NCBI GenBank assembly: GCA_963760795.1 | Contig: CAVXEP010000013.1 | Span: forward strand, 192,001 to 256,000 | Length of the DNA stretch: 64,000 nucleotides | Direction of reading: 5' to 3' | Source of the DNA: an uncultured delta proteobacterium | Lineage (GTDB): Bacteria > Desulfobacterota > Binatia > UBA9968 | In this document: in pieces, positions 1 to 64,000 of the stretch | How positions within the stretch are numbered: the stretch's first letter is position 1 | Layout of the letters: every line of letters starts with the position of its first letter | Notes under the pieces: model-generated | Seen by the model: the letters and a program-made list of their open reading frames with translations, nothing else | Databases searched by the model: none | Told to the model about the DNA's origin: nothing | Made by a program: the position numbers and the translations under genes

Positions 1-485
1 GACAGCGGCTCGTCGAACAGAAACAGCTTGGGCCGGCGCACGATCGCCCGCCCCAACGCCACGCGCTGGCGTTGACCGCCGCTCAACTGCTGCGGCTTGT
101 GGCCCAACAGCTTGTCGATCTCCAAGAGTTGGGCGGTATCCGCCACACGCGCTGCAATGTCATGGTTGGCGACGCCATGAAGGCGCAGAGAAAAGCCGAG
201 ATTCTCGGCCACGGTCATATGCGGATAGAGCGCGTAGTTTTGAAAGACAAAGGCGACGTCGCGATCACGCGGCGGCGTTCGTTCCACCGACTCGGCACCG
301 ATCCGAACCTTGCCGCCGGAAGCGTCCTCTAATCCCGCGACGATGCGCAAGAGCGTCGACTTGCCACAACCCGACGGGCCGAGCAGCACGCAAAATTCAC
401 CGTCGGCGACATCAAAGGAAATCTCGCCGAGCACGCGGGTGCGGCCGAACGACTTGGAAACGTTATCTAATGAAAGTGACGCCAT
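1..485 (-). CDS. Sugar ABC transporter ATP-binding subunit, MalK-like (runs off left edge)
   Basis: Manual translation from ATG 485: MASLSLDNVSKSFG...GPSGCGKSTLLR (Walker A), LSGGQRQR signature, LFLFDEPLS; follows two sugar permeases. Confidence 0.93.
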   Translation of the reverse strand, partial: MASLSLDNVSKSFGRTRVLGEISFDVADGEFCVLLGPSGCGKSTLLRIVAGLEDASGGKVRIGAESVERTPPRDRDVAFVFQNYALYPHMTVAENLGFSLRLHGVANHDIAARVADTAQLLEIDKLLGHKPQQLSGGQRQRVALGRAIVRRPKLFLFDEPL

Positions 486-492
486 ATTGCCA

Positions 493-614
493 TTTTGGAT
501 TTTCGTCTGCGCAGCTGCTTTTAGATTTTGGATTGTCGGAAACTACCGGTGCAGATTCCAAATCGATCTTGGCAGGTTTGCTCCCCTAGTCCAAAATCGA
601 AAATCCAAAATCCA
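493..614. repeat. Heptamer tandem repeats with inverted arms (TTTTGGA... / AAATCCA-AAATCGA)
   Basis: ttttgga-type units at 493-539 and aaatcga-aaatcca-aaatcca at 594-614; same family at 47484-47508 and 48525-48638. Confidence 0.8.
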
Positions 615-623
615 ATATTTTTC

Positions 624-1436
624 TTATCCTTTCACCGCACCCGCCGACAACCCCTGCACGATGCGCCGTTGAAAAATCACAGTCAGCGCAATCAAGGGCA
701 GTGTCGCGATGGTCGAAGCCGCGGCTATTTCGCCCCAGGGCATGGTGTATTCGCCAGGAAACATCGCGATGCCCACGGGCAGGGTTTGCACCGCCGGGTA
801 GGTCAGAATGATCAAGGCGAAGAAGAATTCATTCCAGGCGTGGATAAAAACCAATAACGCCGCGGTGAAGACCCCGGGCGCGGCCAGCGGAAACACGACT
901 AGGCGCAGCGCCTGCCAGCGGCTGCAGCCATCGATCAGCGCCGCCTCTTCGATGTCGTAGGGCAGTTCTTTGAAGAACGTGGTCAGCACCCAAGTGGCAA
1001 ACGGCAGCGAAAATGCGATGTAGGCCGCAATGATGCCGTGATAACTATTGAGCCAGCCCAGCCCGCTCAGTAAACGCCACACCGGCCCGGCGATGGCGAT
1101 CTGCGGAAACATCGACAGCGCCAGCAACAACAGCAAGTAATAGTTCGCCCAACGCAGTTTGAAGCGCGCTAACGCATAGGCAGCTAACGACGCAATCACG
1201 ATGCTGACCACGGTGGTGGCGCCGGCAACGATGGCGCTGTTGGCGATGTAACGCAGCAGCCCATGTTGCCACAGCGCGGCTTGGTAATGCTCCCAGTGAA
1301 AGCTCGGCCAGAGCACCGGCGGGATCGCGCTGATCTCGATGGCGCTCTTCCACGACGTCGTCACGAACCAGAGAAAAGGCAGCAAGCTGACGCCGGCGAT
1401 GAGCAGCACGGCGGCGGGAAAAATAAGTCTTTTCAT
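624..1436 (-). CDS. Carbohydrate ABC transporter permease (MalG-like)
   Basis: 270 aa, multiple TM segments, EAA motif EEAALIDGCS, WNEFFFALI. Confidence 0.93.
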   Translation of the reverse strand: MKRLIFPAAVLLIAGVSLLPFLWFVTTSWKSAIEISAIPPVLWPSFHWEHYQAALWQHGLLRYIANSAIVAGATTVVSIVIASLAAYALARFKLRWANYYLLLLLALSMFPQIAIAGPVWRLLSGLGWLNSYHGIIAAYIAFSLPFATWVLTTFFKELPYDIEEAALIDGCSRWQALRLVVFPLAAPGVFTAALLVFIHAWNEFFFALIILTYPAVQTLPVGIAMFPGEYTMPWGEIAAASTIATLPLIALTVIFQRRIVQGLSAGAVKG

Positions 1437-2323
1437 GCGGGCTCTTCCCTGGCCAACAGGCGCGCGCCGAGCAGGCGAATGTAAAACACCGACAAGATCA
1501 GCGACAGCAGGAATACCGCCACGGCGATGGTCGAGCCGTAACCGATCATGCCTTCAGCGAAGCTTTTCTTGTAGCCGTAGAATTGCAGCACGTTGGTCGT
1601 ATCCGCGGGGCCGCCTTGGGTCATGACGAAGACCAGATCGAAGACTTTGAGTGCGTCGATGGTGCGAAAGAGCAAAGCCAAAAGCAGCGCCGGCTTGAGC
1701 AATGGCAATGTGATATGGCGAAACTTTTGCCACGCGCCGGCGCCGTCGATACTTGCGGCTTCGTAAAGTTCGCGGGGAATGCCTTGCAGCCCGGCGAGAA
1801 CGATCAGCGCGGCGAACGAGCTGGTCTTCCAAACATCCGCCACCATGATCGACATCAACGCCAAGCCGGGCTCCGCCAGCGGCGCCCAATAACGATCGGT
1901 GGCGTCGCCGAACAAGACAAAATTGAATAGGCCATAGCGATCGTTAAAGATAAAGCGCCACATTTGCGACGCCACCACGGTGGGGATCGCCCAGGGCACC
2001 AGCACGACGGCGCGCAACCAGCCGCGGCCGCCAAACGATTCGTTCAGCACCAGAGCCATGCCGAGGCCAAGCAAGACCTCGATGGGGGTGGTGATCGCGA
2101 CGAACGTCATCGAGGTCAGCAACGATTGAAGCGCCACCGGGTCGCTGAAAAGATCTTGATAATTGTCCCAACCGACGAACTTCTGGCCCAGCCAAGGCAA
2201 GGTCAGGATCATCCGGTAAAAGCTCAAGCGTATGGACTCGAGTATCGGATAAAGCGAAAACAGCACGACAAATAAGAAACTCGGCGCGAGAAATCGCCAG
2301 ACGGGATCTTTGGCGCTTTTCAC
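1433..2323 (-). CDS. Carbohydrate ABC transporter permease (MalF-like)
   Basis: 296 aa, LYEAASIDGAG EAA loop, MTQGGP motif; 4-nt overlaps with both neighbours. Confidence 0.93.
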   Translation of the reverse strand: MKSAKDPVWRFLAPSFLFVVLFSLYPILESIRLSFYRMILTLPWLGQKFVGWDNYQDLFSDPVALQSLLTSMTFVAITTPIEVLLGLGMALVLNESFGGRGWLRAVVLVPWAIPTVVASQMWRFIFNDRYGLFNFVLFGDATDRYWAPLAEPGLALMSIMVADVWKTSSFAALIVLAGLQGIPRELYEAASIDGAGAWQKFRHITLPLLKPALLLALLFRTIDALKVFDLVFVMTQGGPADTTNVLQFYGYKKSFAEGMIGYGSTIAVAVFLLSLILSVFYIRLLGARLLAREEPA

Positions 2324-3588
2324 GGGCGCGGCCTTTCGCGGAGCAGATCCAAAACGCGATCCATGTCGCGCGCGGCCAAACGGGCGAGTTGATCGATATT
2401 GGAATCAGGAATGGCGATCGCCGAGCTGAAATAGCGCTGCATGATATTGGAAAGCGGCAGGTAGACCGGCGTGCGCGGTCGCGGCTCGGCGAGCACGAAG
2501 GTGTCGTAGCGCGCGCTAAAATGCGGATGCTTAGCCAGGATTTCGGCGTCGCGATACAGATCCGCCCGCGCCGGTCCGCGGCCCGTCGCCAGGGCGATCT
2601 GTTTTTGCGCCTCGCGGCTGGTCATATGCTCGACGAATTGCCAGGCTAAAGGCGGATGGCGCGAGAAGCGGCTGATGCCCAGCTGCCAGCCGCCCAGGGT
2701 CGCGACACTCTTGTGGCCGGGAAACGACGGCAACGGTATCACTCCGACATGGCCGGCGACTTTCGATCTTTGCGGATCGTTGGCGACCTCCCAGGCATAG
2801 GGCCAGTTGCGGTGAAACAGCGCCTTTCCCTGGGTGAACAGTGCCAGCGATTCGGGCTCCTGATACGCCAGCACGCCGCGATGGGAAATCGTCCGAATTA
2901 TTTGATCGCGCACGAAGCGCACCGCCTCCGTGGCTCGGCTGCTTGCGAGTGTGCTTTTAAGCGTTTGCTCGTCCCAGAATGCCGCGCCGTTGCTCATGAT
3001 GAATTCCATCAGGTTGCAGACCAGCCCCTCGTATTGTTTGAACTGCGCCGAATAACCGGTCAGATAGGCATCGCGCTCTTGCGCCAGGATTAGCTTGGCC
3101 TGGTCGACCAGCTCAGGCCAAGTGCGTGGCGGCGCAAGGCGGTACTTCGCGAGCAGGTCTTTGCGAAAATAGAGCATGCCGGCGTCAACGAACAGCGGCA
3201 CGCCGTAGATCCGGCCCTGATAACGGTTGGCTGCGATCGGCGCGGTGAGAAATTCTTTTTGCTGCGCGGCGGAAAAGAATCCATCCAACGGCAACGCCCA
3301 ACCGGCCGCGCCGAACTCACCGGGCCAGATGACGTCCATGAAAAACACGTCCATCTCCGGGTCGCGGTTGCGCAGTTTTTGCGTCACCAGATCGTGGAAT
3401 TCGGTGGAAGAATGGGGGCCGACTTCGCGGACGACCTTGACCCCCGGATGGCGGGCTTCGAAACCGGCGATGAGCTCTTGCCAAACCGCTGCCGCCTCGG
3501 GCCGCCAGGTCACGAATCGCAATTGAGTTTGGCCCACCGCCTCGGGGAGGATCAAAAAGAACCAGAGGATGACCGGTAATATTTTCAT
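2320..3588 (-). CDS. Sugar ABC transporter substrate-binding protein (trehalose/maltose-binding type)
   Basis: Signal peptide MKILPVILWFFLIL; DVFFMDVIWP, QYEGLVCN, RNWPYAW, TLGGWQLG, PRPRTPVY motifs; start chosen at ATG 3588 within ORF 2320..3663. Confidence 0.85.
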   Translation of the reverse strand: MKILPVILWFFLILPEAVGQTQLRFVTWRPEAAAVWQELIAGFEARHPGVKVVREVGPHSSTEFHDLVTQKLRNRDPEMDVFFMDVIWPGEFGAAGWALPLDGFFSAAQQKEFLTAPIAANRYQGRIYGVPLFVDAGMLYFRKDLLAKYRLAPPRTWPELVDQAKLILAQERDAYLTGYSAQFKQYEGLVCNLMEFIMSNGAAFWDEQTLKSTLASSRATEAVRFVRDQIIRTISHRGVLAYQEPESLALFTQGKALFHRNWPYAWEVANDPQRSKVAGHVGVIPLPSFPGHKSVATLGGWQLGISRFSRHPPLAWQFVEHMTSREAQKQIALATGRGPARADLYRDAEILAKHPHFSARYDTFVLAEPRPRTPVYLPLSNIMQRYFSSAIAIPDSNIDQLARLAARDMDRVLDLLRERPRP

Positions 3589-4254
3589 ACGAAAACTTGG
3601 CCGACAAATCCATCGCCTCATGGCCACTTTGAGTTCAACTGGTTTTCGACGACGTCGAGCCAACCAGCGGGACCGATGCCGCGCCGACGAGTACGATTAA
3701 CCAGGGGTGCCTTCTTGTTGATGGTGTTTTGATCATTTTATCCTAGCACAGTCACCGAGATTCCTCTGATCAAAAACCTAGCCTTGGCCGGTTAAATCCC
3801 CAGCCGGGTTTCATTCGATCGAACCAGACGCCGTTTGCCAACTCAACGACTGGCGGTCAGGGAAGCAGTATCAATCGCCCAAGTAAATTCCGAACGCAAT
3901 GGACAAGTAATTTCGAGCGCTTTGATCTTGGCCCGAAAGCCCGCGCGCCGGTAACCTAGCGATAAAACGTGGCCGATTATCGCCGTGGACATTTACTGAC
4001 GAATCACGGGTGAACCGCTGTCAGCGAATCCATGACGGGTTGGGTGCCTTACAACGATCCCGTTGGTCTAGCCGCATAGATATTCCGATCCCTTAACCAA
4101 GCAAGGTTCTCTTCGCGCTCGCGCTTAAATCTTTCAAGAGTCTTACCGCTGAGGTGTTCGCTGCGTGGAATCTTGGCAGCCCGCGCGATCCACCATTTCC
4201 ATTGCAGATCGCGCTGTCGGGATTGGCAGCCGACAGAGGAAAACTTATCGTTCG

Positions 4255-7200
4255 CTAATATCGTTTATGCCAAATCAGTTCGACTCCGCTCGCACCCGTG
4301 GTGCTCGTCGACGAACCGATCTTCCACTCGGGCGCTAGTTGAACCTCCACCGAGGCCTGTTGACCGTGCTCGCCGGCCAACTCCTGATTGACCGTAACGT
4401 AGGTGCGGCGGCCGAGATAACGGCCCACGCCGACGCGGCCGCCGTCAAAATTAACGTCGCCAACGCCCAAGCTTTCCAGACCGATGGCGTCCGCGATGGC
4501 GGCACCGATGTTCGCCGCGGCGAAACCGGTGGTCACATCCAGGGCACTTTGCTTGAGCGAAACTTGCTCGCTGCTGTTAAGATCCTTGGTCGGTTTGCCG
4601 AATACCAAGAGCGCGAGGATATCCGACTGATCCAGGATCGGATCGCTGCGCAGCACCAGCGAGGGTTTTTCAACCGTGCCGCCGACTAGCGCCTCGACCG
4701 TGTATTGCGGCAAACGGTGCTGTGCCAGGATGTCCAGAGCCGGGTCGATCTTGCCGCCGCCAATGAATTGGATATCGCCGCGAACGATATCGAAACGCCG
4801 GCCTTGAAAGGTGGCCCAGCCACGAATGATTTCACTGTTGCCGACGAGTTGCAGAGCCTGGCCGGGCTTTTTCGTCGCGTGAATATTACCTCGAAGCTCC
4901 GCCGATGCGTCGGCATGCCTGACGCGGACGTTACTCGGCATGCGTAGCGTCAGATCCAACGTGAGCGCTTTGAATAGCTCGCTTTCGTCCAGTCCATTAT
5001 TTGAGCCTGTTTTCACCGGCGCGACCCGCTCGCTACCGTCCCGGTTCACCACCACGATCGTCTCGTCGCGTTTAACCGCGGTAGAGCTTTGCTCCAGGAA
5101 AGCGAGATCCGGCCGCAAATCGGCCTCCGTGACGTCGACCTTACCCGTGATCCTTGGCGCCGCCGGTGAGCCGTCGATTTCAACGGCGCCGCCAATCTGC
5201 GCGCGATAGCGCCGGGTATCGATCGCCGGCCAGCGGCGCGCCGCCAGGGACAGTTTGAAATTATCGATTTGATAGTTCTGCAACGTCAGCAGGCCGCTGC
5301 CGCTGAAGGTTCCGTCGTTGGCGCGCGCCGACAGCTTTTGAATGCGGATCACGCGCGCATCGAAGCTGCCCTCGGCGGTAACCGAATCAACCGGCACATT
5401 GAGCAGAGTTGCCCTGAGCTTGCCATCGCTCAGACGAAACGAGCCGCTTAGCGCTGGTGCCGCCGGCCGGCCGCGCGCGGTTAATTCGAGACTGAGCTCG
5501 CCACCCAGGCCGGTGACAGTCTTTGCCGTGTAGGCGTTGAGAAACGCCAAGCTCAGACCGGCGGATTGGACGCGCGCGTCCATGTCACCGGTGATGTCCG
5601 AACGCCATCCGTCCTGCCAACTCAACAACAAAGGTAGCCGGCCGGTGGCCGTGAGCGTGTGCGTAGCATCTTGGCGCACCGTGAGATTTAGATTTGCTTG
5701 TCGTTCTCGATAACTGAGATCGGCGACCAGGCCGGCATAGCTTTGCCCGCCGATTTTCGCATCGGTCAAGTTAATCGTTCCAGTGATCTCCGGCGCCGCC
5801 GCCGTGCCGCTGACCTGGGCGCGTAGCGCCAATAGCCCATTCATCGGCGGTTGCTTGGAAAAGAACGTCGCCAGCCCTTCAAGCGGAAAGCTATCGACGG
5901 TCAGGTTCAACCGCTGAGTCCCGGTCATGGCGAGTTGGCCGTCCAGCGCCGCGGCTTTGGCACCGTTGCGCAAGGTGAGGTTTTGAATATTGAAAGTTTC
6001 GCCGCGTTTGCTGAGCGTCGCCGGCGCTGCCAGCTTCCACATGCCGTCCGGCAAGCTGAAACTGGCCTGGCTCAATGTCGCGACGATATCGGCTTGGCTG
6101 TAATCGACAGCGCTCTGAAGCGTATGAATCCGCCCCGACCCATCCTGTGCCTTAACATCGAAACGGGCTGAGCGTGATGCCGTTCCGAGCTTCGCCGTAG
6201 CGTCGAGCTTTTGTAACTCGACGCCGGCTTGCACCCCCGACAAGCGCGCCGCTATATCGCCGCCGGGAATCGGCTGTTGCGCTGTCCGTGCGAGATTGAA
6301 ATCAATAGCACCGCTCTTTACCGCCAAGTTGTCGTAGCTTAGGTTCGCCACTTTCAGCGCGCCGCGGGATTTCAAATCGGTAAGATTGCCTTGCGCGCTA
6401 CCCGCAAGCGTGAGCGAGCCGCTCCCCGACTTACCGGCAAGCGCGAGCCAAGGCGAGATATTCTCGCTGCGAAGCTCGTAATCGAGCTTTCCTTGCTGCG
6501 CGAGATCCACGCCGATATCGCCTTTTACCGCAAGCGATGAATCGGCCGTGCTGAGCGATCCGCGGGCGATGCGAATTCTGCCACCGGAGAGAGCCGCAAC
6601 CAGCTCACCCTTGCTTAAGTTCACCGAGCCGATGGACGACGGCAGAATTTCCAGATTGGTCTGGCCGCTCAGCTGCGCAAGCGTCAGGCCGGAACCCTTG
6701 ACGGCTCCTTTTAAATTGACCACACCGCCGAGAGATTTTCCTTCCGCGGAAACTTTCGCGATGTCGAGATTTTTAACCGCGAAGTCGAATTCGTAACGCG
6801 GCACTTGGGTTAACGTGACGTTGCCGCGCCATTCGGCGCCGCCGAGCGCGCCTGTGAGATCGCCGCTCAAGAGCGCGGTGCTTTCGTGCAGTTTAGTTTG
6901 CACGCGCAGATCGCCCAACTTCCAACCCTTTACTTCCGCCGCGCGAATATTGAAGTTGCCGGCGCCCGCTAGTTGAGCGAGGTCAACTCCCACTCCCGTA
7001 ACTTCGGCGCTGCCGTCGAGAACTCCGGCGACCCCTTGGTCCGGCGCCAGCCAGGTTCGCGCATCGACACCCGCGAGTTTGATCTTTCCCCGAAAGCGCG
7101 GCGCCGGCGCGGCGGCGTCGATGATAAAATTGCCCGTCGCCTTAGCCCCCGCCAAGCCAATATCCAAGGCAATCGTCAGCGCTTCCAGCTGACCGTTTAC

Positions 7201-8040
7201 GGCGATGGTGCCGGCAAGGCTCTGTTTGACCGGCCAGTCCGGAACCAAGCGGACAAGATCCGCCGCACCGAGCTTGTCGATGGCTAGCTTGGCGGCGATT
7301 TTCGGTTTGGCGAAATCAGCCACGTCGCCGCTTAGTTTCAAACGTGACGCCGCCGATTCAAGCACCAGACTATGAACTTTCACAATCGGCGTCGAGCCGG
7401 CGTCGAGGTATGCGAGCGAACCCTTCAGACCCAACTCCGGTAATGTCTTCGACTGCAAGCGAGCGCTAATTTCCCCTGCGTCAAAAACAACGCCCTTGGG
7501 ATCAGCGGTCAGCCGTCCATCCAGCAAGACGTTGCGCAAGCGATATTCCTTCGGCTCGGTTCCCAATATGCGCAGATCGAGATCGCCCTGGCGCAGCGCC
7601 AAAGACTTGAGCACCACGGCGAATTGCGACTCGCTAGTGTCATCCGAAGACAGCGCTTCGGCGATATTCCATCGCCCCTGTTCGTCGCGCACGATCTGTA
7701 CCGCTGGCTCCGCCGCCTCAGCGCGGTCGATTTGCAATCGGCCGAATAGCAACGGCAACAACGCATAGGAGAGTTTGAGTCGCGCAATCCGCACGATGTC
7801 GGAGTTCTGATATCGCAGTCGGACATCGTGCAGTGTCAGATCGCCCCAAACCGATCCTTCGATCCGTTCCAGCGTGACGGCGCCGCGAATAGAGCTATTG
7901 ATCGCCGCGACGAGCTGCTCGCGAACCAAGCGGCGAAACCCCTCCGTGTTCGAGTAGACGCCGAGACCGATGGCGATCAGCAAAAGCACCAGCCCAATCC
8001 CAAGAGCGATCCAGCGCAAATAACGAAACATCATCTTCAT
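4255..8040 (-). CDS. tamB: TamB / AsmA-like translocation and assembly module protein
   Basis: About 1260 aa, N-terminal TM anchor, glycine-rich beta repeats, DUF490-like C terminus (DILALLVFGK...VGVGRYL); directly downstream of an Omp85 gene; start at ATG 8040. Confidence 0.85.
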   Translation of the reverse strand: MKMMFRYLRWIALGIGLVLLLIAIGLGVYSNTEGFRRLVREQLVAAINSSIRGAVTLERIEGSVWGDLTLHDVRLRYQNSDIVRIARLKLSYALLPLLFGRLQIDRAEAAEPAVQIVRDEQGRWNIAEALSSDDTSESQFAVVLKSLALRQGDLDLRILGTEPKEYRLRNVLLDGRLTADPKGVVFDAGEISARLQSKTLPELGLKGSLAYLDAGSTPIVKVHSLVLESAASRLKLSGDVADFAKPKIAAKLAIDKLGAADLVRLVPDWPVKQSLAGTIAVNGQLEALTIALDIGLAGAKATGNFIIDAAAPAPRFRGKIKLAGVDARTWLAPDQGVAGVLDGSAEVTGVGVDLAQLAGAGNFNIRAAEVKGWKLGDLRVQTKLHESTALLSGDLTGALGGAEWRGNVTLTQVPRYEFDFAVKNLDIAKVSAEGKSLGGVVNLKGAVKGSGLTLAQLSGQTNLEILPSSIGSVNLSKGELVAALSGGRIRIARGSLSTADSSLAVKGDIGVDLAQQGKLDYELRSENISPWLALAGKSGSGSLTLAGSAQGNLTDLKSRGALKVANLSYDNLAVKSGAIDFNLARTAQQPIPGGDIAARLSGVQAGVELQKLDATAKLGTASRSARFDVKAQDGSGRIHTLQSAVDYSQADIVATLSQASFSLPDGMWKLAAPATLSKRGETFNIQNLTLRNGAKAAALDGQLAMTGTQRLNLTVDSFPLEGLATFFSKQPPMNGLLALRAQVSGTAAAPEITGTINLTDAKIGGQSYAGLVADLSYRERQANLNLTVRQDATHTLTATGRLPLLLSWQDGWRSDITGDMDARVQSAGLSLAFLNAYTAKTVTGLGGELSLELTARGRPAAPALSGSFRLSDGKLRATLLNVPVDSVTAEGSFDARVIRIQKLSARANDGTFSGSGLLTLQNYQIDNFKLSLAARRWPAIDTRRYRAQIGGAVEIDGSPAAPRITGKVDVTEADLRPDLAFLEQSSTAVKRDETIVVVNRDGSERVAPVKTGSNNGLDESELFKALTLDLTLRMPSNVRVRHADASAELRGNIHATKKPGQALQLVGNSEIIRGWATFQGRRFDIVRGDIQFIGGGKIDPALDILAQHRLPQYTVEALVGGTVEKPSLVLRSDPILDQSDILALLVFGKPTKDLNSSEQVSLKQSALDVTTGFAAANIGAAIADAIGLESLGVGDVNFDGGRVGVGRYLGRRTYVTVNQELAGEHGQQASVEVQLAPEWKIGSSTSTTGASGVELIWHKRY

Positions 8041-8042
8041 CC

Positions 8043-9884
8043 TTAAAAGAACGCGCCGATGCTGAAATGAATTTGCCAAGCCTGGTCCTTGGGCGGTTTT
8101 TGAAAAGGGAAACCGATATCGAGACGCACCGGCCCCACCGGCGTGGTGTAGCTCAAGCCAAAACCCGCTGCGAACTTCAGATTGGCGATCGGTACATCGA
8201 AGGGCTGTGGCGCTACTTGGCCAAAATCGACGAACAGGGCGCCGCCGAGCTCGCGCCAAATGGGCCGGCGCACTTCTATAGAACCTTCAAGCAAAGTCAA
8301 GCCGCCCAACGGATCGTTGCTTTCGCTGATCGGCCCGAGGCGGCGCCGGCCGTAGCCTCGAACACTTTTCTCGCCGCCGGCATAGAATCGCTCGAACAGG
8401 GGATAACCGTCCTGGGCGCCGATCGCGTCGCCCAAGCCCAATTTCAATCGGCCGGCTAGAATGGTTTCCCAGCCGATCTCGTAATATTTTTTCGCCTCGC
8501 CCGTGATCTTGAAAAATTTATAAGCTCCGCCCCAGATCACACCGGCCTGTTCTAATGTCAACGACAGGATTTCGCCCTTCTTCGGATAAAATGGGTTGTC
8601 GGTGGTGTTCCAGACCAAACCCATGGCCGGTCCCGATACCAGGCCCTCTCGTTTAATATCACCCAGCGCCCGCTCCGTCGCTGCCGCGATATCTTTTAAC
8701 TTATCGTATTCCAACCGGTAGCCGATAAAGCCGCTCAGGGCTGGGGTGAAGTGGTGATCGACGCGCGGCATAAAGCGCGTCATATTGCGCAAGTAGGTTT
8801 CTTCTTCTTCTTGGTCTAGTTTAAAACTCAGCACACCCTTGGTTCGCGGCGTGAAGAAATGCGGCTGCACCAAATCCGCCGCGGCCCCCATGGTGATCGA
8901 AGAGTACTTGGCCTGGAGCGATAACTGCCGCCCGCCGCCCAACCAATTAAGATGACGCCACTGCGCCTGGGCGCGAAACTCCTCTTCGGTGCTATAACCT
9001 ACCGCCATGCGAACTTCCCGATAGGGCTTTTCACTTACTTCCACCTCCATCGGCACCACTGCCGGTTGCCCGGCGGTTTGCTTCGGACCGATGCGCACAC
9101 TGCTGAAGAGCTCGAGGGCAAGCAGCTTGGCCCGCGTCTCGGCGACCTTTTCGGAAGAAAATTTCTCGCCAGCTCCGTAGGTGAGCTCGCGCTGAATCAA
9201 ACTTGGATTGACACTGTCAGCGCCGAGAATATCGGTTGCGCCGAAAATCGTCGGCGGCCCAGGCTTGATCGTATAGCCGATATCGACCTCGCGCTCATCG
9301 ATGCGGATTTCGGCTTTGCGCGAACTTTCAACATGGGCGAACCCTTGGCGCGAAAACAGGCTGCGCAGTGCTAGTTCCGCCCCTTGGTACGCGGCTTCTG
9401 CAAACACCTCGCCACGCTTGACCGGCAAGGAGTCCGGCAAGGGCGGTCTCTCGGCTGGCGGCAGGTCGCTGATCACCGCTACATCGATCTGGGAGATGAC
9501 GACGGGTAAGGTTTCCTTGATGCGAATCTCTACGGTGACGCGAGTCGTGTCTTCGTCGACTAAAAGATCATGCTCGATAACCGTGTCGTAATAACCACGC
9601 GCCTCGTAATAACGCCGTAGCCGCTCAAGATCGTGTTCGAAAGTTGCCGGTTCGAAGGAGGGACGCTCACCCCAGAATCGGTACCAAGGCCGTTCCTTGG
9701 TCAAGATTTCGTCGCGCATTTCACCCTCTGTGAAAAGCTTCAAGCCCGACAGATTGATTTTTTCGACGCGCCAATCTTTGGACACGTCGAGAGCATCGAC
9801 CGTAACCGAATAAGCCGGATTCGCGTAGATCAGACCGCCTGCTATAAGAAATACGATTGCAGAAAATGTTTTCACGCCTATCAT
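8043..9884 (-). CDS. tamA: Omp85/BamA-TamA family outer membrane protein
   Basis: 613 aa, POTRA-like N region, FYAGGEKSVRGY motif, TPVGPVRLD, C-terminal IHFSIGAFF. Confidence 0.85.
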   Translation of the reverse strand: MIGVKTFSAIVFLIAGGLIYANPAYSVTVDALDVSKDWRVEKINLSGLKLFTEGEMRDEILTKERPWYRFWGERPSFEPATFEHDLERLRRYYEARGYYDTVIEHDLLVDEDTTRVTVEIRIKETLPVVISQIDVAVISDLPPAERPPLPDSLPVKRGEVFAEAAYQGAELALRSLFSRQGFAHVESSRKAEIRIDEREVDIGYTIKPGPPTIFGATDILGADSVNPSLIQRELTYGAGEKFSSEKVAETRAKLLALELFSSVRIGPKQTAGQPAVVPMEVEVSEKPYREVRMAVGYSTEEEFRAQAQWRHLNWLGGGRQLSLQAKYSSITMGAAADLVQPHFFTPRTKGVLSFKLDQEEEETYLRNMTRFMPRVDHHFTPALSGFIGYRLEYDKLKDIAAATERALGDIKREGLVSGPAMGLVWNTTDNPFYPKKGEILSLTLEQAGVIWGGAYKFFKITGEAKKYYEIGWETILAGRLKLGLGDAIGAQDGYPLFERFYAGGEKSVRGYGRRRLGPISESNDPLGGLTLLEGSIEVRRPIWRELGGALFVDFGQVAPQPFDVPIANLKFAAGFGLSYTTPVGPVRLDIGFPFQKPPKDQAWQIHFSIGAFF

Positions 9885-10388
9885 GCGGCATCTCGAAATT
9901 GGGACAAATTGAAGGCATCGCTAACCACGCAACAACTTGAGAATGTTATCTTAACAAGCGCGCCAGGTAATTCCAGTTAGAACTCATCGCGAGCAAAAAT
10001 AACGGGCGCCCGGGAAATTCTCGGGTAAGAGTTCCGAGGCAAGGGTTATTGGGGATTCTTGCCGGCTAATTCGACGCGCCCGACAAAATGCTCATATAAC
10101 CATTCGTAAGCGCTCAAATAGGAGCATTCACGCATGACACCTAAACTCTTACGGTCGATTTTCGAAATGTGCGTCTCGTTATCGCCCGTCACGGTTCACA
10201 TCGATAGTGCTCCGCCTATCTGAAAAATTGGCGGCTCCTAGCGATTTCTACGTTCAAACCGGATAAGCCTATATTAGCAGCTGGGCACGGAGCTTGTATT
10301 TGAGTGAGGCATACAGCGCCTCGGCGGAAAGGCTATAGAGAGTCTCCATGACCAAACCGTGAAATAACCAGTATGGAGTGGCCCACGA

Positions 10389-10988
10389 ATGATAGGAATA
10401 AACACAACGATTTTCGGTCTTCTAGCCTTAACGGTTGCTTTGATTCAACCTCGCGATGGCAGCGCCGGCGTTCCGACCGATCAGATTCGCGTCACCGTCG
10501 ATCGGGTGCTGACAATTCTCAAAGACCCGGCATTGAATTCCCCTGGCACCAAAGAAGCGCGGCGCTCGGAGTTGAGCAAGGCGATACTGCCGCGATTCGA
10601 TTTCGAGGAAATGGCGAAGCGCTCCTTGGGCGCCGAGTGGCGCCGCCGGACGGATGCGGAACAAAAGGAATTCATCCGGCTGTTTACCGAGCTGCTGAAA
10701 AATTCCTATATCGAGTCCATCGAGGCCTATCGCGGCCAAAGTGTTGTTTACCGCAGTGAATCCCAGGACGGCGCTTACGCCGATGTCGGCACTAGAGTCA
10801 TAAACGAACAGGGGGAAGAATTCAGTATTGATTACCGCCTCAATCTCGATGGAAGTCAATGGAAAGTCTACGACGTGATCATCGAAAACATTAGTATCGT
10901 TAATAATTATCGCTCGCAGTTTGGCCGCATCCTCAGCCGGTCTTCCTTCGCGGAACTGCTGCAAACGATTCGCGGCAAGGTGAATTGA
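10389..10988 (+). CDS. mlaC: MlaC/Ttg2D phospholipid-binding periplasmic protein
   Basis: FDFEEMAKRSLG..W, WKVYDVIIENISIVNNYRSQF motifs; signal peptide. Confidence 0.88.
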   Translation: MIGINTTIFGLLALTVALIQPRDGSAGVPTDQIRVTVDRVLTILKDPALNSPGTKEARRSELSKAILPRFDFEEMAKRSLGAEWRRRTDAEQKEFIRLFTELLKNSYIESIEAYRGQSVVYRSESQDGAYADVGTRVINEQGEEFSIDYRLNLDGSQWKVYDVIIENISIVNNYRSQFGRILSRSSFAELLQTIRGKVN

Positions 10989-11019
10989 GCAAACCTAATA
11001 ATCCCCCTGGGAGGTTCCC

Positions 11020-11520
11020 ATGTATTTACGCACCCTATTGATAGCACTGGCACTTGGAGCATTGGCGTTATTTACCGCGGTCAACTGGAGCGCTTTCACC
11101 ACGCCGACGACTCTTTCGGTGATCTTTGCCAGCGTCGAAGCGCCGCTCGGACTGCTTTTACTTGGGATGGTCGTGCTGCTGGCGGCTTTGTTTCTAATCT
11201 ACGTGGTCTATTTGCAGTCTTCGGTGCTGTTGGAGACCCGCCGCCACACCCGCGAACTGCACTCCCAACGCGAGCTTGCCGAGCATGCCGAAATCTCGCG
11301 CATAAAGGATTTGCGTTCCTTTATCGAAACTCAGCTCAAGACCTTCGGTGAACAATCCGAGCGCTCCCGAGCAGAAACGTCAGCCAGGTTGGACAGGCTT
11401 GAGAGCGAACTGCGCCAGTCCATAGAGCAATGCCATAATTCTCTGGCCGCGTCGATGGCTGAGATCGACGATCGGCTTGAACATGGCGCGGGCGAATCCC
11501 AGTCCCGCAAGCTCACCTAG
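11020..11520 (+). CDS. LapA-family membrane protein with coiled-coil tail
   Basis: Two TM helices flanking N-x9-L-S-V-I-F...APLGLLLLG, then a coiled coil; GGAGG RBS. Confidence 0.65.
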   Translation: MYLRTLLIALALGALALFTAVNWSAFTTPTTLSVIFASVEAPLGLLLLGMVVLLAALFLIYVVYLQSSVLLETRRHTRELHSQRELAEHAEISRIKDLRSFIETQLKTFGEQSERSRAETSARLDRLESELRQSIEQCHNSLAASMAEIDDRLEHGAGESQSRKLT

Positions 11521-11870
11521 CATCGCTTTGAATCGCTGCTGGTACGGAAGACTGAAAGGTTAATTTAGGGTGACTGAGGACTACGGGATGACTTTCAATG
11601 GGCGATCGACGGCAATATTCCTGGCCGAATCTACCGTGGCTTCGCCCGCGGCAACCGATCCTGGTAAAACCCCAGCATCGGCTAATATACCGGCCGGTTA
11701 ACGTTACCGATGCACCTCCTTTTTGGTCGGACACTAGCGCATAAAAAGCTAAGTCAACGAGCTTAGAGAACCAGTTCTTGCAGACAATTCATCGTCGCGC
11801 GTGCTCTCGATCATGTTAGCGGCTCGTGATCGTCGGTGGAGCGACCCGCGCATCGGTCGCTCGGGTGCGG

Positions 11871-12554
11871 TCATGGTACGGAATCCCGCTGATTCCGACG
11901 AGCTTTCCAACAACTGTCAGACATCTCGCGGTAGCGCGCTCGTAACTCGTCGAGATTCGCACCGGCTTCCAAGCGGTCGAGAAAAGCGGCGCCATCGGCG
12001 CAATTCTCCAGTTGGACGAGACCGTCTTTGAATAGCGGCGCGGCCTCATCGTAACGGGCCATTTTTAACAAAGTAGTCGCCAGCGGAAGATTGGTAAAAT
12101 ATTGATCGGGCTGTAAATCTAGAGCGAGCTTTTGCACGAACTCGGCCTGTTTAAAGCTCTTCTCTTTATGCAGCCGGTTGCCGAAGTCGACCAGCCAGAG
12201 AGCGACTTCGCGCATCGCCGTCTCCGTGTCGCGATTCGCGGCAATTGCCGCCAGTTGAGTTTCATTGAGGCGGTAGTTTTCCGCGAGAGACACGAAGCGA
12301 AAAACATTTTCCTTGGTCCCGAACCGCGTTATGAGCTCGGTGAGGAAAACGGGTGGTAATTTTCTCCAACCGCTGCGTTTGCTTAAGACTCCCAACAATG
12401 ATTCCAACTCCGGCAGGCCGGTCCGCGCAAAGGCATAATAACTTCGCAGCAAGCCTCGTACCGTGGCTTGCGGGCTCCTGAGTCGGCGCCATGCCAGTCG
12501 GTAGACAGCGAACAATGCGATTAGTAGCCCGACTAGAAATAATTCAGTGCTCAT
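11871..12554 (-). CDS. Hypothetical membrane-anchored protein with TPR-like C terminus
   Basis: 227 aa, N-terminal TM, helical TPR-like segment (AEFVQKLALDLQPD...LATTLLKMARYDEA); GGAG RBS. Confidence 0.6.
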   Translation of the reverse strand: MSTELFLVGLLIALFAVYRLAWRRLRSPQATVRGLLRSYYAFARTGLPELESLLGVLSKRSGWRKLPPVFLTELITRFGTKENVFRFVSLAENYRLNETQLAAIAANRDTETAMREVALWLVDFGNRLHKEKSFKQAEFVQKLALDLQPDQYFTNLPLATTLLKMARYDEAAPLFKDGLVQLENCADGAAFLDRLEAGANLDELRARYREMSDSCWKARRNQRDSVP

Positions 12555-12773
12555 GCAATCTCCCCGATCCGAAGCGCGGGAGCGCTATGATAGATCGCGC
12601 TGATTTTCCTCACTGAAAACTTTCGATACTCAGCGCAAGATGAGCGAGGTGCACATCGTTAAGTTACTCTGGACAATCGAACTCAGATTAAACAAGGCGA
12701 CGGCGGCAAGAGCGGCGAATCCGGCAAGAATCAGTCCGGCGATCATTGCGATTCTGCGCGTGAACCATAGCCG

Positions 12774-15686
12774 TCATTTAATAATTGCCGATTCTCCGCT
12801 CTGCACCAGCGCCACGGGAAAGCTTCTGAAGATTTGCTGCAATGGCAAACCCTTTTGCTTGTCTTTTATTGTGCATGCGGACAGATTCTCGCCGGTCAAA
12901 ATATTGTGCCAAGAGTTTGCCGCTCCATGGGGCAAAGGTAGCACCCCATCCTCCCAGATTGGTTCTCCTAGCGGCGGCGGACCGGCCGGTAAAATACCGG
13001 CCAGGAGCCGCGGTGCCATGGCGATGACCCATCGGTCATCCAACCGGCGCGCGAAGGCGCAAATATTTTCGCGGAATTTTCCCGCGGCAAAGAGCGGCAC
13101 ATAACTGCCCCGTTGAAACAGCACCGCGTGCTCGCGTCGAAAGTTCAATGTCCGGTAGATCAGATACTGCTTGACGCGGCCGTCTTGCCACTGGGAAATC
13201 AAATCGCGCAAAAGACCGGCGCGATCGGTTTGCTCCCCCCGTTTGAGTTCGTTCAGAAAATTTCTTCGCTTGGCATAGTCCACCGGCCGGCGGTTATCGG
13301 GATCCACCAGGCTCAGATCCCAGAGCTCCGTCCCTTGATAAAAGTCCGGCACGCCGGGTGCGGTCATCTTCAGCAGCGTCTGCGCCAGCGAATTGAGCAT
13401 GCCGACGTAAGCGATCCGCCCATGAAACTGACTAAAGTCGTTCATGAACTCGTCGCCACTCTCGGGACTGAGAGTTTGCGTCACAAAGTTTTCCACGGCG
13501 CGAACGTAAGCATCGTTTGGATTCACCCAGCTGGTGTGAACCTTGGCTTCCTTGATCGCCTTCTGCATGTAGGCGGCGATGCGCTGGCGTAACTCGGCCA
13601 ACTCTTCGCGGTTGAGCGAACCGGCCGGCCAAGTGCCAACCAGCGTCTGATAGAACAAGTACTCGTCGTTGCGGTCCGGACCGGGCGCGCCATTGACCGT
13701 GGTTTTTTTCGCGCCATTGAGTTTCGTCCAGCGCAGCAGCGCGGCGCGCCAATCCGCCGCGATCTCCGATAGCACGTCGATACGGGCGCGCGTATCCTCG
13801 CTGCGCTTGGTGTCGTGGGTCGAGCTGGCCAACATCGAGTGCGGCCAGTTTTTTCGCCTCGCGCCGTTCTGGCGGTGAAAATTTTCGAGCGACAGCCCAA
13901 ACTGTTCCGGTTCGCCGCCCACCTCGTTCAAGGACACCAGCCGGTTGTAGATATAGAAAGACGTGTCTTCCACCGCCTTGGCCATGACGGGTCCGGTGAC
14001 CTGCTGAAGATGCATGACAAAGTCGATGACATGCTGGCGGTCTGGTTCGCGGAAGCGGCCAAGGTTATTGAGTTGCAGCGTGTCCTTGACGAAATCGAAG
14101 ATCGCCCGAGCCGTCCGCGGATTGCGTCTCCTCGCATCCTCTACCGCAGATGCGATATATTTCCGGTCCGTGTCCGACACGGTCCCGGCGTGAGCATCGG
14201 CATAGGTCCGATAGACGGACAGACAAGCGATCACCTCGCGAATCGCAAAGGTCAGGCCATTGAGCGTAAAGTCCCGGTAATGACGATTGCGCTCGGAAAT
14301 GCGGTCGAGCTGGTGGCTCAGGGAATTAATTTCGCTCGCCAAGGACACCAGCATGATCATTTTCTTGCGCGAATTCACCATCTCGCGATAATCGCTTTTC
14401 ACGCCGATGAAGTCGCTGTAGATTTTATCAAACGCCCGGCGGCTCGCGCCGCGCACCAACAGGCCATTCACCTGGGCGAGAAAGTCGTAGCCCGTGGTGC
14501 CGTGCACCGCCCAATCCTCCGGCAACGGCTCGCCTTCCGAAAGAATCTTTTCGGCGACGATGTACAATGGCCGCGCCGGCGATCCGTTGCCAATTCCATT
14601 CCCGCCGGCGTCTTGGCCCAACTGGGTTTGCTGGAGGTGATTGAAATAGGCCATTGGATCGCGCAGACCGTCCGGATGATCGACCCGTAAGCCGGTGGCT
14701 TTGCCCTCGCTGACCAGCCGCAGGATCAGTTGGTGCGTCGCTTGGAACACTTCTGGAGTTTCCGTGCGGATCGCCGCCAACTCGTTGATATCGAAAAACC
14801 GCCGGTAGTTGACCTCGTCGCCGGCAACACGCCAGAACGCCAAGCGATAGGCCTGCGCGTCCATCAAGCGATCGAGCAGATCGAAGCTCTGCGGCTCACC
14901 GGCGTTGCCGTTGAATTGTCGAACCGTCGAATCGATAGCATTTCTTACCTCGGCGCTGTCCTGATACAGCGCGACGATGCGCCGTTTGATGACTTCCTTC
15001 TCGCGCCGGCCTTCTTCAAGCTTTTCCAGATCCGCTTCGGTGCGCGGTGGCAGGTGGCCGATGGCGGTTAAAATACTCTGCAGCTCGATCACCGACGGGG
15101 CGTCTTTGCCGAGGGTTGCGATCAAGCCATCGATCTGGTGCGACAGGATGGCGCTGTAGGTGCGCGGCGCCACCGGCAGACTGGCATCGTAATGGTAAAT
15201 GAAAAACGCGCCGCTTTCGTAGGCCAGCCGGAGCTTGCCCTCTTCCAGGACGATGCCGTACTGGTCTTCGAGGATCGGCAGCAGCACTTTGTTCTCAAGG
15301 TGAGGATTGGCAGGCTGCCAGTCGATATCGAAGTAAGCCGCGTAGCTCGAACTAGGACCGTTCTCAAGGACATCCGTCCACCAGACGTTGCTGGTTTCGC
15401 CGATGCCCATGTGGTTGGGCACGATATCCAAAATAAGACCCAGACCTGCGGATTTTAGGGCCGCGGCAAAGACATCAAAAGCCACCTCGCCGCCGAGTGC
15501 CGGATCGATTTGGCTGTGATCGACGACATCGTAACCATGCATGCTGCCGGCGCGGGCTTTGAAAATCGGCGAGGCGTACGCATCGGAGACGCCGAGATCG
15601 CGCAGATACTCGATCAGCCGGGTAGCGTCGGCAAAGCCGAAGTCTTTGTGAAATTGCCAGCGATAGGTCGCGGTTGGAATGCGCAT
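12774..15686 (-). CDS. treY: Malto-oligosyltrehalose synthase
   Basis: PTATYRWQF, HGYDVVD, DIVPNHMG, LRVDHPDGL, SSTHDTKRSED, PGVPDFYQG, SLVDPDNRRPVD. Confidence 0.96.
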   Translation of the reverse strand: MRIPTATYRWQFHKDFGFADATRLIEYLRDLGVSDAYASPIFKARAGSMHGYDVVDHSQIDPALGGEVAFDVFAAALKSAGLGLILDIVPNHMGIGETSNVWWTDVLENGPSSSYAAYFDIDWQPANPHLENKVLLPILEDQYGIVLEEGKLRLAYESGAFFIYHYDASLPVAPRTYSAILSHQIDGLIATLGKDAPSVIELQSILTAIGHLPPRTEADLEKLEEGRREKEVIKRRIVALYQDSAEVRNAIDSTVRQFNGNAGEPQSFDLLDRLMDAQAYRLAFWRVAGDEVNYRRFFDINELAAIRTETPEVFQATHQLILRLVSEGKATGLRVDHPDGLRDPMAYFNHLQQTQLGQDAGGNGIGNGSPARPLYIVAEKILSEGEPLPEDWAVHGTTGYDFLAQVNGLLVRGASRRAFDKIYSDFIGVKSDYREMVNSRKKMIMLVSLASEINSLSHQLDRISERNRHYRDFTLNGLTFAIREVIACLSVYRTYADAHAGTVSDTDRKYIASAVEDARRRNPRTARAIFDFVKDTLQLNNLGRFREPDRQHVIDFVMHLQQVTGPVMAKAVEDTSFYIYNRLVSLNEVGGEPEQFGLSLENFHRQNGARRKNWPHSMLASSTHDTKRSEDTRARIDVLSEIAADWRAALLRWTKLNGAKKTTVNGAPGPDRNDEYLFYQTLVGTWPAGSLNREELAELRQRIAAYMQKAIKEAKVHTSWVNPNDAYVRAVENFVTQTLSPESGDEFMNDFSQFHGRIAYVGMLNSLAQTLLKMTAPGVPDFYQGTELWDLSLVDPDNRRPVDYAKRRNFLNELKRGEQTDRAGLLRDLISQWQDGRVKQYLIYRTLNFRREHAVLFQRGSYVPLFAAGKFRENICAFARRLDDRWVIAMAPRLLAGILPAGPPPLGEPIWEDGVLPLPHGAANSWHNILTGENLSACTIKDKQKGLPLQQIFRSFPVALVQSGESAIIK

Positions 15687-15889
15687 TATTTTCTACCCGG
15701 TTGTGAGCATGCCCGCTGAATATTTTCTCGCAAAGGGATCATCCCTATTTCGTTGTTGCCGTCAGGCCAATCGAATAGGCAAAGATCGACCCCTGTGGCG
15801 TTTTCGGAAAAGATCGAAAAATTAATTCCGGCGCCGTTCCACCTGGCGCCGAGAGGACAAGGTTTGCCTGGCCGCACTTTCATCGTCAT
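15686..15889 (-). pseudogene. glgX: GlgX (glycogen debranching enzyme) N-terminal remnant
   Basis: MKVRPGKPCPLGARWNGAGINFSIFSENATGVDLCLFD matches the GlgX N terminus, but the ORF stops after 67 codons. Confidence 0.85.
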
Positions 15890-17784
15890 CGTTTCACTGC
15901 CGAAGCCTTTTTTTGGGTTTGTTTAACGCGCATGAAGAGCGCCGACGACGACGACGGTAAACGCAACTCGACGCTTTCCGCGCAGTCGAATTCCGCCGGC
16001 AGCTCGCTGCCCGCGCCTCGCCAACGCGCCTCGCTTGAGTCGAGCCCTTTGCGCCAGCGGCCCGGCGCCATCGGCAGCGCCAACGACACCGGCTCAGAAT
16101 TGAAATTGAATAGGGTCACGACGACTTCCTTGCCGCGCCACCGGCGCAACAACAGTACGCGGTCGTTGTCGAAGCCGATGACCTCGCAGCGCTCTTTGCT
16201 CAACCGCGCCAAGGGCGCCAACTTTTGACGCAGGCGCAGCAGCTCGCGGTAGAAATCCCATAGCACGCGGTATTTGCCGTCGACTTTCAGTTGATGATTG
16301 AGCTTGGCGCGCAAAAAAGTTTTTTCATCCTGGGGATCGGGTGGCTCGCCTAGCCAACCGAAGGACGCGAACTCGCCGCGCCGACCGTTGCGCACGGCAT
16401 CGATTAGAGCGGTATCGCCGTGGCTGATAAAATACTGAAACGGCGCCTCTTCACCGTATTCCTCGCCCATGAAAAGCAACGGCAGATACGGCGAAAGGAT
16501 CACCGCCGCGGCGGCCAGCTTCAACGATTCGAAAGAGACCAATTGGCTCAGCCGCTCGCCGAGCAGGCGATTGCCCACCTGGTCGTGATTTTGCGAAAAC
16601 ACGACAAAGCGCTCGGCGGCAATGTCTTGCGTCGAAGTTCCATGCCGGTGCCGGCGATGTTTAGAATACTCGCCGGAATAGACGAAGCCCTCGCGGAAAG
16701 CTTTGACTAATTGGCTGAACTTGCCGTAGTCCTCATAATAGCCGGATCGTTCGTCGGTCAACACGCCACGCAGCGCGTGGTGAAAATCGTCGTTCCACTG
16801 GCCGTCGAGGCCGTAGCCGCCAACCTCGCGCGAGCGAATCAGGCGCGCGTCGTTGGCGGCGCTTTCCGGGAAAAGAAATATCTGGCGATTCAGGGTCCTT
16901 GCGGCTTGGTGTACTTCGTCTCCCAATTGTTCGACGAAAGTGTACGGCGAGTGATCCAAAATCGTGTGCACCGCGTCCAAACGCAGCGCATCGATGTGAT
17001 ATTCACAAACCCAGTAAAGCGCGTTGTCGATAAAATAACGGCGCACCGGATCGCTATCCGGCCCGTCGAAGTTCAGCGCCGGGCCCCATGGCGTCTTGTA
17101 GCGGTCAGTAAAGTACGGACCGAAATCGGCAAGACAGTTTCCTTCCGGCCCGAGATGGTTGTAGACGACGTCGAGAATCACCGCCAAGCCGGTCTCGTGA
17201 CAAGCGTTGACCAAGCGTTTGAGACCTTGCGGCCCGCCGTAGGAATCTTGCACGGCGAAGGGCAGCACGCCGTCGTAGCCCCAGTTGCGGCTTCCGGGAA
17301 ACTGCGCCACCGGCATCAATTCGATGGCCGTGATGCCGAAAGCTTTGAGCTCGACGAGATGCGCCACGACGGCTTCGAACGTGCCGGCGCCGGTGAAGGT
17401 GCCAACGTGCAGTTCGTAAATAACGTAGCGCGCCAGCGGCAAACCCAACCAAGAGGCGTCTTCCCAGGGAAAATTCGCGTCAATCACCGCAGAGGGGCCG
17501 TGGACGCCCTGAGGTTGGAAACGTGAAGCCGGATCGGGCCGGTCTTGCGCGCCATCGAGCCGGTAACGATAAAGCGTGCCGCTTGGGATATCGTCAATCT
17601 CCGCGACAAAGTATCCGTCCGCGCCACGGTCGAGTGGCGCCGCGCGCCCGTTTGGGCCGTTAATAACCTCGACGGAATGGGCCGTGGGCGCCCAGACGCG
17701 AAAACCGCAGCGGTTGTTCTCTAACAATTGTGCGCCAATCCAGGTTTGCAATTTTAACCTCACTCCCGTTCGATCGTGATCCAC
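15886..17784 (-). CDS. treZ: Malto-oligosyltrehalose trehalohydrolase
   Basis: [52 protein letters not shown]; true start may lie slightly downstream (TTG near 17751). Confidence 0.95.
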   Translation of the reverse strand: MDHDRTGVRLKLQTWIGAQLLENNRCGFRVWAPTAHSVEVINGPNGRAAPLDRGADGYFVAEIDDIPSGTLYRYRLDGAQDRPDPASRFQPQGVHGPSAVIDANFPWEDASWLGLPLARYVIYELHVGTFTGAGTFEAVVAHLVELKAFGITAIELMPVAQFPGSRNWGYDGVLPFAVQDSYGGPQGLKRLVNACHETGLAVILDVVYNHLGPEGNCLADFGPYFTDRYKTPWGPALNFDGPDSDPVRRYFIDNALYWVCEYHIDALRLDAVHTILDHSPYTFVEQLGDEVHQAARTLNRQIFLFPESAANDARLIRSREVGGYGLDGQWNDDFHHALRGVLTDERSGYYEDYGKFSQLVKAFREGFVYSGEYSKHRRHRHGTSTQDIAAERFVVFSQNHDQVGNRLLGERLSQLVSFESLKLAAAAVILSPYLPLLFMGEEYGEEAPFQYFISHGDTALIDAVRNGRRGEFASFGWLGEPPDPQDEKTFLRAKLNHQLKVDGKYRVLWDFYRELLRLRQKLAPLARLSKERCEVIGFDNDRVLLLRRWRGKEVVVTLFNFNSEPVSLALPMAPGRWRKGLDSSEARWRGAGSELPAEFDCAESVELRLPSSSSALFMRVKQTQKKASAVKR

Positions 17785-17789
17785 CGGTG

Positions 17790-18205
17790 TTTCTCCGCGG
17801 CGCGCGGAACAACCGTAATCCTGACTCCCGAAACGAGTGCCCGCTCGCGGTCGTTTTCGCGGTCCTAACCGATCTCGGTTCCCGGAACCAAGGCGTTAAA
17901 TTTGTCGATGAGGACGTTTTTGTTGCGGCCGCCGCGATGGCGGTAATTGTGCATGCCCACGTTGTGACCGATGACCGAGCCGTCAATCCCGCTGCCGCTG
18001 CTGATGGCGCCTTCGGCGACGATGGAACTACTCGCCACCGCGCTTCGGCTGGCCTCGTCGAAAACCAATTTCGGCGGCGCCCGCCATAACCTAACGTTTG
18101 GATCGGCCAGCTTTTACAGTATAAATTTATCGACCGGCTCACCGCTCTCAGATCCATGTTCGCCGCGAAGCAGGCTTTCTCCCGCTCATATGATTCCGCG
18201 GACAC
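17790..18205 (-). pseudogene. glgC: GlgC (glucose-1-phosphate adenylyltransferase) C-terminal remnant
   Basis: Across frames: ANMDLRAVSRSINLYCKSWPIQT / PPKLVFDE...SIVAEGAISSG..IDGSVIGHNV / LIDK...VPGTEIG*DRENDRER..VS...ITVVPR; follows the GlgC C-terminal consensus with a frameshift, a deletion and an in-frame stop. Confidence 0.75.
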
Positions 18206-18307
18206 CCCTAATTATTTCCTAAATCTATCGCTCGCATCCGGAGCGCTCATGGGAAGCCGAGGCCAAGCGCTAACGGTTCCTGAATTTTTTGGCTGCGCCG
18301 TCAAGGA

Positions 18308-20233
18308 TCAACCCTCACTCTTGAAAAACGACGCCGACAACGGCGGCAGCGTGATCGTCAAGGAATGGGATCGGCCGTGCAGCGCAACCGGCGCCGCTTC
18401 GACGCCGCCGAGATTGCCCATGTTGCTGCCGCCATACACCGCCGCATCGCTGTTCAAGGCTTCGTGCCAAAAGCCGCCGCGCGGCGCGCCGACCCGGTAA
18501 CTGTAGCGCGGCACCGGGGTGAAATTGCAAATGACCAGAATAATCGTCGAGGTGGTTTTGCCCTTGCGCATGAGACTGATCACGCTTGCCTCGGCGTCGC
18601 CGCAATCGATCCATTCGAAACCGCCGGGATCGCAATCCTGTTCGTAGAGCGCCGGCTCGTTCTTGTACAGATGATTGAGCTCGCGCACAAATTTCTGCAG
18701 ACCGGCGTGCAACGGTTGATCGAGCAGCTCCCACTGCAAGCTCGCGTCATGCGTCCATTCGCTCCACTGGCCGAATTCGCCGCCCATGAACAGCAATTTC
18801 TTTGACGGCTGGGCGTACATGTAGCCGAAGAGCGCGCGCAGGTTGGCGCACTTCTGCCAGTCGTCGCCGGGCATTTTGCCGAGCAACGAACCTTTGCCGT
18901 ACACCACTTCGTCGTGGGATAGCGGCAGGACGAAATTTTCCTGAAAGGCGTAGAGCATGCGAAAGGTCAGCTTGTTGTGATGGTAGCGCCGATGCACCGG
19001 ATCCTGGCGCATGTATTCTAACGTATCGTGCATCCAGCCCATGTCCCACTTGAGTCCGAAGCCCAAGCCGCCGAGATAATTGGGCCGCGAGACCATCGGC
19101 CACGATGTCGATTCCTCGGCGATGGTTTCAACCTCGGGGTGATGCTCGTAGACGGCCGCGTTCAAGCGGCGCAGAAATTCGACCGCTTCGATATTTTCCC
19201 GGCCGCCGTACTTGTTGGGAATCCATTCGCCTGCTTTGCGCGCATAGTCGAGATAGAGCATCGATGCCACCGCGTCGACGCGCAAACCGTCGGCGTGGTA
19301 CTGGTCGAGCCAGAACAGGGCGTTGCTGATCAAGAAGCTCTGCACCTCGTTGCGGCCACAATTAAAGATGCAGCTATGCCACTCCGGGTGATATCCCTGG
19401 CGCGGGTCGGCATGTTCGTAAAGATGCGTGCCGTCGAAATACGCCAGGCCATGTTCGTCGCTCGGGAAATGCGACGGCACCCAGTCGAGAATCACGCCGA
19501 TGCCGCGCTGGTGCAGCGCGTCGATGAGCAGCATGAGATCCTGCGGCGTGCCATAATTAGCCGACGGCGCGAAGTAACCGGTAACTTGATAACCCCAAGA
19601 GCCGAAAAACGGATGATCCATGACCGGCATAAACTCGACATGGCTGTAACCCATGTGATGCAGGTAATCCGCCAGCTCGACCGCCAACTCGCGATAGGAC
19701 AGCGAGCGGTGAGCTTCCCCCGCCATCCGCCGCCAGGAACCGATATGCATTTCGTAAATCGACATCGGCTTGTCGAGGCCCTGATGGTGCTGCCGGTTAC
19801 CCATCCACTGCTGGTCCTTCCATTGATAATCCAAATCCCAGACGATGGACGCGAACTTCGGCGGAATCTCATTGAAGATGGAGAACGGATCGGCCTTGTC
19901 GGCGCTGTAGCCGTTGAAGCGCGAGCCGATGTGATACTTGTACAGCGTGCCTTTGCCGATGTTGGGGAGAAATCCTTCCCAGATGCCGGAATCGCCCTTC
20001 GGTTGCAAGGAGTGACTGCCTTTCTCCCAACCGTTAAACTCGCCGATGACGCTGACATGATTGGCATTGGGCGCCCATACCGCGAAATAGGTGCCGCTCT
20101 CGAAGTCGCCGCCGGCGGCGCTTCCCCGCGCGACCAAATGAGCGCCGAGTTTGTCGTACAGACGAAAATGACTGCCCTCGTTGAAGAGAAACAGATCTTG
20201 ATCGGATAAAAGACTTAGAGATTCCATAGCCAT
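18308..20233 (-). CDS. glgB: 1,4-alpha-glucan branching enzyme
   Basis: [51 protein letters not shown]. Confidence 0.96.
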
Positions 20234-20302
20234 GCTTCGCTCTCACTTCCTCACTTCTTACGGAGGCCGCGCAGATCGGTTTTTTCAGATATCACGTTGC
20301 GC

Positions 20303-23300
20303 TCACTCACTTCGCTCGATCAGTCCCAAGATCCCCGTGATCGGCACGATCACCCAATCGGGACGGTTATTTAATTCATAGCCCAATTCGTAAACCGCTT
20401 TCTCGAGCAGGTAGACATCCAGCAGCAGTCTTAGCTCGCTGGCGGATTTCGGCAGAAAGGCCGCCTGGCGCGTCGCGTCGAGATAACCCTTTAAAAAATT
20501 AACCGACACCCAGCGGTTCCAGAAGCGCGCCCAAGGTTGCAGTTGAGCGAGATCGTCCGGCCGGACCTGGTCGCCTTTGAGCTTGCTGACTGCAGCGTAA
20601 TCGAAGGATCGCAGCATCCCCGCGACATCGCGCAGCGGCGAGCGCTTGATACGCCGCTCGGTCATCGGCCGCGCCGGTTCGCCCTCGAAGTCGATGATGA
20701 CAAAATCCTTACCGGTAAAAAGCACCTGGCCGAGATGATAATCGCCGTGGCAGCGGATGCTCATCGCGGTGATCTTGGCTGCGGAGATTTGGCGAAAGCG
20801 CTCGAAGATGGCGGATTCCAGCTTCACGACTTTTTCCGCGCTGCCGCGAACCGGTTCGGCCAGTCCCTTAAGCCGCTCGCTTAACAGCGTCAACGATTGG
20901 TCCGCCAACGTGCGCATGCTCTGGTAGAGCGAGCGGCGGGAAAGCGCCGTAAAGGGTTCTGGCGCGAACGCCGGGCTTTTACTGTCCGAGGCGAGGGCAA
21001 CGTGCAATTCCCCGGTACGCTGGCCGAGCAAATGAGCCGACTCCAGATATGACCCGATGAGTTCGCGCGCCAACTCGGGCAGCTCCTGTTCCGCCAACTC
21101 GATCAGCGGCTGCGCCGGCAGCGCCGCGCCGGCGGCGTCTTGCGGACGGGTAAGAATTCCGTCGACGAAATGGCCCAGGCTGTCCAGCGTATAGCGCCAA
21201 GCGTCGCCTTCATTGGCAACCCATCCTTGGACGATCCCCACCGTTGCCGGCTCGCCCTTGCCCCGGCCCTTGCGCATCTCCAAATAGCCGGCGAGGGGCG
21301 GCGTGTGCGAAAAACCCGCCTTTTCTGTCAGGAAACCGCCGATCTCAAGATCGGGGTTGACTCCCTCGATAACGCGGCGGAAAATTTTCAAGATCATGCG
21401 GTCGCCGTAGACCACCGAGGTATTGCTTTGTTCGCGTTTGAGCATCGCCGGCTCCAGGTGGGCGTCCGCGCCGCCGCGCACTTTGCGGAATACTTTGGCT
21501 GGCAGCGCCGCCAACTGCAAATTCGCCCCTTGGAAACGGCGGCCGCGCTCGACAGCATGAAGCAGCGCCTTGCAAAAATTAGCGTCATAGAGCGCGTCGT
21601 AAAGCAGCCCTTCGCTGTCGTGGTTTTTTTCCTTGACGGTCAATTGCGCGACCGCTGCTTGCGGGTTCGCCTGGCGCAGCTCGAAGGCGCGCTCCCCCGA
21701 GGCAAAAGCGAGAGGCAGCAAGTAGCTCTCCGGCGTGGCGCCGAGAAACTGGACTTCCCAGGTCGTGATGTAAGCGCTGACGCCGTCGGCATCGAACGGA
21801 ATGACGTCGATATTTTTCACCGAACGGATTTGCTGCCCCTTGCCGCCGAACCACCGACAACTCATGAAATACGCCGGCAGGGTGCGCTCGAAAACCGCGC
21901 GCGGCTTGCCCTCAAGGATGTGCTCCCAAGCGCCGGTCACCGTCAATTTTGCCGGCTCGAAGCCGTCGATCATTGAGCGCGCTTGGGAAATCTGCGGCGG
22001 CAACAGTTTGAACCAGTAGAAGGCATGCGGGCCGAAGGTGAGAAAATAGGGCAACTCGCCGATCGGTGGAAAGCGCGTGTTGCCGAACAATTCCACCGGC
22101 ACCATGCCTTTGTAAGCCGACAAATCGAGCTCCGCGCAATTGACAAAGCGGGAAAGATTGGCGGCCACCAGGATAATTTCATCCTTGTGGCGACGGATGA
22201 ACACCAGCGCCTTGCGATTTTCCGGCAAGAGAAAATCGATGCTGCCTTCGCCGAAGGCGCGGTAGCTTTTGCGCAGCAGGATCAAACGCTTCATCCACCA
22301 GAGCAGGGAGCTGGGATTTTGCTGGTGCGCTTCGACGTTGACCGTTTCGTAATGATGCTCGGGATCGATGATCACCGGCAAAAATAGCTTTTGCGGATTG
22401 GCCCGGGAGAAACCCGCGTTGCGATCGGCGCTCCATTGCATGGGCGTGCGCACGCCGTTGCGGTCGCCGAGATAAATATTATCGCCCATGCCGATCTCGT
22501 CGCCGTAATAAATCACCGGTGTGCCGGTGAGCGAGAACAGCAAGCTATTGAGCAATTCCATGCGCCGGCGGTTGTTGCCCAAGAGCGGCGCCAAACGGCG
22601 GCGGATGCCGAGATTGATGCGCGCGCGCGGATCGTTGGCGTAGACTTTGTACATATAGTCGCGGTCTTCGTCGGTGACCATCTCGAGCGTCAGCTCGTCA
22701 TGATTGCGCAGGAACATCGCCCACTGGCTCGATTCCGGAATCGCCGGGGTCTGCTCGAGGATGTCGATGATCGGGAAACGGTCTTCCATGTGCAACGCCA
22801 TGAACAGCCGCGGCATCACCGGAAAATGAAACGCCATGTGGCACTCGTCGCCGGCGCCAAAGTAGGCCACAGCGTCCTCCGGCCATTGATTCGCCTCGGC
22901 GAGCAACATGCGGTAGTTATATTTCTTGTCGACATGGCGTCTCAGCTCTTTCAAAAAGGCATGGGTTTCCGGAAGATTTTCGCAGTTGGTGCCGTCGCGC
23001 TCGTATAAATAAGGCACGGCATCGAGGCGCAGACCGTCGACGCCCATGTCGAGCCAAAAATCCAAGACGGCGAAAAGCGCTTTCTTCACTTCCGGATTGT
23101 CGAAGTTCAGATCGGGCTGATGCGCATAGAAGCGATGCCAAAAATAGGCCTTGGCGACGGGATCCCAGGACCAATTGGACGACTCAAAATCTTTGAAAAT
23201 AATCCGCGCCTCTTGATAGCGCTCCTGATTGTCGTGCCAAACGTAATAATCGCGCGCGGCGCTTCCCGGCTTGGCCTCGCGGGCGCGCTGAAACCAGGGA

Positions 23301-23671
23301 TGCTGGTCGGAAGTATGATTGACGACCAATTCGGTGATCACGCGAAGCCCGCGCCGGTGCGCTTCGCGCAAAAATGTTCGGAAATCTTGCAGCGTGCCAT
23401 AATCGGCATGGATGCCGGTGTAGTCGGCGATATCGTAGCCATCGTCGCGCAGCGGCGAGGGATAAAAAGGCAAAAGCCACAGCGCCGTGACGCCCAGGTC
23501 CTGCAAATAGTCGAGCTTTTCCGTGAGGCCGACAAAATCGCCTATGCCGTCGCCATTGCCGTCGCAAAAAGCGCGCACGTGGATTTCATAGATTACCGCG
23601 TCTTTATACCAATACGGATTCTCTTCCAGGGAAGCGATTTCGAGTTTTCGTGGTTGACGACCCATATTCAT
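20303..23671 (-). CDS. treS: Trehalose synthase fused to maltokinase (TreS-Mak/Pep2)
   Basis: [37 protein letters not shown]; C-terminal [33 protein letters not shown]. Confidence 0.95.
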
Positions 23672-23685
23672 TAATCCGTTTCGTT

Positions 23686-25728
23686 TTACAGGAAATAATC
23701 GAAGTCCTGCTCGCGGCGCAGTTTATGGCGCACCCGGAAAATCTGCGCCGGCATGCTCAGCGGGTCGAGTTGGAGAAAGTTTCGCGCGCCATGCCAGAGA
23801 TAGCGGGCGCCGGTTAACAGTTCATGCATCTGATAGGGTTGCTTCGGTTCGAGCCCGAGCAACTCGGCGTCGAGTTCGACCCAGCCGGACTGGCTATGAT
23901 GGGGATCGAGATTGACAACGACGACGATGGCGTTGGTCAGGTCGTCGGACTGTTTGCTGAAGCAAATCAGCTGGGAATTATCGACTGGATGAAATCTCAG
24001 GCTGCGGTCGCCGTGCAGCGCCGGATTGTCGCGCCGAATCCGGTTCACCAGCGCGATGATCTCTTTCAAGCTGTCCGGTTTCGCCAGATCCCAATGTCTG
24101 AGCTGGTATTTTTCCGAGTTGAGAAACTCCTCGCTGCCGGCCTCCCGCGCGACATTTTCGCAAAGCTCGAAGGCGGGACCGTAGATCCCGTAGTTTGCCC
24201 CGAGCATCGCGGCAAGCACCAAGCGCGCCATGAACGCGGGGCGGCCGCCAAATTGCAGATACTCGGTCAGGATGTCCGGCGTCGTCGGCCACAGGTTCGG
24301 GCGGAAATATTCGGCCACTGCGGTCTGGGTAAGCTCGGTGAAGTACTCGGTTAGCTCCGCGCTCGTGTTACGCCAGGCAAAATAACTGTACGACTGGCTA
24401 AAGCCGAGCTTGGCCAGGCGGTACATGACTTTCGGGCGCGTGAAAGCTTCGGCCAGAAAGATTGCGTCGGGATATTCTTTTCTAACTTCGGCGATGGCCC
24501 ACTCCCAAAAGGGCAGAGCCTTGGTGTGGGGATTATCGACGCGAAAGATCCGCACGCCTTGCTCGCACCAAAAGATCACAATACTTTTCAGCTCGCGCCA
24601 AAGCTCTTGCCAATCCTCGCTCTCGAAATCGATGGGGTAGATGTCTTGGTATTTCTTCGGCGGATTCTCGGCGTATTGGATCGAACCGTCAGGACGTTTA
24701 CGAAACCATTCGACATGGTCTTTGACATAAGGATGATCCGGCGTGCACTGAAAAGCGATGTCGAGAGCGATTTCCAGACCCTGCTCCTTGGCCTTGGCGA
24801 CCAACTGGTGAAAATCCGCCAGCGTCCCGAGTTGCGGATGAATCGACTTATGACCGCCCTCCTTGGCGCCGATCGCCCAGGGACTGCCGACATCGTCCGG
24901 CGCGGCGCTCATCGCATTGTTTTTGCCTTTGCGAAACGACACGCCGATCGGATGAATCGGCGGCAGATAGAGAACGTCGAATCCCATGGACGCTACGTAG
25001 GGCAGCCGGGCGATGCAATCTTTAAACGTCCCGTGGACACCGGCTGTCGGCGCGCACGAGCGCGGGAACATTTCGTACCAGGCGCTAAACTGAGCCCGTT
25101 TGCGCTCCACGGCGACGCGCAGTTCTTTGCCATAGGTCACCGCCCAACGCCGGTCGGGATACCGCGCCATCAAGGTGGCCAGTTCTTCCGCCAACGCGAG
25201 CCGAGAGGCTTCCATGGTGTCCGCCCGCAGCGCTTTAGCGAAGCGATCAAGCGTTTTACTATGGTTGCCGTTAGCGCGCTTAGCGCCGAGTGTCACGAGT
25301 TCGGCTCCGGTCAGCAGCTCGACCTCGACATCCTGTCCGGCTGCGACCTTTTTCTCGAAACCATGGCGCCACGATTTGAAGCGATCGATCCAGGCTCGGA
25401 CCGTATAATAGTAATCGCCCAGTCCGGTAACTTGGAATTGACCGCGCCAGATATCGTTGGCCGAAGGCTGCATCGGCACTTCGATCCACTGGCCGCGCTC
25501 GCCGTGGCGGTACAGGAGCGCCGCCGATAATTCATCGTGGCCATCGGCGAAGATATCTGCTTCGACAACAACCCCCTCGCCATCGATGCGCTTGATCGCG
25601 AAACGGCCACCGTCCGCAATCGGCCTGACAGCGTCAATGACCACGCGCTCGCGCCCTTCCGTGACGATCGGCGCGGCCGTTCGCGGCAGCCGATTAGCGC
25701 CGGTGTTCTTCTTGCGTTTCCTGCTCAT
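23686..25728 (-). CDS. glgE: Alpha-1,4-glucan:maltose-1-phosphate maltosyltransferase
   Basis: [48 protein letters not shown]. Confidence 0.96.
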
Positions 25729-25755
25729 CTTGCCATCCGAGTGTTTCTCTTCACG

Positions 25756-26976
25756 TCATCCACGATTGGGCGGGATCGCTTGCGGCGCCGCCTTGACCGA
25801 AATCCTGACCGAAGTGGGGCTGAATTCTTGCAAGGTCAGCTCCTTGGGAAAGCGCAGGTCTTTATCGGAAAGTGTAAACGTGCGCCGGCCCACCTCCGCC
25901 ATAGCGACATCGGCGCTAATGCGAATCTTCTTCCGATCGAAAAGATAAAAGGTCCGCAGCGGCGCGCTAAACGTAGCGCTAACCACCGGCGGATAAACCG
26001 CTTCGAGTTGCAAGTGCGCCGGCAGGTTCTCCACCGTGACTGGAACCTTGTAATTCACCTCGACAAGCTTCGATCCCGGCACGAACAAATACCAAAGTGC
26101 GATCGCCAGACAGATCGACACGGCCTTGGTCAGCCAATTTTCGCGCAGCAGTCCCAAGCGCAGCGACCCGTTCGCCTTGGCCGGAAACCTCTCATTCAAG
26201 AATGTTTGAATCGCCGCGCCGAGCGCCTGGGAACCGTCGAGCTGCCGGAGCCGGCCGTTGCGGGCGATGGAAATCGTTCCGCGCTCTTCGGAGACGACCA
26301 AACAGAGCGCGTCGCAAAGTTCCGCCATCCCCAAAGCCGCGCTATGGCGCGTGCCCACTTGAGCCGTCTGCGCTAGATCCTTTGACAGCGGCAGATGGGC
26401 CGCGAAGCGCGTCAGCTGATCGTGCTCAATAAGTACCGCGCCGTCATGGCCGGGTGAATGGTTATCGAAAATGCTGCGCAGGAGCGGCACGCTCAATCGA
26501 CCGTTGAGCGCAATACCGCCCGTGATATGGCGATCGATCGGATCCTTCCCCGCGATCACCACCAGGGCACCGATATGATCGCGCGCCAAGTCGGCCAAGG
26601 TGCGAACCAGAATATCGGCGGTGGCGGAAGTCGCCGTCGGAACCGGCTGGCGGGTAAAACTCCACACCGCGATGCGCTCGAACATCTGGCGCAGCTCCTC
26701 TTGGAAGATCACCACAATCATCACGACAAAGACCGCGAAGAACGCTTGAAAAATCCATGCGGTCATCTGCAAGTCCAGATAACGCACCAGCAAGTAGGCG
26801 GCACCCAGAATCATGATCCCGCGCACCACGAATGCGGCTCTTGTGCGGCGCAGCCATACGATCGCGGTGTAGACAAGAATCGCAACCAGCAAGACGTCGA
26901 CGATCTCACCGATGGTAATAGTTGCGAAGGGTATAAGGGTATCGCTATTCATTATTGCTAGAATACCTGATTCCAA
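25756..26976 (-). CDS. cdaA: Diadenylate cyclase CdaA with fused C-terminal YbbR/CdaR-like region
   Basis: Three TM helices, IFQEELR, SPGHDGA, GTRHSAALG, VVSEERG; then NWLTKAVSICLAIALWY TM and a YbbR-like VPVTVENLP segment. Confidence 0.85.
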   Translation of the reverse strand: MESGILAIMNSDTLIPFATITIGEIVDVLLVAILVYTAIVWLRRTRAAFVVRGIMILGAAYLLVRYLDLQMTAWIFQAFFAVFVVMIVVIFQEELRQMFERIAVWSFTRQPVPTATSATADILVRTLADLARDHIGALVVIAGKDPIDRHITGGIALNGRLSVPLLRSIFDNHSPGHDGAVLIEHDQLTRFAAHLPLSKDLAQTAQVGTRHSAALGMAELCDALCLVVSEERGTISIARNGRLRQLDGSQALGAAIQTFLNERFPAKANGSLRLGLLRENWLTKAVSICLAIALWYLFVPGSKLVEVNYKVPVTVENLPAHLQLEAVYPPVVSATFSAPLRTFYLFDRKKIRISADVAMAEVGRRTFTLSDKDLRFPKELTLQEFSPTSVRISVKAAPQAIPPNRG

Positions 26977-27064
26977 CTGGTTGTTTTAGCCTGTCTCAGG
27001 GTAATCTCTGGTTTTCGTGTAACCTTATGCGATTTTGCCAGCGACGTACCGGGTGGCGGTGCTT

Positions 27065-28021
27065 CTATCGAATGGCTGCTTGAGGCATTCCCGCCATCTC
27101 GTACAGCAGCGCGATGCGCCGGGCAATCGGTGGATGGGTCGTTAGCAAGTTAGCCAAGCCGCTCTCGCTGTCGTCTAACCGGCGGCGTATCGGATCGCAG
27201 AAAAACAGCGGCGCGGTGCCGCGCATGGCTTTGTTTACCGGCCCACCGGCATCGCGAATCTTTTCCAGCGCCCGCGCCAAGCCGCGCGGGTTGCGCGTGT
27301 ACTCGGCGGCCGTGGCGTCGGCGAGATACTCTCTTTGGCGCGACACCGCCATCGCCAATAGCTGAGCGAGCAACGGCGACACCGCCACCAGCAACAACAA
27401 TGGAATAAACAACGCGGGGTTCTTAGCGCCGTCGCGGCGGTTTGCGCGCGAGCGAAAAGCGCCGCGTTGCCCCCAGTCCGCCAAGATCGCGATGCCGCCG
27501 ACCAGGACGCTTACCAAGGTCATGAGCAAAGTGTCTTGGTTGCGAATATGTGAGATCTCATGGGCGACCACGCCTTGAGTCTCTTCACGGTCGAGCAAAG
27601 TCAGCAGTCCTGTGGTCATGCAGATCGCCGAGTTTCGGTCATTGGTACCGGTAGCCAGAGCGTTGGGCGCGGCGTCGTTGATCACATAGACCTGCGGCAT
27701 CGCCGAACCCGACGCCAGCGCCATCTCGGTGACGATGTTACGCAACTCACGGTGCTCGGGGATTTGCATGTCTAATTTTTCCGCGCCGAGGGAGCCGAGG
27801 ATCAAACGGCTACCGCCATAGTAGGCGGTTAGCGTAGTGAACGTCGCAAAGCTCAGCGCCACGACCGTCGCGATGGGAAACCGCGACCCCGCCGGCGTGA
27901 ATTCATCGAAGTATGAATAGTCGACCGCGCCGCCGATGAGGAGAAACAAAAGAATGAAGAAGCCCAGCAGCGCAGCACTCCAGCGCTGATTATGGGCCTG
28001 GCGTTGGGCGAAATCGATCAA
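27065..28021 (-). CDS. htpX: M48 family zinc metalloprotease (HtpX-like)
   Basis: APNALATG, HEISH, SRQREYLADA, THPPIARRI; likely TTG start at 28021 just after the lemA stop. Confidence 0.88.
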   Translation of the reverse strand: MIDFAQRQAHNQRWSAALLGFFILLFLLIGGAVDYSYFDEFTPAGSRFPIATVVALSFATFTTLTAYYGGSRLILGSLGAEKLDMQIPEHRELRNIVTEMALASGSAMPQVYVINDAAPNALATGTNDRNSAICMTTGLLTLLDREETQGVVAHEISHIRNQDTLLMTLVSVLVGGIAILADWGQRGAFRSRANRRDGAKNPALFIPLLLLVAVSPLLAQLLAMAVSRQREYLADATAAEYTRNPRGLARALEKIRDAGGPVNKAMRGTAPLFFCDPIRRRLDDSESGLANLLTTHPPIARRIALLYEMAGMPQAAIR

Positions 28022-28037
28022 CGGTGTGCGCGGCGAG

Positions 28038-28595
28038 CTAGCGTGGCAACGACAAACTGACTTTGGGCAGCGCCATTTCGGCATCGGGCACGGCGAACAA
28101 TTCGCTGGGCTGGAATTTGAAGAAACCGGCGATCAGATTGCCGGGGAAAACCTGCTGCTTGGTGTTATATTGAGTGACCAGATCGTTGTAGTATTGGCGC
28201 GAAAACGCAATCTGATTTTCCGTCGTCGCCAGCTCTTCCTGCAGGTCGAGAACGTTCTTGTTGGATTTCAAGTCGGGATAGTTCTCCATCAGCACGAAGA
28301 CTTTGCCGAGGGATTCGCTCAATGCGCCCTGCGCCTCGGCCGTCTGCTTGACGCCCGTCGATACCATCGCCTTGCTGCGCGCGTCGATGACCTTTTGCAG
28401 CGTGTCCTGTTCGAACTGCATGTAGCCCTTGACGGTTTCGACTAAATTGGGAATCAAATCGTAGCGCCGCTTGAGCTGGACGTTGATCTGGTGCCAGCCG
28501 TTTTGCACCCGCAAGCGCAGCGCGGTCAGCGTGTTGTAGGTCGAGATGATCCAGATACCGGCGACAAAAACGATACCCCAAATGACGTAGATCAT
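28038..28595 (-). CDS. lemA: LemA family protein
   Basis: QLKRRYDLIPNLVETVKGY, ENYPDLKS, ENQIAFSRQYYN; ATG 28595. Confidence 0.95.
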   Translation of the reverse strand: MIYVIWGIVFVAGIWIISTYNTLTALRLRVQNGWHQINVQLKRRYDLIPNLVETVKGYMQFEQDTLQKVIDARSKAMVSTGVKQTAEAQGALSESLGKVFVLMENYPDLKSNKNVLDLQEELATTENQIAFSRQYYNDLVTQYNTKQQVFPGNLIAGFFKFQPSELFAVPDAEMALPKVSLSLPR

Positions 28596-28597
28596 GT

Positions 28598-29620
28598 TTA
28601 GCGTCCCTTTCCCCACTCGTCGCGCATGAGAATATCCTGGGTCACGTCGCGCACCCTTCCGACGCCGGTCATCACCAGCACGCGCTGCATCTCTTCGGCG
28701 AAAACATTGAACACCCGCTCGACACCGCGCGCGCCGAAAGCGCCGACGCCCCAGGCCACCGGCCGGCCGGCGAGCACCGCTTTGGCGCCCAGCGCCAGGG
28801 CTTTAACGATATCACCGCCGCTGCGAATGCCGCTGTCGAGCAGCACCGAAACTTTAGCGCCGACGGCATCGACGACTTCGGGCAACGCTTCCAAAGCCGA
28901 GCGGTTGAAATCGAGAATCCGCCCGCCATGATTGGAAACCACCACGGCATCGGCGCCGGAGTTGACGGCAATCTTGGCGTCAGCGGCGCCCATGATGCCT
29001 TTGACCACCACCGGCAGTTTTACCATCTGCTTCATCCACTCGATGTCTTTGGGCGTCGACTTATGGCCCTTGCGCGGTTTGCCGTCCTTGGTCGACAACG
29101 GCACCTCATCGCCGATCTTCACCGGCTTGACGGTGTCCATGGTGATGCCGACAGCGGCGAAGCCCAAGTCCTGCGCCGTCTTGGCGTACGCTTCGACCTC
29201 TTCCCTGCCGCGATTCATATAGGCCATGAACACCAGCGGCGACTTGTCGGCAGCGCGCCAGTCGTGCAGGTTGAAATGCGCGGCCTGACTGACAAACATC
29301 ATCGCGCCCGCGCGATCCGTGCCTTCAGCCACTTCGCGCTCAGCATCTTTGCCAATCAAGCTAAAACTCCCCACTGGCGCCGTGATCGCCGGAATCGGCA
29401 ACGTCTTGCCGAACAACTCGACGGAAATATCCGGCTCGCTGACATCGTGGAAAATTTTCTGGCGAAATAAGTATTGCTGAAACGCCCGCGGATTGCGGTG
29501 AAAGGTCGACTTGGTCTCGGCTGCGCCGTTGAAATGCGTCCACGCCTCCGCCGGCGCCTTCTGCCGCATGATCCCGCGCAGATCGCGCAGCCCCATCTGT
29601 TCCAGTGGTTTGTCAGTCAT
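28598..29620 (-). CDS. FMN-dependent alpha-hydroxy acid oxidase/dehydrogenase family
   Basis: LPVVVKGI, VSNHGGR, DSGIRSGGDIVKALALGA; ATG 29620. Confidence 0.9.
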   Translation of the reverse strand: MTDKPLEQMGLRDLRGIMRQKAPAEAWTHFNGAAETKSTFHRNPRAFQQYLFRQKIFHDVSEPDISVELFGKTLPIPAITAPVGSFSLIGKDAEREVAEGTDRAGAMMFVSQAAHFNLHDWRAADKSPLVFMAYMNRGREEVEAYAKTAQDLGFAAVGITMDTVKPVKIGDEVPLSTKDGKPRKGHKSTPKDIEWMKQMVKLPVVVKGIMGAADAKIAVNSGADAVVVSNHGGRILDFNRSALEALPEVVDAVGAKVSVLLDSGIRSGGDIVKALALGAKAVLAGRPVAWGVGAFGARGVERVFNVFAEEMQRVLVMTGVGRVRDVTQDILMRDEWGKGR

Positions 29621-29690
29621 AAATTGTCCGCCTATTGGGTGTAGTGAACTATAAACCGGTTGGGGTCGTTCGCTTGTGATCAAAATGCTC

Positions 29691-29713
29691 TAGAGGCGAC
29701 CGGCCGGTCGCCC
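29691..29713. repeat. REP-like palindrome
   Basis: Perfect palindrome ggcgaccgg|ccggtcgcc preceded by a TAG-containing foot. Confidence 0.5.
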
Positions 29714-29767
29714 TCTTGAAGCCTTACTGTCCTCTCCCATGAGGAAGAGGAAACAATCTGAAAAAAA

Positions 29768-30619
29768 TCAATTCGCTGTCGCAATCTCCCAGCAATTCGT
29801 CCCCGGATCGCGAAAACAAAATGACGCGGAGCCGTTGGTTTCCTGGAGCGGAAATAGTTCGCGCACGCCCAATGCTTCGCCTCTCTCCCTGAATTGCCGA
29901 TAGACATCTTTCACCGCGTCCTTCGACGCCACGGTCAGGGTATTGCGAAAGTTCGCCGAGAACACCGGGGCATTTTGGCGCAGCGCGCAGACGATAAAAG
30001 TTTTCGTCGTCGGATGCTTGATGTAGATCACATTATCGTTAAACCGGTGCGCGTCCAGGCCCAAGACATTGGTGTAAAAATTCTTGCTCGCCTCCAGGTC
30101 AGTGGCAACCAAAGTGCCATGGGTGAACCCCTGGGGCACGTAGCCGCGTCCTGGAAAGCGCTCCTCCGGCAGCAACTGATCCCAGTGCGCCATCTTCACC
30201 GCGCCGAAGCGCTCCGCGGTCGCCTGTTTGCGATTGAACGCCTCGTAGCACTCGATCTCCCAGCCATTGCTGCCGGGTTCGACGAAATAGCAGGAATAGG
30301 AGCCATGACTCCAGGTCGGCTTGCCGATGGCGCCGAGTTTGTAGTCGGCTTTGTGCGCCAGTAAATAATCGTAGGCCCGGTCCACTTCTTCCGGACTGAC
30401 CACGCGCACGCCCCAATGATTGTGCATCGGCTTCGCTGGCGCGTCCGGCCCGGCCTCATGGACCACCAACTGCCAATGGGTGTTGGGATGCTTGAGCGTC
30501 GCCTCGCCGGGCTTCTCGGATAGCTTCTCGAAGGCCAACAGCTCGGTGAGAACTTTCAACGAGTCGTGCAGGTTGCGGCACTCCATATGAGTCGCCGCCA
30601 ATCCGGTGGTGTTGATCAT
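29768..30619 (-). CDS. Two-domain VOC (glyoxalase/extradiol dioxygenase superfamily) protein
   Basis: Tandem VOC halves (HMEC..., HNHWG, YFVEPGSNGWEI; HGTL..., CFRDPGTNCWEI); AGGAG RBS before ATG 30619. Confidence 0.8.
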   Translation of the reverse strand: MINTTGLAATHMECRNLHDSLKVLTELLAFEKLSEKPGEATLKHPNTHWQLVVHEAGPDAPAKPMHNHWGVRVVSPEEVDRAYDYLLAHKADYKLGAIGKPTWSHGSYSCYFVEPGSNGWEIECYEAFNRKQATAERFGAVKMAHWDQLLPEERFPGRGYVPQGFTHGTLVATDLEASKNFYTNVLGLDAHRFNDNVIYIKHPTTKTFIVCALRQNAPVFSANFRNTLTVASKDAVKDVYRQFRERGEALGVRELFPLQETNGSASFCFRDPGTNCWEIATAN

Positions 30620-30655
30620 ATTCGAACTCCTAACCATGGCTGAATCGTTCCGGAA

Positions 30656-30684
30656 AATTTACAGCCGCAGCACCGGGGTGTCAA
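30656..30684 (-). promoter_or_regulatory. sigma70-like promoter for the VOC gene
   Basis: TTGACA-17 nt-TAAATT on the minus strand. Confidence 0.55.
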
Positions 30685-30719
30685 ACTGGCCGGATGAAGG
30701 GTAGCGGTTGAGTGTGGCA

Positions 30720-30786
30720 AGATCCCTCTCTTCGTTTGAGATGACGGCGGCTTGAAGTCTGTCATTTCGAGCGCAGCGAGAAATCT
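30720..30786. repeat. Paired GTCAT-type palindromic repeats
   Basis: agatccctctcttcgtttgagatgac and gtcatttcgagcgcagcgagaaatct in inverted orientation; same family at 43096-43153. Confidence 0.65.
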
Positions 30787-30838
30787 CACCCGCCCGCAGC
30801 ACCGGGCCAACATCAAGCGGAATCAGCGCCAATTCGCC

Positions 30839-30867
30839 TTGACACAAAGTTGCCTTTTCCTTACATT
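30839..30867 (+). promoter_or_regulatory. sigma70-like promoter for the Bug/TctC genes
   Basis: TTGACA-17 nt-TACATT, 33 nt upstream of ATG 30901. Confidence 0.55.
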
Positions 30868-30900
30868 CGCCGAGCCTTCGACGGAAGGAGCGGACTTTCC

Positions 30901-31926
30901 ATGAAATTACCCATCGCGCTTGTCGCAGCCGCGCTGTTAACCCGCGCCATCCTTCCTGACAGCGCCGCCGCCCAGGAAAATTTCTACCAGGGCAAAACCA
31001 TCCGCATGATCGTTGGCACTTCGGCCGGCGGCGGCTTCGATACTTATACGCGGACCATCGCGCGCCATTTCGGCAAGCATGTGCCGGGGCAGCCGTCCAT
31101 CGTCGTCGACAACATGGCTGGCGCCGGCCATTTGATCGCCGCCAATCACATGTACAGAGTCGCCAAACCCGACGGCCTGACCCTTGGCCACTTCCACGGC
31201 GGCTGGTTTCTCTATCAACTGTTCAAACGGCCGGGCATCGAGTTCGACGCGACGAAATTTGAATTCTTGGGCTCGCCGATCAAAGAAAGCCGCGCCTGTG
31301 CGTTTACCAAAGCCAGCGGCATCACCAGCGTGGAAAGATGGTTGGCGTCAAAGACGCCGGTAAAAGTCGGCGGCATCGGCGGCGGTGCGCCGGACGACAT
31401 GGCGCGCATGCTCACCGCCACCACGGCGCTGCCGATCCAACTAGTCACCGGCTACAAAGGCACATCGGAGATTCGCCTGGCGGCAGAGAGCGGCGAGTTG
31501 GCCGGCGGTTGCTGGACCTGGGATTCGATTCGTTCGACTTGGAGCAAAGCGATTCAATCGGGTGAAGCCATCGTCGTGCTGCAAGCGCTGTCCAAACCTC
31601 ATCCGGATTTACCCAACGTGCCGCTGGCGCAAAGCCTGGCTAAGACGGATGAAGCGCGCCAACTGCTTCAGGCCGGCGTCCAAGATCCCGCCGACTTCTA
31701 CCGCCCCTACGTCGCCCCGCCGCGCACCCCCAAACCACGCGTCGACACGCTGCGCCAAGCATTCGCCGCGACCATGAAGGATGCGGAGTTCCTCGCCGAC
31801 GCCAAGAAAGCCAACCTGGACATCGAACCGATCACCGGCCAGGAAATGGAAAAACTCGTCGCCGGGATTTTCAAGCTCAACCCGGCACTCGCGGCGAAGC
31901 TCAAGAATATTTTGAATCCGACCTAA
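30901..31926 (+). CDS. Bug/TctC tripartite tricarboxylate transporter substrate-binding protein
   Basis: FYQGKTIRMIVGTSAGGGFD, DNMAGAG, KPDGLTL, GYKGTSEIRLA. Confidence 0.9.
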   Translation: MKLPIALVAAALLTRAILPDSAAAQENFYQGKTIRMIVGTSAGGGFDTYTRTIARHFGKHVPGQPSIVVDNMAGAGHLIAANHMYRVAKPDGLTLGHFHGGWFLYQLFKRPGIEFDATKFEFLGSPIKESRACAFTKASGITSVERWLASKTPVKVGGIGGGAPDDMARMLTATTALPIQLVTGYKGTSEIRLAAESGELAGGCWTWDSIRSTWSKAIQSGEAIVVLQALSKPHPDLPNVPLAQSLAKTDEARQLLQAGVQDPADFYRPYVAPPRTPKPRVDTLRQAFAATMKDAEFLADAKKANLDIEPITGQEMEKLVAGIFKLNPALAAKLKNILNPT

Positions 31927-31962
31927 GCCATTGCCGTCAATCCAGTCAGAGAGGTTATCGTC

Positions 31963-32988
31963 ATGGGAACAGTCTCAATCTTGGCCGCAATGCTGTTATT
32001 TAATGCCGTGCTTGGCTGTGCCAATCACGCCGTCGCTCAAAGCGACTTTTACGGCGGCAAAACCATTCGCTTCGTCGTCGGCTTTACCGCCGGCGGCGGC
32101 TACGACGCTTATACCCGCGCCATCGCCCGCCATATGGGCAAACATATTCCCGGCAACCCGACCATGGTCGTCGACAACATGCCGGGCGCCGGCAGCATGA
32201 TCTCGGCGAACTATACGTTCAAAGTCGCCAAGCCCGACGGTCTCACCATCGGCCACTTTATCGGCGGATTGTTCCTGCAACAGCTGCTCGGCAAACCGGG
32301 CATCGAATTCGATTCGGCGAAATTCGAGTACGTGGGCGTGCCGGCGCAGGACAATTTCATTTTCGGCGTGCATAAATCCACCGGCATCACCGACGTGAAC
32401 AGCTGGCTCGCCAGCAAGCAAGTGGTAAAATTCGGCGGTGTCGCCAACGGCTCCGGCAGTGACGATATCCCGAATATTCTCAAAGCGACATTGGGTCTGC
32501 CGATTCAATTGGTCTCCGGCTATAAAGGCACCGCCGATGTTCGCTTGGCGTTTAACAGCGGCGAGGTGCAGGGTATCAGCAACTCCTGGGAGTCGACGAA
32601 ATCCACCTGGCGCAAGGAAATCGACAGCGGCGACATGAGAGTAATTCTCCAGGCTACGCTCAAACCCCACCCAGACTTTGCCAAACTTCCAGTCGCATAC
32701 GAAATGGCCAAGGGCGACGAAGCCAAACGGCTGATCGCCACGGTACTGCGCGTCCACGGCCCGACGGTGCGCCCCTATACGCTGCCGCCGCGCACACCCA
32801 AGGAGCGCGTGCAGATCCTCCGCAAAGCGCTCATGGACACGATGAAAGATCCTGACTTTCTTGCCGAAGCCAAGAAGGCCAACCTCGACATCAATCCCGA
32901 AGACGGCGCGACGCTGGAGAGCAACGTCAAAGAAATCTTGAAACTCGAACCGGCGCTGATCGCCAAGCTGAAGGAGATTTTGAAATAA
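31963..32988 (+). CDS. Bug/TctC substrate-binding protein (paralog 2)
   Basis: GKTIRFVVGFTAGGGYD, NMPGAG, KPDGLTIG. Confidence 0.9.
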   Translation: MGTVSILAAMLLFNAVLGCANHAVAQSDFYGGKTIRFVVGFTAGGGYDAYTRAIARHMGKHIPGNPTMVVDNMPGAGSMISANYTFKVAKPDGLTIGHFIGGLFLQQLLGKPGIEFDSAKFEYVGVPAQDNFIFGVHKSTGITDVNSWLASKQVVKFGGVANGSGSDDIPNILKATLGLPIQLVSGYKGTADVRLAFNSGEVQGISNSWESTKSTWRKEIDSGDMRVILQATLKPHPDFAKLPVAYEMAKGDEAKRLIATVLRVHGPTVRPYTLPPRTPKERVQILRKALMDTMKDPDFLAEAKKANLDINPEDGATLESNVKEILKLEPALIAKLKEILK

Positions 32989-32990
32989 TC

Positions 32991-33187
32991 CTAGCAGGCT
33001 GGTGAAAAAGACCCATAAGCCGATTGTCCTGAGCATCGTCGAAGGGTGCGCTCAATCGCCTCGCGTCATCGTACTGCCGATGTACGCCTCCAGCCTGTCC
33101 TGAGCCGAGTCGAAGGATCGATTTTTCGCGCGCCTTGCCTCTGGATCTTTTTGAGCAGCCTGCGAGAGATTTTTTTCAGCTACCTGC
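32991..33187. mobile_element. MITE-like non-autonomous element
   Basis: Imperfect terminal inverted repeats gcaggctggtgaaaaa / tttttcagctacctgc (13/16), an internal second right end tttttgagcagcctgc (14/16), CTAG at the left junction, two internal gtcctgagc..gtcgaagg motifs; no transposase. Confidence 0.5.
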
Positions 33188-33271
33188 AAGGGGGAAATTC
33201 GCTTGCCGGCACGAAACAACGTGGGTAAGACTAGAGCGGCATACCCTACCGAACCGTAATCAGGAGGGCGC

Positions 33272-34297
33272 ATGAAACGACCAATCGTCGCTGGATTTGT
33301 CGCCGTGGCGGTTTTCCTAACCTATCACGCCGCACAAGTTGCCGCGCAAAGCAACTTTTTCGAGGGCAAGTCGATTCGCATCATTGTCGGTCTCGCCGCC
33401 GGTGGCGGCTATGATGTCTATGCCCGCGTGATCGCCCGCCACATCGGCAAACATATTCCCGGCCAGCCGTCGATCAGCGTGGACAATATGACCGGCGCGG
33501 GGAGCTTGCTGGCTGCCAATCACCTCTACAACGTCGCCAAGCCGGACGGACTGACGATGGGCCACTTCATCGGCGGCTTGTTCCTGCACCAGTTGCTCGG
33601 CAAACCGGGCATCGCGTTCAACGCACCCAATTTCGAATTTGTCGGCACGCCGATGCAGGATAACTTTGTTCTTGGCATCGCAAAAACCACCGGCATCACC
33701 GATGTCGAAAAGTGGATAAGTTCCAAGCAAGTAGTGAAATTCGGCGGCATCGCCAGCGGCACCGGCAGCGACGACGTGCCGAATATTCTTAAGGCGACGA
33801 TCGGATTGCCGCTGCAACTGGTCACCGGCTACAAAGGCACTTCGGAAATCCGCCTGGCGTTTAACAGCGGCGAAGTTTCCGGAGTCAGTATCTCCTGGGA
33901 GTCGGCCAAATCGACTTGGCGCAAGGAAGTGGAGAGCGGCGAGATGATCATTGCGCTTCAGGGCAACACCAAGTCGCACCCGGAGCTGACCAAAGTGCCG
34001 GTGTCGATCAACCTGGCGAAAACCGACGAAGCGAAGAAACTCATGCAGATCGTGCTGCAAGCCCATGGGCCGACTGTGCGGCCCTTCGTTGTGCCGCCGC
34101 GCACGCCCAAAGACCGCGTCGCGATGCTGCGCAAAGCCTTCATGGACACGATGAAAGATCCCGAGTTTTTGGCCGAGACTAAAAAGGCGAATCTGGATAT
34201 CAATCCCACCGACGGCGCGACCCTCGAACAAAACGTTTTAGAGATCATGAAGCTCGAACCAGCGCTGGTCGGCAAGTTGAAAGATATTTTGAAGTAG
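33272..34297 (+). CDS. Bug/TctC substrate-binding protein (paralog 3)
   Basis: GKSIRIIVGLAAGGGYD; close paralog of 31963..32988; AGGAGG RBS. Confidence 0.9.
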   Translation: MKRPIVAGFVAVAVFLTYHAAQVAAQSNFFEGKSIRIIVGLAAGGGYDVYARVIARHIGKHIPGQPSISVDNMTGAGSLLAANHLYNVAKPDGLTMGHFIGGLFLHQLLGKPGIAFNAPNFEFVGTPMQDNFVLGIAKTTGITDVEKWISSKQVVKFGGIASGTGSDDVPNILKATIGLPLQLVTGYKGTSEIRLAFNSGEVSGVSISWESAKSTWRKEVESGEMIIALQGNTKSHPELTKVPVSINLAKTDEAKKLMQIVLQAHGPTVRPFVVPPRTPKDRVAMLRKAFMDTMKDPEFLAETKKANLDINPTDGATLEQNVLEIMKLEPALVGKLKDILK

Positions 34298-34320
34298 CGA
34301 CGAGCGGAGGCAGGAGGGCA

Positions 34321-34404
34321 GGCGCCGAGCTCGAACAAAACATCAAAGAAATTTTCAAGCTTGAGCCGTCACAGATCGCCAAGCTCAAAGAAATCCTCAA
34401 GTGA
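34321..34404 (+). pseudogene. C-terminal remnant of a fourth Bug/TctC paralog
   Basis: Encodes GAELEQNIKEIFKLEPSQIAKLKEILK*, collinear with the ends of paralogs 2 and 3; no start codon. Confidence 0.8.
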
Positions 34405-34612
34405 CAGTCCCGCGTTCGCCGTCGTTGCGCCACTCCATCTTCCGCCCGTGCAATAATTCCGCTGTCAAAGTCGCCCCGATTCATCGCCCGCTCGATTTCT
34501 TATACCAAGGTCGATAGGCTGAACCTCGCCGCTATTTTTTCAGGCGCGGCATGTAGAGGAAGGAATTCGCGCCCAGAGATTCCGAGGATTTTACGATCTT
34601 GGCAACACACCC

Positions 34613-35875
34613 ATGACCACCGACTCCGCGCCTGAACCCGCCGGCAAACTCGCCGCCCTCGGCTACCGCGACTTCCGCCTGTTCTGGTCGGGCCAGTTGA
34701 TCTCCAATATCGGCACCTGGATGCAGATGACGGCGACCAGCTGGCTGCTCTACCAGCTCACCGGCTCGGCGGTGCTGCTCGGCTTAAATGGCATCTTTCG
34801 CGCGATCCCGGCGCTGACTCTCGGATTGATCAGCGGCACCTTCGCCGACCGCTACGATCGGCGCTGGATGCTCCTGTGGACTCAGGTAATTCTCGGTTCG
34901 CTTTCCCTCGCTGTCGGCTTCTTGGATGATTTCGGTCACATCCAGCCCTGGCATATTTATACCTTCACTTTCTTGAGCGCGGCGGTGGGCGCCTTCGACG
35001 GACCGGCGCGCCAGGCGATGTTTCCCGCTCTGGTACCGCGCTCGGCCTTGCCTAATGCCGTGGCGCTCAACTCGCTCCTGTGGAAAGGTTCCGCCCTGAT
35101 CGGTCCTTCTCTCGGCGGTGTCGCCATCAGTCTGATGGGCACCGCCGGCGCGTTCTACGCCAACGCCATGAGCTTTCTAGTCGTCGTCGTCACGCTCATG
35201 ATGCTACGCGTCACGGCGAAAGCGGCAGCCAAGCGCCAGCGCCATTTCATGACCGAGACTCAGGAAGGATTTAGATACATTATCGCCCGGCCGATCATCC
35301 TCGGCATCACGGTCATGGAAGCGGTGGCGTCGGTGTTCGGCTTGGACCACACCATGCTGACGATCTACGCCAGCGACGTGCTGCGCGTCGGCGCCCATGG
35401 CTTCGGTCTGTTGCAATCGGCGCGCGGCCTCGGCGCGGTGGTCGGCTCCGGGCTGTTTCTCGCCATCGGCCAAAAACCTTATCAGGGTAAAATCCTCATC
35501 GTCACGGCGATCCTGTACGGCATATTCTTTGGGCTGTTCGGCATGGCGCCGACCTTCGCAATCGCTCTGGGACTGATGACTTTGATCGGCCTCACCGACA
35601 CCGTCTGGGGCGCGGCGCGCGGCACGATCATGCAGATGATCACGCCGGATCAATTTCGCGGCCGGGTGATGGGCGTTTTTCAATTGAGCAACCGCGGCCT
35701 GCACCCATTGGGTCAAGTCGAATCAGGCCTGTTGATTCCCCTCATCGGCGTGCGCGAGACCACCCTGTTCGGCGGTATTTTAGTCACCGTGGTGACGCTC
35801 TTAACCGTCTGGAAAGTGCCGGCGATAGCGAAGTTCCGGTGGGATGATGCAAAATACAAATCCCCAGCAGAATAA
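34613..35875 (+). CDS. MFS transporter (MFS_3 / EntS-like)
   Basis: FRLFWSGQLISNIGTWMQ, GTFADRYDRR, FDGPARQA, FRGRVMG; about 12 TM. Confidence 0.9.
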   Translation: MTTDSAPEPAGKLAALGYRDFRLFWSGQLISNIGTWMQMTATSWLLYQLTGSAVLLGLNGIFRAIPALTLGLISGTFADRYDRRWMLLWTQVILGSLSLAVGFLDDFGHIQPWHIYTFTFLSAAVGAFDGPARQAMFPALVPRSALPNAVALNSLLWKGSALIGPSLGGVAISLMGTAGAFYANAMSFLVVVVTLMMLRVTAKAAAKRQRHFMTETQEGFRYIIARPIILGITVMEAVASVFGLDHTMLTIYASDVLRVGAHGFGLLQSARGLGAVVGSGLFLAIGQKPYQGKILIVTAILYGIFFGLFGMAPTFAIALGLMTLIGLTDTVWGAARGTIMQMITPDQFRGRVMGVFQLSNRGLHPLGQVESGLLIPLIGVRETTLFGGILVTVVTLLTVWKVPAIAKFRWDDAKYKSPAE

Positions 35876-35887
35876 TATAAACGGCCG

Positions 35888-35972
35888 GTTCCAATCGTTC
35901 CAATGGTTCCAGTAGTTCCAGGTGCTGCCGCACAGTTGGAACCCGTGGAACCACTGGAACCTTTGGAACGGC
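35888..35972. repeat. Inverted arrays of 9-mer repeats (GTTCCANNN)4 ... (TGGAACNNN)4
   Basis: Four units at 35888-35923 and four complementary units at 35937-35972 between convergent genes; can fold into a long hairpin. Confidence 0.85.
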
Positions 35973-35988
35973 GCCGCCAGGCGCATAT

Positions 35989-37209
35989 TTACGCCAGCGG
36001 CTTGAAGCGATCGGCGTAGCGCCGCCGCATGCCGAGCGGCATCCCCGCCCGCCCGGTGAGAAATTTCTCAGGGCTCTCGGTGGCCAGATCGATACGGATA
36101 TTTTTCGCCGGATCGCGGAACGTGTTGAGCGGATCCTTGCCGGCGGCGACCAGCTTGAGCTGATTTTCCAAGAGATGGCGATAGAGCACGACACCGTGAT
36201 CGGATTCGCCGAGGAGTTCTTTAGTTCGATCGTAAACCGCACCTTGGGAAATAAAGATCGCGTTGTCCTGCGGGTCGACATCGTTGTTCAAGTATTGAAA
36301 CTGCGGCTGGCCATGCCGGTCGAGTTCCGGCGACGGCATATGATAGAGCGGCATCTGCTCGCCGGTTTGCCGCTCGCCCTCGCCAAAAGGATGGGTCGAG
36401 TAGTACCACTGCGCGGTGTGGGTCTCGTCCACCGGCACGCGGAAGCGCAGCATATCCGGCCCCTTTTGAATGGTCGGGAACACCAGCCAGTGGCCGATTT
36501 TCCAATCGTCCGATTCTTCGCTCTCGCCTTCCAAAATGCGCCGCTTGATGATGCCGTACTCGGCGAGATCGAAACCGATTTTTTGATGGCGCACCCGTCG
36601 GCGTTTGAATTCCTCATTGCCGGTGCGCTCCGCCGCGTAATTGCGAAACACGCCGTGCAGCCACTCGACATGCACCGGGTCCGCGATATTTTCGACGGTC
36701 TGCAGCCAGTTGCAGGCGGTCATCGTGTAACCGATTTCCCGCCAGTAGTTCTCTTCCACCAGTAAGTCCCAGCGCGGCACCAGCGGCGCCGGCTGCGGGC
36801 CAAGATAGGCGAAGATCAAACCGCCGACTTCCTCGGCGACATAGTTGGCCAGCTGAATCTTGTCTTTGAAACCGCCGGGCTTGATGGTCTCTTCAAACGG
36901 CTGTTCCAGACAGCGGCCGGCGGCGTTGAATTTCCAACCATGGTACGGACAGCGCAAACCATCTTCTTCAGCCATGCCGTAGACAAGGTTGGTGCGCCGG
37001 TGCGGGCAGTAGGCATCGATCAGTCCGAGTTTTCCTTGGCTGTCTTTGAACAGAACGAGTTCTTCGCCGAGAATTTTTACAAACTTGGTCGGATGGCGCG
37101 CCAACTCCGACACCGCCGCGATCGGGTACCAATAGCGCCGCAGCAATTCTCCCACCGGCGTGCCCGCTTTGATCTGTGTCAGCCGCTCGTTGTCTTCCTT
37201 ACTAATCAT
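35989..37209 (-). CDS. Rieske non-heme iron oxygenase, LigX/phthalate 4,5-dioxygenase-like family
   Basis: GTPVGELLRRYW, Rieske CPHRR...CPYHGW, mononuclear Fe site ENIADPVHVEWLH. Confidence 0.9.
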   Translation of the reverse strand: MISKEDNERLTQIKAGTPVGELLRRYWYPIAAVSELARHPTKFVKILGEELVLFKDSQGKLGLIDAYCPHRRTNLVYGMAEEDGLRCPYHGWKFNAAGRCLEQPFEETIKPGGFKDKIQLANYVAEEVGGLIFAYLGPQPAPLVPRWDLLVEENYWREIGYTMTACNWLQTVENIADPVHVEWLHGVFRNYAAERTGNEEFKRRRVRHQKIGFDLAEYGIIKRRILEGESEESDDWKIGHWLVFPTIQKGPDMLRFRVPVDETHTAQWYYSTHPFGEGERQTGEQMPLYHMPSPELDRHGQPQFQYLNNDVDPQDNAIFISQGAVYDRTKELLGESDHGVVLYRHLLENQLKLVAAGKDPLNTFRDPAKNIRIDLATESPEKFLTGRAGMPLGMRRRYADRFKPLA

Positions 37210-37284
37210 CGCCCTCTCCCGTCTCTGTCTCGGTCGTTTCTATACCATCCTCAATCCTCGATTATCCATCCTCGACCGATCCGA

Positions 37285-38388
37285 CTACGGCTTGCGACCG
37301 CTCTTCGCCAACGCCTGATCGACAACCTTCTGCATCGGTTCGGCGTCCATCCATTCAGCCTTCCAGGTCACCATGTACTTGGCGCCCTCTTTGCGCCGCG
37401 CCATCGGCCGCACTTCGTTCTTGGCAATATCCAAGCGCAAAGAATCGTTGATGCCGCCGTCGCGCTGCACCGCCAGCTGTCCCTCGCGGGAGAGCAGCCA
37501 GTTGATAAAAACCTTGGACGCGTTGGGATGAGGCGCGCGGTCGGCCCAGGCAACGGTGAAGGCGCCGGGCTCGAGCATGCCGCCTTCTTTCCACGCGCCG
37601 GTGTCGGCGACGTTGATCGGCAACCCTTGGCCCTTGGCCTGCAAAATATCGTCGCCATTGCCGAACAGCAGGATCGAGAAACGTTTTTGCGCCACCCAAT
37701 TGATCGCCTGCGAGTAATCGCGCGAAACCATCACGATCTGTTCGCTAAACAAGCGGCGCAAGAATTCGCCGCCCAGCTGCGGATGGTAAAACACCGTGCG
37801 CGCGCCGCTGCGGCCGTAACCGGCGTAGCGCGGGTCTATGACGACGATCTTGGCGCGCCACTTTTCTTGGAGTAAATCCCAGAACGAGCCCAACTCCTGG
37901 GGTGTCACCAGCTCGCTGTTATAGGCCGCCATGTTGACCGACACGCTGCCCACCGGCACGAGAATATACTTACCCTCGGTGTCGACATACTGATGCTTGC
38001 CCGACCACCACTTCGACTCGTCTTTGACTTCCGGCAAAATAAACGCCGGCGCGATCGGCTGTAAAGCCTTGGCCTGATAGAGCGCGTAGGGGGAAGTATT
38101 GCCGATACGCACCACGTCGGCGATGAACCTGCCGCCGCGCCGTTCGGCCATGATGCGCGTCAGCAGTTCGTTGCCCCTCCCCTGGCTGACTCTGACTTTG
38201 ATGCGCGGAAATCTCTTTTCGAACTCGCTCAAAAAACCAATTTCGCCGACACTGTAGTAGTTAATCTCGCCTTCTTGCTCCGCCGCTTTGACGGTCCGCT
38301 CCCATTCGGCTGTCCAGGATTCGGCGGCATGAACGCGATGGTGAAAACCAATTAAAAAAACTATGAGTGCGTAACAAAGAGTCTGCAC
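37285..38388 (-). CDS. Extracellular solute-binding protein (Fe3+/polyamine/thiamine ABC type)
   Basis: WERTVKAAEQEG, RIMAERR, APHPNASKVFINWLLSREGQ; likely GTG start at 38388 because the upstream extension runs through repeats. Confidence 0.85.
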   Translation of the reverse strand: MQTLCYALIVFLIGFHHRVHAAESWTAEWERTVKAAEQEGEINYYSVGEIGFLSEFEKRFPRIKVRVSQGRGNELLTRIMAERRGGRFIADVVRIGNTSPYALYQAKALQPIAPAFILPEVKDESKWWSGKHQYVDTEGKYILVPVGSVSVNMAAYNSELVTPQELGSFWDLLQEKWRAKIVVIDPRYAGYGRSGARTVFYHPQLGGEFLRRLFSEQIVMVSRDYSQAINWVAQKRFSILLFGNGDDILQAKGQGLPINVADTGAWKEGGMLEPGAFTVAWADRAPHPNASKVFINWLLSREGQLAVQRDGGINDSLRLDIAKNEVRPMARRKEGAKYMVTWKAEWMDAEPMQKVVDQALAKSGRKP

Positions 38389-38431
38389 GAGTTTGTCGAT
38401 GGACCTTTCGATACCTGGAAGTTTCTTCGTT

Positions 38432-38573
38432 ACCCCTCTTTGGAAAAGAGGGGCCAGGGGAGATTTTCCGCTTCCATGCGGCGCCACCGTCCCAAAGGAT
38501 TGCCGATCTGCTGCAAAGCACCATCCCCACGCCACAATCAAATCCCCCTTAATCCCCCTTTTCCAAAGGGAGA
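38432..38573. repeat. Inverted pair of CCCCT-TTGGAAAAG-GGGG palindromic repeats
   Basis: cccctctttggaaaagaggggccaggggagatttt and an inverted copy aaatcccccttaatcccccttttccaaagggaga. Confidence 0.65.
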
Positions 38574-38748
38574 ATTGGTCATCGCCAGCTATTTACTTCA
38601 TCAGCTCCCGTGTCCAGCCAACAAGAGGTGTCGCATGATTAGTTTTCCAAAAGGGAAGCGACCATTCCTCGCCATTTGCTTCTTGGCTCGGGATTGCCGT
38701 TTTCACGGAAATGACGGTGTGAGACGCTAACGCCTTCATGCTGCTCAC

Positions 38749-39936
38749 TTACTTCTTGATGATCTCTTTGAACAGTTTGTTGACCGGCTCTTGATTGCTC
38801 CGCTCCGCCGTATCCATGACGATGTATTTAACCCCGGCGACGCGGCGCTGGGGGGCCGGCACGGCATCTTTTGGAATATCGATGCGCAGCGACTCCACCA
38901 GTAGATTATCCGAGTTCATGATCTTCTGAAACGATACTTGGCCTTCCCGCGACAACAGCCAATTGATGAACAGCTTGGCGGCGTTGGCATGGGGCGCCTG
39001 ATTCATCAGCGCGACGGAACCGTTGCTGCCCGAGGAGATCGCCGGGGTTTCCTTCCAACGAAACACGTCGAACTCCTCCACCGGCAAACCTTGACTACGC
39101 GCCGCTTCGATATTGCCGCAGAACAGGCAGAGGGCGAACTTGCCCACCGCCAGCCAATCCATCGCCTGGCGCTCATCGCGGCTCAGCGTCACGTCCATCT
39201 CGCTGAACAAACGGGTGAGAAACCTTTCGCCGAGTTCTGGAATATTGAACAGCAGCCGGCCGCCGACGCGCTGGCGGCCCGGCTGGCGCGGGTCGAGAGC
39301 GACGATCTTGCCGCGCCACTTGGTCTGAATCATGTCCCAGTAGGATTTGAATTCTTTGGGATCGACTTGTGGCTTGTGGTAAAAAACGTTGGGCAGGTCG
39401 GTGCTGCCGACGAAGACAAAAATATGGCCGCCTTCGCCATCCATGTACTGATGCTTGCCGTCCCACCATTTGCTGGCATCGACCACTTCGGGCAGCAGCA
39501 GCGCCGGCTTGATCGGCTCTAAAGCTTTGGCCGGATAAAGAACGCCCAATGGCGTCGTCGGTCCGCAGATGCAAATATCCCAAAGAAATTTTCCGGCGCG
39601 CCGCTCGGCCATCAGCCTCGGTCCGGTCTCGGCGGCCGGTGTGCTGGCGGTGATGACCTGGATCTCGGGATATTTTTTCTCGAAGGCTTTGACCGCCGCC
39701 TCGATATTCTCCCGCTGGTAAAGAAAGACGCTGACTTTGCCGTCTTTTTTTGCCGCCTCAACCGTCCGTGACCACTCAGCCTCTGCGCCGGAAATCGACG
39801 CGGCGAACAACGGCGCAGCACCAGCCATGGCCAAGAACCATAAAGCTGCTGCGACAGACGCACAGCGAACTTTCTTTGTATTTAATGAAGCCAAGAACAC
39901 GACGACTTGCCGCAAGAAGCTGATAACCGATGGCAT
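38749..39936 (-). CDS. Extracellular solute-binding protein (paralog)
   Basis: WSRTVEAAKKDG, RLMAERRAGK, APHANAAKLFINWLLSREGQ; start uncertain. Confidence 0.85.
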   Translation of the reverse strand: MPSVISFLRQVVVFLASLNTKKVRCASVAAALWFLAMAGAAPLFAASISGAEAEWSRTVEAAKKDGKVSVFLYQRENIEAAVKAFEKKYPEIQVITASTPAAETGPRLMAERRAGKFLWDICICGPTTPLGVLYPAKALEPIKPALLLPEVVDASKWWDGKHQYMDGEGGHIFVFVGSTDLPNVFYHKPQVDPKEFKSYWDMIQTKWRGKIVALDPRQPGRQRVGGRLLFNIPELGERFLTRLFSEMDVTLSRDERQAMDWLAVGKFALCLFCGNIEAARSQGLPVEEFDVFRWKETPAISSGSNGSVALMNQAPHANAAKLFINWLLSREGQVSFQKIMNSDNLLVESLRIDIPKDAVPAPQRRVAGVKYIVMDTAERSNQEPVNKLFKEIIKK

Positions 39937-39987
39937 CGAACCGGATCTGGTTGAACTTTTGAACCCTTGAACTTTGAACTCCGCGAT

Positions 39988-41110
39988 CTACGAGTCGCTC
40001 GGCCACAGCGTCATGCCCTCGGGCTTGAGTTCGAGATAAACCCGGTCGCCCGACTTGAGATCGTACGACTCCGGCGAAACCAAGACCCGGGTATCCGCGC
40101 CCAGAGTGACGGTGTACTCGTAACGGTCGCCGAGGAACTGCACGGTTTGCAGCGTCGCCTCGACCATGTTGACGCGGCCATCCTGCCGGCTGCCGGTCAA
40201 ATTGACCTTCTCCGGACGGATCGCCACGGTCACGCCTTGGCCGATGGCCAACGATCCGTTCACCGAGCCAATCACTTTAGTGCGCGGTAAATTCAGCAAC
40301 GCCGAGCTGAAGCCCTGGACTTCGACACTGACCGATTGGTCCGTGGATGCGCTGATCTTGCCGGGTAGCAGGAACGTCTTGCCGAGGAAGTCGCGGACGA
40401 ACGGCGTCGCCGGGCGGAAATAGACTTCTTCCGGCGTGCCGACCTGTTCGAGCACGCCGAATTTCATGATCGCGATACGATCGGACAGGCTCAGCGCTTC
40501 GATCTGATCATGGGTGACGAAGATCACGGTGATATTTACGCGCTGTTGCAACGACTTTAACTCGCGGCGCATCTCTTCGCGCAGCTGGGCGTCGAGATTG
40601 CTCAGCGGCTCGTCGAGGAGCAACACTTTCGGGCGAGAAGACCAAGGCCCGCGCCAAGGCGACGCGCTGCTGTTGGCCGCCGCTGAGCGCCGGCGCCGGC
40701 CGTTCGCCCAAACCGGCGAGCCCAACCAATGCCAGCACGTCCTCGACTTTTTTACTTGCCTGGGCGCCTTTGATGCCGCGCAATTTCAGCGGATAGGCGA
40801 CGTTTTCGAAAACCGTCATATGCGGCCACAGGGCATAGGACTGAAACACCATGCCCATGTTGCGCTTTTCCGGTTTGATGAAAAGATTTTTATCCGGCGC
40901 CACCAGACACTGGTCGCCGAGATGAATCTCGCCGCCATCCGGTTTTTCCAGACCGCCGACCATGCGCAAGGTCGTCGTCTTGCCGCAACCGGAGGAGCCC
41001 AGCATAGTGAAAAACTCGCCCTCGGCGATGTCTAAATTAATCCGATTGACGGCGGCGACCTGGCCGAATGTCTTATAGAGATTTTGAATGCGTAAGAAAC
41101 TCACTGGCAC
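39988..41110 (-). CDS. ABC transporter ATP-binding protein (PotA/FbpC-like), one apparent frameshift near 40632
   Basis: GSSGCGKTT and LSGGQQQR in ORF 40508..41110; KVLLLDEPLSNLD and a TOBE tail in ORF 39988..40725; one extra base in a short C run separates the frames. Confidence 0.85.
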
Positions 41111-41212
41111 TTTTCCTTAATCGTCCGCAACCGGCCATGACTCAAATTGTCGAGAATTGCCATCCTCGATCCCCAACGGCTTTCGCGACATTTACTAATT
41201 TAGGACTCGTTG

Positions 41213-42949
41213 TCATTCCGCCCGGATGCCGACTTTGAGACCGAAGGAACGCGCCACGATCGCCACACCCAAGGTCAGCACGGTGATCATGATGATGGTA
41301 ATGCTCGCCACCTCGCGGTAGCCGGCGGCGACTTGATCCAATGCCAACAGCGACAAGGTGCGGGTTTCCGAAGTCGCCAGGAGAATGATCGCCGAATTAT
41401 GCTGCGCCGCGAACATGAACTTGATGACCGCGACCATCACCATGGTTTGCGCCATGAGCGGAAAGACGATGCGCAAGTAGGTGCGCCAAAAGCCGGCGCC
41501 GGACATGCGCGACGACTCTTCAAGTTCTTTGCCCAACTGGACGAAATTCGCTTTGAGAATTTGCGTCGCCAGGGTAATGCCGCCGAGCACTTGAGCAACC
41601 ACCAGCAAAACGATGGTGCCGTAAAACGGCCGAAACACCGGCGTGCCGAGAAACATCCACAACAGACCCAAGCCCGAAAGAACACCGGGAATCGCCGACG
41701 GCAGCCAGCAAATCGAATCCAGTATGCCGCGGCCCGGCAGCTTGGTGCGCACCAAGACATAGCCGATCAGGGAGAAAAACAGCGCGCCGACCACGCCGGC
41801 GCTGACCGCGACGATCAAAGTATTGTGCAAACCCTGAAGAATGCGCGGATCGGTGAGCGCCATGCGCCAGTATTCCATCGTCCAGGTTTTCGGCAGATTG
41901 AAAAAACCGAAGCGGGTCATGAAGCTGCCGCCGAGCACGGAGAGCAGCGGCACCACGTCGAGAACGAAAAGTATCAAGCCGACGAAGGCCGTCGCCGGAT
42001 AGCGCCACACCCCAAGCTCGATGATCTTCGGTTTGAATTGGCCGGTGACGGTGGTGAACTGGCGGCGCGAGATGAGTTTGCGCTGGAGCGGAATAAAAAC
42101 CGCTAGGAACAACAAGATAACACTCCCCAACGCCGCCGCCTGGTTTACCAATGGCGGTTCCTGGCGCGCCAGGTCGACGATCTTGGTGGAGTAAACATAA
42201 AAACCCCATGGCACACCAAGCAGCAATTCAATTTCCAAGCTGCTAAAGATGCGAATGACGCTGAGCAGAAATACCACGATGATCACCGGCGTCAGCGCCG
42301 GCACGGTGATGCGGACAAGGGTCGTGAAAGCGCTCGCTCCCGACATCCGGCTCGCTTCTTCCATCGATGCGTCCATGCGGCGAAACGCCGGCGTCATGAG
42401 CATGACTTTGGTGGAAATCCCGTTGCCGACCAAATGGACGAAGACGATGCCCCAGAACGAATAGATGTCGAAATTGAGACCGCTCAACAGCGGCATCTGG
42501 CGCAGCCAGGAATTGATCAAGCCGGTGCTCGGATCGAGCATCAGCATCCAACCGAAGGTGGTCGCCAAGCCGGGCATGAAAAATGAAATCCAAAAGCCGA
42601 ATTCCATCGCGTTAGGAAACAGAATATTGGTGCGTGCCAATAGCCAAGAAATGAAAATTCCCGTGGGCAGGGCAACGACCTGTAAAACCACGCCGATCTT
42701 GACGCTGTTCCACAGCGAGCGCCAAATCCCCGGTTCGGCGAAGGCCTTACGCCAAGCGTCCAAGCCGTAGACTTCCGGCTCGGCGATGGTCGCGGTGTTG
42801 AAGCTGTTGACGACGATCAGCGTCAAGGGATAGAGCACGTAGAATCCCATGAAGCCGATCAAAGCCGCCATGATCGCCGTGCCGCCATCCAAGGGCGGGA
42901 GCCAGGATCGCGTCAAAGCCGGCGCGTTGTAGGTTTCGGTTTTAGCCAT
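41213..42949 (-). CDS. ABC transporter permease, fused two-domain (FbpB-like)
   Basis: 578 aa with two EAA loops (MEEASRMSGA, LEESSRMSGA). Confidence 0.9.
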   Translation of the reverse strand: MAKTETYNAPALTRSWLPPLDGGTAIMAALIGFMGFYVLYPLTLIVVNSFNTATIAEPEVYGLDAWRKAFAEPGIWRSLWNSVKIGVVLQVVALPTGIFISWLLARTNILFPNAMEFGFWISFFMPGLATTFGWMLMLDPSTGLINSWLRQMPLLSGLNFDIYSFWGIVFVHLVGNGISTKVMLMTPAFRRMDASMEEASRMSGASAFTTLVRITVPALTPVIIVVFLLSVIRIFSSLEIELLLGVPWGFYVYSTKIVDLARQEPPLVNQAAALGSVILLFLAVFIPLQRKLISRRQFTTVTGQFKPKIIELGVWRYPATAFVGLILFVLDVVPLLSVLGGSFMTRFGFFNLPKTWTMEYWRMALTDPRILQGLHNTLIVAVSAGVVGALFFSLIGYVLVRTKLPGRGILDSICWLPSAIPGVLSGLGLLWMFLGTPVFRPFYGTIVLLVVAQVLGGITLATQILKANFVQLGKELEESSRMSGAGFWRTYLRIVFPLMAQTMVMVAVIKFMFAAQHNSAIILLATSETRTLSLLALDQVAAGYREVASITIIMITVLTLGVAIVARSFGLKVGIRAE

Positions 42950-43070
42950 GGCTAATACTCCCTAAAGAGCCTGCGCGTTAATATCGCGTGAAGCGTTGGA
43001 GATCAAGGGGAATTCGGATTGGCGTCGGTAGTAGCGCGATACCCTTTATCTCCCATACTGATATTCCTCC

Positions 43071-43192
43071 CGCCAAGGTGCAAAGGGTGAACGTTGTCAT
43101 TTCGAACGAAGAGAGAAATCCGTCTTAGATCCCTCGCATTCGCTCGGGATGACAGGCCTCTGGCCTGTCACTTCGCGCCTTTGCGGCTTTGC
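43071..43192. repeat. Composite palindromic repeat
   Basis: Inner GTCAT-type inverted pair at 43096-43153 flanked by roughly 8-mer arms cgccaaggtgcaaag / cgcgcctttgcggctttgc. Confidence 0.55.
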
Positions 43193-43229
43193 AGAAGGTA
43201 TTCCGGTTCCCGGTTTCATCCGTGCCCTG

Positions 43230-44399
43230 TTAGTACGGGCTCGCGACTTGATGGCAGAGCCGCTGTTCACTGTGATCGCGGCTCGATTGCAGCATCGCCA
43301 GGCAAACTTCGAGGGTCGCCTTGCCCCATTTGCCATCGTGCGGCATGGGCTGGTCTAGGGTAATCGAACGGTGAAATTCATCGAGTTCGACTTTGAGCGG
43401 GCCATCCCACCGGTCGCAAGGAATTTCCGAGCGCCCCTGCTCGTCGTAGGTAAACACCCCTTCGGAAGATTGCCGCAGCGCGCCGCGTTGGCAACTGACT
43501 AAGGTAATGCCGAAAAACGGCTGGCGCGGCCGCCGGCTCGGGTCACCGTCGCCGCGCTCGATGTCGAAGGCGACGCCCGAACGGCTGGTGTTCTTGTCGA
43601 GCTTGCCCGCCGCGCGAGCTTGGCGCAGGCGCTGCCCCGGACCGGAGCGCCGCTCACCGCCAAAAACATCGCCCTCGATCAACTCGCGATCGTCGAAATA
43701 GCCGTAGCCGTCATAGATCAAGGTCGCGGTGACGCCGCCGGCGAATCGCAAGAGCGCCGAATAGTTTCCCTCGGTATCGTTCTCCGCCGACCAGCGACCG
43801 GCGTGGGCGCGCACGCTCTCGACCAGGCCACCGCCCAACAGCCGGGCGATGTCGACTTGATGCGGCGCCTGGCGGTAACAGACGCCGCCGCCGAGGTTGG
43901 TATCGATTTCCATCGCCTCGCGCGGCCGGAGCAGCCAAGGCGAGTAGCGAATCGTATGCACCTGGGTGACCGGACCGAGCCGGCCGCTGCTGATAATCTC
44001 GCGCATCTTGCGAATCGGCGCATTCCAACTGCGAGTGTGCGCGACCATGAGTTTGACGCGATTCTGTTCCGCGGCGGCGATCATCCGGTCGCAATCTTCC
44101 AGCGTCAACGCCATCGGCTTCTCGACCATCACATGCTTGCCCGCTTGCAACGCCGCGATCGCATGCTCGGCGTGAAACGGATTGGGCGTGGCAACGTAGA
44201 CCGCGTCCAATTCCTTCAGCGCACACAAGGCCTCGACGCTGGCGAAGGTTTGAATGCCAAATTCACTGGCATACTGCGCCCGCCCCTCCTCGCGCAGGTC
44301 GGCGCCGGCGACAAAGGTGAAGCCGGTCGTCTTGGCAATCGCGAGTGGCAGCGATCTGCCGCCGGTGCCGAGGCCGACTAATCCGATTCTGATAGTCAT
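43230..44399 (-). CDS. Gfo/Idh/MocA oxidoreductase (phthalate cis-dihydrodiol dehydrogenase-like)
   Basis: IGLVGLG, ATPNPFH, VEKPMAL, RQAPHQVDIARLLGGG, HDGKWGKATLEVCLAML. Confidence 0.85.
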   Translation of the reverse strand: MTIRIGLVGLGTGGRSLPLAIAKTTGFTFVAGADLREEGRAQYASEFGIQTFASVEALCALKELDAVYVATPNPFHAEHAIAALQAGKHVMVEKPMALTLEDCDRMIAAAEQNRVKLMVAHTRSWNAPIRKMREIISSGRLGPVTQVHTIRYSPWLLRPREAMEIDTNLGGGVCYRQAPHQVDIARLLGGGLVESVRAHAGRWSAENDTEGNYSALLRFAGGVTATLIYDGYGYFDDRELIEGDVFGGERRSGPGQRLRQARAAGKLDKNTSRSGVAFDIERGDGDPSRRPRQPFFGITLVSCQRGALRQSSEGVFTYDEQGRSEIPCDRWDGPLKVELDEFHRSITLDQPMPHDGKWGKATLEVCLAMLQSSRDHSEQRLCHQVASPY

Positions 44400-44416
44400 G
44401 ATCGATTCCTACAATG

Positions 44417-44537
44417 GTTCCAGCCGTTCCATTCGTTGCAGATGTTCCGTACGTTCAAGCGCCCGCCTCTTTCCTCCCCATGGGAGCGCGGACATTCTTG
44501 TCCGCGATCAATGGCGGGTTAGAAAACCCGCCCTCCT
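44417..44537. repeat. 9-mer array plus two REP-like hairpins
   Basis: Five gttcc-type 9-mers at 44417-44460; hairpins cgcggaca-ttct-tgtccgcg and ggcgggtt-agaa-aacccgcc. Confidence 0.65.
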
Positions 44538-44577
44538 GTAAAGAAGAAAGGAGTAGGGGCATGAACGTTTTGAACGG

Positions 44578-45816
44578 TTATTTCTCTTCGCTATCAAGAA
44601 TCGGACTATACTTGGTCGCCCCACCCTGGCGGGTCTGACCGGTGCGAAAGCTGTTCTTGTTAAGCTTAGCTTCCTCCAGGCGCAGTTTGATCGAAACATT
44701 CTGCGCCGGATCGCGGAACACGTTCATCGGGTCCTGGCCGGCTTGGACTTTTTCCATTTGCTCCTTCAATTGGCGGCGGTAAAGAATAATCCCTTTGTCC
44801 GACAGTCCCAGCGCCTCTTGTGTGCGGTCCGCCACACCGCCCTGGGTCATCCAGGCGATCATGTCTTCACCGCTGTTGTTGTCGAGCAGAGACCAGTCGG
44901 GCTCACCCGTAACGTCGACGCCGGGCACGGGAACTTGATACAGCGGAATCACCTCCTGCGGCTCACGCGCATCCGGGCGCACATAGCAGGTGTACCAAAG
45001 GTGCAGCGTATGGCTGTCGTCGAGCGGCACGCGGATCTGAAAGGTCGGCCGCTGCGTGCTGCCGCTCAAGAGAATATTCGGGAACAGCACCGGATGGCCC
45101 ACCTGCCAGTCCTCGCTGTCTTCGCTCTGCCCCTCCAGCATGCGCGTCTTGATCAGACCATGCTCGAATTCGCGGAAGTTAATCTTCTTGTGGCTCACCG
45201 GCTTGCCTTTGAAGTCGGTGCGCCCCAAGCGTTCTTGAACATAGTTGAAAAAATGCTGGTGCAGCCACTCGACATGCACCGGATCGAGCGAGTTCTCCAT
45301 GATCTGCAACCAATTGCAGGGAATCACCGCCGCGCCGATATCACGCAGCACGCCATCGCGGACGAACAGTTCCCAGCGCGGTATCAGCGGCGCCGGCTCC
45401 GGTCCGAGATAGGCGAAGACGAGCCCGCCCAGTTCCTGCACCGGATAGGCCGGCAGACGGATGCGATCCTTGAAGGTGCTCGCGGGATCTTCGGCTTGTT
45501 CGTACGGCTGCTCCAAACACTTGCCGTCTTTACCGTAAAGCCAGCCATGATACGGACAGCGCAAGCCGTCGTTGTCGGGAATGCCCAACACCAACGACAT
45601 GCGCCGATGCGCGCACTGCGGCCCGATCAACCCCGGCCGCCCCTGCCGGTCGCGGTACAGCACTAAATCCTCGCCCAACAAACGCACGGCTTTGGTCGGC
45701 CGCGCGATCAGCTCGGAGGACGCGGCAATCGGCAGCCAATAACGCCGCCACAGCTCGCCCATCGGCGTGCCCCGGCCAACTTGGGTTAGTAGATCGTTCT
45801 CTTCTTGGCTAAGCAT
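44578..45816 (-). CDS. Rieske non-heme iron oxygenase (paralog of 35989..37209)
   Basis: GTPMGELWRRYW, CAHRR...CPYHGW, ENSLDPVHVEWLH. Confidence 0.9.
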   Translation of the reverse strand: MLSQEENDLLTQVGRGTPMGELWRRYWLPIAASSELIARPTKAVRLLGEDLVLYRDRQGRPGLIGPQCAHRRMSLVLGIPDNDGLRCPYHGWLYGKDGKCLEQPYEQAEDPASTFKDRIRLPAYPVQELGGLVFAYLGPEPAPLIPRWELFVRDGVLRDIGAAVIPCNWLQIMENSLDPVHVEWLHQHFFNYVQERLGRTDFKGKPVSHKKINFREFEHGLIKTRMLEGQSEDSEDWQVGHPVLFPNILLSGSTQRPTFQIRVPLDDSHTLHLWYTCYVRPDAREPQEVIPLYQVPVPGVDVTGEPDWSLLDNNSGEDMIAWMTQGGVADRTQEALGLSDKGIILYRRQLKEQMEKVQAGQDPMNVFRDPAQNVSIKLRLEEAKLNKNSFRTGQTRQGGATKYSPILDSEEK

Positions 45817-45914
45817 AGAGTTGCTTCTCCCAATTTACTTTCACCACGAAGGCACGAAGAACACGAAGTTCGGAATATTATTCTTCCGACCTTCGTGGTG
45901 ACTTCGAATTTTTC

Positions 45915-46205
45915 GTGTCCTTTGCGTTCTTTGCGGCCAACATTCCGATTCCTATCTCTTCCCCGCTTCGGCCAGCGCTTCGCCGATCAATAATGTTTTA
46001 CCCGGTGACCGCCACTGCACCACCACCGGGCGTATCGCGATACGCCCCTACCTCGGAATCCCTCGTGGATTTTTTTGCGCCCCATGCGCTCTTTGCGGTT
46101 AATTATCCGATTTCGAAATTCTTTCTACTTTGTGTCCTTTGCGTTCTTTGCGGCCAACATTCCGATTCTATCTCTTCCCCGCTTCGGCCTGCGCTTCGCT
46201 GATCA
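45915..46205. repeat. 75-bp direct repeat duplicating a gene 3' end, enclosing a GTAG-type REP
   Basis: 45915-45989 vs 46132-46205 differ at 3 positions; perfect palindrome gggcgtatcg|cgatacgccc plus ctac at 46028-46051. Confidence 0.85.
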
Positions 46206-47316
46206 CCTTGTTAATCGGCTTCATATCGAAGTAGTCCGGATTCCACTGCGGCATATATTTTACCCCGGGGTTGAGCCGATTGCGCGGCGGAATCTCATCC
46301 TTGGGTATATCCATCCGTAACGAACCCTCGGCGCCGGCGTCGATAAATTTCGCCGCGGATTTTTGAAAGTCGCTCTGTCCCTCGCGCGACAGAAACCAGT
46401 TGAGAAACACTTTCGCCGCGTTGGGATGGGGCGCCTGGTTCATCAGTACCAAAGTCTTGGCGCGGCTTTCAACGCCGACGCCCTCCTTGAACTGCGCCGG
46501 CTCCATCAAGTCCACCGGCAGCCCTTGACTCTTCGCCTCACTGATCGACTGGTGCCGGCATAGGCAGAGAGAATACTTGCCGGCAGCTAACCAGTCTTCG
46601 CCCTGGGGAAAGCGGGCGTAAAGCGTCAGCGCCATTTCACTGAACAGCCGGCGTAAAAACTGCGGCCCCAACTCCGGATTGTGAAAAAAGAAGCGGTCAC
46701 GGGTGGCGGCAAAGCCGCCGGCCTTGGGATCGAAGGCGACGATCTTGCCCTTCCATTTGGCATCGAGCAAATCCCAGTAGGACTTGAAACCGGCGGGATT
46801 GACCAATTTCGTATTGTAGCCAAGTAAGAACAGCGGCGCGCCGACGTAGACCAGAATGTAGCGCCCCTCGGGATCGATGAACTGCTGTTTGCCCTGCCAC
46901 CACTTCGACTCGTCTTTGACCTCCGGCAGGATAAACGCCGAGGCGATCGGGTCGAGCGCCTTGCTCTGGTAGAGCGTGTACGGCGAAGTGTTGCCGAGAT
47001 TGCCGATGTCGGCGAGAAATTTCCCGGCACGCCGCTCGGCCATGATGCGCGAGATATGCTCGCCGCCGCGCGCCGAAACCACGGATAATTTAATCTTGGG
47101 GAATTTATGGGGGAACCCGGTGTTGGCAATCGCCTCACCGACTTCGGTGAGACTGTAAAGCACCAGTTGGCCTTCTTGCTCCGCGGCCTTGACGGTCCTA
47201 TCCCATTCGTCCTGCCACGGCGCCCTGACTTCGCCGGCAAAAGCGCCGTGCGCAATGGCGATGGCAACCATGAAGAAAACCATCAGTGCCGCGATCGGAT
47301 TTTTTACGCCCAGCAT
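46168..47316 (-). CDS. Extracellular solute-binding protein (third paralog)
   Basis: WDRTVKAAEQEG, RIMAERRAGK, APHPNAAKVFLNWFLSREGQ. Confidence 0.88.
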   Translation of the reverse strand: MLGVKNPIAALMVFFMVAIAIAHGAFAGEVRAPWQDEWDRTVKAAEQEGQLVLYSLTEVGEAIANTGFPHKFPKIKLSVVSARGGEHISRIMAERRAGKFLADIGNLGNTSPYTLYQSKALDPIASAFILPEVKDESKWWQGKQQFIDPEGRYILVYVGAPLFLLGYNTKLVNPAGFKSYWDLLDAKWKGKIVAFDPKAGGFAATRDRFFFHNPELGPQFLRRLFSEMALTLYARFPQGEDWLAAGKYSLCLCRHQSISEAKSQGLPVDLMEPAQFKEGVGVESRAKTLVLMNQAPHPNAAKVFLNWFLSREGQSDFQKSAAKFIDAGAEGSLRMDIPKDEIPPRNRLNPGVKYMPQWNPDYFDMKPINKVISEAQAEAGKR

Positions 47317-47407
47317 AATTGGCCGTGACTGCGAAATTTATTTCCCTAGCTACGACGCACAGATCACTGAACGCTCCCGGCTCCAAGCTGAGAATTTTTG
47401 CATTGTC

Positions 47408-47508
47408 GTCACCCCGGTGCAGACCGGGGTCCATCCCTATCCCCTGAACTCTGGATACCGTTTTCCAACGGTATGACGGAGCCCAATCCAAAATCGAAAA
47501 TCCAAAAT
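47408..47508. repeat. GTCA...TCCA / TGGA...TGAC palindromic pair followed by a heptamer array
   Basis: gtcaccccggtgcagaccggggtcca, tggataccgttttccaacggtatgac, then caatcca-aaatcga-aaatcca; a related single copy at 38690-38715. Confidence 0.65.
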
Positions 47509-48592
47509 TACTTGATGACCTGATTCGCCCGCGAAAGAAATTCCGGCGAAAGCGTCAGGCCGATCTGCTTCGCCGCTTTCAAGTTGATGACGAACTCAAA
47601 CTTCGTTGCCTGCTGTACTGGCAGATCGGCAGGTTTCGCTCCCTTGAGGATCTTGTCCACGTAGTGAGCGGACTTGCGGAACAGGTCATCGTAGTCCGCC
47701 CCATAGGACATCAGACCGCCCTCATCGACAAACTCCTTCTGGAAGTAAATAGCTGGTAACCGGTATTTGCCGGCAAGCTCGACGATGCGCTTTCTTTCAG
47801 CCGAAAAAGGAGGGAGAGGTTAACGTCATAATCGCGTTGACCTGCTTTTGCTTTGCGGATTGGAAGGCGCTCTCTAAACCTTTGGGATTAGGTTGCGTCT
47901 TAATCACCTCCAATTCTAGCTTCAGCACCACAGCCGCAGCCCTGAGCTTTTTCAGTTGGAGATCTGTTGATATGGCGCCTATGCCGCCTTCCCGGCCCCC
48001 GCAGAAATCCAACTCGGGCGAGCTTGGGTATGGCGTCCTTGAGTATCTCTAGCCTTTTGGTATTTAGCTCGGTCGCTAAAGTCGAGAGCCCTGTAACATT
48101 GCCTCCCGGCCGTGCCAGACTGGCAACCAGGCCTTCACCCACAGGGTCCCCAACCCTCGTCATCACGATGGGGATAGTAGTGGTGGCGCTCTTGGCCGCT
48201 AACGTCGGTCCCGTCGCTGAGACCACGATCAAATCAACCTTAAGACGAACCAGCTCCGCTGCAAGCTCAAGTAGGCGCTCAGAACCTTTGTTTTCTCCAT
48301 ACCGGTATTCAATGCTGATATTCTTTCCCTCAATCCATCCCAGCTTCGTCAGCTCTTGTCCGAACGCCTCCACCAGGACCGCGCTACCGGAAGCAGTGCT
48401 ATGTATCGAGGAAACCGATGCGAAAGATTTTCTCCAGGCTGCTGCGCGTGAGCCACAGCCCAACACAGCGCGAATGCTAACAACGAGGGCAAGAAGCGCC
48501 ACCGATTTTGGTCTACAGGGCCGCTTTTGGATTGTGGATTTTGGATTGTCGGATCGAAGCCAGCTAATTGCAGTCCGAAACTTCTTTGTCAT
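47508..48592 (-). pseudogene. ABC_sub_bind-family substrate-binding protein, frameshifted (possibly consensus error)
   Basis: Pieces in several frames: LGWIEGKNISIEYR, SLARPGGNVTG, GGLMSYGAD, KPADLPVQQATKFEFVINLK. Confidence 0.8.
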
Positions 48593-48637
48593 GTCCTAGC
48601 CCCCCCAAATCCAAAATCCAAAATCGAAAATCCAAAA

Positions 48638-49632
48638 TTACTTGATGACCTTATTCGCCCGCGAGAGAAACTCCGGCGAGAGTGTCAGTCCGATCTGTTT
48701 CGCCGCTTTCAAGTTGATGACGAACTCAAACTTGGTCGCCTGCTGCACCGGCAAATCAGCCGGCTTGGCGCCTTTCAAAATCTTGTCCACGTAAACAGCC
48801 GCGCGCCGGTACAGGTCATCGTAGTCCGCCCCGTAGGACATGAGACCGCCCTCGTCGACAAACTCCTTCTGAAAGTAAATAGCCGGCAAGCGGTATTTGC
48901 CGGCAAGCTCGACGATCCGCTTTCTTTCGGCGAAAAAGAGGGCGACTGGTGGTCGTCATGATCGCGTCCACCTGCTTCTGCTTTGCGGTTTGAAAGGCGC
49001 TCTCTAAACCTTTGGCGTCGGATTGAGTCTCGATCTCCTCCAATTTTAGCTTCAGCGCCAGAGCCGCAGGCCTGAGCTCTTTCAGTTGGAGGTCTGATTG
49101 CCTATGCTCGCCTCCCGGCCGCCGCAGAAGTCCAACTCGGGCGAGCTTGGGGATCGCGTCCTTGAGTATCTCTAGCCTTTTGGTGTTTAGCTCGGTCGCT
49201 AAACTCGAGAACCCGGTGACATTGCCTCCCGGCCGCGCCAGACTGGCAACCAGACCTGCACCCACGGGGTCCCCAGCGTTCGCCATCACGATGGGGATAG
49301 TAGTGGTGGCTTTCTTCGCCGCCAACGCCGGTGGCGTCCCTGAGACCACGATCAGATCAACCTTAAGACGAACCAGGTCCGCCGCAAGCTCAGGCAGGCG
49401 CTCAGACTTTTGCTCTGCAAATCGGTACTCGATGGTGATATTCTTTCCCTCAATCCATCCAAGCTTGCGTCAGCTCTTGCCGGAACGCCTCCAAGAGGAC
49501 CGCGCTACCGGAAGCAGTGCTTCCATCCAGGAAACCGATGCGAAAGATTTTTCCAGCTTGCTGCGCGTTGGCAATGGGACCAGAAATCACAATGGCAGTT
49601 GCCAGTAGCCAGATGACAATGGATTTCATCAT
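48638..49632 (-). pseudogene. ABC_sub_bind-family substrate-binding protein, frameshifted (possibly consensus error)
   Basis: Pieces 49450..49632, 48816..49349 and 48638..48889; highly similar in DNA to the preceding copy. Confidence 0.8.
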
Positions 49633-49678
49633 GGATTTGTCTCCGATGTTCTTACCGACAACCGACCACTGACCACGA

Positions 49679-50662
49679 TCACTTGATTACTCTGTCTGCT
49701 CTGACCAGCACATTCGGCGGGATCGTCAGGCCGATCTGCTTGGCGGCTTTCAAATTGATGATGAACTCGAACTTGGTCGGCTGCTCTACTGGAAGGTCTG
49801 CAGGTGTTCTACCTTTCAAAATCTTGTCGACATACGTAGCGGCGCGCCGGTCCAGGTCCCTGTTGTCCACGCCGTAGGTCATGAGCCCGCCGGCCTCCAC
49901 GATTGCTGGTGAGATGTACATCACCGGGAGTCGGTGCATTACCGCGAGTGCAAAAATCTGTGTGCGGTGAGCATTGGCGATAGGGCCCGCCGCCATCATA
50001 AGGGCTGCCTCAGCCGATCCCTTGCTCGCAGCGCGGAATGCGGTCTCAATATTCTTGGGGTCTAGAACGTCTAGGTATTGAAGCTTCACTTTCAACGTCC
50101 CTGCCGCGAGTTCCACCTCTCTTAACACTTGTGCGTGGTCTGGTCTGGTCGAAGTTCCAAAGACCGCCACGCGGGAGAGCCTGGGAATGGTCTCCTTCAA
50201 CAGCTCCAGTCGTTTTCCGCTTAGCTCGGGGGCAAGTGTGGACAACCCGGTGATGTTCCCACCAGGCCGCGCAAGGCTGGCGATGAATCCTGTTGCGACT
50301 GGATCAGGATCGTTCGTCATGACTATGGGAATCGTTGTCGTCGCTTCCTTTGCGGCACGCGTTGGTAATGGACCAGCCGTGACGATGATGTCTACCTTGA
50401 GACGCACAAGCTCGGCCGCAAGCGCGGGGAGGCGATCGAGTTTCCCTTCCGCATATCGCAACTCAATGACAATGTTTTTCCCCTCGACGTAACCAAGGTC
50501 GCGCAGACCTTGGCGAAAGGCCTCGATGCGGGCCGATTCAGCGGAAGGGGAGGAACCACGTAGGTTTCCTATCCGCGGGAGTTTCGTTGGCTGCGCCTGG
50601 GTAGGGAAGCAGGGAGCAAAGAGCAGGGAGCAAAGAGCAAGGAGAATGATTTTCTTACTCAT
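49679..50662 (-). CDS. ABC_sub_bind-family substrate-binding protein (intact)
   Basis: MSKKIILLALCSLLFAPCFP signal, LGYVEGKNI, SLARPGGNITG, DLPVEQPTKFEFIINLK. Confidence 0.9.
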   Translation of the reverse strand: MSKKIILLALCSLLFAPCFPTQAQPTKLPRIGNLRGSSPSAESARIEAFRQGLRDLGYVEGKNIVIELRYAEGKLDRLPALAAELVRLKVDIIVTAGPLPTRAAKEATTTIPIVMTNDPDPVATGFIASLARPGGNITGLSTLAPELSGKRLELLKETIPRLSRVAVFGTSTRPDHAQVLREVELAAGTLKVKLQYLDVLDPKNIETAFRAASKGSAEAALMMAAGPIANAHRTQIFALAVMHRLPVMYISPAIVEAGGLMTYGVDNRDLDRRAATYVDKILKGRTPADLPVEQPTKFEFIINLKAAKQIGLTIPPNVLVRADRVIK

Positions 50663-50712
50663 TGCTTTCCGTCCTGCTTTTCTGATGTCTGACGTCTGAC
50701 TTCTGACCGCTG

Positions 50713-51712
50713 TCATTTGATTATCCTAGTCGCTCGCGCCAGCACCTCCGGTGGAATCGTCACGCCGATCTGCTTCGCCGTCTTGAGATTGATCACGAAC
50801 TCGAACTTCATCGGCTGCTCCACCGGCAGATCGGCAGGCTTGGCTCCCTTCAGGATTCTGTCCACGTAATATGCGACGCGCCGGTAGCTGTCCGCGAGGT
50901 CCGCCCCGTAGGACATGAGCCCACCGGCATCTACAGCTTCTCTGTTGCTGTACATCGACGGTAACCGGCTCTTTAACGCAAAGCCCGCGATCCGTTTTCG
51001 GTTAGCACTCATTAGCGGGCCCGCGGTGAGCACGTAGAGTCCATCCGGGCGCTGCTTGTTTAGCGCAGCGAATACCTTCTCGAAATCGTCCGCAGCTCGT
51101 ACCTCCCAAGGCTGAATAGTCAACTTCAGCGCACGCGCCGCGGCTGGGAGAACCTCTTTCACCTCGAGTACACTGGCCGGAGTCGGCCGGATCGTAGAGA
51201 ACCGCGACACGGGCAAGTTTGGGAACGGCTTCTTTGAGCAGCTCCAGCCGCTTCCCGCCTAGTTCTCTGGTAAGGAGTGTAAGGCCGGTGACGTTGCCGC
51301 CGGGACGGGCAAGGCTTTCAACCAGGCCTGCCTCGACAGGATCGGACCCACCGCCCACCATAACGATGGGAATCGTCTTGGTCGCATTCTTGGCCGCCCG
51401 GATCCACGGGTCCCCTCCTGCTACCACGATGATATCAACCTTGAGACGCACCAGCTCCGCCGCAAGCTCAGGGGCCCGATCGCGCTTCCCCTCCGCATAT
51501 CGGTACTCGATGGCGATGTTCTGTCCTTCTATGTAGCCACGCTCGCGCAGAGCCAGCCGAATTGCCTCGGCACGGGCGGACTCAGTAGCTGGATCGGAAT
51601 TCGATAGATACCCTATCCGCGGGACTTTCTTCGGCTGCTGTCCCTGAGCGATCGCTCCACCAGCAAGCAGCATGGCAACGACCAGGATTGATCTGAAAGA
51701 AACTATCCTCAT
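50713..51712 (-). pseudogene. ABC_sub_bind-family substrate-binding protein, frameshift near 51180
   Basis: N half in ORF 51002..51796 (ATG 51712, GAGGTG RBS), C half in ORF 50713..51216. Confidence 0.8.
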
Positions 51713-52134
51713 TGCGCACCTCGTGCTGGAAGCTATCACGCATGCGGCACTTGCGAAAAGTGTTATTTGCGTCAGATACGGAACCAGGTCCGTCACTTTC
51801 TCCGTATGGAATCCGGCGCTTGGTCACACGGTGCCGGCATAGGCACCATCGGAAGAGGCGCGCCGAGGCCTCAGCGCTACTTATTTTCCTACAGCTCCCA
51901 CGTGGTAGGATTTCCGCATGTGCGGCCGATTTCGTGCGCCGCAAACCGAACATCGCCCTTGCTAACTATTCACCAGTCGAATCCTACTCCGCGAAACAGG
52001 TTAGATTTCATCGTTGACGCCACTAACTGCCTGAAGTACAAGTCAGCGGAGCCGCATGGAGTTGTTTCTGCGGTGTAAGCGAACCTGTCTTATGTGTAGT
52101 TTGTTCCCACGACAAATATCCCCGTTTTGAGGCG

Positions 52135-55100
52135 ATGCTTCTAATGGCACCCACGAGAAAAAAGGGTTCAAAGAGTACCAAGGCAAAACCGCTCCGTCCC
52201 GCGAGGCAAACGTTGGTGGCTAAACAAGCGCAGACGATCGCTGAGCTATGCCAGGAACTCGCTCAATCTGTGCAGCGGGAAAATGAGGCTCTGGAGCATC
52301 AGACGGCAACCGCCGAGGTGCTCAGCATCATCAGCCGCTCGCCCACGGACGTGCAGCCGGTGCTCGACGCCATCGTCGAGAGCGCGGCTAAGGTTTGTGG
52401 AATCGATGACGTGGTTCTGCGACTGCGCGAGCGCGACACGATGGCGGTGCGGGCTCATTTCGGCCCCATACCGACTGGGCGCACCTGAGATCAGCGTCGA
52501 TGACGCCACAGTTTCGCTGGATTCGCGAGCATGGCACACTCCACGTTCCCGACGCCAGAGCACCGAACGATTTTCCAGTAGGTGACTTCCGGCCTCTTTC
52601 GTTCGCTCGTTGGCTGTTCCCCTTCGTCAGCAGGGAGAATTTATTGGAGTCACTGAACGCACGTCGTACCGAGGTGCGCCCCTTCACCCCGGCGCAGATC
52701 AAGCTGCTCGAAACTTTCGCCGACCAGGCGGTGATCGCCATCGAGAACGTGCGGCTGTTTCAAGAACTCACTGAAGCGTTGGAACAGCAGACAGCGACGA
52801 GTGAAATCTTGGGCGTCATCGCTAGCTCGCCGACGGATATTCAGCCGGTATTGGATACGGTGGTTGAAAATGCTGTGCGGCTGGCCGGCGCTGAGAAAGG
52901 TCACATTTATCAATATGATGGAGAATTTCTTCGCGTCGTTGCGCAGTTTCAACGAGACCGTTGAAGAAATCGCAGTTATGCGTGACCAACCCATCCGCCC
53001 GTAACCTGGGAGTTTGAACAGTCGAGCGTTCCTCGAGGGACAACATTTCCAACGTCTTGACGCACAAGCGGACGCCAATTATGACGGCCCTGGCCGGCCG
53101 GCCGGTGCACGCTCCGCCCTGGCGGTTCCCCTGCTTCGCGAAGGAACAGCGATCGGAACCATTACAATCTGGCGTGATGTTGTGGAAGCATTTTCTGAGA
53201 GGCAAATTGAGCTGGTCAAAACCTTTGCCGCCCAAGCGGTGATCGCCATCGAGAATGTGCGCTTGTTCAAGGAACTCGGCGAGCGCAACGCGGAACTGCG
53301 CGAGGCGCTGGAGCATCAGACGGCGACGGCCGAGGTGCTCGGCATCATCAGCCGCTCGCCCACCGACGTGCAGCCGGTGCTCGACGCCATCGTCGAGAGC
53401 GCCGCGCGGGTTTGTGGGATCGATGACGTGGTGCTGCGACTCCGCGAGGGGAACAGTCTGGTTCCACGGGCTCATTTTGGTCCCATACCCATCGCCCGCG
53501 TCGAGATCAGTATTGATGAGCCACGATTTTCGCTGGATGCGCGAGCATGGCACGCTCCACATTCCCGACGTCCGCGAGCAGAACGACTTTCCAACGTTGG
53601 GTTCCACCGGCGGCTGGCGCACCTTCTTAGCCGTTCCCCTTCGTCAGCAGGGGGAACTCATTGGAGCACTGAACGCACGTCGCACCGAGGTACGCCCCTT
53701 CACCCCGGCGCAGATCAAACTGCTCGAAACCTTCGCCGACCAGGCGGTGATCGCCATCGAGAACGTGCGGCTGTTTCAAGAACTCAAGGAATCGTTGGAA
53801 CAGCAAACCGCGACGAGCGAGATCTTGGGCGTGATCGCCAGCTCGCCGACGGATATTCAGCCGGTGCTGGACGCCGTTGCCGAAAACGCTGCGCGGCTAT
53901 GCGAGGCAACCGATGCGCAGATCACGCGTGTCGACGGCGATGTCCTCCGTATCGTGGCTTCACATGGCTCGATCGCCGTGCCATCAAGTGCACGAGCGGA
54001 AGGTATCCCGATTCGCCGTGACATCGTTGCGGTCGAGCGGTCCTCGACCGTCGAACTGTTCACGTTGAAGACTCTGGCAGCCGAAATAGATGGCGAGTTC
54101 GCTGGAGCTAAGTATCTTCAGCAGATCACGGGCCAGCGTGCGACGCTTTCGACACCCTTGCTCCGCGAGGGTGTTGCCATAGGCGCGATCGTGATTCGAC
54201 GCATGGAGGTCCGGCCTTTCTCGGAAAAACAGATCAAGCTGCTCGAAACCTTCGCTGCACAAGCGGTGATCGCCATCGAGAACGTGCGCTTGTTCAAGGA
54301 ACTGCGGAGCGCAATGCGGAATTGCGCGAGGCGCTGGAGCATCAGACGGCGACGGCCGAGGTGCTCGGCATCATCAGCCGCTCGCCGACGGACGTGCAGC
54401 CGGTGCTCGACGCCATCGTCGAGAGCGCGGCGCGGGTTTGCGGGATCGATGACGTGGTGCTGCGACTCCGCGAGGGCGACGCTATGGTTGCACGGGCTCA
54501 TTTTGGCCCCATACCGATCGCGCGCATCGAGATCAGTATTGATGAGCCAGCAGTTTCGCTGGATGCGCGAGCATGGCACGCTCCACATTCCCGACGTCCG
54601 CGCCCAGAACGATTTCCCAACGTTAGGTTCCGTCGGCGCTGGCGCACCTTCTTGGCCGCTCCCCTTCGTCAGCAGGGGGAACTCATTGGAGGACTGATCG
54701 CACGTCGCACCGAGGTGCGCCCCTTCACCCCGGCGCAGATCAAACTGCTCGAAACCTTCGCCGACCAGGCGGTGATCGCCATCGAGAACGTGCGGCTGTT
54801 CAAGAACTCACGGAGGCGCTTGGAGCAGCAGACGGCGACGAGTGAGATCTTGGGCGTCATCGCCAGCTCGCCGACGGATATTCAGCCGGTGCTGGACGCG
54901 GTTGCCGAGAGCGCCGCCGCGTCTGTGCGACGCAAACGATGCGCAATTTGGCGTCGTTGACGGAGACATGTGCTTCGGCTGGCGCCTCACATGGATCGAT
55001 GCCTCTCGTCGCGGCCGAGAAGGTCGCCGATTGACTCGCGCTATCGGTGCGCGGTCCGAGCGATGCTCGACCGGCAGACGATTCACATTCCAGACATCTG

Positions 55101-58100
55101 CAGCCCGGACGCGCAAGACGAGATTTCCGGACAGCTCAGGTTCATTGCCAGGCGATCGGCTGTCCGAACCGTGCTTGGCGACGCCGCTGCTTCGCGAAGG
55201 TACGGCGATCGGGGTGATTCATGATCCGCCGAACGGAAGTCCGGCCGTTCACCGACAAGCAGATCGCGCTGCTCAAGACCTTCGCCGACCAAGCGGTGAT
55301 CGCCATCGAGAACGTGCGGCTGTTCAAGGAACTGCAGGAGCGCAACGCGGAATTGCGCGAGGCGCTGGAGCATCAGACGGCGACGGCCGAGGTGCTCGGC
55401 ATCATCAGCCGCTCGCCGACCGACGTGCAGCCGGTGCTCGACGCCATCGTCGAGAGCGCCGCCAGGGTTTGTGGGATCGAATACCTGACACTGCGACTCC
55501 GCGAGGGGAACGTGCTGATTCCGCGGGCTCATTTTGGTTCCATGCCCACCGCCCGCGCCGAGATCAGTGTTGATGAACCACGGTGTCGCTGGATGCGCGA
55601 GCACGGGACGCTTCACGTTCCCGATATCGCGCGCGCAGAACGATTTCACAAGGGCGGGTTACCGACAGCAACTCGAATCGCACCTTTTTGGCCGTTCCCC
55701 TTCGTCAGCAAGGGGAACTCATTGGAACACTGACTGCGCGTCGCACCGAGGTGCGCCCCTTCACCCCGGCGCAGATCAAGCTGCTCGAAACCTTCGCCGA
55801 CCAGGCCGTGATCGCCATCGAGAACGTGCGGCTGTTCAAGTTGCAAGAACTCAACCGGAGCTCAGCTTGGAGCAGCAGACGGCGACGAGTGAAATCCTGG
55901 GTGTGATCGCCAGTTCGCCGACGGACATTCAACCGGTGCTGGATACGCATCGCCGAAAGCGCGTGCGCGTGTGTGCGGCGCGACCGATGCGTCACGATTC
56001 GCCTGCTCGATGGCGAGATGTTCTTCGGGTCGTCGCCCACTATGGCGAGACTGCCGAAGCAAGTACGCCTGGCTGCAGAGCCGACCGGGACGTGTTGGAT
56101 TGCCGACTTCAGGCAATCGCGCATTCAGCGAGCGACAAGCCATCCACGATTGCCGATGCTGCAGGCAGAGCGAGATTCCCGAGCAGTCATTGCCGCACGG
56201 CATGGAGTCGAGACCATGCTTGTCAACGCCGCTGCTGCGCGAGGGCACGGCCATCGGGGTGATCAACATTCGTCGCGACGGAAGTGAAGCCTTTCACCGA
56301 CAAGCAGATCGCGCTTGCTGGAAACCTTCGCCGCCCAAGCGGTGATCGCCATCGAGAACGTGCGGCTGTTCAAGGAACTCGGCGAGCGCAACGCGGAATT
56401 GCGCGAGGCGCTGGAGCATCAGACGGCGACGGCCGAGGTGCTCGGCATCATCAGCCGCTCGCCGACGGACGTGCAGCCGGTGCTCGACGCCATCGTCGAG
56501 AGCGCCGCGCGGGTTTGCGGGATCGATGACGTGGTGCTGCGGCTCCGCGAGGGGAACGCTATGGTTTCGCGGGCTCATTTTGGTCCCATACCCATCAGCC
56601 GCGTCGAGATCAGTATTGATGAGCCACAGTATCGCTGGATGCGCGAGCATGGCACGCTCCACATTCCCGACGTCCGCGCGCAGAACGATTTCCCAACGTT
56701 GGGTTCCGTCAGCCAGTTGTCGCACCTTCTTGGCCGTTCCCCTTCGTCAGCAGGGGGAACTCATTGGAACACTGAACGCACGTCGCACCGAGGTGCGTCC
56801 CTTCACCCCGGCGCAGATCAAACTGCTCGAAACCTTCGCCGACCAGGCGGTCATCGCCATCGAGAACGTGCGGCTGTTTCAAGAACTGCAAGAACGCAAT
56901 CGCGAATCACCGAGCTCTGGAGCAGCAGACGGCGACGAGTGAAATTCTGGGCGTCATCGCCAGCTCGCCGACCGACATTCAGCCGGTGTTGGATGTTGTT
57001 GCGGAGAACGCAGCGCGGCTATGTGACGCGACCGATGCCAACATTTACCGTATTGACGGCGACTGGTTATCGGCTCGTGGCCTCATACGGAGCTATGCCT
57101 ATCCCCGACCGCGATAAACCGAGACCTCTCATTCGGGGTCATGCTCCAGCCAGAGCTATGATCGATCGAGCGGTCGTACACGTCGATGACATGTTGAGCC
57201 TGGAGGCTCAGGCCGAATTTCCTGAAGGCTGGGCTTTCACCCAGGCCGTCGGTCTACGTACTATGCTTAGTCGCACCGTTGCTGCGCGAGGGGGTCGCAA
57301 TCGGTGCGATCTTGATTCGCCGCACGGAAGTTCGCCCATTCATCGGACAAGCAGATTGCGCTTCTCAAAACCTTCGCCGACCAAGCGGTGATCGCCATCG
57401 AGAACGTGCGGCTGTTCCAAGAGCTCAAGGAATCACTGGAGCAGCAGACGGCGACGAGTGAGATTTTGGGTGTCATCGCTAGCTCGCCGACGGACATCCA
57501 ACCCGTGTTGGATGCAGTTGCGGCGAGCGCGGCGAGGCTGTGCGATGCCACGGATGCCACAGTCATTCGGCTCGACGGCGATGTTATGCATCAGGTGGCG
57601 GTCCATGGGTCGATGCCTGTCCCTGGGTCTCGACGAATAACCCACGGCACGCCCGTGGGCCGAGCTCTTATCGATCGAAGCACCATTCATATTCATGACC
57701 TCGTGGCGGAACTCGAAGCCGAATATCCGGAATCGAGGGATCGGCAGGGGCCGATCGGTACGCGCACGATGCTCATCACGCCGATGCTGCGCGAGGGAGC
57801 GCCGATCGGGGCTATCGTCATTCGCCGCATGGAGGTCCGCCCCTTCACGGAGAAGCAGATCAAACTGCTCGAAACTTTTGCCGCTCAGGCCGTCATCGCC
57901 ATCGAGAACGTGCGGTTGTTTCAAGAACTGCAAGAGCGAACCCAAGAGCTGATTAGGTCAGTGGGAGAGCTGAAAGCACTCGGCGAAGTCGGTCAGGCGG
58001 TTAGCTCGACTTTGGATTTCGAAACCGTGCTGACGCGCATCGTTTCCCATGCGGTCCAATTGAGCGGCACCGACGGCGGGGCGATTTACGAATACGACGA

Positions 58101-59203
58101 GCCGTCTGAAGAGTTCCTGCTGCGCGCCACCGATCATATGGAGGAAGAACTGATAACCGCTTTGCGGGCGAATCCCCCGCGTCTTGGCGACGGGTTAGTG
58201 GGGCGCGCGGCATTGGAGCCGGGAGCCGATTCAGATTCCCGATATTTCGCAATCTAGCGCCTACGCGCCGCGCATGCGCCAGATACTCGAACGCTTCGGT
58301 TTTCGTGCCAGCCTGGCCGTTCCCTTGTTACGTGAAGATCGCATCATCGGCGGCTTGGTAGTGCGACGAAAATCGATCGGCGAGTTTCGCCCCGAAGTCA
58401 TCGAGCTTTTGAAAACCTTCGCGACCCAGTCGGTGTTGGCGATCCAAAACGCCCGGCTGTTTCGCGAGATCGAGGAAAAGAGCCAGCAGATCGAAGCCGC
58501 CAACCGCCACAAGTCTGAGTTTCTCGCCAACATGTCGCATGAGCTGCGCACGCCGCTCAACGCCATCATCGGCTTCTCCGAAGTCCTGCAGGAAAGACTG
58601 TTTGGCGAGTTAAATGAAAAACAAGCCGAATACACTGACGACATCCTTACTTCCGGTCGCCATCTGCTGTCCCTCATCAATGAGATTCTCGATCTGTCCA
58701 AAGTCGAAGCCGGGCGCATGGAGCTGGAGACTGCTACGTTCGATCTGCCGTTGGCCATAGACAACGCCCGCACCTTCGTGCGCGAGCGGGCGACAAATCA
58801 TGGGATTACTCTAAATGTCAAAGTTGACGAGCGGCTCGGCGACATCGTCGGCGACGAACGCAAGATCAAGCAGATACTTCTGAATCTCTTATCCAACGCC
58901 GTCAAGTTCACGCCCGAGGGCGGACGGATAACAATTAACGCCAGACCGATTAACGGCGCAGTCGAGATTTCAGTAACCGACACCGGCATCGGCATCGCCG
59001 AAGAGGACCAGCCAAAAGTCTTCGAAGAGTTTCGTCAGGTGGGCAGCGACAACGCGAAAAAGGTCGAAGGCACCGGACTGGGCTTAACGTTGGCGAAGAA
59101 GTTTGTCGAGCTGCACGGTGGAAGGATTTGGGTCGAGAGCGAAGTGGGCAAAGGTTCCACTTTCGTGTTTACCCTGCCGACTGCCATGGCCGCACAGAGT
59201 TAG
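52135..59203 (+). CDS. Giant cytoplasmic sensor histidine kinase: 12 tandem GAF domains + HisKA + HATPase (many apparent frameshifts)
   Basis: Repeated LEH/QQTAT.E.LG.I..SPTD.QPVLD ... [17 protein letters not shown] modules; H box [18 protein letters not shown] box [11 protein letters not shown] boxes DTGIGI and GTGLGL; no TM segment. Confidence 0.85.
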
Positions 59204-59382
59204 CGTTTGAAATTCAAATTCTAGACAGATGTGAGGTTAACACCCGAGGGCGAATCTCGAGAAGGCCAGTCCGTAGATGAAGGATTTACCCTCGGCGCCA
59301 ACGAGCGCTGGGCCGAGATAGGCTGCGGTTTGTTAGGGAGATAGGCCGCCGACTGCGGCGGTGTTTGACGGCTAGAAAATTA

Positions 59383-59411
59383 TTGACAAGTTGGGGTAGC
59401 CGGTGGATATT
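59383..59411 (+). promoter_or_regulatory. Possible sigma70 promoter upstream of the MOSC gene
   Basis: TTGACA-17 nt-GATATT. Confidence 0.4.
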
Positions 59412-59432
59412 CCAACCCGTTCAGATTTCATT

Positions 59433-59504
59433 GGTGGAGCCGTCTTAGGAGATAGGCCGACCGGCAATTGTCGCCGCCTACGGCGGCTCACTTAATAGTT
59501 AGGC
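59433..59504 (+). other. Degenerate attC-like hairpin
   Basis: ggtggagc...gctcact pair with one extra base, 5-nt spacer, GTTAGGC (GTTRRRY) core; the left RYYYAAC box is missing. Confidence 0.35.
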
Positions 59505-59538
59505 TTACTATCGCAAGTGACTACGGAGGATTGAACCA

Positions 59539-60330
59539 ATGCCGCGCGTCGCTGCTCTGTATCGTTATCCTGTGAAGGGCTTCACTCCCGAAGAGTGTGA
59601 CACGTTGACGGTTCTCGACGAAGGGAGAATTGCCGGCGACCGTGTCCTCGGCATACGGTTTGCTGACACCGAAGCGGCCGATGATGCCTGGAGTAAGAAA
59701 ACGGGGATGGTGGCCCTTGTGAATACACCAGGGCTGGCACGTCTGCACATTAGGTTTGAGGAAGAGGCACTTCGGTTACGCATCAGCTTAGCCAGCACCG
59801 TCTTAGTGGATGAGGTACTCAATAATGATGGAAGAAAGCGGCTCGCGGCCGCGGTGGCGGATTATGTGCTCAAGCTCGACGAGAATCCGCTTTCTAGCCA
59901 CCCGGAGCGGCTCCCGCTACGGGTGGTTGGCGACGGCATCACGCCGCGATACCACGACGCCGAAGCAGGTCAGGTGACGCTACACGGCCGTGGGAGTCTC
60001 CAAGTGCTTACGGCTGCGATTGCGAACGCCGAAGTCAGCGAGCTTCGCTTTCGCTCAAACATTGCGGTTGAGAGGCTGGGAGCCTGGGAGGAGCAAAGCT
60101 GGGTGGGACGAAAGGTTCGCATAGGCACGGTCGACTTTGACGTGATAAAGCCCAAGCTCAGGTGCCTTGCTACGCATGCAAATCCTAAGACAGGTGAACG
60201 GGACTTGCCGATTTTGACGACCCTGACCAGGGTTTTTGGGCAGGAGCAGCCAACGTTTGCAGTGGCAATGGTTCCTAGTCACGGCGGCGGACAAATTCAC
60301 GCCGGCGATGAAGTCAGCCTCGTTGATTAA
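59539..60330 (+). CDS. MOSC domain-containing protein
   Basis: LYRYPVKG, GDR, RFRSNI, RCLATHANP..GERD with the conserved Cys; GGAGG RBS. Confidence 0.9.
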   Translation: MPRVAALYRYPVKGFTPEECDTLTVLDEGRIAGDRVLGIRFADTEAADDAWSKKTGMVALVNTPGLARLHIRFEEEALRLRISLASTVLVDEVLNNDGRKRLAAAVADYVLKLDENPLSSHPERLPLRVVGDGITPRYHDAEAGQVTLHGRGSLQVLTAAIANAEVSELRFRSNIAVERLGAWEEQSWVGRKVRIGTVDFDVIKPKLRCLATHANPKTGERDLPILTTLTRVFGQEQPTFAVAMVPSHGGGQIHAGDEVSLVD

Positions 60331-60351
60331 AGACAGGTTAAGGCCAGATGG

Positions 60352-60594
60352 GTGGGACTAAAGGATTGTGCCAGGTTTCTATCAGTCCATTTTTGCCTAA
60401 CCATTCGCTTTAGACCGCTAACGACGCTGAATGTAAACCGCTTCGACTTGGAGAACCGCGAGATAGCCGAGTTCATCGGTCTGGAACTCGCTAGGCTGAT
60501 TGTTGACACTTGCTATCCTGAACTTCTGCGCGAGCGGGAGGAAACGGAGAGAGTTATTGAACGGCAAACCTTGAAATCGCCTTATCGACGTTAA
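60352..60594 (+). CDS. Short hypothetical ORF or gene remnant
   Basis: The C-terminal half (FDLENREIAEFIGLELARLIVDTCYPELL) looks protein-like; start unclear. Confidence 0.3.
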   Translation: MGLKDCARFLSVHFCLTIRFRPLTTLNVNRFDLENREIAEFIGLELARLIVDTCYPELLREREETERVIERQTLKSPYRR

Positions 60595-60609
60595 TCATTC
60601 CGGATAAGG

Positions 60610-61602
60610 GTGACCCCCGTGCACAAAAAAATCACCATATTGGTTCTCTGCGCTCTGCTCCTTGCTCCCTGTTTCCCCGCCCAAGCACAGCAGCCAACGA
60701 AAATCCCGCGGATAGGATTTCTAGCTGCTAACTCCCTTTCCTCCCTCTCGGCCCGCATTGAGGCATTCCGGCAAGGTCTGCGCGCACTTGGGTATGTGGA
60801 GGGGAAAAACATTGTCATTGAGTATCGATATGCAGAGGGAAATGCCGAGCGTCTCCCCGCGCTGGCGACCGAATTAGTGCAGCTAAATGTCGACATCATC
60901 GTCACGGCTGGCTCGGCATCGACCCGTCCCGCCAAGGAAGTAACTCGAATTATTCCCATTGTCATGGCGGCGGATAGCGATCCTGTTGGGACCGGTTTCG
61001 TCGTCAGTCTTGCGAGACCTGGGGGAAATATTACTGGATTGTCCAACCTCGCCCCGGAGATCAGCGGGAAACGACTGGAGCTTCTAAAAGAAACCGTTTC
61101 TAAACTCTCCCGCGTAGGCGTCTTCGGACAGTCGAGCACACCCGGTACCGCGCCAGCGTTGAGAGAGACGGAACTCGCTGCGGCGGCACTCAAGGTGCAA
61201 CTTCAATTCCTAGAGGTACGAGATCCCAAAGATATTGAGAATGCATTCCGAAGCGCAAGCAAGTGGCGCGCGGGGGGAGTCATCCTCTTGTCGAACCCGG
61301 TCTTCACTTCTCAGGGAAAACTACTTGCAGACCTCGCGGTAAAGAGCCGGCTGCCGGCTATATCTCAAATTAGTGAATTTGTGGATGACGGAGGGCTGAT
61401 GAGCTATGGCGTGAGCGTTGTCGACTTATACCGGCGTGCCGCCACTTATGTGGACAAGATTTTGAAAGGCCGAAAGCCCGTAGACCTTCCCGTGGAGCAG
61501 CCGATCAAGTTCGAGTTCATCATCAGCCTGAAGGCAGCGAAGCAGATCGGCCTGACGATTCCTCCCAATGTGTTGGTGCGGGCGGATCGGGTTATCAAAT
61601 GA
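60610..61602 (+). CDS. ABC_sub_bind-family substrate-binding protein (intact)
   Basis: Signal LVLCALLLAPCFP, PRIGFL, SLARPGGNITG, GGLMSYG, DLPVEQP. Confidence 0.9.
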   Translation: MTPVHKKITILVLCALLLAPCFPAQAQQPTKIPRIGFLAANSLSSLSARIEAFRQGLRALGYVEGKNIVIEYRYAEGNAERLPALATELVQLNVDIIVTAGSASTRPAKEVTRIIPIVMAADSDPVGTGFVVSLARPGGNITGLSNLAPEISGKRLELLKETVSKLSRVGVFGQSSTPGTAPALRETELAAAALKVQLQFLEVRDPKDIENAFRSASKWRAGGVILLSNPVFTSQGKLLADLAVKSRLPAISQISEFVDDGGLMSYGVSVVDLYRRAATYVDKILKGRKPVDLPVEQPIKFEFIISLKAAKQIGLTIPPNVLVRADRVIK

Positions 61603-61748
61603 CCCCGTCTTCAAAGCAGGAGTCCGCGACGATTTCCGGTAAGCATCAGGCGCCATCCCCCCGCTGAATGTGCTGACGGTAGAGGGTAATTTGATTAACA
61701 ATCCAAGACGCATAGGGCGAAAAGCAAAGGGTAAGATACGGAAGAAAT

Positions 61749-62342
61749 ATGAGAAACAACATGGTGCGTCTCACGCTTGTCGCTCTGCTCTTCGCGCTTA
61801 GCTTTTCCGCCGACGCCCAGCAGCCGGCGGGAACTCCCCGGATAGGAACCCTGGCCGCGGCCTCCGCGACCCCGGATCTAGGTGGCAAACGGTTGGAACT
61901 GCTCAAGGAAGTCTTCCCTAATCTTGACCGGGTGGCTTTCCTCTGGGAACCGGGTACTCCGAGAGGAAACGAGCCCCTCACAGATATGGAGGCTGCGGCC
62001 AAGGCGTTACGACTCACACTTATATCGATCGAGGTGCGAAGTGTTGGCGATTTTGAGGACGCATTTGCGCGAGTGAGAAAGGAACGCGCCCAGGCGCTCA
62101 TTATGAACCCAGGTCCACTTTTCAATACTCAGCAACGCCAAATCTTGGACTTCGCGGCAAAGAACCGGTTGCTGGCGATGTACCCAACCAGTGAATTTGT
62201 TGAGGCCGGCGGCTTGATGAGCTACGCGCCGATCGAGCAGCCGATAAAGTTTGAGTTCATCGTCAATCTGAAAGCGGCGAAGCAGATCGGCCTGACGGTT
62301 CCCTCGAATGTGCTGGCGCGGGCGGATAGGGTGATCAAATAA
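61749..62342 (+). CDS. Internally deleted ABC_sub_bind protein (two in-frame deletions)
   Basis: 197 aa; relative to 60610..61602 it lacks about 104 aa after PRIG.L and about 26 aa after GGLMSY; signal peptide and C terminus intact. Confidence 0.75.
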   Translation: MRNNMVRLTLVALLFALSFSADAQQPAGTPRIGTLAAASATPDLGGKRLELLKEVFPNLDRVAFLWEPGTPRGNEPLTDMEAAAKALRLTLISIEVRSVGDFEDAFARVRKERAQALIMNPGPLFNTQQRQILDFAAKNRLLAMYPTSEFVEAGGLMSYAPIEQPIKFEFIVNLKAAKQIGLTVPSNVLARADRVIK

Positions 62343-62555
62343 GCACGCGGCGATGCTAGGAGTGAACTGAATTTTCCATCTAACAAATCCTGTGAAAATT
62401 GCCTGTGGCGTCTTACAATTCAATCCTGCGGCATTCCGCGCGTTGCGACTCTTCAATTTAGTCCAACACGCTCGTTTTAGCGCTTTCCCGCAACTTGATT
62501 GTTTCCAAGCTTTGGGGATAAAACGCTTCACGATAGGCTGCTTTTGAGGCCGAGC

Positions 62556-64000
62556 ATGTTCCTCATATTGAAGAAGTTTAGTCTGAGGGTAATTATCCCG
62601 AGCGTTTCCCTGATCATACTTGTGAACCTGCTTCTTTCAGAGTCCCATGAAAGTAATCCGCATAAACGCATCGAAGAGGCGTTGGCCTCGGGGAATTATG
62701 ACCTCGCAAAGGCGGAATACCGAAAGCTGATTCAGGACAACTTCTTCAAGGTCGAGTATCACAGAGGCTATATTCGTAGCCATCTCAGGCTATCTGAGCG
62801 GACAACCCGCCCGTCCAGGCGAGACAATCAGGACATAATAGAGGGGTATCGGCGCTACGCTTCGGCGAGTGCTCCCGAAGTGTCTGATATCGGCTACTAC
62901 GGACTCGGCTTTTTCTACGGTCTTCAGACCGACGACGAGCGGGCACGTGAGAATTTTCTGCACGTTCGGAATACACGACTCCCCTACCTGAACTATTCTC
63001 TTGGAGCCATCTATAGCAGGACGGGTCGTCGCGATCTCGCGAAGCAACACTTCGATCGAGAGATCCAACTTGGAGGCATTGTCACCGGAGCGTATTCGAA
63101 CCTCGCTGTGCTGCTTTTCGCAACAAAGCAGTACAGTGAGCTCAAGCAAATTGCTGCGCGTCCTGAAGCAAAAAACTCTATCCCATTGGATATCCGACGC
63201 TTACTTGCGCTACGAGAGGGGAGGTATGCGGACTACGTACGGGAAGTTTTGGGTTTCCACGGCGTAACCACCTACGGTCTTCTCGGCGCTGTGCTGATAC
63301 TTGGCGCGTGGTTTGTCTATCTCCAGCAGATCGAGGTGTTCGAGCCGAAACGCCTTTGGTTCGGCGGGATAATCCTGGCCGGAGGGATGATTTTTTCTTG
63401 CTTTGCGCTCCCGCTCTACGATTTTGCCTTCGGATTCCGCCCCAATCTCACAAACCTGAGCGATCTCCTTTTTTATATGTTTTTAGGCGTGGGACCGATT
63501 GAGGAAGTACTAAAAATTCTTCCTATGCTCCTGCTCATGTGGTTGACCCCTGCGCTCGAAAAGCCAGTGAACTACATTATCTACGGCTCTATATCGGCGC
63601 TAGGATTCGCCTTCATGGAAAACCTGCGCCCTTCCTATGAATGGAGACTCGGAGCAGTCTCCACGCGCGCCTCTGGCGCTGTCATCCTGCACATGACACA
63701 GACATCATTAGTTATGTACGGCCTCTTCTACAGCAGGTACCGCGTCAAGAAAAAGCCGTTTCAGTACTTTCTCCTCGCTCTTTTAGCAGCATGCGTCCTT
63801 CATGGGACTATTGATTTCTTATTGTTCAAGGGCTGGGGCGTTCTCTGTCTTCCAATACTGATTTATGTCATCCGCCAGTACGGTATCTTTATCAATTGCA
63901 CCCTGAACCTGTCCGACGGTAATCCGGACCAGCCAAAGCGACAGCTCGATCTCACCGAGTATCTCTGCTATTCGCTGGCGGCCATCGTTATCCTCCAGTA
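62556..64000 (+). CDS. PrsW-family intramembrane glutamic protease with N-terminal TPR-like region (runs off right edge)
   Basis: Manual translation from ATG 62556: TM, TPR-like helices, then GPIEEVLK, GFAFMEN, VILH and LHGTIDF motifs. Confidence 0.8.
   Translation, partial: MFLILKKFSLRVIIPSVSLIILVNLLLSESHESNPHKRIEEALASGNYDLAKAEYRKLIQDNFFKVEYHRGYIRSHLRLSERTTRPSRRDNQDIIEGYRRYASASAPEVSDIGYYGLGFFYGLQTDDERARENFLHVRNTRLPYLNYSLGAIYSRTGRRDLAKQHFDREIQLGGIVTGAYSNLAVLLFATKQYSELKQIAARPEAKNSIPLDIRRLLALREGRYADYVREVLGFHGVTTYGLLGAVLILGAWFVYLQQIEVFEPKRLWFGGIILAGGMIFSCFALPLYDFAFGFRPNLTNLSDLLFYMFLGVGPIEEVLKILPMLLLMWLTPALEKPVNYIIYGSISALGFAFMENLRPSYEWRLGAVSTRASGAVILHMTQTSLVMYGLFYSRYRVKKKPFQYFLLALLAACVLHGTIDFLLFKGWGVLCLPILIYVIRQYGIFINCTLNLSDGNPDQPKRQLDLTEYLCYSLAAIVILQ

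Follow-up and report, generated by a model that had tools for sequence, protein, structure and literature searches.

Does an array of alternating constant and variable GAF modules in front of a histidine kinase core represent one real protein, and do the conserved junctions between the modules serve to shuffle ligand-sensing cores? Both questions are raised by a locus of an uncultured delta proteobacterium, which lies within a window of 64,000 nucleotides (the whole stretch of DNA that was analysed, C13:192001-256000). The locus is a genuine twelve-GAF sensor kinase gene, and genes of this type are common in its soil-bacterial genus. As a whole, the observations are best explained by a soluble kinase with twelve GAF domains, whose reading frame is interrupted by assembly errors and whose modules are subject to slow exchange and gene conversion, with no sign of programmed shuffling; we regard this explanation as likely.

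When the gene is translated with an X at every break of the frame, a protein of 2377 amino acids is obtained; the deposited sequence scatters the gene over three frames. The modules follow each other in the order A-b-A-b-A-b-A-b-A-b-b-C and are followed by a HisKA and a HATPase_c domain. The array and its neighbour consist of the following features:

52135..59203, + strand: whole multi-GAF sensor histidine kinase gene (read-through translation, HMM and frameshift-aware alignment)
52135..52236, + strand: basic N-terminal leader; ATG at 52135; similar leaders in the G013 (72% identity), G014 and G018 orthologs
52237..52760, + strand: GAF module A1; most divergent A copy (77-82% to the others); five one-base insertions
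52761..53268, + strand: GAF module b1; unique core; one insertion (52947) and the sole in-frame stop (53002)
53269..53776, + strand: GAF module A2; net +1 shift near 53524-53532
53777..54295, + strand: GAF module b2; compensating -1/+1 pair at 54029 and 54073
54296..54801, + strand: GAF module A3; three shifts (54305, 54559, 54638)
54802..55325, + strand: GAF module b3; five insertions and a compensating pair in the linker
55326..55837, + strand: GAF module A4; 87-89% to the other A copies; two insertions
55838..56371, + strand: GAF module b4; nine frame events, the densest module
56372..56879, + strand: GAF module A5; one insertion (56693); 96% identity to A copies on contigs C29 and C7
56880..57417, + strand: GAF module b5; four insertions; 89% identity to module 5466-6002 of the C7 array, in a tract bounded by the junctions
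57418..57921, + strand: GAF module b6; frame intact; predicted structure with pLDDT 87.5, GAF fold and long terminal helices
57922..58462, + strand: terminal GAF module C; distinct type that adjoins the kinase in relatives too; extra G at 58216
58511..58714, + strand: HisKA (DHp) domain with the H-box (Pfam, HK853 alignment)
58850..59182, + strand: HATPase_c catalytic domain (Pfam, HK853 alignment)
50713..51796, - strand: ABC substrate-binding gene, split over two frames, the same type of defect outside the array

A preliminary description of the sequence had proposed twelve GAF modules followed by a kinase, and this architecture is confirmed. A family-specific HMM, which was trained on 109 modules from intact relatives, yields twelve complete matches, whose ends are the right-hand coordinates of the modules listed above; matches to the Pfam families GAF, GAF_2 or GAF_3 are found in nine of the eleven open pieces, and both kinase domains follow the array. 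The proposed module starts agree with a QTAT anchor, which lies about 15 nt behind each of the first eleven starts (52300, 52788, 53317, 53804, 54343, 54829, 55374, 55876, 56420, 56926 and 57445), and the C module, with a proposed start at 57960, has no such anchor. The proposed A-b period of about 1.03 kb is reflected in an A-to-A spacing of 1017-1046 nt. Tandem Repeats Finder reported no repeat in the array; the maximum period of the tool is 500, and the unit is around 510 or 1030 nt long with divergent cores. The reported absence of a transmembrane segment and of a response regulator was also reproduced: none of the 19-residue windows of the read-through translation exceeds a Kyte-Doolittle value of 1.6, and the Response_reg profile has no match in the whole window. 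Elsewhere in the genome, receiver-domain matches lie directly downstream of four further kinase loci, including three large arrays. A scan for promoters and terminators gave counts that were not above those of shuffled sequence.

The DHp domain is recognized by PF00512 (E 3.5e-24), and its H-box motif SHELRTP is visible in the frame-1 translation; the catalytic domain, which has the ATP-binding Bergerat fold, is recognized by PF02518 (E 7.8e-35) over profile positions 1-109 of 111. The DHp and HATPase_c core resembles that of HK853 of Thermotoga maritima (PDB 2c2a and 3dge; E 2.7e-46), with residues 7-243 of the 246-amino acid core aligned, including the DHp region; however, the locus adds twelve cytoplasmic GAF domains in front of this core and has neither a transmembrane segment nor an adjacent response regulator. 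The predicted structure of module b6 contains helices at residues 2-22 and 145-167, and a fold search with this model gave 475 PDB matches at E<=0.001, the top 50 of which are all GAF-domain structures, the top matches having TM scores of 0.76-0.81. A phmmer search of b6 against PDB sequences found no relative at E<=0.001. The top fold match is a dual sensor histidine kinase of the cyanobacteriochrome type (PDB 6oap), with a TM score of 0.80 over the query and 17-18% identity. In multi-GAF photosensory kinases, GAF sensors likewise feed a histidine kinase via helices; however, these proteins possess few GAF domains and lack the alternation of constant and variable modules. The tandem GAF domains of the phosphodiesterases PDE2/5/6/10 and of the cyanobacterial adenylyl cyclase CyaB2 (PDB 1mc0, 3ibj and 1ykd), which are among the fold matches of b6 with 10-22% sequence identity, share the GAF fold and the long terminal helices that join consecutive GAFs, whereas the locus has six times more modules and a kinase instead of a phosphodiesterase or cyclase as output. 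Overall, the gene product is a soluble sensor histidine kinase, in which a short basic leader and twelve GAF domains precede a canonical HisKA/HATPase_c core.

The A modules are highly similar at the DNA level, as had been claimed, with identities of 92-94% among A2, A3 and A5, 87-89% for A4 and 77-82% for A1. The b modules are 57-68% identical to each other, and C shares 44-48% with all other modules. The b modules have about 110 nt at their start and 60-90 nt at their end in common (0.76-0.91 identity), and their cores differ (0.43-0.68 identity among themselves); in this respect, the preliminary description was accurate, but the junction that it assigned to the b modules is common to A and b modules alike. 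What is conserved at the junctions is the N-terminal and the C-terminal helix of each GAF domain. Near-identical junctions are not in themselves supported as a sign of exchange: in seven other genomes, the similarity of the junctions at synonymous sites is the same within a locus as between genomes (0.50 versus 0.49; 0.51 versus 0.51), and junction identity as such therefore reflects a constraint on the linker helix of the protein. The constant/variable pattern corresponds to two GAF subfamilies, a strongly conserved A type and a b type, which is diversified in its core and in which only the first and the last helix are kept. The terminal helices probably link successive GAF domains into one long helical spine that passes conformational signals to the kinase. 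Paired tandem GAF domains divide their labour, with one binding the ligand and the other dimerising, and this division of labour in the phosphodiesterases and CyaB2 is the basis of our working model. By analogy with such GAF-A/GAF-B pairs, the A modules would function in dimerisation or in transmission, and the b cores would provide binding sites for different ligands.

The preliminary description overlooked that the gene is not a single protein-coding frame. Frameshift-aware alignment reveals 35 frameshifts (27 of +1, five of -1 and three of +2) and one in-frame stop in the gene, whose longest open stretch has 484 codons' worth of amino acids; an extra compensating pair of shifts in the A3/b3 linker was spotted by eye. 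With the same method, no events were found in the arrays of two intact relatives (5670 and 7734 nt). Ordinary genes of the genome are affected as well: 10 of 58 orthologous genes are frame-broken in comparison with G014 (16 +1 shifts, two -1 shifts and two stops), including those for SecD, class II ribonucleotide reductase and QueA. All five multi-GAF arrays of the genome are broken, with 121 +1, 36 -1 and 35 +2 shifts and six stops in about 29 kb. The breaks occur about once per 110-200 nt in the multi-GAF arrays versus about once per 5 kb in ordinary genes, and the array described here, with about one per 200 nt, is roughly 25 times denser in breaks than the latter. The number of frame events per module of about 520 nt ranges from zero in b6 to nine in b4, and the unique b cores are hit as densely as the repeated parts, so that simple mis-mapping of repeats is an insufficient explanation. 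In the conserved C module, the insertion sites differ among the copies of this genome and that of G013. The frame-restoring state occurs at 52608/9, 53524-31, 54030 and 51182-4 in contigs of relatives that come from other samples; the DNA of the closest orthologs is about 75-85% identical and too distant for a base-by-base placement of the indels. Since the same insertion-biased defect is found in ordinary genes and in all five arrays, the breaks are read as assembly errors and not as decay. They look like single-base errors, mostly insertions, of an error-prone metagenome assembly, as we infer from the assembled sequence rather than from reads; this assembly is probably of the long-read type, and the true gene is most likely one open reading frame of about 2340 amino acids. 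Homopolymer slippage was not supported as the type of error: at the sites inspected, homopolymer extensions do not make up the majority of the inserted bases. An alternative genetic code or programmed frameshifting was ruled out, since the shifts go in both directions, lie at non-homologous sites and also hit housekeeping genes.

It is very unlikely that the five arrays are genuine pseudogenes, which decay in this lineage and whose frameshifts are real mutations. The breaks are present in the deposited sequence, module b1 contains the in-frame stop at 53002, and the closest ortholog, in G013, is frame-broken as well; however, the G013 copy is broken at other sites, 35 frameshifts, which with few exceptions involve one base and are for the most part insertions, are set against a single stop, essential genes throughout the genome show the same spectrum, and all segments between the breaks retain strong matches to intact homologs. 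The rate of indels makes this genome unreliable for gene calling, for counting pseudogenes and for estimating completeness, and a reading of the raw sequence may easily yield a protein that is absent from the deposited coding sequence.

At least 8000 homologs are found in the databases at E<=1e-60, and those with a source name are labelled Candidatus Binatia. Intact open reading frames were present in 13 of 20 fetched loci and encode proteins of 1004-3057 amino acids with 4-16 detected module ends. No near-identical intact copy of the gene was found among the proteins of 586-2000 amino acids searched, the best having 93% identity. From the N-terminus to the kinase, the gene spans about 7.07 kb here, compared with 6.6 kb (G013), 6.5 kb (G018) and 5.0 kb (G014). 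The multi-GAF architecture is typical of the genus. A full-text literature search found no paper that joins 'Binatota' and 'GAF domain'.

The preliminary description had proposed that recombination could add, delete or swap cores. The module order is not fixed: 66 distinct A/b/C orders were found in 120 intact homologs, and both number and order of the modules vary among close relatives. Near-identical b modules usually have dissimilar neighbours; for b pairs with at least 90% amino acid identity, the next b module is comparably similar in 7 of 22 cases and the previous one in 10 of 37, although much of this mosaic evidence stems from contigs of metagenomes, in which conserved junctions may give rise to chimeras. 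Within the genome, the 13 A modules of the five arrays are 94% identical, and their third-position divergence is 0.10 (78 pairs), within and between arrays alike; the corresponding values are 0.35-0.51 inside each of seven other genomes and 0.32 when this genome is compared with the others. The codon identity of the junctions at identical amino acids is 0.65-0.77 here and 0.45-0.60 in other genomes, and A modules of one protein share up to 93.3% of their amino acids here versus at most 85.2% in 66 pairs from the 120 homologs. The A copies are thus more alike within the genome than across genomes, also at synonymous sites, as is seen in concerted evolution; the evidence for conversion tracts consists of identity profiles. 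The frame errors make codon-based tests unsafe, and the homogeneity of the A modules could partly have been produced by consensus building in this poor assembly. Gene conversion drives the concerted evolution of repeated modules in assembly-line polyketide synthases and in other repeat proteins. There, too, a conserved type is near-identical within a genome, including synonymous sites, and the intervening parts diverge; however, the polyketide synthases are a different class of proteins, and the homogenised copies described here are located in five separate genes. Through homologous recombination in the conserved helices, whole modules are probably added to, lost from and exchanged between the arrays, and gene conversion in this genome has probably homogenised the 13 A modules and the junctions across the five arrays. 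The homogeneity of the A modules, the b module shared with C7 and the 66 orders fit homologous recombination over evolutionary time, as far as sequence comparison can tell. The proposal of the preliminary description is upheld at this evolutionary level, by the variable orders, the mosaic neighbours, the b5 tract and the homogenised A modules, but not for recent swapping of cores.

The evidence points to slow evolutionary reshuffling of modules rather than to an active cassette-shuffling device, and nothing shows a programmed or rapid one. If shuffling were active, the five arrays would often exchange modules via the conserved helices, many orders would coexist in the population, and the errors in b3 and b4 would be the footprint of variant reads. 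Uneven frame events among the modules, homogenised A modules and junctions across loci in this genome only, the single-module tract common to two arrays and the mosaic contexts in homologs would all agree with this scenario; however, we consider it improbable. The terminal C-type modules of three arrays resemble each other at 85-89%. Apart from these, the genome contains no counterpart above 82% for 41 of the 42 b cores, the exception being the one pair at 89%, so that recent core swaps are rare and the cores show no sign of recent swapping. Clustered insertions also occur in ordinary single-copy genes, for instance five in the 2.4-kb molybdopterin oxidoreductase gene. A search of sequencing runs for the locus brought up no reads of the source sample, with 25% of the sampled words in the best run, and four soil runs gave short contigs from many organisms, at most 665 nt long among the pieces listed; the 15 listed joints have sides of at most 41 nt, come from other samples and are not counted as evidence for shuffling. 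Programmed cassette recombination systems are known from pilE/pilS and vlsE, in which variable cores likewise lie between conserved flanks able to support homologous exchange. In contrast to these systems, each array has its own start and kinase, there are no silent donor loci, and near-identical cores common to donor and acceptor loci were not found apart from the one pair. It is equally doubtful that the five multi-GAF genes form one recombining pool that is polymorphic in the population, with A modules and linker helices as the homology tracts that move sensing modules and the error clusters in b cores as its trace; if true, the pool would be a natural combinatorial system that re-wires the inputs of cytoplasmic sensor kinases.

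Somewhat less improbable, although still unlikely, is that the array is an assembly chimera or partly collapsed, and that misjoined or blended modules account for their order and number, the high A-A identity and the indels. An assembler could misjoin A modules with 94-97% identity across five arrays, and this assembly demonstrably contains many errors, which are concentrated in all five arrays. Furthermore, word depth in soil metagenomes reaches thousands in conserved module parts versus about ten in the flanks, which makes cross-recruitment of reads plausible. However, each A copy has its own differences (4-7%), the intervening b cores are unique in the genome and would anchor reads of several kb, and the contig continues with ordinary genes for tens of kb on both sides. 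In addition, independent genomes, some of them with intact open reading frames, show the same A-b alternation, a C module at the end and similar array lengths.

A twelve-GAF soluble kinase with misassembled bases and slowly exchanging modules remains the preferred explanation, and the family to which it belongs merits a closer look, with thousands of soluble kinases that carry 5-16 GAF domains as an alternation of a conserved type and diversified ones. Should the b cores differ in the ligands that they bind, many cytoplasmic signals would be integrated on one helical spine, and the mosaic evolution of the arrays would show how such sensors gain inputs.

The locus at 52135-59203 (+) carries an array of GAF modules followed by a histidine kinase, an anatomy that is real and non-random. 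Nine of the eleven open pieces of the array matched Pfam GAF, GAF_2 or GAF_3, and HisKA (E 3.5e-24) and HATPase_c (E 7.8e-35) were found at its 3' end; the kinase core is canonical (HK853 match at E 2.7e-46). A module HMM of 178 positions, which was trained on 109 modules from intact relatives and run over three frames, located twelve module ends in the order A1 b1 A2 b2 A3 b3 A4 b4 A5 b5 b6 C. The module anchors lie about 15 nt 3' of the starts named in the preliminary description and are spaced by 1017-1046 nt from A to A; the repeat anatomy is as proposed. At the DNA level, A2, A3 and A5 are 92-94% identical, A4 shares 87-89% and A1 77-82% with the other A copies, b modules share 57-68% with each other, and C only 44-48% with any other module. 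An identity profile computed on thirteen b-A-b stretches of the source genome ranges from 0.84 to 1.00 over the A modules, which had been described as highly similar along their whole length. For b modules, the values are 0.82-0.91 in the initial ~110 nt, 0.43-0.68 in the core and 0.76-0.91 in the terminal 60-90 nt. The b modules were also said to share only their flanks; the contrast between flank and core holds, however, the junction motif is common to A and b modules. The predicted model of b6 (pLDDT 87.5) adopts a GAF fold, its closest structural matches are GAF domains with 10-22% identity, and its terminal helices (residues 2-22 and 145-167) coincide exactly with the conserved junction sequences.

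The read-through translation of the array, with an X at every break, comprises 2377 aa and contains no 19-residue window above a Kyte-Doolittle value of 1.6, in agreement with the suggested lack of a transmembrane segment. Likewise, no receiver-domain match was found within the window, and the array locus has no adjacent response regulator. In the source genome, receiver-domain matches, one or two per locus, lie directly downstream of four other kinase loci:

C15:163468-164360, downstream of an array
C29:505135-506129, downstream of an array
C7:1161-1499, downstream of an array
C23:35212-36083, downstream of a smaller kinase

No receiver-domain match was found near the array at C7:129948-134554. 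The kinase gene of the window is flanked by four paralogous ABC_sub_bind genes, at 49679-51796 (-) and 60610-62342 (+); the one at 61749-62342 (+) matches profile positions 119-230 only and may also be broken. Elsewhere in the window, at 4255-9884 (-), an intact TamB-like gene (1334 aa) adjoins an intact Omp85/POTRA TamA-like gene (613 aa).

The anatomy of the array is ordinary for its genus. Kinase-end matches were present in all 18 sampled genomes of the genus, the unpublished genome G004 included, and in 13 of 20 fetched loci the ORFs are intact, 1004-3057 aa long, with 4-16 module ends detected in them. Among database proteins of 586-2000 aa, at least 8000 matches were obtained at E<=1e-60, under the name 'GAF domain-containing protein'; several are assigned to 'Candidatus Binatia bacterium', a label borne by homologs at 74-83% identity and not by the source genome. 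Most arrays contain A-type modules, usually in alternation with b modules. In 120 intact homologs, the module after an A is of type b in 142 of 157 cases and of type C in 13. A full-text search retrieved no paper combining 'Binatota' and 'GAF domain'. Over conserved module parts and an ABC_sub_bind gene (51000-51633), the word depths of contigs from four soil metagenomes add up to thousands, compared to ~10 in unique flanks, which indicates that many soil organisms share these stretches.

The array was previously described as one sensor kinase; a single giant ORF is absent from the deposited sequence. Instead, 52135-59203 (+) consists of about ten overlapping ORF pieces over three frames (longest 484 aa from stop to stop), among which recognizable GAF sequence switches, and long ORFs in the remainder of the window (1334, 1122 and 970 aa) are intact. 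When every module was aligned to its nearest intact relative using a frameshift-aware method, 27 one-extra-base, 5 one-missing-base and 3 two-extra-base events and one in-frame stop were called, whereas the same procedure called none in two intact control arrays (11 modules, 5670 nt; 15 modules, 7734 nt). An extra compensating pair in the A3/b3 linker was spotted by eye.

Frame events called per module of the array
A modules: A1 5; A2 2; A3 3; A4 2; A5 1
b modules: b1 1 and the stop; b2 2; b3 5; b4 9; b5 4; b6 0
3' part: C 1; kinase 0

Module length is divisible by three in 24 of 24 intact A-type modules of relatives compared to none of the five A modules of the window, and each indel is private to one module copy.

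Breaks of this kind are not confined to the array. From 400 kb of the related genome G014, 138 non-overlapping ORFs of at least 350 aa were compared with the source genome; 58 were matched at >= 60% identity (29,754 aa aligned), and ten of these are frame-broken in the source genome, with 14 frame changes between HSPs. Frameshift-aware alignment of the ten genes yielded 16 '+1' and 2 '-1' events and 2 stops, an insertion-biased spectrum that they have in common with the array. Among the broken genes are those for class II ribonucleotide reductase, SecD, QueA, a family-B DNA polymerase and a molybdopterin oxidoreductase, the last broken by five insertions. Frame-broken genes outside the array include:

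window 39988-41110 (-), ABC ATPase gene divided by a frameshift between two frames that overlap, one ORF matching ABC_tran profile positions 2-127 and the second TOBE_2
window 50713-51796 (-), ABC substrate-binding gene in two frames, split at profile positions 142/145
C22:303185-305946, C19:141271-142960 and C19:138695-139733, examples for class II ribonucleotide reductase, SecD and QueA, broken by single-base indels

Since a free-living bacterium with 6.6 Mb could not lose such genes, the breaks are read as assembly errors rather than real loss. The 35 contigs and the estimated completeness of 88.9% would fit a long-read metagenome bin, and the frame-broken housekeeping genes probably lower this estimate. 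All five large arrays of the source genome are broken (121 '+1', 36 '-1', 35 '+2' and 6 stops over ~29 kb), as are arrays in three further few-contig genomes (G013, G017 and G018); arrays are intact in G014 and in short-read bins. In the otherwise intact G014 ortholog (locus L001, contig C2), the N-terminal leader matches 5088-5231 but the long open frame does not start until 5447; a shifted or truncated 5' end is possible there as well. The conserved C module has its extra base at three different sites in the window, the C7 paralog and G013. Contigs of relatives, obtained from other soil samples, carry the frame-restoring state at the breaks that they span (52608/9, 53524-31, 54030 and 51182-4); at 51182-51184, inside the two-frame overlap of the ABC substrate-binding gene, contigs from four soil runs omit one base. 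Thus, the missing giant ORF is most likely due to assembly errors. However, this reading does not account for the break density of the arrays (~1 per 110-200 nt, ~25 times background), nor for the equal density in unique b cores and repeated parts. Homopolymer extensions do not make up the bulk of the insertions. Such dense breaks would be compatible with a consensus of mixed or mis-registered reads. PMC8445201 and PMC12007338 deal with apparent frameshifts from collapsed alleles and with gene-fragmenting long-read errors.

The near-identical junctions had been proposed to act as recombination handles of a shuffling sensor. In intact relatives, codon identity of b-module flanks at same-amino-acid positions is 0.44-0.57, and equal within one locus (251 module pairs) and across different genomes (2690 pairs), which speaks against specialized handles; junction DNA is conserved there because the helices are. 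In the source genome, junction codon identity is higher (0.65-0.77 versus 0.45-0.60 elsewhere). Thirteen of its 16 A modules, with members in each of the five arrays, cluster tightly; their third-position divergence is 0.10 whether the paired modules come from the same array (13 pairs) or from different arrays (65 pairs), compared to 0.35-0.51 within seven other genomes. A-A identity within one protein is at most 85.2% over 66 pairs in 120 homologs, but up to 93.3% in the source genome. The b cores between these homogenized A modules are old and unique: with the terminal C-type modules set apart, 41 of 42 have no counterpart above 82% in the source genome. Whole-unit duplication is thereby ruled out as the source of A-module likeness, whereas gene conversion restricted to sufficiently similar sequence can explain alike A modules beside unique b cores. 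Only b5 departs from this pattern: it shares 89% identity with one module of array C7, and this identity drops to ~50% in both neighbors exactly at the junctions.

Among the 120 homologs, 66 A/b/C orders were found. When b modules from different proteins share >= 90% amino acid identity (98 pairs), the b that comes next is comparably similar in 7 of 22 cases that could be tested, and the b that comes before in 10 of 37. For pairs with 80-90% identity, the corresponding counts are 42 of 231 and 29 of 244. Both non-A flanks reach >= 80% in 16 triplets, and in 9 of them the identity of the middle b falls below 70%. Compared to the closest ortholog in G013 (kinase 97.9% identical in amino acids), kinase and C module share 86-94% of their DNA and b cores at matching positions only 44-56%. 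These sequence comparisons point to modules being gained, lost and exchanged over evolutionary time, with the caveat that many of the proteins derive from short-read metagenome contigs, and such contigs can be chimeric at conserved junctions. The idea of a shuffling sensor survives only as such exchange together with gene conversion of constant modules in the source genome; a programmed or rapid mechanism is a less likely candidate.

The C-terminal helix of one GAF would join the N-terminal helix of the next. The concept of a conserved 'signalling helix' comes from PMC1592074. The joined helices might form a long helical spine running into the DHp helices of the dimeric kinase. GAF-A/GAF-B pairs in phosphodiesterases and CyaB cyclases provide a model for the roles of A and b modules. 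By analogy, the invariant A type may maintain dimerization and transmission, and the diversified b cores may bind different small molecules, which would enable the kinase to integrate several cytoplasmic inputs.
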